Shown: positions 1-24,000 of the stretch, in pieces
Position numbering within the stretch: position 1 is the first letter of the stretch
Layout: each line of letters begins with the position of its first letter
Assembly (NCBI GenBank): GCA_020058975.1
Contig: JAGVDA010000013.1
Location: 1-24,000 of the forward strand
Origin: Thermosynechococcus sp. WC_1
Lineage (GTDB): Bacteria; Cyanobacteriota; Cyanobacteriia; Thermosynechococcales; Thermosynechococcaceae
DNA: 24,000 nucleotides
Direction: 5' to 3'
The notes under the pieces: generated by a model
Databases searched by the model: none
Told to the model about the DNA's origin: nothing
The model's input: the letters and a program-made list of their open reading frames with translations, nothing else
Program-made: the position numbers and the translations under genes

Positions 1-2283
1 AATTTTAGGATTCTTAAAAAACTCACTAACAAAGAAGCTGTGTAGCTTTTTATACTCCGAGGCTGTTTCTGTATTTACGCCTTGGTACGAAAGGTCAGCC
101 AGAGCTTGAATTAAAAAGCCTTCAAAGGAACCCCAAACATTAATTGAATCTGGGTCATCTGGATCAAATGGGACGAGATAGCGCTGATCGACGCCATCAA
201 AAATATTTGAACTATCCCTTTTTGGGTTGAAATAAGCAGCGTTAGGCTCAAATTCAGCCCAAAGGGAAAAAGAGCCAGGTCCTTGAGCTGGAGCGCCATC
301 AATAATAATGCCTCTCGCCCCTTGCATAAGGGCATTCTTTGTTATTCCATGCGCAAACTTTGACTTCCCTGACCCCTTTTCTCCAAGTAGAATATAGTTT
401 ATATGAGATTCTTGCCCATCCCAGGAAATTTTTGCAAGCGGGTCAAGGCAGATAGGCTGTTTCCGCCTAGTAACCATTTGATATCCTTTTCTGTGCAAAG
501 GTCGCTCACGGACCAAAGGGATAATCCCTACAACAGCAGAAGCCTCATCTTGAATCCTTCTTTCAAAAGAGCAAAACAAAGTTACAGGCTTCACCGTTTT
601 TTGTAACATTCGGTGAGCGGTAAGGGATGGTAGTGACGTAAAAAAAAGTTGATCGCAATATTCGCGTTCACGGGAAACAATATTCCCACTAAAAGAAGAT
701 TGCTCCGTAAATGAGGAGACCGCATCATTTAACTGAGGGACGGTAGATCTGTAAATCATGGCAACCCATGCACACTTGATAGAAGTAGCCCCTTTTTGAA
801 GAGATCGGGCCACATCAATTGCCTCTTCCCTCATCACATCTGAGGCAACATCCATCGTCCCTCGCTTAAGATGACCGTCTTTTTTTGAACTTTCAGTTTT
901 CACCTTCCAACTTGCAGCTCTGTGAGCATCCCCAGGGGGAACGGTTGAAAACTGAACCAATATTCTTGTATTAAAGACGGATGGGTTGTTGATTGCTTCA
1001 GACCCATAAAAAAGTTGTTCTCTTCGCTTGTTTGAGTACCAAATTCGCTTAGGGAACTTAGTCATTACGCAAGTCGCTAAATATTCACTCCTCCCTGCTA
1101 GGTGAACAAAATCCTTGGCAGGACTAATTCCGCCAGAATCAAATAGAATGCTAGCCAGCAATCTAGCATCCTTAGGGGGATGAATCACCATTCCATCTTC
1201 TGAAATTGTAATGAGATGATCTATTTCAGGGGCAGTTCCTTTGTTGAACTCTCCCCAAGCAAGCTGAAACGATTCGTTTAAAGAGAATGGGCGAACAGCA
1301 AGCTCTAGCTTTTCTTCAAGCATTCTTTTCCATTTTTTGAACCCTTGATGGTAGGCAATAGTCAAACGATCGCAAAGATCCTTTTCTGTATCTTCATTAG
1401 ATTTCAAGGATTCAAATCTTTGTTCAAGGAAGGCTTGAATGCGATCGCCAAGCTCCATCTCATCTTCCAAAAAGCCTAAGCCTGATAGGTTAGTCGTAGC
1501 GTAAATCCTTAAATGGCGTGGCGCTATTCGATGCTGGCAAGCTAAATCTTTGGTCCGCTCGTCAATGCCGTCAAGGATAAATAAATCCTCTTTTGACATC
1601 TCACGCGCGGCTCGCATTGCTTTTGTTGCCGCTAATTGCTGAACAATATTGACGCGAATTTCTGCATCAATTGTAATAACCTCAGAAGATGCGCTGCGAG
1701 AGAAGTCGGCCAACCCATCTTCAACTTTTTTCGAGATCGCGTTATATTGGTCATCTGAAAGAGAGTAAGAAATTCCTTCGCATTCAAAGACCCAAACAAC
1801 AACTAATTCATTAAGAGGGTTTTTTTGAAGGTAAGCGCCAACGTCTAAATCATCAAAGTTAAATTGAAGCATCTTGGCGAGATGGATTTTATCCTCAATG
1901 GGGTAGACCTTTTCGCGATCGCCCTTTAGGTTAGTTCTTACTTGCGAGCCAATCATAGGCTTAATATCTTGAGTACTTTTAAGCTGCGACGGAGAGAAGG
2001 TTTGATTTGAAACAATAAGCTTAGGGGGATTATGCATCTTGCCAATTTTTTTCCAAGGTCTTCCGTAGAAAAAAATCAGATAAGGGACTAGAAGCGTAAA
2101 TCCAATGACTGAATACAGAAAAGCATCTTGTGGGTGCCCCGACATTGAAAGTCCGGCAAAAAGGAAAAGGAGGGGAAGGAATATAACGACCAAGGGGGGG
2201 ATTAGCGCAACAGGGACAATCACTGACTGCCCCTGTGCGTAAGAAGCCTTGAACGAAATTTCGCTTACGGCTTCTTGGGTCAT
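1..2283 (-). CDS. VirB4/TrbE-family type IV secretion ATPase fused to an N-terminal VirB3-like membrane segment; C-terminus lies beyond the left window edge
   Basis: Absent from the ORF track because it has no in-window stop. Hand translation from ATG at 2283 (MTQEAVSEISFKASYAQGQSVIVPVALIPPLVVIFLPLLFLFAGLS...) stayed open to position 1 (761 codons). Two hydrophobic helices at the N-terminus. Walker A GEKGSGKS is encoded at 361-384. ATGA start/stop overlap with the upstream pilin-like ORF (2280-2283). Gene order is pilin then B3/B4. Confidence 0.7.
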   Translation of the reverse strand, partial: MTQEAVSEISFKASYAQGQSVIVPVALIPPLVVIFLPLLFLFAGLSMSGHPQDAFLYSVIGFTLLVPYLIFFYGRPWKKIGKMHNPPKLIVSNQTFSPSQLKSTQDIKPMIGSQVRTNLKGDREKVYPIEDKIHLAKMLQFNFDDLDVGAYLQKNPLNELVVVWVFECEGISYSLSDDQYNAISKKVEDGLADFSRSASSEVITIDAEIRVNIVQQLAATKAMRAAREMSKEDLFILDGIDERTKDLACQHRIAPRHLRIYATTNLSGLGFLEDEMELGDRIQAFLEQRFESLKSNEDTEKDLCDRLTIAYHQGFKKWKRMLEEKLELAVRPFSLNESFQLAWGEFNKGTAPEIDHLITISEDGMVIHPPKDARLLASILFDSGGISPAKDFVHLAGRSEYLATCVMTKFPKRIWYSNKRREQLFYGSEAINNPSVFNTRILVQFSTVPPGDAHRAASWKVKTESSKKDGHLKRGTMDVASDVMREEAIDVARSLQKGATSIKCAWVAMIYRSTVPQLNDAVSSFTEQSSFSGNIVSREREYCDQLFFTSLPSLTAHRMLQKTVKPVTLFCSFERRIQDEASAVVGIIPLVRERPLHRKGYQMVTRRKQPICLDPLAKISWDGQESHINYILLGEKGSGKSKFAHGITKNALMQGARGIIIDGAPAQGPGSFSLWAEFEPNAAYFNPKRDSSNIFDGVDQRYLVPFDPDDPDSINVWGSFEGFLIQALADLSYQGVNTETASEYKKLHSFFVSEFFKNPKI

Positions 2284-2789
2284 CCGCCTGCCCCCGCAGT
2301 AGATGCGCCATCTAGCAGGCCACTAGAGGATATCCAAAGAAGCATGGCTGAAACCATCAATAAGATAGTAAAGGCCCCAGCAAGATTGAGGATCGGGCCA
2401 GCAATATCTCGCCCAGTATACAAAGCAGAAATACCTACAATCGCCAACCCTAAAATAGCTAGGAGAATAAGCACTCCTACCATCAAAAACGGAAATGTGA
2501 CAACATCCCCAGCCGCAGGTCCAGCGCCAGAAACAATTGAGTGATTTTTTACTTTACCAATGGCCTCGCCAAAACCGTTTGCTGTTTGGGCAAGGGCACG
2601 GACATTGTTTAACTGTATAAAGAAAAGTGCAGTCAATAGTGGCAAAAATACGGATTTGTGACGATCAAGCGATCGCCTAAAAGCGGAAACTTGCCGACGA
2701 TACTTAAGCTTAAATTTCTGGATCGGGGTTAATTGTGGTTGAGGATACACAGCAGGCAGACAAATTGGGTTGAGAGATTGTTTTTGCAT
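2280..2789 (-). CDS. VirB2/TrbC-like T4SS pilin candidate (long signal peptide plus two TM helices)
   Basis: ORF track 2280..2798. ATG at 2789 is preferred because AAGGTGA lies 6 nt upstream. Signal-like LPLLTALFFIQLNNVRALA-QT, then two hydrophobic helices (VVTFPFLMVGVLILLAILGLAIVGISALY; IAGPILNLAGAFTILLMVSAMLLWI). Sits directly upstream of the VirB3/B4 ORF. Confidence 0.5.
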   Translation of the reverse strand: MQKQSLNPICLPAVYPQPQLTPIQKFKLKYRRQVSAFRRSLDRHKSVFLPLLTALFFIQLNNVRALAQTANGFGEAIGKVKNHSIVSGAGPAAGDVVTFPFLMVGVLILLAILGLAIVGISALYTGRDIAGPILNLAGAFTILLMVSAMLLWISSSGLLDGASTAGAGG

Positions 2790-2807
2790 GAAAATCACCT
2801 TCGTATT

Positions 2808-2863
2808 CTCCGAGAGACCCCCAGCAGAACCGTCTTCGGTTTGGTGGGGGAGGGATAGGAGCG
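2808..2863 (-). repeat. Orphan copy of the conserved-flank / variable-stem hairpin module also found at the right ends of the two IscB element copies
   Basis: Plus strand reads ctccgagagaCCCCCAgcagAACCGtcttCGGTTtggTGGGGGagggataggagcg. It shares the flanks ctccgagRgac and gggataggagcg with 9582-9638 and 12420-12463. Confidence 0.5.
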
Positions 2864-2876
2864 TCAGGCTAGGGGT

Positions 2877-3263
2877 TCAATGCCCCGCAGACTGACACTG
2901 TGTAATGTATCTATTCGCAACCGATCGCCAATGAAAATTTAAAACTGGATCGAGAAAAATCTCTTGCAAACAAAGAGGATCTGTTCGCCAACGCTCTTCC
3001 TCTCTCAAGGCATTCAGATGAGCCTCAACTTGATTGAGCTTCTCATCTTCCATTAACAAAGCCTTAACCCGCTTTATCTCTTTTGCCTTATCAAAACTTT
3101 GCTCCGCTGCTAGTAAAAGCCTACTGGCCAGAAAATCTGGAAGGTCACGAGGGCACATTTGAAAATATTTTTCTACATACAACTGTCGTTCGTTTTTTTG
3201 TTGCTCACCATAACGTTCCCTGAAATCGTTAAAAAGATTGTTTAGATCGTCTTGATTTTTCAT
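2877..3263 (-). CDS. hypothetical protein (128 aa)
   Basis: ORF track. Sits in the co-directional gene train. No motif recognised. Confidence 0.55.
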   Translation of the reverse strand: MKNQDDLNNLFNDFRERYGEQQKNERQLYVEKYFQMCPRDLPDFLASRLLLAAEQSFDKAKEIKRVKALLMEDEKLNQVEAHLNALREEERWRTDPLCLQEIFLDPVLNFHWRSVANRYITQCQSAGH

Positions 3264-3275
3264 GTTTTTCCTGTC

Positions 3276-3536
3276 TTACGGCTTATCAATCTCAAAAATA
3301 TGCCATACAAATCCGTCCATTTGTACGGTTGAAATATATCTGCCAATACTTTCAGGCAAAGGGTTGCCAGTGCCATAAATCGCAAAAGTCCGCGCCTCCA
3401 AAAAAGCTTTTTCGTCAACAGATGCCCATAGACAAAGAGAGCCATTTTGATTTTGAATAGTCAATAATTCTGCACCGATCGGTAACAAAATTGTTTGCTT
3501 GTCTGTTAATGTCAATGGGTATTTAAATATCTTCAT
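3276..3536 (-). CDS. small conserved hypothetical protein (86 aa), resembles a family common on phages/plasmids
   Basis: ORF track. MKIFKYPLTLTDKQTILLPIGAELLTIQNQNGSLCLWASVD...GTGNPLP...VWHIFE pattern recalled from memory only. Preceded by the 24-nt upstream cassette. Confidence 0.55.
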   Translation of the reverse strand: MKIFKYPLTLTDKQTILLPIGAELLTIQNQNGSLCLWASVDEKAFLEARTFAIYGTGNPLPESIGRYISTVQMDGFVWHIFEIDKP

Positions 3537-3543
3537 TAAATTT

Positions 3544-3567
3544 TTCCTTGCAATTTGCCGTCACTAA
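3544..3567 (-). repeat. 24-nt upstream cassette copy 1 (minus strand TTAGTGACGGCAAATTGCAAGGAA), ends 7 nt before ATG 3536
   Basis: 23/24 identical to 3883-3906. Contains an SD-like AAGGAA. Confidence 0.6.
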
Positions 3568-3604
3568 TACAATTTTAATCATTTTTTTGTTACCTTAAAA
3601 CTTA

Positions 3605-3877
3605 TTAAATTTCAAAACTATCCGCCCAATTTTCCAAAGAATGATTTGCTGCCTCGTGAGCCGCATTTGCAACGGAATAGCAATAGTCGCAAATATCAAA
3701 ATACGCATCATCAGCACCGCGACAGTACGGCTGCTCCTTGCCGCAAACATCGCACAAAAATGTCTGGCCAGGGACGCAAGAATAAGCTTGCTCAGGCTTG
3801 CACCAGCAATTCATCGGCTTAAGACTTAGCGCGGCTCGGAAATTTTGGGTTATGTTCCAAAGTTGTTTGTTTTTCAT
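3605..3877 (-). CDS. Cys-rich small protein (90 aa), zinc-ribbon-like
   Basis: Track ORF 3605..3922 trimmed to the ATG at 3877 (MKNKQLW...), which forms an ATGA overlap with the methyltransferase stop. Multiple Cys pairs (CWC, CDVCG, CDYC). Confidence 0.55.
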   Translation of the reverse strand: MKNKQLWNITQNFRAALSLKPMNCWCKPEQAYSCVPGQTFLCDVCGKEQPYCRGADDAYFDICDYCYSVANAAHEAANHSLENWADSFEI

Positions 3878-4713
3878 TTTTCTTCCCTGCAATTTGCCGT
3901 CACTAAAACCTCGCCAACACACCCTCTACCGTCTGACTTAGAGTTAATATTACGCCGCGCAGAAATACTATGAATTGCCCACTGATCGTACATTTCGCGA
4001 ACAAACGAATGATCGGAGTTAGATAGTGCGACAGGAACACCTTGTGAATCTAGAAACCCAAATAATTGCCTCAAAGAAACTTGGTCGCCCCCCGTAAATC
4101 CATCTCTCGTGTAACTCGTAAAGTCACTAGTTTTGCTAACAGATTGATAAGGGGGATCAAGATAAACAAAATCTTGATCTTTTAAATCATGCTTAGGAAA
4201 ATCTTTAAAATTTCTACAAACAATTTCTGCATCTTGCAAAGCAAGTGAAGCCGCCTTTATTCCCTCCTTATCAACGGACCACGGCGTTTTAGAAGAACCG
4301 ATTGGCACATTAAACTGGCCAGATTTATTTTCCCTATGCAATCCATTAAAACAGGTTTTATTGAGATATATAAACCGTGCAGCCCTCTCAATATCGGTCA
4401 AGAGCTGGAGTGATTGCCCCCTTACCTGGTAATAATAAGCTTGCGAATGCAAATGCTGATGACCGTGCAATCTTTGAATCAGACGATCGCAGGCATCGCG
4501 CACCTGAACATAAGCATTTATCAGCTCAGCGTTACTATCACTAAGAACTGCGCGTTCTGGCTGTAGCCGAAAAAACATTGCGCCACCGCCTAAGAATGGT
4601 TCGTAGTAGGTGCCCATAATTTTTGCAGGAATGTGCGGAATTATTTGAGGCAAAAGACCCGTTTTGCCACCAGCCCATTTAAGAAATGGTTTTGACAAAT
4701 TCAATGCAATCAT
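3874..4713 (-). CDS. Dam-type (D12 class) N6-adenine DNA methyltransferase, orphan (no adjacent endonuclease recognised)
   Basis: Motifs FLKWAGGK, YYEPFLGGGAMFF and DPPY. Start moved to ATG 4713 (MIALNLSKPFLKW), which forms an ATGA overlap with the upstream 60-aa ORF. Confidence 0.85.
   Translation of the reverse strand: MIALNLSKPFLKWAGGKTGLLPQIIPHIPAKIMGTYYEPFLGGGAMFFRLQPERAVLSDSNAELINAYVQVRDACDRLIQRLHGHQHLHSQAYYYQVRGQSLQLLTDIERAARFIYLNKTCFNGLHRENKSGQFNVPIGSSKTPWSVDKEGIKAASLALQDAEIVCRNFKDFPKHDLKDQDFVYLDPPYQSVSKTSDFTSYTRDGFTGGDQVSLRQLFGFLDSQGVPVALSNSDHSFVREMYDQWAIHSISARRNINSKSDGRGCVGEVLVTANCREEK
3883..3906 (-). repeat. 24-nt upstream cassette copy 2 (minus strand TTAGTGACGGCAAATTGCAGGGAA), ends 5 nt before ATG 3877 and lies inside the 3' end of the methyltransferase CDS
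   Basis: 23/24 identical to 3544-3567. Here it encodes the methyltransferase C-terminal residues LVTANCRE. Confidence 0.6.
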
Positions 4714-4892
4714 AATTTTTGCCCCATCGCCCAACCCACAACAAAAGCCGCTTGAAATAATGATAAAGAAAAAAACAGAAAAAACAAATTCCTATGGCTC
4801 CGAATCTTTGTTCCCAAAACTTGCATTGCCAGCAAAAAAGATACAAACGCTTCCAAAGCCCCAAGCGAATACAACCAAAATTCCCGCTGCAC
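4710..4892 (-). CDS. small two-TM membrane protein (60 aa)
   Basis: Track ORF. GTG start is preceded by GGAGGA at 6-nt spacing and lies 2 nt after the stop of the upstream ORF. Its stop overlaps the methyltransferase start (ATGA). Two hydrophobic stretches. Confidence 0.5.
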   Translation of the reverse strand: MQREFWLYSLGALEAFVSFLLAMQVLGTKIRSHRNLFFLFFSLSLFQAAFVVGWAMGQKL

Positions 4893-4894
4893 AA

Positions 4895-5095
4895 TTAATC
4901 CTCCAATCCCACGTATTTATCGGCCTGCTCTGGCACCACTGGGTAGGCTCGATGGTGCGATCGCGTCAGAAGGCTACCGCTTGCGATCGCTAATTGGTTG
5001 CGGTCCTTCAACACATCTTTGAGGCTTCGTCGTAGACCTTTTTCATCATGGATTCCAGTTGGTTCTACAGCGTTAAGTTGACTTTTCTTTGACAT
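4895..5095 (-). CDS. hypothetical protein (66 aa)
   Basis: Track ORF, co-directional and tightly packed. Confidence 0.45.
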   Translation of the reverse strand: MSKKSQLNAVEPTGIHDEKGLRRSLKDVLKDRNQLAIASGSLLTRSHHRAYPVVPEQADKYVGLED

Positions 5096-5104
5096 TTTTA
5101 TCCT

Positions 5105-5299
5105 TTAGAGCAAATCCATATCCTCGTGAGGGGGAAGCCAGAGCCAATCGTCCGCCTTCCCTAGAAGCTGTGTGTAAGCCTGCTGCCAAGCTTGAGTATG
5201 TTTTTCTTCAGGGATGCTTGCCAAAGACTCCAGGAACGGCTGGAACTCGGGATGGTTGCCCAGGCGCTGCGATCGTTGTTGCGGTTGAGGTTGGGTCAT
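5105..5299 (-). CDS. hypothetical protein (64 aa)
   Basis: Track ORF. 4-nt overlap with the upstream ORF. Confidence 0.45.
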   Translation of the reverse strand: MTQPQPQQRSQRLGNHPEFQPFLESLASIPEEKHTQAWQQAYTQLLGKADDWLWLPPHEDMDLL

Positions 5300-5508
5300 G
5301 CGATCACCTCAGAGCCACCATCAATATAATTGCCAGCCCATTCTTTCCAGTAGTCACGAAGAAATTTTTCTAGATCTTCTGAAGATAGCGCGTCTAAACG
5401 CGTTTCGTCTTCTCCGCAATCGTCACAGAGGTCAATGATTTCTGTCCTGTCAGCATTGCAATAGCCAATACTGAGGGTTAACCTTACTTTGTACTTGCTC
5501 AAAAGCAA
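5296..5508 (-). CDS. hypothetical acidic protein (70 aa)
   Basis: Track ORF (TTG start; an alternative TTG lies at 5502). GAGAGAGGAA upstream. Confidence 0.45.
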   Translation of the reverse strand: MLLSKYKVRLTLSIGYCNADRTEIIDLCDDCGEDETRLDALSSEDLEKFLRDYWKEWAGNYIDGGSEVIA

Positions 5509-5559
5509 TTCCTCTCTCTGTTCTTAACTACTCTAACAAAATGTCTACTTTTTGTCTAC

Positions 5560-5769
5560 TCAAATAGGAAAAATCTTAATTTCCCCTTGGCAGTGTGGAC
5601 AAAAAATAGTTGCGGACTGGGCAACAAATTGCAGCGCGTGTTTTTCGGAATAAACATACTCGCCGCGCTCATTTCTATACGCCTTAAGCGTTCCATTCCT
5701 GTCTCGTCGGCGCAATGTCCTTTCAGACAAGTTTGATATTTTAGCAAATTCGTGGATATTGTAGTCCAT
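5560..5769 (-). CDS. MerR/excisionase-type HTH DNA-binding protein (69 aa) with C-terminal CxxC
   Basis: Track ORF 5560..5862 trimmed to ATG 5769. MDYNIHEFAKISNLSERTLRRRDRNGTLKAY is a typical MerR-superfamily HTH. The longer N-terminus would run through a terminator-like hairpin. Confidence 0.6.
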   Translation of the reverse strand: MDYNIHEFAKISNLSERTLRRRDRNGTLKAYRNERGEYVYSEKHALQFVAQSATIFCPHCQGEIKIFPI

Positions 5770-5812
5770 CGGCAACAAAAAAATATTGACTATAGTTTGT
5801 CTAGGATAACAC

Positions 5813-5840
5813 AAAAAAGAGCGCACTAAAAAGGACGCTC
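5813..5840 (-). terminator. candidate intrinsic terminator after the 222-aa secreted-protein gene
   Basis: Minus strand reads GAGCG-12 nt loop-CGCTC followed by TTTTTTG. The stem is short (5 bp). Confidence 0.4.
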
Positions 5841-5861
5841 GCAGGTGATGGCGATCGCACA

Positions 5862-6530
5862 TTACCAGAGGGCACGGGTCCCCTGACTAGTCTTTTGTGT
5901 ATTGAGAGGGGCAATTGTCGAGTTAGCATCAAATGATGGCCGAACTTCTTGCGACAGACTCATAGGCTGAGATAGCTGTACATCAGAACAAAAAGATATT
6001 TTGCTCAAATCTACTCCTTTAGACGCCCAAGCAACGCAGCGATCAATCCGCTCCCAATCCGTTTGCAGAACTTTTTGCTTGCCATTTTCTTCAGCGGTTG
6101 CCGTAATCGCGGAAACATAGCGCTTATGGACCTTGCCTGTACTTGTTGGCAGTGGGACAGAAAAGGTCATTGTCCCACCAAAATTTCCATAATTTAAATC
6201 AGTGCTTCCCCATAAGGAAAGATTAAATGTCGGGACGGCTGATTGAATTCCTGGCCCAAAACCAATATAAGAATCATTTTGATTATTGATCTGAACATTG
6301 CTCATTGTTGAGCCATACTGAGATTGGCTCAATGAATTTCGTTGCTCAACTACTCCTTTGTTTGATAAATCAGTTGAGCTGTTAGAGTAAGAGGCTCCAG
6401 GCTGAGTTGTCAGATTTTGTGCAACTTGCACTTGAGGCTGAGAAGGCTCTATTGGAGTTGCGTTTGCAGAAACCGCACCAAGGAAAGCAAAAGGAATTGC
6501 AGCTAAAATTGACAGGATGCTTAATTTCAT
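5862..6530 (-). CDS. secreted hypothetical protein (222 aa), Ser/Asn/Gln-rich
   Basis: Track ORF. Signal peptide MKLSILSILAAIPFAFLGAVSANA-TP. Confidence 0.65.
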   Translation of the reverse strand: MKLSILSILAAIPFAFLGAVSANATPIEPSQPQVQVAQNLTTQPGASYSNSSTDLSNKGVVEQRNSLSQSQYGSTMSNVQINNQNDSYIGFGPGIQSAVPTFNLSLWGSTDLNYGNFGGTMTFSVPLPTSTGKVHKRYVSAITATAEENGKQKVLQTDWERIDRCVAWASKGVDLSKISFCSDVQLSQPMSLSQEVRPSFDANSTIAPLNTQKTSQGTRALW

Positions 6531-6559
6531 GGCACTCTCTTGAATAAGTATTATTGAGC

Positions 6560-6591
6560 GGGGCAGAGATAAAATCTCTGCCCATTTTTTG
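6560..6591. terminator. strong hairpin (10-bp stem GGGCAGAGAT/ATCTCTGCCC) between the two secreted-protein genes; the T-tract lies on the plus side only
   Basis: Read directly from gGGGCAGAGATaaaATCTCTGCCCattttttg. In the minus (gene) orientation an A-run precedes the hairpin and no U-tail follows. Confidence 0.4.
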
Positions 6592-6604
6592 ATCTAGCTA
6601 CGGC

Positions 6605-7024
6605 TTATTGCCCCCCAGCAAACAAGCTGTAGTTAGTCGTAGTCGAGTCGCTAGTATACGCAAAGTGCCCCTTTTGCTCGGTCTTTGCGGTGTAGGTACT
6701 GTTGTCAATCGTGGTATTGTCACCAACCGCAACCCAAGGATCTGGATTAGTTGGGTTATTAGTGGCAAACCCAGATCCAGAAAAATGGCCGTTATTAACA
6801 TTAATAGCCGCAGTAGCACGAGGGCCAACAGCATCGATCTTCAGGGCTTTTGAAAAAGACAAAACTTTGCCTGATTCGTTCTTGACGTAAGAAGTATCAA
6901 GAGTCCCCTTTCCGTGAGCAACTTCATGAGACATGCTATTAGTGACAACTGATTGCCCAGCTTTCGCAGGAGCAACAAGAGAACCAAAAACGATCGCAGA
7001 CAGTGCAATAGTAGATAATTTCAT
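6605..7024 (-). CDS. secreted hypothetical protein (139 aa)
   Basis: Track ORF. Signal peptide MKLSTIALSAIVFGSLVAPAKA-GQ. Confidence 0.65.
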   Translation of the reverse strand: MKLSTIALSAIVFGSLVAPAKAGQSVVTNSMSHEVAHGKGTLDTSYVKNESGKVLSFSKALKIDAVGPRATAAINVNNGHFSGSGFATNNPTNPDPWVAVGDNTTIDNSTYTAKTEQKGHFAYTSDSTTTNYSLFAGGQ

Positions 7025-7165
7025 TTTTTGTAATTTTCGTGGATGACAGTTAATTGTTGATTGGGCGTCATTCCTTGCGCTCTAGGCGTTTCGGACGCTT
7101 TGTTTCCGTCCTTCTACAGTTTTAGCTTACGAAAATGCGATCGTCAATAGCAATCCGCAAGTATT

Positions 7166-7363
7166 TTATTTTTCCGCCGGAGAAAAAAAATTGCTGCATC
7201 TTTCGTTGCCCCATCCCCAGCGATCGCAGGTAGCGCACAAAACCTGCGCTTTGCCTCGTTTGTAGCGTCGTTGGATGTCCTTTTCGTTGAGCAACATGCC
7301 GTGCTGTTTAATGCCGATCTCAGATTGGCAACCCGTTGGATCGAAGCCTGTCTTGTCGCTCAC
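7166..7363 (-). CDS. hypothetical protein (65 aa)
   Basis: Track ORF. ATGA overlap with the VRR-NUC stop. Confidence 0.45.
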   Translation of the reverse strand: MSDKTGFDPTGCQSEIGIKQHGMLLNEKDIQRRYKRGKAQVLCATCDRWGWGNERCSNFFSPAEK

Positions 7364-7737
7364 GCAGAAATCCCAAAATATTTTTCAACTACGGCGATCG
7401 CCTCATCCGCCCCCTTGCAAACCACGGCAAGAAAGCCTTGCCCATTTAGGTCTGCAATCCATTTTCTTTGGACAGGAGTAGGTTGGCCCTTTGCGGACTT
7501 CATCTCAATCCACAGCCCATGATAGCCGCCAATGGCAACAGGGATACAGACATCGGGAATTCCAGACTTGACCCCCTCGTTTTTTAATTTTCGGGCCACT
7601 CCAATATGGCGATGGCCACCGTTTGGGATAGCAAAAGCGAGAGAAAGGCGATCGTCCTGGAGGGAAGCAAGCTCTAGCCAGTCGAAAAAAGCAACTTGTT
7701 CGTCGTGCTCAGATTGGTTCAAGCTCTTTCCCTCCAA
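7360..7737 (-). CDS. VRR-NUC domain nuclease (PD-(D/E)xK fold)
   Basis: SEHDEQVAFFDWL...AIPNGG...GIPDVCIPV...LWIEMKSAKGQPTPVQRKWIADL...VVCKG matches the VRR-NUC pattern (E, PD, ExK). Confidence 0.8.
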   Translation of the reverse strand: MEGKSLNQSEHDEQVAFFDWLELASLQDDRLSLAFAIPNGGHRHIGVARKLKNEGVKSGIPDVCIPVAIGGYHGLWIEMKSAKGQPTPVQRKWIADLNGQGFLAVVCKGADEAIAVVEKYFGISA

Positions 7738-9578
7738 GCACCAATAGAAGTAGGAGGATTAATGTTTTCAAATTTCGTATTTTCAGCATCAAATAGAAGC
7801 TTTACCATTCCAGTTGGACCATTACGATGCTTAACAATTGACACTTCAGTGACACCTCTATTTGGCGTATCTTTAATATAGTAGTCTTCCCGATAGAGCA
7901 TCATAATCATGTCAGCATCCTGCTCAATAGCACCAGACTCTCGAAGATCTGACATGATTGGTCGCTTGTCTCTACGAGACTCTACACCCCTAGAAAGCTG
8001 AGAAAGGGCAATTATTGGAACATTAAACTCTCTTGCCAAAGCCTTAAGGCCACGACTAATTTTGGATATTTCAGTATTACGATTTTCCGAACTTCCATTG
8101 CACTTCATAAGCTGAAGGTAATCAATCCCAATCATAGAAATGCTACCTTTCCTCTCAATAACCTCACTCGTCTTTGCGTGGATATCTTCAATCGTCAAAA
8201 CTGGATTATCATCAATCCCAATTTCAACCTCACTAAGAGCCGCTGTCGCAAGATTAACCGCATCCCACTCATGGCTTGAAATCCTTCCAGTTCTAAGGCG
8301 CTGGCTAGAAATTCGCGATTCCATTGAAAGAAGTCTATAGTTTAATTGAGGAGCAGACATTTCCAGACTAAATACTAGGCAAGGCTTTTTGTAAGTTTCT
8401 GCTATATTCCTAGTGATACATAAAGCCAGAGCGGTTTTACCCATTGATGGACGCGCGGCCAAAACAATTAGGTCGGAAGGTTGAAACCCTTGGGTCATTG
8501 CATCAAGTTCATAAAAACCTGATTGATAGCCTGGAAGAGTTTTAGACTCGGACCTAGATGTAATTTGATCGTAAATTGAAAGACTTAGGTCCGACAAAAA
8601 TACCATTGAGGATGGAGGTGGTGGCGTCAAAGCATCTATCAATTTATCAAGAGTTTTGCCTCGAACACCATACTCAGTACCAACTTCCTGCTCAAGCAAA
8701 GTTCGCTGAAAGAGGTCTAACTCAGCTTCAACCTGCTCAACTTTTTTCCTTAGATCTGTTGCTGATTTTTTGGGTTTTCCCTCGTTGGTTTCTATTGCCC
8801 CTAAGATATCTTCAACCGTTGCCCCGTCTTGGATCCAATCTTCTATATCTAATCCGCCTTGGTCTGGAACGCAGGACCAAATTGGGGACTTAGGGTACAC
8901 CTTCAAAAGCTTTGCGGATGGGAAAAGCTTTTGGACATCATCCATATGCTCTAAGCCAGGTTTGTCTCTGTCTGGGCATAGAATTAGATCGGCCCCGCTC
9001 AAGTCCGCCTTGTAACCCTTCCCAAAGCTATGAAGCTTCTTTGATCCGCCAAGAAAAGTTGTTGAGGCTATGCCAATTGTCCAAAGTGCGTCTGCGGAGG
9101 TTTCCCCCTCAACAACAATAATTTGTTGTTTATTCGCGATCGCCTCTCTCACCTCTGCATATCGATAGATAGGAATTACAGGCTTTATTTTGTCAGGAAC
9201 ACCTGAGACCCAGCCATCACCTTCCCAGTGGTATTGGTAGAACTGCTTTTGAGATCCTTGTTTGACCTTCTCAACCTTTAAGAGTTTAGTGCCATCACGA
9301 TTTGGGTAAAAGAACTGTGATCGGGTTTCTCCAGCCCGTAATTTTCGCCCCTTAAGCTGACCCTTCTCCCCTCTTAGATCATTAACAAAGACGCCCCATA
9401 GCCCATCCTTGCTCGTTGCATGAAACCTATAACCATTGATCGGATTTTTAGGGTCGGTAGGGTGAGTGTGGCAAAAAACGAGGTTACCTTGTTCCTTCAC
9501 TCGGCAGTCTTGGTCAGAAATGCGATCGCAGACAGGACAAGGATTATTCTTCCCTGAACGAGTAAATCTATCCATCAT
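7719..9578 (-). CDS. bifunctional primase/helicase: zinc-binding N-terminus, Toprim primase domain, DnaB-like helicase C-terminal domain
   Basis: CPVCD...CHTH zinc motif. Toprim VVEGETSADAL and CPDRDKPG. DnaB-type Walker A ARPSMGKTALAL, Walker B IGIDYLQLM, and ALSQLSRGVESR. Start trimmed to MMDRF (ATG 9578 or 9575) directly behind GGAGG. The track's 41-codon extension reads through the IscB element end. Confidence 0.85.
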   Translation of the reverse strand: MMDRFTRSGKNNPCPVCDRISDQDCRVKEQGNLVFCHTHPTDPKNPINGYRFHATSKDGLWGVFVNDLRGEKGQLKGRKLRAGETRSQFFYPNRDGTKLLKVEKVKQGSQKQFYQYHWEGDGWVSGVPDKIKPVIPIYRYAEVREAIANKQQIIVVEGETSADALWTIGIASTTFLGGSKKLHSFGKGYKADLSGADLILCPDRDKPGLEHMDDVQKLFPSAKLLKVYPKSPIWSCVPDQGGLDIEDWIQDGATVEDILGAIETNEGKPKKSATDLRKKVEQVEAELDLFQRTLLEQEVGTEYGVRGKTLDKLIDALTPPPPSSMVFLSDLSLSIYDQITSRSESKTLPGYQSGFYELDAMTQGFQPSDLIVLAARPSMGKTALALCITRNIAETYKKPCLVFSLEMSAPQLNYRLLSMESRISSQRLRTGRISSHEWDAVNLATAALSEVEIGIDDNPVLTIEDIHAKTSEVIERKGSISMIGIDYLQLMKCNGSSENRNTEISKISRGLKALAREFNVPIIALSQLSRGVESRRDKRPIMSDLRESGAIEQDADMIMMLYREDYYIKDTPNRGVTEVSIVKHRNGPTGMVKLLFDAENTKFENINPPTSIGAWRERA

Positions 9579-9655
9579 TTCCTCCGAGGGACTCCCGCCA
9601 GAGTCGTAATCGACTTGGCGGAGAGGGGGATAGGAGCGGCGCATTAGCGCCAATG

Positions 9656-10933
9656 TCAAAGTGCATATCCGTAGCCATCCTTTTTGTGAATGAGAGTGCA
9701 ATATTTATAGGAAATCGAATCAATTAATCCAGTCTTATCTGAGATATTGAAACTACCAACCGACCGAACAGCAACCCGACCGAGATAAGTCCCGATCTTC
9801 TTGCCTTTAGTCACAATCGCCCGAACAATATCTCCGGTTTGAAAACCTTTAACAAATGGATTCTTTGGCACATACCGAGATGGGAATCCATACTTATCAG
9901 TCCGACATTGTTGCCTTGAGCCGTGCCCCGTGGCCTTGATTTTGAGTGGTTGACTTGTTAGTACCTCCAAGCTTTCAACATCACCGACACAGGCAGCATC
10001 AAGCCAATGGGCTTTAGGCAGTCCTAGTCGAGTTCGGTTGAACTTGGTTTGTCCCCCTGACCCAGTAGAAACCGGAAGGCCCGTTTCTTTGAGTCGATTG
10101 AACAATGTCCAACGAGTCGAGTTGACTGCCGCTGCATCTTTGAGAGGTCTTTTTGCTTGTGCCTGAATCTGTTTGAGTAGGTCAGGGTTTTTGCCCAAGA
10201 ATTGAGCAATATCCTGAGTGCCTTTCTTTAGATTGCAAGGTTCACAAGCTAGGCATAGATTAGAAATCCGATTAGACCCACCCTTAGACTTCGGGTGAAT
10301 GTGTTCGATCTGAAGTGGGACATTTTCAACCTTGCAATAGGTGCATTGTCGATTCCACTTATTGAGCAAATATTCACGCACTTCGTAGCCCGCTAACTCA
10401 CCTTGTTGGTACTCAGTGCCTGATATCTCAGGGTTTTCAATCTGTTGCAAATCAAACCGAACAAGCTCTTGAGCAATGGAACCAATCGGACACAGTTTAA
10501 TGAACCGATTTACCCAGGTCATCGTGGTTTCAACCCGATGGGCTAGGCTTGGAGCCAGCCAACCTTCAGGTCTTGCTCGGTTGAGGAACCGCGCCGGACG
10601 ATGCCGAGTATGTCGATTCCGTCTACCGCGCCGCAGGGCACGACGGGATTCCAGGGACCGTTTGATGGCTGCGCCACGGTGAGTTAGTTCAGCACCAAAA
10701 ATAACTTGATTGCCTTGTAAGATGGCAAAGCCAGTCGTTTTTGAGCCTGGGTCTATTTTGAGAGTGCAAGGCTCAACCGGACCGTTGACCTCCTTTTTGA
10801 GGATGATTGTTCTGGGATATTCACGAAAAACAGCAGCTTTCCCAGTATCACAAAGCCGATCGGCTACGGATGATTTGCAGGGAGCCAATCGCCTTCGGTT
10901 TGTATCTAGAACGAGAATATAGTTAGTAGACAT
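9656..10933 (-). CDS. iscB: IscB RNA-guided nuclease (RuvC-HNH, Cas9 ancestor family), apparently intact
   Basis: N-terminal LVLDTNRRRLAPC (PLMP-like). RuvC-I KIDPGSKTTGFAI. Arg-rich bridge RRALRRGRRNRHTRHRPARF. RuvC-II IAQELVRFD. HNH CTYC...QIEHIHPKSKGGSNRISNLCLACEPCN. RuvC-III HWLDAAC. Start set at ATG 10933 (MSTNY); the track begins at an upstream TTG. Confidence 0.85.
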   Translation of the reverse strand: MSTNYILVLDTNRRRLAPCKSSVADRLCDTGKAAVFREYPRTIILKKEVNGPVEPCTLKIDPGSKTTGFAILQGNQVIFGAELTHRGAAIKRSLESRRALRRGRRNRHTRHRPARFLNRARPEGWLAPSLAHRVETTMTWVNRFIKLCPIGSIAQELVRFDLQQIENPEISGTEYQQGELAGYEVREYLLNKWNRQCTYCKVENVPLQIEHIHPKSKGGSNRISNLCLACEPCNLKKGTQDIAQFLGKNPDLLKQIQAQAKRPLKDAAAVNSTRWTLFNRLKETGLPVSTGSGGQTKFNRTRLGLPKAHWLDAACVGDVESLEVLTSQPLKIKATGHGSRQQCRTDKYGFPSRYVPKNPFVKGFQTGDIVRAIVTKGKKIGTYLGRVAVRSVGSFNISDKTGLIDSISYKYCTLIHKKDGYGYAL

Positions 10934-11201
10934 TGTGGTGTCTAAACTCCTTACGGTTAACGTTTGCTTCAAGATTGTTATCGGTCGGTACTATCCAAAA
11001 CACACTGTCTTAACCCAATTAAAACTGTTTAATGATTTGGTTACAGAGCCTAGGACTAGCGAGATACAAGGGTATCAATCCTAGGGTGTGAACTTTAACG
11101 CTTACCGATAACGGCTGCTAGACCTCTCTAGCTCTCTGGTCAACTTCGGGCTTTTTAAGCCCCCGCTATATCGGTATTCCGATTAGCGGTGGGTTATTGA
11201 C
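10934..11201 (-). ncRNA. candidate omegaRNA scaffold of the IscB element
   Basis: 268 nt with no ORF, immediately 5' of iscB and reaching the element's left end. Hairpins read by eye at 11163-11189, 11148-11162 and 11049-11085. Location matches published IscB loci. No covariance model or expression data available. Confidence 0.5.
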
Positions 11202-11347
11202 TGTTGTTGAGGTATAAAGCAGATAAGTGGGTAACAGTGGAATAATTGACTTTTGCCAAGGTAGAAATCATATAGAGAGCTTGATAACGACCTACTGGGT
11301 CGCAAATCCCATTAACCTGCTCTATTGCGTCTAACAATGCCGTCAAG

Positions 11348-12331
11348 TCAGGCTGCTGCATAATCTGGCTGCAAACCTCGTAAGAAAATCAGGTACTCAG
11401 CTTGCTCTTGAAATGTTAGGTCTGAGATAACACGAGCCCCAGAGGGGACATTGAACCCAGCCACAATAACGCCATTCAACTTAAGCCTGTTTATCTGCTC
11501 AACCAAACCCTTGTTAATAGCCTCTGGGCTTTCTGCTTCAGCCTTGAACCGTTGCCATTGGGCCAAAGAAATGTCTAATCTTTCTGGGCTAAATTCTGCT
11601 CTTGCTAACCAATCTTCAGCCTGCCACCTTTCGGGAGGGGTCTCTTTGAAGCTTGGAGTACTAGGCAGATACTTTTCCACAAGAAAAGCAATAAACCCTT
11701 TATCAAAATCTCTCCGCCTTGATGTGATTTGCCACGGGTGGAGCTTTCCTTGGTTCTTGAACATGGCTTCGATTTTTTCTGGGCCAGACAATCCCCCCTT
11801 AAAAGAAAAATTATCCGTGTTGCTTGAGTAAAGAGTTTGTTCTTTATTTGAATATAGATCTGAAGAAGAGTTGAGAGGAGCCTGAAAGTCAATCCCTGTG
11901 CTTGTTTCGGGCATTGATTTTCGCAAATCTGGGACTGGCGTTTCACTAAGTGCATTCTCAGTCCCACTAAGTGGGATTTTAGTTTCGTTTAGTGGGACAG
12001 GATCTTCAGTAAGTGGAACACCATCACCACCAGGTGGGACTGAAAATGATGAGGGAACATTGCGGGTTTTTACATCTACGGCCCCGATTATTTTTTCATC
12101 AAGCAAATCTTGCTCAATTAGTTTTGCCTTCGCCCTGTAGAATGCCGAACGGCTCAATCCCCATTCTTGACAAAAATCATCAACTTTTTCAATCCGGTGG
12201 ACCCAGCCATGCTGTTTAAGGGAGGAAAGCAGCAAAAACAGGTATCCCGATGGTCTTAGATGGCCTGACTCAAAAAGAAATCTAACCTGGTCAGGAGCAA
12301 GACGAACGTGAGAAGTTTCACCCTTTTTCAT
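11348..12331 (-). CDS. putative replication initiator / wHTH DNA-binding protein (327 aa) with internal heptad-repeat linker
   Basis: N-terminal HTH (FCQEWGLSRSAFYRAKAKLIEQDLL). Central VPxxxxx heptads are encoded by 21-bp DNA repeats. Sits next to the primase-helicase. Initiator function is inferred, not recognised by homology. Confidence 0.55.
   Translation of the reverse strand: MKKGETSHVRLAPDQVRFLFESGHLRPSGYLFLLLSSLKQHGWVHRIEKVDDFCQEWGLSRSAFYRAKAKLIEQDLLDEKIIGAVDVKTRNVPSSFSVPPGGDGVPLTEDPVPLNETKIPLSGTENALSETPVPDLRKSMPETSTGIDFQAPLNSSSDLYSNKEQTLYSSNTDNFSFKGGLSGPEKIEAMFKNQGKLHPWQITSRRRDFDKGFIAFLVEKYLPSTPSFKETPPERWQAEDWLARAEFSPERLDISLAQWQRFKAEAESPEAINKGLVEQINRLKLNGVIVAGFNVPSGARVISDLTFQEQAEYLIFLRGLQPDYAAA
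11928..12040. repeat. six 21-bp-phased direct repeats (core AGTGGGAC, plus strand), iteron candidates inside the initiator-like CDS
   Basis: Cores start at 11928 TCTGGGAC, 11949 AGTGCATT, 11970 AGTGGGAT, 11991 AGTGGGAC, 12012 AGTGGAAC and 12033 GGTGGGAC, with exactly 21-nt spacing. Confidence 0.6.
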
Positions 12332-12419
12332 TTTTTTTAAGCCTTACGTAAAAAGTTAATAACCGAAAACGAAACCGCGATCGCAGAACCTAACACCAAA
12401 ATTTTGTTCACCGATTTTC

Positions 12420-12653
12420 CTCCGAGAGACCCCTGGCTTTAGACATGGGGGGGGATAGGAGCGGCGCATTAGCGCCAATGTCAAAGTGCATATCCGTAGC
12501 CATCCTTTTTGTTGACAAGAGTGCAGTATTTATAGCTAATGCCCTGAATTAATCCAGTTTTGTCGGAGATATTAAAACTACCTGTCAAGCGGACAGCAAC
12601 CCGTCCAATATAGGTGCCAATTTTCTTGCCTTTAGTAGCGGTGGGTTATTGAC
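12420..12653 (-). mobile_element. internally deleted (MITE-like) derivative of a diverged IscB element: right-end hairpin module, the last ~60 codons of iscB, and 17 nt of the left end
   Basis: 12450-12512 is 63/63 identical to 9625-9687. 12513-12636 is 95/124 identical to 9688-9811. 12637-12653 is identical to 11185-11201. The remnant frame still reads TKGKKIGTYIGRVAVRLTGSFNISDKTGLIQGISYKYCTLVNKKDGYGYAL*. Confidence 0.7.
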
Positions 12654-12665
12654 CGATCATGCACA

Positions 12666-12956
12666 TTACGCAGTACCTCCTAGTGGAGTTAAGGTGGGCC
12701 ACAATGCCCAGTGAGTAACGCCAACGGCATTGATCTCGCTATAGTCTCCAATTGATAGCCCATTTGCAAAATCAGCTAATACCCAACCATTTTCGGCAAA
12801 AGAGTATCGAAGAGCTTTTGAAAAAACCTGTCCATCTACAACGCAAAGACATTGTGCAGAGTACCTAGTGCCGTAATATGGATCATTATTGACGGGGGGC
12901 AACCCGTTAGCGCAAAGAGCAAAAATGAGGGTCACCGGATTGAATAAACTAGACAT
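12666..12956 (-). CDS. hypothetical protein (96 aa)
   Basis: Track ORF. 1-nt start/stop overlap with the upstream ORF. Confidence 0.5.
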   Translation of the reverse strand: MSSLFNPVTLIFALCANGLPPVNNDPYYGTRYSAQCLCVVDGQVFSKALRYSFAENGWVLADFANGLSIGDYSEINAVGVTHWALWPTLTPLGGTA

Positions 12957-13294
12957 TAGCCCTCCTCCCCAAAATACGAGTCCAACGCTGCTAAAGCTTC
13001 GTCAGTCGCCATGTCCATGCCAAGGCGCTGGCATTGCTGGACGAATGAAAACCGATCGCATGTCTCAATGTCTTTCCATGCCCATCCAGTACGAGAATCT
13101 AAGTCTAAATCTAAATCTAGATATTGAATTCGGCCTTGGTCTAGCTTTGGCTTGCTAGAGATCTTGACTGATGCCAAGAATCTAAGCGCATCGGCAATGT
13201 TTTCGGCTTTCGTCGATCGGGACAGCCAGACGGTACGGAGTTGGAGTTTTGTTGCAGTAAGCATAACTTTCGTCTCAAAAATTGCCTCACCCAA
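12956..13294 (-). CDS. hypothetical protein (112 aa) containing an LDLDLDLD run
   Basis: Track ORF. Hexanucleotide repeat at 13098-13121. Confidence 0.5.
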   Translation of the reverse strand: MGEAIFETKVMLTATKLQLRTVWLSRSTKAENIADALRFLASVKISSKPKLDQGRIQYLDLDLDLDSRTGWAWKDIETCDRFSFVQQCQRLGMDMATDEALAALDSYFGEEG

Positions 13295-13338
13295 TCCCCA
13301 GCGAGGCTTAATAGTACGGGGGGAGCCGTTTGTATGGG

Positions 13339-13731
13339 CTAGTAGTGCAAGCCAATCGTTAACTGCACAGGCGGCTTGTCACATTGCAAGCAGCCCTTTT
13401 TCTGGAGAGTTGCGATCGCAACCTCCACGTCAGCAGGAGAGACACTGTAAGTTTTGTCCTTGCCACCAGCTAAAGCAGTTTCAAACGTAATTTCTTCTGC
13501 AAAGATTTCAGGATCTATCTCTTGAATAGTTCCATCAATGGGCTGATCCAATCGGAGAATAAGCGCAATATAAGCAACCTTATTGAGGACTCCAGCGGCA
13601 AACAGGTCGCGAACGGTATCCTTTGTTATTCGAGCCTCTAAGCCCCCAGTGGCACGGATTCGCGCATTTTTTGTTGTGATGTCAATAACGTCAGCGGCGA
13701 TCGCTGGGACATCTATCGTGGCACTTTGCAT
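13339..13731 (-). CDS. hypothetical protein (130 aa)
   Basis: Track ORF. Confidence 0.5.
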   Translation of the reverse strand: MQSATIDVPAIAADVIDITTKNARIRATGGLEARITKDTVRDLFAAGVLNKVAYIALILRLDQPIDGTIQEIDPEIFAEEITFETALAGGKDKTYSVSPADVEVAIATLQKKGCLQCDKPPVQLTIGLHY

Positions 13732-13747
13732 AGGTTTACTCAGTATG

Positions 13748-13823
13748 GGTTACCAGAAAAAAGAAATAGCGGGGAGTCGTGCTTGACTATCAATATTTAC
13801 AAAGAAAATATGAAGCCCCGCTA
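13748..13823 (-). terminator. weak terminator-like structure: 8-bp stem (TAGCGGGG/CCCCGCTA) with a 41-nt loop, then a T-rich tract on the minus strand
   Basis: Stem arms at 13767-13774 and 13816-13823. Minus strand continues TTTCTTTTTTCT. The large loop makes this doubtful. Confidence 0.25.
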
Positions 13824-13841
13824 CTTGTCAGGAGACAAGAC

Positions 13842-14366
13842 TTAAGCCGAGTTAGCTAACTCAACATTTTTTTTCGCAGCCCCAGCCACCCGCTTCCAAT
13901 CCGTCTGGTCATCGTATGGGGCAAAGACCTGCCGATCGCCCTGATACAAATTACAAAACAACACCTCTCCATTCTCAGTGGATGCTTGAGGATGAATCGT
14001 AATGGGCTCCTTTAACTCGTCGGGGGTTACCTGTGCGATCGCACTCATTAGCCCCTTGCTAAAGTGAGCTGTTGCAGAGCTTTCCAGGACATACATGCGA
14101 TCGGCTTCTATATAGCAGTGCAACTTGTGGCTTTTTTCTTCGCGCCGGATCGTTTCCTTGAATTCCAGCTTGCGAATATAGCCCGTTAATGCCGGATGTT
14201 CAATATTCACAGGTTGACTTTGATCGTTGAGGGAGTACCAAACTCCACCATGTTTCCGGTTGCAAAATACATACCGAGTAGTCTTTGGCGCTTCTCCAAA
14301 CCCTAGCTTCTTGGGGGGAGCTTGGGCGTCAGCAATTCTCCGTAGTTGTTCGATTAGTTGACTCAT
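13842..14366 (-). CDS. hypothetical protein (174 aa)
   Basis: Track ORF. Confidence 0.55.
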   Translation of the reverse strand: MSQLIEQLRRIADAQAPPKKLGFGEAPKTTRYVFCNRKHGGVWYSLNDQSQPVNIEHPALTGYIRKLEFKETIRREEKSHKLHCYIEADRMYVLESSATAHFSKGLMSAIAQVTPDELKEPITIHPQASTENGEVLFCNLYQGDRQVFAPYDDQTDWKRVAGAAKKNVELANSA

Positions 14367-14460
14367 GAATTTTTTGAGAATGATTTTGTTTTAGAGATGC
14401 GATCGCCCCAAGAATGCAAGCCCAAAGGCGATCGCGGCTTATCGAATTCCTGCGTTTTAA

Positions 14461-14661
14461 TCAGGCCGCAGCCCCTGAAACCTTTGCCATGAAGATGTCA
14501 GACTCACTGTAATACTCGATCTCTAAAACAAAAAAGAGATGTTCAGAGACCTTTATTGCATCCCCCGCCCTTACTCCAGACTTACTCCCTGTAATCAGGT
14601 AGCAATTCCCATCGTTGTCAATAGCAATTTCGTCTAGGGCAAAAGAGTGAGATTTTGGCAT
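14461..14661 (-). CDS. hypothetical protein (66 aa)
   Basis: Track ORF. TAATG coupling with the upstream micro-ORF. Confidence 0.45.
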   Translation of the reverse strand: MPKSHSFALDEIAIDNDGNCYLITGSKSGVRAGDAIKVSEHLFFVLEIEYYSESDIFMAKVSGAAA

Positions 14662-14732
14662 TACAGAGCGCCAACTTTACAAATCGAGTAAAAAAAGGTG
14701 CTACCAATCAGCCAGACAAAGGCAACTAGCAT
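14661..14732 (-). CDS. possible 23-aa hydrophobic micro-protein (MLVAFVWLIGSTFFYSICKVGAL)
   Basis: Hand translated; below the track cutoff. Start overlaps the upstream micro-ORF stop (ATGCTAG), and its stop overlaps the next start (TAATG). Confidence 0.25.
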   Translation of the reverse strand: MLVAFVWLIGSTFFYSICKVGAL

Positions 14733-14815
14733 AGGATCTTCCCCCAACGAACACCGTAGGCAGCGGCGATCGAAATAGAGATCGCAAACCCAAAAGCCAA
14801 CGAAAAATTAAGCAT
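14726..14815 (-). CDS. possible 29-aa hydrophobic micro-protein (MLNFSLAFGFAISISIAAAYGVRWGKILC)
   Basis: Hand translated. The ATG lies inside the stop region of the 106-aa ORF (TATGCTTAA). Confidence 0.25.
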   Translation of the reverse strand: MLNFSLAFGFAISISIAAAYGVRWGKILC

Positions 14816-15128
14816 AAGTAAGCTCCCTTTCTTCTAGCTCTTGCCAAGCCTTTTGGAGTTTAGGCAAGAACTGATATGTATTTTGGCGAAGCATCAGCTT
14901 GCACCGAGCTTCAGCGGCTTTTTGTAGGCTAGGGAACGTATTGTCACGCCCCCCCGCAAAGTAGCCCCAAGAGGTTGGAGTGATTTGATCTACTTGGCCC
15001 ATTTCCACTCCTAGGAAAAAGACCTGATAAAGCTTTCCTGAGTTTGGTCGGAACGTAACAGTACTAGGCCCTATCAACTTTGCTAATTCGACCTTCGTTG
15101 GAGGTCTCGCTGAAGGGTCGGCAGGCAT
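14808..15128 (-). CDS. hypothetical protein (106 aa)
   Basis: Track ORF. 1-nt overlap with the upstream ORF. Confidence 0.5.
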   Translation of the reverse strand: MPADPSARPPTKVELAKLIGPSTVTFRPNSGKLYQVFFLGVEMGQVDQITPTSWGYFAGGRDNTFPSLQKAAEARCKLMLRQNTYQFLPKLQKAWQELEERELTYA

Positions 15129-15514
15129 TACCGGAACCCCTCAAAACGATCGGCCAAAGCTAGCCATTTTGTTGAGATCGCCCAGCGGACGTATGCGATC
15201 GCAGCCTGCTCTTTGGTGGCATATAATCCGTCATCTTGAGGGAGGCGCGATCGCCATCCCCAATTGCCATCAATTTTTCGGATTTCTCCGACGGCCACTT
15301 TTTTGCCGTTTTTCGTAAGAAAAACGTCTTGGGTCGTCACATTCTGTTCTTCTATGAGGACAGTCTCGTCCCCTACGCAATCCAGTAGCAAGGACTGAAA
15401 AGGCCCTAACCTAGGAATCCTTGAGTTAGCCTTTTGGAAATCAGGCTTTTCCAAAGATGAGTATTTATAACTCAGCTCTGATGTTTTTTGGGGTATAGTT
15501 GCGGAAAACAACAT
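15128..15514 (-). CDS. hypothetical protein (128 aa)
   Basis: Track ORF. First gene after the Ner-like regulator. Confidence 0.5.
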   Translation of the reverse strand: MLFSATIPQKTSELSYKYSSLEKPDFQKANSRIPRLGPFQSLLLDCVGDETVLIEEQNVTTQDVFLTKNGKKVAVGEIRKIDGNWGWRSRLPQDDGLYATKEQAAIAYVRWAISTKWLALADRFEGFR

Positions 15515-15643
15515 ATTGCTGTATACCTACAAAGGTGAACATTTGAGAAATGGTTGCAACAAGAGCAATCATCTTGGGGGAATTTCCATAGCAAAGCTGG
15601 CCTTAAGAAAGACTTGTTATGCTATAGAAGGTGGGGGAATTGT

Positions 15644-15853
15644 TTAGGCCGCTACAGAATCAAGCCTAGGTAATGGCTCACCGTAAAGATCCATATACGT
15701 TTGGGCAACAGTATCAACGATCCTTTGTGAATTTTCTTGCTCTTTAAGAGCCTGAGTGACGGCACTCTGAGTTACCTGAAGGCTTCGAGACAAGGAAGCA
15801 AGGCTCGTCCCCTTTTTTCGCAAATTACACTTAATGACTTCAATGTCGTACAT
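15644..15853 (-). CDS. Ner/Nlp-like HTH regulator (69 aa)
   Basis: IKCNLRKKGTSLASLSRSLQVTQSAVTQALKE resembles the Mu Ner / Nlp family HTH. Divergent from an XRE-type gene. Confidence 0.65.
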   Translation of the reverse strand: MYDIEVIKCNLRKKGTSLASLSRSLQVTQSAVTQALKEQENSQRIVDTVAQTYMDLYGEPLPRLDSVAA

Positions 15854-15865
15854 CTGTTAACCTGA

Positions 15866-15919
15866 GCCTTAAACTATTTAGGCTAAATCAAATCTAATCC
15901 ATTTTTCGTAGACTGTCAA
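15866..15919 (-). promoter_or_regulatory. candidate promoter (TTGACA-17-TAGATT, minus strand) with an imperfect 18-bp inverted repeat just downstream
   Basis: -35 at 15914-15919 and -10 at 15891-15896 (17-nt spacer counted). Inverted repeat GCCTTAAAC/TATTTAGGC at 15866-15883. Confidence 0.45.
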
Positions 15920-15940
15920 CACTTTTGGGAATAAAGTTTT

Positions 15941-16381
15941 ATGAACCCCGCGATCGCCATAGCAACTAAAGGTTTGCCTACGGATTGTCCCTGGTTACCC
16001 CCGTACCCTCAGATTGGTGCTCGCTTTCGCAGCGCACAAGGAGATCGGCCAGACTTGAAGATGGCTAAGATAATCGGAGTATCGCCGACTACGATTTCTC
16101 GTGTCTGTAAGGGAGAGCAAGGGATTAATGATGCAATGCTTGGCTATTACTGCGCGGTTGAAGGCCACGACGCCCACGGGCTTCTTTTTGGGCATGGCTT
16201 TGAACAACCTCCTGAGACACTTGCAACCTTGCTTCCTAAATTACTGGATCTTCCAACGTCGGACAGGCTGGCCGTGCTGGCGGCTGTTGCAAACAGCGTT
16301 CAAGGTGGATGCCCGTGTACTGATTCTCCAACTCCGTCTTCAGTCTCTCAACAATCCTATTCAGCTCCTGACAATAACTAG
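15941..16381 (+). CDS. XRE-type HTH protein (146 aa), repressor candidate
   Basis: MAKIIGVSPTTISRVCKGEQGIN HTH. Divergent from the Ner-like gene. Its 3' third overlaps a minus-strand ORF in antisense. Confidence 0.6.
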   Translation: MNPAIAIATKGLPTDCPWLPPYPQIGARFRSAQGDRPDLKMAKIIGVSPTTISRVCKGEQGINDAMLGYYCAVEGHDAHGLLFGHGFEQPPETLATLLPKLLDLPTSDRLAVLAAVANSVQGGCPCTDSPTPSSVSQQSYSAPDNN

Positions 16382-16436
16382 ATTCGGCGTATTCAGTAAG
16401 TTCGCTAAGAATCTTGTCTAAAACAGAGTTGGTCAC
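16236..16436 (-). CDS. possible 66-aa helical protein, antisense to the 3' end of 15941..16381
   Basis: GTG start with GAGGGA 5 nt upstream. Plausible helical sequence. Conflicts with the plus-strand ORF. Confidence 0.3.
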   Translation of the reverse strand: MTNSVLDKILSELTEYAESSYCQELNRIVERLKTELENQYTGIHLERCLQQPPARPACPTLEDPVI

Positions 16437-16534
16437 TGAGTTCCCTCACTTATGTCGAAATTGTGGCGATCGCCGCTATTTTTGATTATCAGCATTTTCG
16501 GACAAAAAAATACAGGTTATCAAAACCTTAATAA

Positions 16535-16594
16535 TTCCCAGATCTGGGAACACCCTTCGTATCTGTTGACACGGGGGGTTTTTGTTGCTAGCAT
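16535..16594 (+). promoter_or_regulatory. perfect 16-bp palindrome TTCCCAGATCTGGGAA (16535-16550) abutting a near-consensus promoter TTGACA-17-TAGCAT (16566-16594)
   Basis: Read directly; spacer counted as 17 nt. Lies upstream of the XRE-dnaN operon. Confidence 0.5.
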
Positions 16595-16625
16595 TGAGCT
16601 TGAATTGAATATTCACCACAAATAG

Positions 16626-16934
16626 ATGGAAACAATAGGGGGAATCTTTCTCCGAGTACGGGCTGAACATGGGCTCAGTCAAAAAGTGATCGCTGCTGAA
16701 CTAGGGATATCTGTTTCCTACGTCTCCCATTTGGAAAGTGGAAAATTTTTGTCAATTAGCGATGAATTGCTCCAAAAATTTTCAGCAAGGTTTGGGCTCC
16801 ACTCAGATGAGCTGAACTTTGCTTGCGATCGTATGCCTCAGTGGATGTGGGATGCGATTATGTCAGATCCTAGGTTATTTCGAGATTTGTGCAGGATGGA
16901 TAGGAAAAAGTTGGAGGCATTTTTGGCAACGTGA
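16626..16934 (+). CDS. XRE-family HTH transcriptional regulator (102 aa)
   Basis: LRVRAEHGLSQKVIAAELGISVSYVSHLESGK is a canonical HTH_3 pattern. Confidence 0.8.
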   Translation: METIGGIFLRVRAEHGLSQKVIAAELGISVSYVSHLESGKFLSISDELLQKFSARFGLHSDELNFACDRMPQWMWDAIMSDPRLFRDLCRMDRKKLEAFLAT

Positions 16935-18061
16935 AATTTACTACTACCCAATCTGCCCTAGCGGCAAAGCTCACACAACTTTTTAAACTGGTCCCAAGCA
17001 ACCCCAGTCACCCAGTCTTAGGCAATATACTCCTCGTGGCCGAAGACGATCGCATCTCCCTATCCGCGTTCGATCTTTCTATTGGCATCCAAACGTGGAT
17101 AGAAGCAACCGTAACAGAGCCTGGAGCCATCACAATTCCAGCAAGGCTCTTAACAGAGATCGTGTCACGCTTGCCCAATCAAGACGTGACCATAGAAAAC
17201 GATGGGCTTGCTATTGAGCTAACCTGCGGAACGGGTAAGTATAAGATGCAAGGGCATCCAGCCCTTGCATTCCCAGCGCTACCAACACTAGAAGATCTTG
17301 AAGGAATTGAGGTTGAGTGCGATCGCCTCCAACATGCCATCCAGCAAACATTGTTTGCGGCGTCTACGGACGAGAGTAAACAAATTCTCACCGGAGCGCA
17401 AATTCTTTTTAGTCCAGATGGCCTGCGGTTGAATGCTACGGATGGGCACAGACTTGTAGTCTATAAAGAGGCGCTTGCCATTGATACGGAGCCATTCTCG
17501 GTCGTCATCCCAGCTAGAGCCTTGCGGGAGTTGTTGAAGGTTCTATCAAAAGGGAGTGCGGTTTTGGTTAAGTGCGATCGGGCTGGCAGTAACCAGATCT
17601 CTTTTGAGGTCGCCGGAGAGAATGGGGCGGAGTGCCTAACCTGTCGAGTTTTGGATGGAACGTACCCCGCAGTAGATCAACTGCTGCCAAAAGCATTTAC
17701 CCGCCAGTTGACAGTCTCAAGGGCTGAACTGTTGTTAGCCATTGACCGAATTTCAGTGTTGGCTGCGCGGAAGAATAATCTTGTCAAGATGGAGATTGGA
17801 AAGGAAAATCTTTTGGGGCGATCGTTGTTTCTCTCGGCAGATGTTGATGAAGGTAGCGGCTCTGAAGAACTGACCTGTCAGTTTACGGGGGAAGAGACTG
17901 CGATCGCATTTAACGGTAAGTATTTGGCCGATGGGCTGAAGAGTCTTGGCTGTGGTGAGGTTATTATTTCTATGAATGAGCCTGCGCAGCCCGTTGTGAT
18001 TGCCCCTGTAAGTGGAGATGATTGGCAGTATTTGGTCATGCCGATTCAGGTGCGATCGTGA
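16931..18061 (+). CDS. dnaN: DNA polymerase III beta subunit (sliding clamp) homolog, element-encoded
   Basis: 376 aa. MKFTTTQSALAAKLTQLFKLVPSNPSHPVLGNILLVAEDDRISLSAFDLSIGIQ...ITIPARLLTEIVSRLP is the typical DnaN N-terminus. Length is correct. GTGA overlap with the XRE gene. Confidence 0.9.
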   Translation: MKFTTTQSALAAKLTQLFKLVPSNPSHPVLGNILLVAEDDRISLSAFDLSIGIQTWIEATVTEPGAITIPARLLTEIVSRLPNQDVTIENDGLAIELTCGTGKYKMQGHPALAFPALPTLEDLEGIEVECDRLQHAIQQTLFAASTDESKQILTGAQILFSPDGLRLNATDGHRLVVYKEALAIDTEPFSVVIPARALRELLKVLSKGSAVLVKCDRAGSNQISFEVAGENGAECLTCRVLDGTYPAVDQLLPKAFTRQLTVSRAELLLAIDRISVLAARKNNLVKMEIGKENLLGRSLFLSADVDEGSGSEELTCQFTGEETAIAFNGKYLADGLKSLGCGEVIISMNEPAQPVVIAPVSGDDWQYLVMPIQVRS

Positions 18062-18534
18062 TGAGGTACATACAACCCATAAAACAAGATCTTTTTTGGG
18101 CGGAATGCGATTTGATTGTCATTCCCACAAACAGCACCTTAGACAAACACGATCATCTTGTGATGGGTGCGGGAGTTGCATTACAGGCAAAAAAGCGATA
18201 TCCAGATCTGCCCAAAAAGGCAGGTGAAATGATACTGCCACTTTGCAAAACAATGAAGCACCCTGAGTATTTGCTAATACGGATTAGAGTTAGTCATCAC
18301 GCCGAAATTGCACTTTTGCAAACCAAAACAGATTGGCGACTCCCATCTCCACCGGAGCTAGTCCGAAAATCCTTAAAGGCGCTGAATCATTCAGTAAAGA
18401 CAACCGATACCAAGTCAATAGCAATGCCGTTGCCTGGTGCTGGGCGTGGAGGGCTGAGCAGGGAAGTTTCTCTAATGCTTGTTAATGAAGAGCTTGGGGA
18501 TTTGGCAGATAAAATAGTTTTGTGCGGGGTCTAG
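18061..18534 (+). CDS. macro-domain (ADP-ribose binding/processing) protein (157 aa)
   Basis: Start at the ATG sharing its A with the dnaN stop (TGATG). CDLIVIPTNSTL...LVMGAGVALQAKKRYP and SIAMPLPGAGRGGL resemble macro-domain signature regions. Confidence 0.55.
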   Translation: MRYIQPIKQDLFWAECDLIVIPTNSTLDKHDHLVMGAGVALQAKKRYPDLPKKAGEMILPLCKTMKHPEYLLIRIRVSHHAEIALLQTKTDWRLPSPPELVRKSLKALNHSVKTTDTKSIAMPLPGAGRGGLSREVSLMLVNEELGDLADKIVLCGV

Positions 18535-18539
18535 AAAAA

Positions 18540-18950
18540 ATGGCAAACACACGATCGCTCTTAGAATTAATTGACGAATTTAGCTCAGCTTTTGCAGACC
18601 CAGACTTCCCCGTGGAGGAACCTGTGAAGGCGATCACGGAAGAAACTTCCACCACTGAGTCGGAAGGCATCCTTGAAACCCCTGAAGAGGAAAGTGAATT
18701 GGATATTTGTCACTACTATCTGTCGCGGCTTGAGCACGAGCCTAGGCTTATAGCGATCGCTTCCCGTTTCCTCTCCGAGCTTGCTGATGTTGCGGCACTC
18801 AGGCAAATGCCCTACCTCATGGATCCACAAGGAACAACGCCCGTAACCATTTCCAAAGGCTCAATAGTCAAAACACTAGACCTTCCCGAAACCTACGCTC
18901 GTCAAGGCTCAAGCGATTGCCCTAGTGGCGCGTGTCCAATCGATCATTGA
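18540..18950 (+). CDS. acidic hypothetical protein (136 aa)
   Basis: Track ORF trimmed to ATG 18540 (MANTRS), 5 nt after the macro-domain stop. Confidence 0.5.
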   Translation: MANTRSLLELIDEFSSAFADPDFPVEEPVKAITEETSTTESEGILETPEEESELDICHYYLSRLEHEPRLIAIASRFLSELADVAALRQMPYLMDPQGTTPVTISKGSIVKTLDLPETYARQGSSDCPSGACPIDH

Positions 18951-18970
18951 GAGCGATTTTACGGTTAATA

Positions 18971-18999
18971 TTGACAGTAAAATCTTGTTTTGCTAAGCT
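18971..18999 (+). promoter_or_regulatory. candidate promoter TTGACA-17-TAAGCT
   Basis: -35 at 18971-18976 and -10 at 18994-18999; spacer counted as 17 nt. Confidence 0.4.
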
Positions 19000-19069
19000 G
19001 AAGGAGTGGTTCAACAAAAAAGATTTCCTGTGAAAGACGTTAAAATCATTGATTTTTCAAAGAAATTCT

Positions 19070-19300
19070 ATGAAAAGCAAAAAAATTGTTTTAAGGTTTT
19101 GTGCGACCGCGCTTCTGTTCGGGGGAGTTTTGGCGGGGTGTAGCGCTGATTACACGCCAGCCGAAGTGTCAAATCCCCCACCAATCCAATATAGAAAAGA
19201 GCAAAATGGGCTTTGTTTTGCCTATGTAAACTCTAGAGTTGCCTATCGGTATGTAGTGGTTTCTATTTCTAAGGTTTCCTGCAAAGAGGTAGGGTTATGA
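19070..19300 (+). CDS. small lipoprotein (76 aa)
   Basis: MKSKKIVLRFCATALLFGGVLAGC has the lipobox LAGC. ATG 19070 chosen over the track's upstream TTG. Confidence 0.6.
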   Translation: MKSKKIVLRFCATALLFGGVLAGCSADYTPAEVSNPPPIQYRKEQNGLCFAYVNSRVAYRYVVVSISKVSCKEVGL

Positions 19301-20031
19301 CCGAAAAAGAAATCTGCAACCTCTACGAATCTGGCCTGTCCCTTGCCGCCACAGCAAAGCGCTCTGGGGCATCACTGCATCGTGTGCGGCGAATCCTTGA
19401 CCAAAACAACACCCAGATTCGCTCTGCTGGCAAACAGAAAATTCCGGCGGAAGATCCTCGCGGAATGGTGCATTTAGGTGTCAAAATCACAAAGGCTCAA
19501 CGCGATGCTCTTGCGGCTTGTCCTGGTGGAAAGTCGGTTGCGGTTAGGGAGGCGATCGGCAATCACTTAAACAAAGCCCTGCTAGTTCCAGGAGTTGACT
19601 ATCCAGGCTTCTCAGTTGCGTTCTTAATCGTCCACCCAAAAGACGAGCCAAAATGGAACGAGATGACCGCACTAGATCAACGATTTCTCTTTAGCCAGCG
19701 TGGACCAGGATGCCGTAATGAAGCTGGTAAGTGGGAGTTTGGTGGCGGTGAATTGCATCTAGGGGAAACTATCTATGAAGCGGTAGTTCGGGAAGTGAAG
19801 GAAGAATACGGGCTAGAGGTCACTTCAATTTCTGAATCGACCCTTGTTGAACAATTTATAGAAGGCCAGCATTGGTTATGCTCTTGCGTCTTTGCATTTG
19901 TCAAAAACGCTGAGATAAAAATCAGTGAACCGGATAAAGTTTTAAATCCAACTTGGGCCAGTGGGCATGAGGCTTTTGAAACGTGGGACATGAGCCAAGC
20001 CTCTATTAATGCATGGGAGGCGATGCAGTAA
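19297..20031 (+). CDS. HTH-Nudix fusion protein (244 aa)
   Basis: N-terminal HTH (LYESGLSLAATAKRSGASLHRVRRIL). Exact Nudix box GELHLGETIYEAVVREVKEEYGL (Gx5Ex7REUxEExGU). Confidence 0.8.
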   Translation: MTEKEICNLYESGLSLAATAKRSGASLHRVRRILDQNNTQIRSAGKQKIPAEDPRGMVHLGVKITKAQRDALAACPGGKSVAVREAIGNHLNKALLVPGVDYPGFSVAFLIVHPKDEPKWNEMTALDQRFLFSQRGPGCRNEAGKWEFGGGELHLGETIYEAVVREVKEEYGLEVTSISESTLVEQFIEGQHWLCSCVFAFVKNAEIKISEPDKVLNPTWASGHEAFETWDMSQASINAWEAMQ

Positions 20032-21353
20032 TGCCCACAAGCCTCTCCCTCCAATGGCAAATCCTCAGGCCATCCCCCACAAGAAAAGGCGGCAATGCCT
20101 ACGTCTGGGCTCAGTGCCCGCTTTGCAAGGGTGAATTCGAGGTGCGGAAGAATCATATAAATTGTGGGCGATCGCGGATGTGCCGATCGTGTTCTCGAAA
20201 AGTTACGCCTAGCAATCAAACAGGACGGATACGACATCGAACATCGGAAATAGTTCGGTTATTTGAAGATGGGGGGCTAACGGCGGCGGAAATAGCAGAT
20301 AAAGTTAATTGTAGTCGGGAGCATGTTTATGCGGTGCAAAAAAAGCACTTAGGCAGGAATCTTAGAGAGTGGAAAAGAAAAGTTAGAGGTTCAAAAAAAG
20401 TGAGTCTACTAGAGTTGGAAGAAAAGGCAGAAGTGGATGTAGATGACCTAGAAATGAGCAATGAAACTCAACTAGTTACAAAAAAAGATCTATTTGCCAA
20501 GTTGAAGTGGGCTGAAATAGTCCCTGAGTGGGGTAGCCTTGATGAGTATCAAAAGAAACTAGCTGAGGATAGCATTTGGGCTAAGCTAAACCCAGCTCAA
20601 AAAAAGCTGGCTATTTCTGCTCTTGTTAACTGGAAGGCTACTGAGAAGGCTACCTGGAACGCTGCTGCTGCTCAGAATTACATAAATTACTGTCTTGACC
20701 CATCGTCGCTCTCTTTGGAAACGGAAAAGGCTAAGGTTATGAAATTGATGAAAAGTGGAGAACCATTTTTCGCAAATGAAGTTTCGATCAACTTAAGTAT
20801 AAGCCTCCGCAGGGCTCAACTGATTCTCCATAATTTTTACAAAAAGGGAGCCTTAGTTCGCCATCCTACTGGGGATAAAGGAGCTTTTTGCTACAGGATA
20901 GGAGGGGAGGAAGCAAGGGACCAATCTTGCGACTTTGAGAAAATTAAAGCCTACATTGAAAATGTAAGCCCTTATAGAAGGGATATTCTTAGTCACTTTA
21001 ATGAAATCCCCCAAAACGTGATTGATCGCGCCATTAAATGGATGAGAAAAACCCACGCTCTAGGCTCTCTTTGGTGCTTAGAGCGGAAGCAAACTTATTA
21101 CAAGATAGGCTGTGAAACACTGACGGTAAGGGAACTACACAAAGAGCTTTTATTGCAACAGTTTGCGGAACATGGCCCTTCGACAATTTTTGCTGTACAC
21201 AAGAGAGTTGAGCAGAGAGAAGCTACTCTCAGGAAAGCAGCGCATGAGCTACTTGAGGAAGGGAAGATTGTTGTAATGCAATCGTCTTCCAGAACGACGG
21301 TGTATGGATTAGCGGAGGGGATGGAAAAGTGCGTCGAACAAATGGCCAACTGA
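20031..21353 (+). CDS. zinc-ribbon plus multi-(w)HTH protein (440 aa), function unknown
   Basis: Start at the TAATG junction (MPTSLSLQ). CPLCKG...CRSCSRK. HTH LTAAEIADKVNCSREHVYAVQKK. Several wHTH-like segments in the C-terminal half. Confidence 0.6.
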   Translation: MPTSLSLQWQILRPSPTRKGGNAYVWAQCPLCKGEFEVRKNHINCGRSRMCRSCSRKVTPSNQTGRIRHRTSEIVRLFEDGGLTAAEIADKVNCSREHVYAVQKKHLGRNLREWKRKVRGSKKVSLLELEEKAEVDVDDLEMSNETQLVTKKDLFAKLKWAEIVPEWGSLDEYQKKLAEDSIWAKLNPAQKKLAISALVNWKATEKATWNAAAAQNYINYCLDPSSLSLETEKAKVMKLMKSGEPFFANEVSINLSISLRRAQLILHNFYKKGALVRHPTGDKGAFCYRIGGEEARDQSCDFEKIKAYIENVSPYRRDILSHFNEIPQNVIDRAIKWMRKTHALGSLWCLERKQTYYKIGCETLTVRELHKELLLQQFAEHGPSTIFAVHKRVEQREATLRKAAHELLEEGKIVVMQSSSRTTVYGLAEGMEKCVEQMAN

Positions 21354-21562
21354 TTGCGCGCTTTAACGCAATTTGCAAGGAAATCGGCGTTGACTCAAAG
21401 CTTCTGCTAGAGCGATTCCCAGCGCAAGTTCCGCGCCTTGTTAAGGAGTGGGCTTTTGGTAAGATAAACGATTTGCAACTAATGAGAGAAATTAATTCTC
21501 TTGCAAAATGTAACCCTGAAGTTTTAATTGATGGGGAGTTGGATGGCGATCGCAATGAATAA
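21329..21562 (+). CDS. hypothetical protein (77 aa)
   Basis: Track ORF with a GTG start and a 25-nt overlap with the upstream gene; the start is uncertain. Confidence 0.4.
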   Translation: MRRTNGQLIARFNAICKEIGVDSKLLLERFPAQVPRLVKEWAFGKINDLQLMREINSLAKCNPEVLIDGELDGDRNE

Positions 21563-21586
21563 AACAATACAAGGGGGAAATTTTTC

Positions 21587-21874
21587 ATGAACGGATTAGG
21601 ACCAATTAACTTTTTTGTTTTCCAATGGTTTTTTGTGCGGAGAGTTCGTGAGCGCATTCCACTCATCGAAAAATATAGTGAGTGCATAGATTCAGACTCA
21701 GCTTTGCATAGCGCGAATGAATATATGAGGCTCATTCAACAGGCAGACGATCGCCCTGCTCAAGTGAAGTATCCGCCAGACTTGTATGATCTGCTTAATG
21801 TTGGGTTTTATGAATATCGATGGGTCAAGGCGTGGCCTTTGACTGGGTGGATTGGACGAATTAGAACTTTTTAG
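21587..21874 (+). CDS. hypothetical protein (95 aa)
   Basis: Track ORF. AAGGGGGAAA upstream of the ATG. Confidence 0.5.
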   Translation: MNGLGPINFFVFQWFFVRRVRERIPLIEKYSECIDSDSALHSANEYMRLIQQADDRPAQVKYPPDLYDLLNVGFYEYRWVKAWPLTGWIGRIRTF

Positions 21875-21884
21875 AGGAATCAAA

Positions 21885-22244
21885 ATGTCAGTAAATTCAA
21901 TTAGTCTTGTTGGTCGAGTTGGTGGGGATGTAGAAATGCGCTATTTCGAGAGTGGTAGCTGTGTCGCCAACTGTACGATCGCGGTGGAAAGCGGACAGAA
22001 GAACCCCGATGGATCTAAGGGTGCGCCTTTTTGGTTCAACCTAGAAATGTGGGCAAAGACGGCTGAGATTGCAGCGCAGTATGTCAAAAAAGGTGGACTC
22101 ATTGGAGTAACAGGGGCACTGAAGTTTGATCATTGGACAGATAAGACAACGGGTGAAGCGCGAAGTAAGCCCGTTATCCGAGTAAATCAGCTTAATCTAT
22201 TGGGCAGTAAGAACGATAATCAGCAGCCACGGGAGGAATTTTGA
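21885..22244 (+). CDS. ssb: single-stranded DNA-binding protein paralog lacking the canonical acidic C-terminal tip (119 aa)
   Basis: MSVNSISLVGRVGGDVEMRYFESGSCVANCTIAV...FWFNLEMWAKTAEIAAQYVKKGGLIGVTGALKFDHW is an OB-fold SSB pattern. Ends ...QQPREEF. AGAGGAA SD. Confidence 0.8.
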   Translation: MSVNSISLVGRVGGDVEMRYFESGSCVANCTIAVESGQKNPDGSKGAPFWFNLEMWAKTAEIAAQYVKKGGLIGVTGALKFDHWTDKTTGEARSKPVIRVNQLNLLGSKNDNQQPREEF

Positions 22245-22247
22245 TCC

Positions 22248-22697
22248 ATGAATAACGCAGTAATCCAAGGCACGATCGCTACACAACCCGAACTCAATAC
22301 TACAAATACTCAAAAACAATTGGCTACATTCACCCTATCATTCCCTGCATTAAAGGATGGGGATGCGACAGAAACGATCGCGGCGATCACCTGGGGAGAA
22401 CTAGCAACGACTGTGATGAAGTATCGTGAAGGCCAAAGCGTGATTGCTGAAGGTCGAATAGCAATCAAGAAAGTTGATAGGGATAATGGTGTCAAAGCCA
22501 CAGTAGTTGAATTTATTCTCGGTCGAGTGCATTTTATTGGAAATGCTGAAGCTCCTGCATTTACTCCTGTTGCTTCAGTACCCAAAGCGCCTTCTGTAGA
22601 TCCTACGCCAGTTACACCAGTGGGAGCGATCGCATCTAAAGCAGCTCCTGAAATCCCAGCAGATTATGAACCAAATTATGACGATATTCCTTTTTAG
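22248..22697 (+). CDS. ssb: single-stranded DNA-binding protein paralog with Pro/Ala-rich linker and canonical DDIPF tip (149 aa)
   Basis: MNNAVIQGTIATQPEL... OB-fold pattern. C-terminus is YDDIPF. Confidence 0.75.
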   Translation: MNNAVIQGTIATQPELNTTNTQKQLATFTLSFPALKDGDATETIAAITWGELATTVMKYREGQSVIAEGRIAIKKVDRDNGVKATVVEFILGRVHFIGNAEAPAFTPVASVPKAPSVDPTPVTPVGAIASKAAPEIPADYEPNYDDIPF

Positions 22698-22705
22698 CAA
22701 AGATC

Positions 22706-23185
22706 ATGACAACGCAACTCCTTCCCAGCCCAAAAAGTAGCGCAGAACATGCGCAAGCATTTGCCAGCCTTCACAAAACGATCGCATCTTTCACAAAAGC
22801 CAACAAGGGCGAGATGGGCCGTGGGTTTGCCTACAACGAGGTTCCCAGCGCAGACCTGTTTTTTGTACCACTGTCGGAATTTGAAGAGGCTGGGCCGGAA
22901 ATGATTGGCATCAACAATGATTTATATGCGCAGCTTGTTGACCTGCTGAGGACTTACAACATCGATCAGGAATACGTTTCAGTCATCAAGATAATCCAGG
23001 GCGATGTAACTCGGTTCATCACTCAAACAGGGTCGCTAGACGAGGACGCATGGCAAGAAATTATCTCCGAAGAGGAGATAAAGCGACGGGATGCGATCGC
23101 ACTCAAGGCAAGAGCCGCCGCACATCTTGAAAAACTGCGATCGGGTAGGGCAAAAAAGAAGGGGAAAGCAGCCAAGTCAAGGTAG
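22706..23185 (+). CDS. hypothetical protein (159 aa) with Lys-rich tail
   Basis: Track ORF. Confidence 0.5.
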   Translation: MTTQLLPSPKSSAEHAQAFASLHKTIASFTKANKGEMGRGFAYNEVPSADLFFVPLSEFEEAGPEMIGINNDLYAQLVDLLRTYNIDQEYVSVIKIIQGDVTRFITQTGSLDEDAWQEIISEEEIKRRDAIALKARAAAHLEKLRSGRAKKKGKAAKSR

Positions 23186-23806
23186 GCGTTCCAGGGATCG
23201 ATTGGCCAACAGACGCACTTTTGCATCTAAATTTTGCAACAAATCGACTTCGCCCATCTGCCAGCGCACCATGCGATCGCCCTCCAGGAAACCAATTGCC
23301 TCAAGCATAAAAATCCCGATGTGATTTCGGTTTTCAAGCTGGGTATAAACTTGGAGTCCTTTGTTGTCAAAGTTTTTAGCAAAAATCAGCATCGGGAATA
23401 TATCGGCAGCTTTTGCCGCATAATAATCCCAAGCTTCCACAGCAAGATCCCCAGCAATTGGGCCAGGCGGCAACTTATTGGGCGAGGCTAATGCTCGGTT
23501 TTTAGGGGGCATTAAAGCTAGGTGCCCCGCCTCGTGTAGTAGCTGCCCCACATCTACGCTGTTTTTGCGGTAAACAAGGGTGCTGTTTTCAATCCAGCAC
23601 CACGGGAAAAAGGTTTCGGGGGGCTTCCGCTCTGTCGGGGGCGATTCTCGTAATGGGATTTTGATCTTTTTCAGAAAGGCGATCGCTTTTCTTAGATCTT
23701 TGTAGCGATCGGCTTTTGGGTAGTGCAGGCTATCTAGCCAAGAATCGGTTTCGCAATTTTTATCTTTCAAGTCAATAATGTCAGACAATTTTTCTAATGC
23801 AGTCAA
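23177..23806 (-). CDS. HExxH-motif protein (209 aa), putative metallopeptidase
   Basis: HEAGH motif. TTG start with AGGAGA 6 nt upstream. Lies downstream of, and co-oriented with, a partial XRE gene. Confidence 0.5.
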   Translation of the reverse strand: MTALEKLSDIIDLKDKNCETDSWLDSLHYPKADRYKDLRKAIAFLKKIKIPLRESPPTERKPPETFFPWCWIENSTLVYRKNSVDVGQLLHEAGHLALMPPKNRALASPNKLPPGPIAGDLAVEAWDYYAAKAADIFPMLIFAKNFDNKGLQVYTQLENRNHIGIFMLEAIGFLEGDRMVRWQMGEVDLLQNLDAKVRLLANRSLERLP

Positions 23807-23882
23807 GGGAGTTCTCCTACTAGTTTTTATGGGTCTTGCTCGGTTGACATACTCCCCAGCCCTAAAGGAACGGGGATTCTAG

Positions 23883-24000
23883 TTACTGACTCAACGAAGT
23901 CCACTTGCTATTGTCGATTTCCGGTAAATCTGGCGTATGCGGAAGCAAATCATTAGTCCCGCATTTGAGTGCGTTACAGAGCGCATTGAGCGTTTCTGTA
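23883..24000 (-). CDS. C-terminal part of an XRE-type HTH regulator (N-terminus beyond the right window edge)
   Basis: Hand translation ...TETLNALCNALKCGTNDLLPHTPDLPEIDNSKWTSLSQ*, stop at 23883-23885. TLNALCNALKCGTNDLL is the typical third-helix/C-terminal region of Cro/C1 HTH proteins. Confidence 0.45.
   Translation of the reverse strand, partial: TETLNALCNALKCGTNDLLPHTPDLPEIDNSKWTSLSQ

Follow-up and report, generated by a model that had tools for sequence, protein, structure and literature searches.

ISC/IscB elements are known to insert at sites of the N|ATGA type (Kapitonov 2016, PMC4810608). They are kept co-oriented with the upstream gene, only ~1.5% of iscB genes are near a tnpA, and the guide of the omegaRNA, which is the flank 5' of the scaffold, needs transcription from outside the element (Meers 2023, bioRxiv 10.1101/2023.03.14.532601). 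A homing mechanism has been established for GstIscB (Meers 2023, bioRxiv 10.1101/2023.03.14.532601) and is reviewed in PMC13565253.

Here we analyzed a window of 24 kb, the whole stretch of DNA under study, which carries such an element. Our main reading, to which we give a probability of roughly 90%, is that this is a non-autonomous ISC insertion sequence with an intact IscB and omegaRNA, inserted in a phage-like replication operon at a stop/start overlap. From its ends and flanks, the element is classed as an ISC insertion sequence of the IS200/IS605 superfamily. It shares the orientation of the upstream gene and occupies a gene junction, flush with an ATGR start codon, a location that is not unusual for the IscB family; the preliminary description had called it unusual, a view that does not hold given that co-orientation and N|ATGA-type insertion sites were already known. 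As an IscB the element adds little, since the family, its RNA, the target motif, the lack of tnpA and the orientation bias are all published and close relatives number in the hundreds. Its interest is as a clean natural example in which insertion-free orthologues resolve, to the base, how an IscB element came to lie in the stop/start overlap of essential replication genes.

The iscB coding sequence lies on the minus strand (10933..9656, with the ATG at 10933 and the stop at 9658..9656) and encodes 425 aa. In profile searches the product matched the NCBIfam equivalog NF040563 (guided_IscB) with 450.9 bits, where the cutoff is 175, and residues 6-317 aligned to model positions 1-314 of 314. Pfam RRXRR (PF14239) matched over its full model at residues 6-178 (223.9 bits), covering the N-terminal PLMP domain and the arginine-rich bridge helix (~97-122), and Pfam HNH was matched as well. 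All hallmark residues were found: RuvC-I D61, RuvC-II E156, the HNH residues C197, C200, H211, N225/N234, C230 and C233, and RuvC-III H309/D312. The RuvC domain is split by the HNH insertion, with the catalytic D / E / H..D residues and the HNH histidine intact; they align to a characterized IscB, D61/E156/H211/H309/D312 here corresponding to D61/E193/H247/H340/D343 of OgeuIscB. Catalytic positions are kept in 20 of 21 aligned homologues. On these matches, the 425-aa protein is an intact IscB and an ordinary member of a known family, as had been proposed from its hallmarks, and two of the checks suggested at that stage, the profile search and the alignment, returned an IscB with its catalytic residues rather than an ordinary HNH protein. 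In one relative, L036, catalytic positions are substituted.

The C-terminal residues 318-425 fall outside the HMM and PDB sequence matches and are modelled with pLDDT <50, and they are kept among the 21 homologues, with the motifs GFQTGDIV, GKK.G.Y.GR and DGY.Y. It is this conservation of sequence that makes them a candidate C-terminal TAM-interacting domain. The 3D model as a whole is of low confidence (mean pLDDT 59.6, with the N-terminal 85 residues at 78-93) and was used for match ranking alone; all of the top 10 Foldseek matches in the PDB were IscB/IsrB, and the best PDB sequence matches were also IscB.

Upstream of the gene and on the same strand lies the omegaRNA (HEARO) scaffold, which forms the transposon right end (10934..11201, minus strand), with the terminus GTCAATAACCCACCGC... 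at 11201. Rfam HEARO (RF02033) matched at 11201..10957 over the full length of the model (1-211), with 110.5 bits (gathering score 83) and an E value of 2.4e-22, and the match stops 24 nt before the iscB ATG. The 268-nt ORF-free stretch that had been noticed as structured is thus confirmed as 10934..11201, with the HEARO match occupying 10957..11201. RNAalifold on 12 related omegaRNA copies revealed compensatory changes in 21 of 35 predicted pairs. Two insertions in peripheral stems account for the HEARO score of 110 bits, which is below that of most relatives (135-165).

The predicted guide, 5'-TTATACCTCAACAACA-3', lies outside the element at 11202..11217 (minus strand), its 16-nt length being assumed; the boundary is based on the full copy and a second, deleted copy in the window, which part company exactly 5' of GTCAAT. 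This segment doubles as the 3' end of a conserved 55-aa ORF. The window contains the 16-mer once; the one site with 3 mismatches (9102-9117) is followed by ATAATT and not ATGG. On the minus strand, a pattern scan of the sequence just 5' of the omegaRNA gave no promoter-like site.

Comparison with insertion-free orthologous replicons set the element to 11201..9576 on the minus strand (1626 bp), which corrects the span of 9582-11201 given before. The left end (9576..9655, on the iscB strand) has its terminus at 9576, placed by colinearity with the empty site of contig L067 and good to ~2 nt, the empty-site comparators being orthologues of 66-76% identity and not the same replicon. It contains a first hairpin at 9651..9638 (GGCGC-TAAT-GCGCC) and a second at ~9625..9592, followed by TCCCTC-GGAGG-AAATG. 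Hairpins are found at both ends of the element; relatives likewise have a two-hairpin left end, with differing stem sequences in hairpin 2. The GGAGG (9585..9581) is a Shine-Dalgarno (SD)-like motif located 5 nt upstream of the ATG of the next gene, which encodes a primase-helicase. Abutting the left end is ATGGAT (9570..9575, minus strand), a target/TAM-like motif whose ATG is the primase-helicase start codon. Read from the flanks, ATGG is the inferred TAM: ATGG or ATGA comes after each of five close copies, and ATGG or GTGG after four copies in one MAG.

Six JGI contigs are free of the insertion, L067-L071 with a primase-helicase 76% identical to that of the window and L066 with one 66% identical; in these a small ORF overlaps the primase start and there is no IscB. 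Excising 11201..9576 in silico gives the colinear junction ...AACAACA|ATGGATAG and restores the small ORF with the ending ALYLNNNG*, against ALYQQDDG* in L067. The element has no terminal inverted repeats, and there is no target duplication, the reconstruction leaving no duplicated bases relative to L067 or L066. This in silico comparison shows the element inserted exactly where the stop of the 55-aa ORF would have overlapped the primase-helicase ATG, next to an ATGG target.

The element was thought to lie exactly between the primase-helicase gene and an initiator-like gene; it really lies between the conserved 55-aa ORF (11194..11361, minus strand, 81% identical over 47 aa to a 56-aa ORF of L067) and the primase/DnaB-type helicase gene (7719..9575, minus strand), which is immediately 3' of the element and matches Pfam DnaB_C (334 bits) and PHROG primase/helicase families. 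At present the omegaRNA 5' end supplies the last two codons and the stop of the 55-aa ORF (..NN|SQ*), which in the uninterrupted state would have read ..NNNG* at its end and overlapped the primase-helicase ATG. The insertion alters only the last residues of this small ORF. Primase-helicase orthologues of 76% identity are without the insertion. The 327-aa "initiator-like" gene (11348..12331, minus strand) has no family match; the C-terminal half of its product is 34% identical to an HTH_36 protein of 306 aa that L067 encodes at the equivalent position.

Around the element, the primase-helicase, a beta clamp, SSB, VRR-NUC and Dam make up a replication module; the preliminary description had already placed the element in such a module. 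Its assignment to a cyanobacterial mobile replicon stands as plausible with respect to the cyanobacterial affiliation, which is suggested by 29 HIP1 sites (GCGATCGC) in the 24 kb and by nearest IscBs and DnaB domains that are cyanobacterial. The replicon is phage-like, with phage, plasmid and chromosomal island all remaining candidate types. The 24 kb window holds no structural or integrase genes, and a megablast of the whole window against phage and plasmid collections gave no match. IMG/VR scans found nothing with the 327-aa protein and only relatives of <=55% identity with the primase-helicase; exact-protein look-ups of IscB and the primase-helicase gave no identical record.

A second, internally deleted ISC copy, which had also been noted before, was found at 12653..~12412 on the minus strand, its left-end boundary being approximate and followed by GTGAAC, so that it adjoins a GTGA motif. 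It fuses 18 nt of the right end/omegaRNA 5' end (12653..12636) to the last 51 iscB codons and the left end, and lacks the equivalent of 9812..11183 of the full copy. Window positions 12450-12636 are 84% identical to 9625-9811, and 12636-12653 are identical to the omegaRNA 5' end at 11184-11201 (18/18). Both copies are co-oriented with their upstream genes. Hairpin 2 of the deleted copy is of a different subtype, like that of Microcoleus L015, and it is therefore an independent insertion and not a duplication. By these comparisons it is a dead remnant, left by a separate insertion event at a different gene junction.

The full element might itself be an inactive remnant despite its intact-looking ORF, for instance through a damaged omegaRNA or TAM-interacting domain. 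The HEARO score below that of relatives and the clearly dead neighbouring copy are in line with this, and the substitutions in L036 indicate that decay does happen in the clade. We nevertheless consider it unlikely: the ORF is full-length, with all catalytic and zinc-binding residues and with C-terminal motifs kept in 21 homologues, the RNA matches over the whole model and above the curated threshold, and both ends are intact.

We further examined relatives of the IscB and their contexts. More than 120 proteins are at least 74% identical to it, mostly cyanobacterial and several already named IscB by NCBI, which uses "RNA-guided endonuclease IscB" for relatives of 74-87% identity. Four further copies (L073-L076) have ~89-90% protein identity and unrelated neighbours; similarity between the flanks is lost exactly at GTCA... 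on one side and just before ATGG/ATGA on the other. A chromosomal accA-SDR-folE operon is among the unrelated contexts of near-identical copies. The presence of such close copies in four other contexts indicates a recently mobile family. Two groups, P0202 and P0207, are each a single locus recurring in many samples and not multiple insertion sites. A scan of GTDB genomes with the IscB gave a best match of 73%. Neither a Y1 transposase (Y1_Tnp, PF01797) nor a TnpB domain was found in the 69 window ORFs scanned. The element is therefore non-autonomous, in common with about 98% of iscB elements (Meers 2023, bioRxiv 10.1101/2023.03.14.532601), which does not exclude membership in the IS200/IS605 superfamily. 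Of the earlier suggestion that it is either non-autonomous or domesticated, the first part is borne out and the second is not supported, given the ~89-90% copies elsewhere.

Domestication would mean that the nuclease serves the phage-like replicon as a weapon or means of exclusion against competing replicons or the host, and is not the passenger of a selfish transposon. Such co-option would fit an element without a nearby tnpA inside the replication operon of a mobile-looking replicon, and IscB genes have been reported in viral genomes, with two IMG/VR contigs carrying relatives of 74% and 56% identity. However, the guide is flanking sequence as in every mobile copy and so targets the replicon's own empty site, both transposon ends are kept, near-identical copies occur in unrelated contexts, orthologous replicons do without the element, and a decayed sibling copy is found at a distance of 1.2 kb, all of which fits a selfish IS. 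The main explanation, moreover, already includes homing against sibling replicons, and we regard co-option as very unlikely. There is a negligible chance that the protein is an ordinary McrA-type HNH restriction endonuclease, as its JGI cluster name ("5-methylcytosine-specific restriction endonuclease McrA") and the PADLOC and Pfam matches to the HNH segment (residues 184-247) would have it: this segment of only ~60 residues sits within a RuvC fold, the match of residues 6-317 to the IscB equivalog reaches 451 bits, a HEARO RNA lies ahead of the gene and NCBI names its relatives IscB, so that the HEARO, RRXRR and NF040563 matches refute this candidate. A type II CRISPR-Cas9 was likewise rejected, with no CRISPR repeat array in the window, no Cas domains among the window ORFs scanned and a Cas9d model score of 45 bits against a cutoff of 375.

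With an intact, non-autonomous ISC element as the preferred reading, read-through from the upstream operon would produce an omegaRNA whose 5' ~16 nt (TTATACCTCAACAACA) correspond to flanking DNA. Guided by this RNA, IscB would cleave any replicon copy in which the junction is uninterrupted, that is, a guide match followed by ATGG; such a copy could arise through TnpA-mediated excision or be brought by a co-resident sibling genome without the element. Repair by recombination would then reintroduce the element, in restorative or non-restorative homing, and mobilization to a new site would need a Y1 TnpA in trans. Tolerance of the element would follow from its co-orientation with the operon, from the lack of damage to any CDS and from a left end that puts GGAGG 5 nt upstream of the primase-helicase ATG. 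Its own SD-like motif would thereby stand in for the translational coupling lost at the stop/start overlap. With its predicted native guide and TAM, the element lends itself to tests of homing or gene drive in a phage-like replicon.

This arrangement recurs in the clade: about 12 of 28 independent insertions combine an SD-like motif in the element end with the abutting start codon of a real downstream gene. We rejected the idea that the motif and the ATG belong to a second gene of the element, the downstream ORFs being mutually unrelated and the sequences diverging right after ATGR. Tentatively, and at somewhat below even odds, the left end of the clade may be an evolved, outward-facing translation-initiation cassette (GGAGG or GAGG 5-9 nt from the terminus), with an ATGR target/TAM that is often a start codon. 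The element could thus slot between coupled operon genes, essential phage replication genes among them, and cause no polar damage, its guide RNA being made by borrowed operon transcription; in a phage-like replicon, it would act as an RNA-guided homing cassette against element-less siblings. Such a pairing of motif and target could explain the persistence of these elements inside operons.

Among known systems, the best PDB fold matches are OgeuIscB and its omegaRNA (PDB 7xht, 7utn, 8csz), with the same domain order and an omegaRNA upstream. OgeuIscB differs in that identity is only ~20%, it has 496 aa (the protein here, at 425 aa, is ~70 shorter), its C-terminal domain is not alignable by sequence, and its TAM is reported as NWRRNA, against the inferred ATGG/ATGA type here. 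GstIscB in ISGst (Meers 2023, bioRxiv 10.1101/2023.03.14.532601) is likewise part of a non-autonomous IS605-type element, with an omegaRNA bounded by the right end and a guide outside the element. Its TAM, TTCAT (ATGAA on the iscB strand), abuts the left end as ATGG does here, and the element is co-oriented with the upstream gene, as here. For GstIscB, restorative homing of the donor joint has been demonstrated. The present element, for which homing is predicted, has an ATGG flank, belongs to another host phylum and resides in a phage-like replicon instead of a chromosome.

Free-standing homing endonuclease genes such as T4 Seg/Mob likewise place a nuclease gene between conserved replication genes of a phage-like genome, and are expected to cleave the uninterrupted allele carried by a co-resident relative and to spread by repair (PMC13565253). 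Here, target recognition would rely on a guide RNA and a TAM and not on the protein, and the gene lies within transposon ends. The ISC2 transposons (Kapitonov 2016, PMC4810608) resemble the window element in their 5'-GTCA terminus, subterminal hairpins, lack of target duplication and insertion immediately upstream of ATGA-like tetranucleotides; their targets, N|ATGA, GT|GG or GT|GA, match those of the window copies, and they are mostly without tnpA, as here, and common in cyanobacteria. The term "start codon" does not occur in PMC4810608, whereas in the window a functional start codon provides the target ATG and an SD-like motif is present in the left end. The recurrence in this clade of a left-end SD-like motif with a start-codon target is a modestly new point.

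The element named in the preliminary description is of a well-known type and was correctly called, with a single correction, namely that all of its features lie on the minus strand. The iscB ORF comprises 425 codons, from an ATG at 10933 to a stop at 9658..9656 (minus strand). Profile searches upheld the assignment: the product scored 450.9 bits against the NCBIfam equivalog NF040563 'RNA-guided endonuclease IscB' (curated cutoff 175) and 223.9 bits against Pfam RRXRR, and it also matched three HNH models. A sequence search of the PDB returned only IscB, IsrB and compact Cas9 chains (TbaIscB, 3e-29; OgeuIscB, 7e-25). The AlphaFold2 model is poor, with a mean pLDDT of 59.6, and its best ten Foldseek matches in the PDB were all IscB or IsrB complexes. 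HMMER alignments placed residues D61, E156, H211, H309 and D312 opposite D61, E193, H247, H340 and D343 of OgeuIscB, which agrees with the earlier reading that the catalytic residues are present, and the HNH zinc site has both of its cysteine pairs (C197/C200, C230/C233). An alignment of 21 homologues from related loci shows conservation of these catalytic and zinc residues and also of several motifs in the C-terminal part (residues 318-425). Separately, the iscB of a Chloroflexaceae MAG (L036) shows a gap or substitutions at the RuvC-I D, the RuvC-II E (K), a first-pair Cys (N) and the RuvC-III H (R), and is a probable inactivated copy judging from these positions.

The region preceding iscB had been described as ORF-free and structured. 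Within the 268 nt that separate the ORF from position 11201, we found a full-length match to Rfam HEARO (RF02033), the family now called IscB omegaRNA, at 11201..10957, scoring 110.5 bits, above the gathering score of 83. A consensus fold of the omegaRNA region from 12 related copies shows compensatory changes in 21 of 35 pairs. Neither tRNA genes nor Rfam families other than HEARO were found in the window. The adjoining predicted 16-nt guide (length assumed; 11202..11217) lies outside the element and occurs only once in the window. A site inside the primase-helicase gene (9102-9117, plus strand) matches it at 13 of 16 positions, with the 3'-proximal 11 nt perfect; this site is probably not a self-target, because it is followed by ATAATT and not ATGG.

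The boundaries of the element could be placed by comparison with a second, deleted copy and with insertion-free replicons. The full copy and the relic part company exactly 5' of GTCAAT (11201 and 12653), which fixes the omegaRNA-side terminus. Orthologues of the primase-helicase are 76% identical on five metagenome contigs (L067-L071) and 66% identical on a 43.7-kb contig (L066); all six carry a 56-aa ORF that directly overlaps the primase-helicase start codon, and none has an IscB. The window has a corresponding small ORF of ~55 aa (11361..11194, minus strand), 81% identical over 47 residues to that of L067, whose last two codons and stop are supplied by the first omegaRNA bases (…NN|SQ*). 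When 11201..9576 was removed in silico, the junction became …CTCAACAACA|ATGGATAGATTT, colinear with …CAGCAAGACG|ATGGCTGAATTT in L067; in this reconstructed empty site the small ORF ends ALYLNNNG*, its stop overlapping the primase start, as against ALYQQDDG* in L067. Since its deletion restores a junction colinear with L067, the element is a 1626-bp insertion (GTCAAT…GGAGGAAATG) at a stop/start overlap, without target duplication, its left terminus being good to ~2 nt because the comparators are orthologues and not the same replicon. Several TAM-proximal guide positions differ in the L067 lineage, which is therefore probably not a target of the window IscB.

The small ORF is itself conserved (window 11194-11361, minus strand; L067 1711-1881; L066 1-56), with the pattern …DLTALL.AIEQ.N…GRYQAL.MISTLA.VNY…LSALY…, and in every case it overlaps the HTH_36-type gene upstream as well as the start of the primase-helicase gene. 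No Pfam or PHROG family matched it; its product could be a helicase-loader-like or coupling peptide.

Its relatives place the element in a family that was mobile recently and whose target type is known. The 90% cluster of the window IscB has ten members, and the four that we fetched (L073-L076) are ~89-90% identical and have unrelated neighbours; their flanks part at GTCA… at one end and right before ATGG or ATGA at the other. Four copies within one MAG (L024, L027, L029, L037) end …CCGCATTT, followed by AGATGG, AGGTGG or GGGATGG. ISC target sites have been given as N|ATGA, GT|GG and GT|GA (Kapitonov et al. 2016, PMC4810608). By the standard convention, the right end is the omegaRNA side and the left end is abutted by the TAM; that of GstIscB, TTCAT, is written 5' of the left end and reads ATGAA on the iscB strand (Meers et al. 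2023, bioRxiv 10.1101/2023.03.14.532601). The ATGG, ATGA and GTGG flanks of the window clade agree with both. As had been noted, no tnpA accompanies the element: none of 69 window ORFs scanned has a Y1 transposase or TnpB domain, which is usual for iscB, as tnpA lies near only ~1.5% of iscB genes (Meers et al. 2023). More than 120 clusters reached at least 74% identity in a protein search with the window IscB; many come from Chroococcidiopsis, Microcoleus, Phormidesmis and Microseira and are named 'RNA-guided endonuclease IscB' at NCBI and McrA at JGI. The 30,073-bp JGI contig Ga0673001_0000450, whose first 7.5 kb is L073, may carry three ISC paralogues, as its length is recorded for the longest contig of each of three different IscB proteins: P0128, from the 90% cluster, and P0144 and P0160, respectively 85% and 80% identical to the window IscB. 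On L074, a TnpB gene (1-365; OrfB_IS605 / Cas12f1-like_TNB) lies 5.6 kb upstream of the close IscB copy, so IS605-family partners co-occur in that genome.

The preliminary description considered the location between replication genes unusual. This oddity dissolves, as the site has features preferred by the IscB/ISC family. Two points of modest interest are that an insertion at a translational-coupling junction between essential replication genes could be reconstructed at base level, and that the left end shows a recurrent arrangement. There, the element finishes …TCCCTCGGAGGAAATG, so that GGAGG stands 5 nt before the native ATG of the primase-helicase and an in-frame ATG is added, which would help to explain why the insertion is tolerated. 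All five close copies have an SD-like GAGG/GGAG within the element end and a terminus adjoining a gene-caller start ATG on the same strand, the downstream genes encoding 618, 136, 39, at least 117 and 147 aa; since these genes are unrelated to one another, the motif is part of the element. In the window (9576-9589, minus strand) and just 3' of iscB at the related loci L014, L018, L019, L021, L022, L036, L038 and L073-L077, an SD-like GGAGG/GAGG stands 5-9 nt from the left terminus. At 12 of 28 independent sites, the SD-like motif is combined with an ATG opening an ORF of at least 100 aa directly past the left end (for instance 889, 564, 534 and 490 aa); over ~200 kb of the same loci, 2.3% of the RTGR sites overall do so (binomial P 5e-13; 2e-6 with the null set conservatively at 9%). 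Not every site follows the pattern: another related locus, L084, lacks the motif, and about half of the sites have no downstream gene. The pattern may be an adaptation, or no more than what purifying selection against other insertions at ATGR sites has left behind. Start codons are not mentioned by Kapitonov et al. (2016), and a literature search for the combination of ISC left-end SD and start codon found nothing relevant.

The claim of a second, deleted copy also stood. Identity is 84% between 12450-12636 and 9625-9811 and complete between 12636-12653 and 11184-11201, so that the relic (12653..~12412, minus strand) consists of 18 nt of right end, the last 51 iscB codons and the left end, or the full copy minus 9812..11183. 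It lies 12 nt past the stop of a 96-aa ORF upstream, and GTGAAC follows it. The left-end hairpin 2 of the relic is of another subtype than that of the full copy, like that of a Microcoleus locus (L015), and overall identity is 84%; the relic is therefore a separate, older insertion of a related ISC and not a duplication. Having lost the right-end hairpin, RNA scaffold and nuclease, it should be inert. Between its left end and the ATG of a 327-aa gene lie ~80 nt (12332-12411, minus strand), where a 25-codon GTG ORF ends 5 nt before the ATG; this spacer is extra DNA, since the two flanking genes overlap by 1 nt in insertion-free L067.

Around the element, the minus strand encodes a Dam-type methylase, a VRR-NUC nuclease, the primase/DnaB helicase downstream of iscB, the small ORF and the 327-aa protein; in L067, the protein at the position of the latter has HTH_36. 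The plus strand encodes HTH regulators, a beta clamp, a NUDIX protein and two SSBs. No structural, integrase or relaxase genes were found in the window. Phage-like genes (VanY, Acb2/Tad1 and DUF5131) occur on L066, the 66% relative. The HIP1 octamer GCGATCGC occurs 29 times in the 24 kb (GC 45%), suggesting that this DNA has long resided in a cyanobacterial host rich in HIP1, and every close homologue is from cyanobacteria; on these two grounds a cyanobacterial phage-like mobile replicon is a reasonable but not proven description. Between the replication operon, which runs leftward, and the beta-clamp/NUDIX/SSB operon, which runs rightward, lie divergent small HTH genes (15644-16934; 69 aa, minus; 146 and 102 aa, plus), a layout resembling the cI/cro-type switch of a phage. 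From an ATG at 2037, a frame of at least 679 codons without a stop (1-2037, minus strand) runs off the window start, and is hence missing from the ORF list; its only matches are weak ones, P-loop/NACHT-like (E 0.004) and PADLOC mad8, and PHROG gave none.

Sequence comparison here documents the anatomy of the element (guide flank, scaffold, iscB, left end and TAM), the insertion event and its mobile siblings; the steps that follow extend to function. Because the guide lies outside the element, the omegaRNA would, from established IscB biology, be made by read-through from the upstream operon. The full copy and the relic are both co-oriented with their upstream genes, and a pattern scan gave no promoter-like site on the minus strand immediately 5' of the omegaRNA. 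The ribonucleoprotein would recognise the uninterrupted junction TTATACCTCAACAACA+ATGG, which would exist only in genome copies that lost or never had the element, and cleavage there would trigger its recombinational re-insertion. In a multi-copy phage-like replicon, the element would thus behave equivalently to free-standing homing endonucleases.

Follow-up and report, generated by a model that had tools for sequence, protein, structure and literature searches.

We have found an array of 21-nt repeats inside a gene of the window, by which we mean the whole stretch of 24 kb that was analysed. Judged from its sequence, the array is probably an origin of the phage lambda style, placed inside its own initiator gene in a cyanobacterial mobile element. 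The same idea had been put forward in an initial annotation of this DNA; it is supported by our analysis, in which every sequence-level prediction that could be tested has held. The array defines a family of such genes, which is so far unannotated. The features of the gene are the following:

11348–12331, minus strand: initiator-like gene, 327 aa, with an N-terminal winged helix, a repeat linker and a helical C-terminal half (ORF list, translation).
12062–12310, minus strand: predicted winged helix-turn-helix DNA-binding domain, aa 8–90 (AlphaFold2, Foldseek).
11894–12058, minus strand: iteron-like array (sequence, periodicity statistics, unit identity, synonymous/third-position conservation).
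12040–12020, 12019–11999, 11998–11978, 11977–11957, 11956–11936 and 11935–11915, minus strand: 21-nt units of the array.
12058–12041 and 11914–11894, minus strand: degenerate flanking units of the array.
11797–11880, minus strand: AT-rich tract, candidate DNA-unwinding element, directly downstream of the array in the sense of transcription; it contains CAGATCT.
11673–11681, plus strand: DnaA box TTTTCCACA, the only perfect one in the window, about 120 bp past the AT-rich tract.
11348–11749, minus strand: helical C-terminal half, aa ~195–327, proposed helicase-recruiting domain (AlphaFold2 helices, pLDDT 55–65).

The array has seven to eight 21-nt units. On the plus strand they are marked by six octamers: TCTGGGAC at 11928, AGTGCATT at 11949, AGTGGGAT at 11970, AGTGGGAC at 11991, AGTGGAAC at 12012 and GGTGGGAC at 12033. 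Their positions are exactly those claimed in the initial annotation and their spacing is constant, 21 nt. Compared with AGTGGGAC they have, in the same order, 2, 3, 1, 0, 1 and 1 mismatches. On the coding (minus) strand the units begin at V/I codons and their consensus core is RTCCCACTWAGTGRRAC; the peptides encoded by the six units are VPPGGDG, VPLTEDP, VPLNETK, IPLSGTE, NALSETP and VPDLRKS. The best dyad in the array, GTCCCACTAAGTGGGAT, is found on the plus strand at 11961–11977 and overlaps units 11977–11957 and 11956–11936. The units of the window are degenerate, only about two of them being near the consensus. Tandem Repeats Finder did not call the array in the window because its units are too degenerate, and we used lag statistics instead. 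The self-identity of the array at lag 21 is 0.51–0.54, whereas the mean of the window is 0.27 (sd 0.048); no lag between 6 and 60 gives a higher value at any place in the 24 kb. None of 600 shuffles (300 mononucleotide and 300 triplet, largest value 0.514) matched this periodicity, the strongest of the window. No other array in the window has three or more copies. The DNA identity between units is higher than expected from the peptide repeat alone.

The protein has no match in Pfam, NCBIfam or PHROG. Its N-terminal domain had been described as a wHTH, and AlphaFold2 does predict a winged helix, the only one in the protein, with topology H-H-beta-H-H-wing and pLDDT 80–87. The top Foldseek matches in the PDB, with probability 0.98 and a target-normalised TM of 0.61 but an E value of 0.3, are wHTH DNA-binding domains of the GntR type. 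Membership of the lambda O family is undetectable by sequence. A profile of the N-terminal domain found nothing significant among the sequences of solved structures; other members of the family have weak Pfam matches with HTH_36 and HTH_29. Within the family this domain is conserved best, and its FYRAKAxLI sequence is nearly invariant. The array codes for a linker of VPLxxxx heptads, aa 92–146, which is predicted as disordered (AlphaFold2, pLDDT about 30). It lies between the predicted wHTH and the C-terminal half, just as had been noted for a VPxxxxx linker. Close homologs which share the N-terminus and the repeats diverge in their C-terminal halves. By analogy with lambda O and P22 gp18, we infer that this half may recruit the helicase.

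A profile search gave 247 relatives, all annotated as "hypothetical". The family has no model in Pfam or NCBIfam, our literature searches found no description of it, and none of the INPHARED phages encodes the domain at the BLAST level. When viral_contigs and genome_contigs were scanned with three close homologs nothing was found; a rescan with the N-terminal family alignment gave 21 loci. Clear peptide repeats are present in 56 of 145 family proteins, directly after the N-terminal domain. The repeat sequences are very different, and in 54 of the 56 proteins the period is 7 or 14 residues. In DNA the family-wide period is 21/42 nt: all ten loci with a lag identity of at least 0.6 have period 21, which was seen again in three held-out loci. 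L. boryana pLBA, for example, carries 7.8 identical copies, and Scytonema plasmid4 carries 5.9 copies of a perfect palindrome with 7-bp arms; the arrays of several other loci are weak. The initial annotation had considered that homologs might keep the peptide repeat while the DNA periodicity decays: we find that they retain the DNA periodicity as well as the peptide repeat.

The conservation of codon positions was compared in 11 pairs of homologs, drawn from several clades. Identity over the middle ~80 codons is flat across the codon positions, at about 0.6–0.9; in the flanking domains it follows the order pos2>pos1>>pos3. In ten of the 11 pairs these middle codons, in the repeat and AT-rich segment, have a higher third-position identity than the gene has elsewhere (P between 2e-8 and 0.04). 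Among the window gene and its relatives L002 and L006, identical residues have the same codon in 66–76% of cases in the repeat region versus 38–44% in the N-terminal domain. Within the core units of the three close homologs, all 16 Pro residues are encoded by CCA, whose usage is 40%; the V/I codons mostly end in C, though GTT and ATT are the preferred ones. Flat conservation over codon positions therefore shows, at the level of these comparisons, selection on nucleotides in the linker-coding segment. Lambdoid O genes served as a positive control for the same test, which was uninformative there: the available pairs differ in origin specificity or are almost the same sequence.

If the repeats were simply a flexible peptide linker generated by slippage, the DNA periodicity would be a by-product. 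It is true that the segment is predicted as disordered, with a high content of P, S, T and E, and that the copy number of the repeats differs between close relatives. This explanation is contradicted by third positions which are better conserved than in the folded domains and by a conservation which is flat across codon positions; furthermore codon choice is fixed against usual usage. The peptides are diverse and yet have period 7/14 in 54 of 56 cases, whereas a free linker should also show 5, 6, 8 and 9. We give it a very slim chance. A gene overlapping in another frame or strand would also constrain synonymous sites, and mechanical ORFs do overlap the array (11898–12140 and 12013–12219 on the plus strand, 11605–11967 on the minus strand). 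However the family has no alternative frame open across the segment, and at several loci none of the other frames stays open for more than 150 nt. The overlapping ORF was rejected, as no conserved open alternative frame was found; it has hardly any chance of being the cause.

Selection might also act on RNA: on the structure of the mRNA, or on an antisense or regulatory RNA over the linker segment, as in antisense-controlled rep genes. Flat conservation fits DNA or RNA alike, the dyad cores could form hairpins, and the array region folds somewhat better than shuffles, a weak signal (z = −2.45; 3 of 200 as good). On the other hand, most units of the window cannot form a hairpin, their right arms being degenerate (e.g. 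GTCCCAC...ACGAAAC), and no Rfam family matches at the array. Short dyads in a strict 21-nt phase, their GT...AC edges conserved, are what protein sites on B-DNA typically look like. An RNA constraint has in our opinion a slim chance.

For the dyad cores the pattern GTNNC-N6-GNNAC was chosen post hoc; it has 37 matches, which follow one another in 21-nt steps and come from 14 of 22 loci, versus 0.09 per kb in the flanks. It is missing from the three held-out loci, where TGTCCAC-N4-GTGGACA is found instead. We do not claim universal palindromes, because a general dyad-symmetry test on the unit consensus sequences is significant in only two of 18 loci. The presumed recognition helix is nearly invariant, yet the interiors of the iterons vary: the conserved GT...AC edges explain this only partly.

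Next to the array we find the AT-rich tract, with 68.8–70% A+T. For 11801–11880 a content of about 69% had been reported, well above the rest of the window. The measured value, 68.8%, is within the highest ~1% of 80-nt windows; two stretches surpass it, at 3537 (78.7%) and 19014 (77.5%). In most family genes the AT maximum has the same relative place. Inside the tract lies CAGATCT, conserved in the family (in the window AGATCT is at 11856–11861). It is enriched about 40-fold in the tract over 21 loci and appears once per gene in all three held-out loci. The residue which precedes Asp at this motif varies (S, T or P), and its codon always ends in CA. DnaA-box-like sites are not enriched overall in the window; as a post hoc check we counted perfect boxes in 24 family loci, and found four at gene nt 456–651 versus one in 190 kb of flanks.

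The other features of the window that concern us here are the following:

7719–9701, minus strand: primase-like N-terminus fused to a DnaB-type helicase (Pfam DnaB_C, E = 6.7e-100, residues 391–646).
9625–11201, minus strand: IscB/omega-RNA (HEARO) insertion element (Pfam RRXRR and HNH; Rfam HEARO at 10957–11201, 110.5 bits).
16931–18061: clamp (Pfam).
21852–22244 and 22248–22697: two SSBs (Pfam).

The initiator gene belongs to an early leftward operon, upstream of the primase-DnaB gene, whose product is presumed to be its client. Both genes had been described as adjacent, which is not the case: the IscB element, about 1.6 kb long and outside the origin, separates them. If this insertion is discounted, primase-DnaB is the next gene. 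In the matching Nostoc plasmids iscB is also annotated. The Pfam matches confirm that the element supplies its own clamp and SSBs. In the Nostoc plasmid pTCL26-01_G (29 kb) the family gene directly overlaps dnaB. No Rep is annotated there and the plasmid has its own ParA/RHH partition pair; it also carries a second large repeat array, which could be the real origin of that plasmid. Locus L002 is a phage-like recombination and replication module. At most genomic family loci there is no helicase gene downstream.

The array might contain sites of the same winged-helix protein with another cis function: autoregulation by roadblock, plasmid incompatibility or copy control alone, a partition centromere or a packaging (pac) site within a gene like that of a small terminase. 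Constraint, phasing and dyad cores show an array of protein-DNA sites whose function they leave unspecified, and GC skew leaves the array unmarked. Small terminases have N-terminal HTH domains and intragenic pac sites, a likeness which favours the pac variant. However, of the eight PHROG families matched by 84 family members, six concern replication initiation or helicase loading, and terminase and partition families are absent. At the level of individual members 31 of 34 matches are with initiation or helicase-loader families (best E = 1.6e-8): these profiles show a remote similarity of the family to phage replication initiators. Features of the origin type are seen as well, namely the adjacent AT-rich tract, CAGATCT and DnaA boxes; no terminase gene is found near the initiator gene, and we have mentioned the overlap with dnaB in the Nostoc plasmid. 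As for partition, no ParA gene adjoins the initiator gene in the window, and both small plasmids with the family gene hold separate ParA and RHH/CopG pairs elsewhere. Another cis function is in our view unlikely.

GC skew is uninformative as a guide to the origin. The initial annotation had proposed to look for its minimum, but in the window the cumulative minimum falls at 15–16 kb, where transcription switches to divergent, away from the array at 11.9 kb: it tracks gene orientation. In pTCL26-01_G the minimum is 300 bp from the array, but also at the divergence point, and in the Scytonema plasmid the skew is ambiguous.

As a lambda-style origin the array would work as follows. The 327-aa protein would be the replication initiator of the element, with the origin inside its own coding sequence, as in lambda gene O. 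Its N-terminal winged helix, probably as a dimer, would bind the imperfectly dyad-symmetric RTCCCACTWAGTGRRAC cores of six to eight units; a spacing of 21 bp, two helical turns, would place all bound proteins on one face of the DNA. The nucleoprotein complex would then strain and open the AT-rich tract at 11797–11880 with its CAGATCT, the DnaA box lying beyond. The C-terminal half would recruit the primase-DnaB helicase of the element, and its clamp and SSBs, together with the host polymerase, would complete the replisome. Binding, melting, helicase recruitment and origin activity are steps which we infer. The unit length is a multiple of 3 because the array is translated; the family-wide period of seven codons would follow, as 21 is the smallest multiple of 3 which gives whole turns of 10.5 bp.

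A broader view is rather unlikely. The family may be a dual-coding replicon module of ~1 kb which evolved independently of lambda O and is widespread in cyanobacterial plasmids and prophages, its 21-bp period being locked by two constraints together, a reading frame of 3 and a helical repeat of 10.5. The GATC contained in CAGATCT might make opening sensitive to Dam-type methylases of elements and hosts, and the cassette of the window, bracketed by two IscB ends in the same orientation, might move as a unit.

For the plasmids and phages of cyanobacteria, hardly any replication origins or initiators are known. If confirmed, the origin reading would give a function to roughly 250 "hypothetical" sequence clusters. 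It would also provide a compact (~1 kb) cassette of initiator plus origin, a possible vector replicon for filamentous cyanobacteria. With its flat codon-position conservation it is an unusually clean case of a protein-coding stretch which doubles as an array of DNA sites.

We may now compare the gene with known systems. Two candidates were rejected: a small terminase with an intragenic pac site (no terminase match in Pfam or PHROG, and the neighbours are replication genes) and a partition centromere-binder of the ParB/ParR/ParG type (no adjacent ParA, separate pairs on both small plasmids). Replication proteins of cyanobacterial plasmids have been described in Synechocystis, CyRepA and CyRepX, which are large, have helicase-related (DEXDc) domains and no reported iterons (PMC10899382). 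A tblastn search with family members found no Synechocystis plasmid; they are different families.

The DnaD-like and initiation PHROGs (phrog_186, 428, 270, 345, 678) are similar in their winged-helix segments, which align with E values down to 1.6e-8. In contrast, any one of these families is matched by at most 12 of 84 members and none by the window protein, while the C-terminal halves are unmatched except in a few members.

The iteron theta plasmids (pSC101, F, P1, R6K, RK2; Rep_3/RepA-type) have a winged-helix initiator and helically phased direct repeats of ~17–22 bp, which are the initiator sites beside DnaA boxes and an AT-rich region where unwinding takes place. In the window we see iterons, AT tract and DnaA box in this order. 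Their iterons, however, lie outside the rep gene and their Rep has two winged-helix domains. A Rep of the Rep_3 or RepA-pi-RepE type was rejected: there is no Rep_3 match, a single winged helix is predicted and the array is intragenic.

The closest parallel is lambda O, together with the lambdoids (P22 gene 18, Stx phages). There the initiator has, as is predicted here, an N-terminal DNA-binding domain; likewise the iterons are inside its own gene, at about codons 100–145, and an AT-rich tract is directly downstream. In lambda a helicase or loader gene follows, in an early operon with a divergent regulatory region adjacent; in the window a helicase gene follows if the IscB insertion is discounted, and at most genomic family loci it is absent. 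The lambda layout cited in the initial annotation agrees with the GenBank record, which has four iterons at codons ~117–145 of O, and with the literature: translation of the iterons gives a linker, to which additional iterons contribute further residues (PMC7466680 and the lambda record). There are clear differences. Significant sequence similarity is absent: hhalign probability is 0.1–0.2 for the family profiles, and neither the window protein nor 30 N-terminal domains match Pfam Phage_rep_O (PF04492) at E <= 1; a few family members have weak matches with O-like PHROGs. The spacing is strictly 21 bp in the window, unlike the 20, 24 and 23 of lambda. The presumed partner, a primase-DnaB fusion, comes from the element itself, whereas lambda has a P-type loader of the host DnaB. 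Finally, the AT tract has a conserved CAGATCT and the hosts are cyanobacteria. A true O homolog, that of phage PHB10, has in the same place a 21-nt array of 3.5 copies, which encodes a 7-aa repeat. The mechanism proposed here is that of lambda, and it leaves the textbook picture unchanged.

The repeat array inside the initiator-like gene is real. The six octamers that the initial annotation had described on the forward strand are all present, with an exact spacing of 21 nt. Read on the coding strand they become 21-nt units, each one opening with a Val or Ile codon: GTCCCACCTGGTGGTGATGGT, GTTCCACTTACTGAAGATCCT, GTCCCACTAAACGAAACTAAA, ATCCCACTTAGTGGGACTGAG, AATGCACTTAGTGAAACGCCA and GTCCCAGATTTGCGAAAATCA, with one degenerate unit on each side. 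The self-identity of the array at lag 21 is 0.51-0.54, as against 0.27 (sd 0.048) for the window on average. No lag from 6 to 60 gives a higher value at any place in the window, and none of 600 shuffles matched it. Tandem Repeats Finder (TRF) did not call the array in the window, and no other arrays of at least three copies were found in the 24 kb. The features of this gene are:

11348-12331, minus strand: initiator-like ORF, 327 aa
11894-12058: array of 21-nt units, inside the ORF
11801-11880: AT-rich tract
11856-11862: CAGATCT
11673-11681, plus strand: TTTTCCACA, the only perfect DnaA box in the 24 kb, just past the AT-rich tract

In a separate ORF (12956-13294) a 6-nt unit (AATCTA) is repeated four times at 13096-13119, where it codes for a DLDLDLD stretch.

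When 1.8 billion representative proteins were searched with a profile, 247 relatives emerged, 98 of them with E <= 1e-10. They mostly have about 300 aa and are all annotated as hypothetical; 21 further members are found on cyanobacterial genome contigs. Sequence searches of Pfam, NCBIfam and PDB gave no match above threshold. The N-terminal domain is conserved (H.RLT..EV...W..G.YT..GYLYHL....R..GW..RI.NV..FC..W.I.RRTFYRAKA.LI..G.LEE.I.G) and is followed by tandem peptide repeats with widely unlike sequences: HPVQDAA, HIENSGA, LNSESQA, DRSVSTP, EPLTNLA, DDAQSFT and others. Beyond them there is a conserved S/T-x-D-L motif. The repeat period is 7 or 14 residues in 54 of the 56 proteins with clear repeats; in DNA the best lag is 21 in all ten loci with a lag identity of at least 0.6, and also in the three held-out loci. 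Six long proteins (P0005, P0016, P0022, P0114, P0116 and P0122, with 871-2575 aa) match the profile only through a heptad-repeat segment and are probably unrelated low-complexity matches.

Conservation of the repeats is also apparent at the nucleotide level. We compared codon positions in 11 pairs of homologs, drawn from several clades. Within the N-terminal and the C-terminal domain, identity decreases in the order pos2>pos1>>pos3, whereas in the ~80 codons past the N-terminal domain it is equal at all three positions. In 10 of the pairs, third positions of this segment are more often identical than those elsewhere in the gene (P between 2e-8 and 0.04). No alternative reading frame across the segment is conserved in the family, and as RNA the segment folds just slightly better than shuffles do. 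The array is under selection as nucleotide sequence. The close homologs of the window gene form two clusters, both metagenomic; one homolog lies on a 26-kb phage-like contig with RecT, exonuclease, VRR-NUC and NblA. Common to them are 90 residues at the N-terminus as well as the repeats; the C-terminal half is not shared. Their units in DNA are of the type RTCCCACTAAGTGARAC, and TRF does call a 21-nt array in one of them (L002). A peptide repeat maintained while the DNA periodicity decayed would have spoken against an origin; in these homologs the periodicity has not decayed. Where homologs have identical residues, the codon is the same at 66-76% of these sites within the repeat region versus 38-44% in the N-terminal domain: synonymous sites of the repeats are constrained.

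For the protein of the window, AlphaFold2 predicts a winged helix at aa 8-90 (pLDDT 80-87), disorder at aa 91-208 and a helical C-terminus (pLDDT 55-65). The structural homology sought with Foldseek is of a general kind: DNA-binding domains of the generic GntR-type winged-helix sort match best, with probability 0.98 but E = 0.3, and there is no match at E <= 0.001. A PHROGs scan of 84 family members matched eight families. Six of them, with 31 of the 34 member hits, are replication-initiation or helicase-loader families (DnaD-like loader, 'replication initiation protein' and O-like); the best match has E = 1.6e-8, through the winged-helix segment. Alignment with lambda O by hhalign was not significant.

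Other DNA features accompany the arrays. A 16-bp dyad, GTNNC-N6-GNNAC, picked after the data had been seen, has 37 matches at 21-nt steps in 14 of 22 loci, versus 0.09 per kb in the flanks. It was not found in the three held-out loci, which have TGTCCAC-N4-GTGGACA instead, and most loci gave no significant result in a generic test for dyads; for these reasons we claim imperfect dyads, not a universal motif. The AT-rich tract does stand out, with 68.8% A+T (top ~1% of 80-nt windows), but it is not the window maximum; in family loci the AT maximum of the gene is usually downstream of the array. The GATC-containing motif CAGATCT is enriched about 40-fold downstream of arrays and is kept just 3' of them in many family genes (L002-L037), once per gene in 3/3 held-out loci. 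In the protein it reads (S/T/P)-D-L; the codon before Asp invariably has CA as its last two bases. Methylation may link its GATC with the D12 methylase of the window. Perfect DnaA boxes at gene nt 456-651 occur in 4 of 24 family loci versus one in 190 kb of flanks, a post hoc count.

The surroundings of the gene, including the confirmed methylase, are as follows:

3874-4734: D12 (Dam-type) adenine methylase
7719-9701: primase-DnaB gene (DnaB_C, E = 7e-100)
9625-11201, minus strand: complete IscB element (nuclease and omega RNA)
9656-10972, minus strand: IscB nuclease (RRXRR and HNH)
10957-11201, minus strand: omega RNA (Rfam HEARO, 110.5 bits)
12448-12653, minus strand: internally deleted IscB copy, ~205 bp, upstream of the ORF
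15514-15941: switch of divergent transcription; HTH regulators lie in its vicinity
16626-16934: HTH_3 regulator, near the switch

The ORF had been placed next to the primase-helicase, but the two are separated by an insertion element, the IscB nuclease with its omega RNA. In the deleted copy the omega RNA is cut short after its initial 18 nt and runs into iscB codons 388-438 and the right-end hairpin; the copy is 84.5% identical to the 3' end of the full element (9625-9811) and has the same orientation, so that the putative initiator/origin gene is bracketed by two IscB copies. The clamp and two SSBs attributed to the element are indeed encoded there. All genes run leftward from ~2 kb to 15.5 kb and rightward from 15.9 kb, with HTH regulators at the switch; the ORF thus lies in an early operon, in the place that O has in lambda. 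Cumulative GC skew reaches its minimum for the window at 15-16 kb, away from the array and coinciding with the switch, so here skew follows gene orientation.

Some members of the family are found in cyanobacterial plasmids:

L. boryana pLBA: array of 21 nt x7.8, copies 100% identical
Scytonema plasmid4: array of 21 nt x5.9, perfect palindrome with 7-bp arms
Nostoc pTCL26-01_G: array of 21/42 nt x3.8, family gene overlapping dnaB

In Scytonema sp. NIES-4073 plasmid4 (L011/L038) the family gene (record 22214-23101) lies between two Tn3-family transposase genes; no Rep is annotated in this plasmid, which has a ParA-like gene and a CopG gene elsewhere. Besides the GC skew, three observations fit poorly with an origin. 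Many members have weak arrays, and a downstream helicase gene is missing at most genomic loci. The Nostoc sp. TCL26-01 plasmid has a second large array (L012, 9512-9946; 66 nt x5.6, 98% identity) with the 11-nt subrepeat TTCCGAAACGA. This array overlaps a small CDS of the annotation, at a distance of about 1 kb downstream from dnaB, and might serve that plasmid as a centromere or as a competing origin.

The array has the anatomy and context of a lambda-type intragenic origin and is very probably one, and the family would be one of initiators, cyanobacteria-wide and without previous annotation. Such an initiator would bind and melt the DNA, recruit the helicase and let the origin fire there. 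The known cyanobacterial Reps CyRepA and CyRepX are different: they are helicase-domain proteins, unrelated to this family. The proposed parallel with lambda agrees with its GenBank record, where O carries four 18-bp iterons (codons ~117-145) with spacings of 20, 24 and 23 bp, and with published work: the origin, iterons plus an AT-rich tract, sits in the middle of O, and two extra iterons add 13 residues to the protein (PMC7466680). LPESGKK-type repeats are found in the O protein of PhiR26_1. At codons ~123-146, the O homolog of Escherichia phage PHB10 (L041, 667-739) has tandem units of 21 nt x3.5, CCGAAAACGGGAAAAGTCTTC, which encode xPKxGKx heptads; 21-bp phased intragenic arrays are therefore already present in the true O family.
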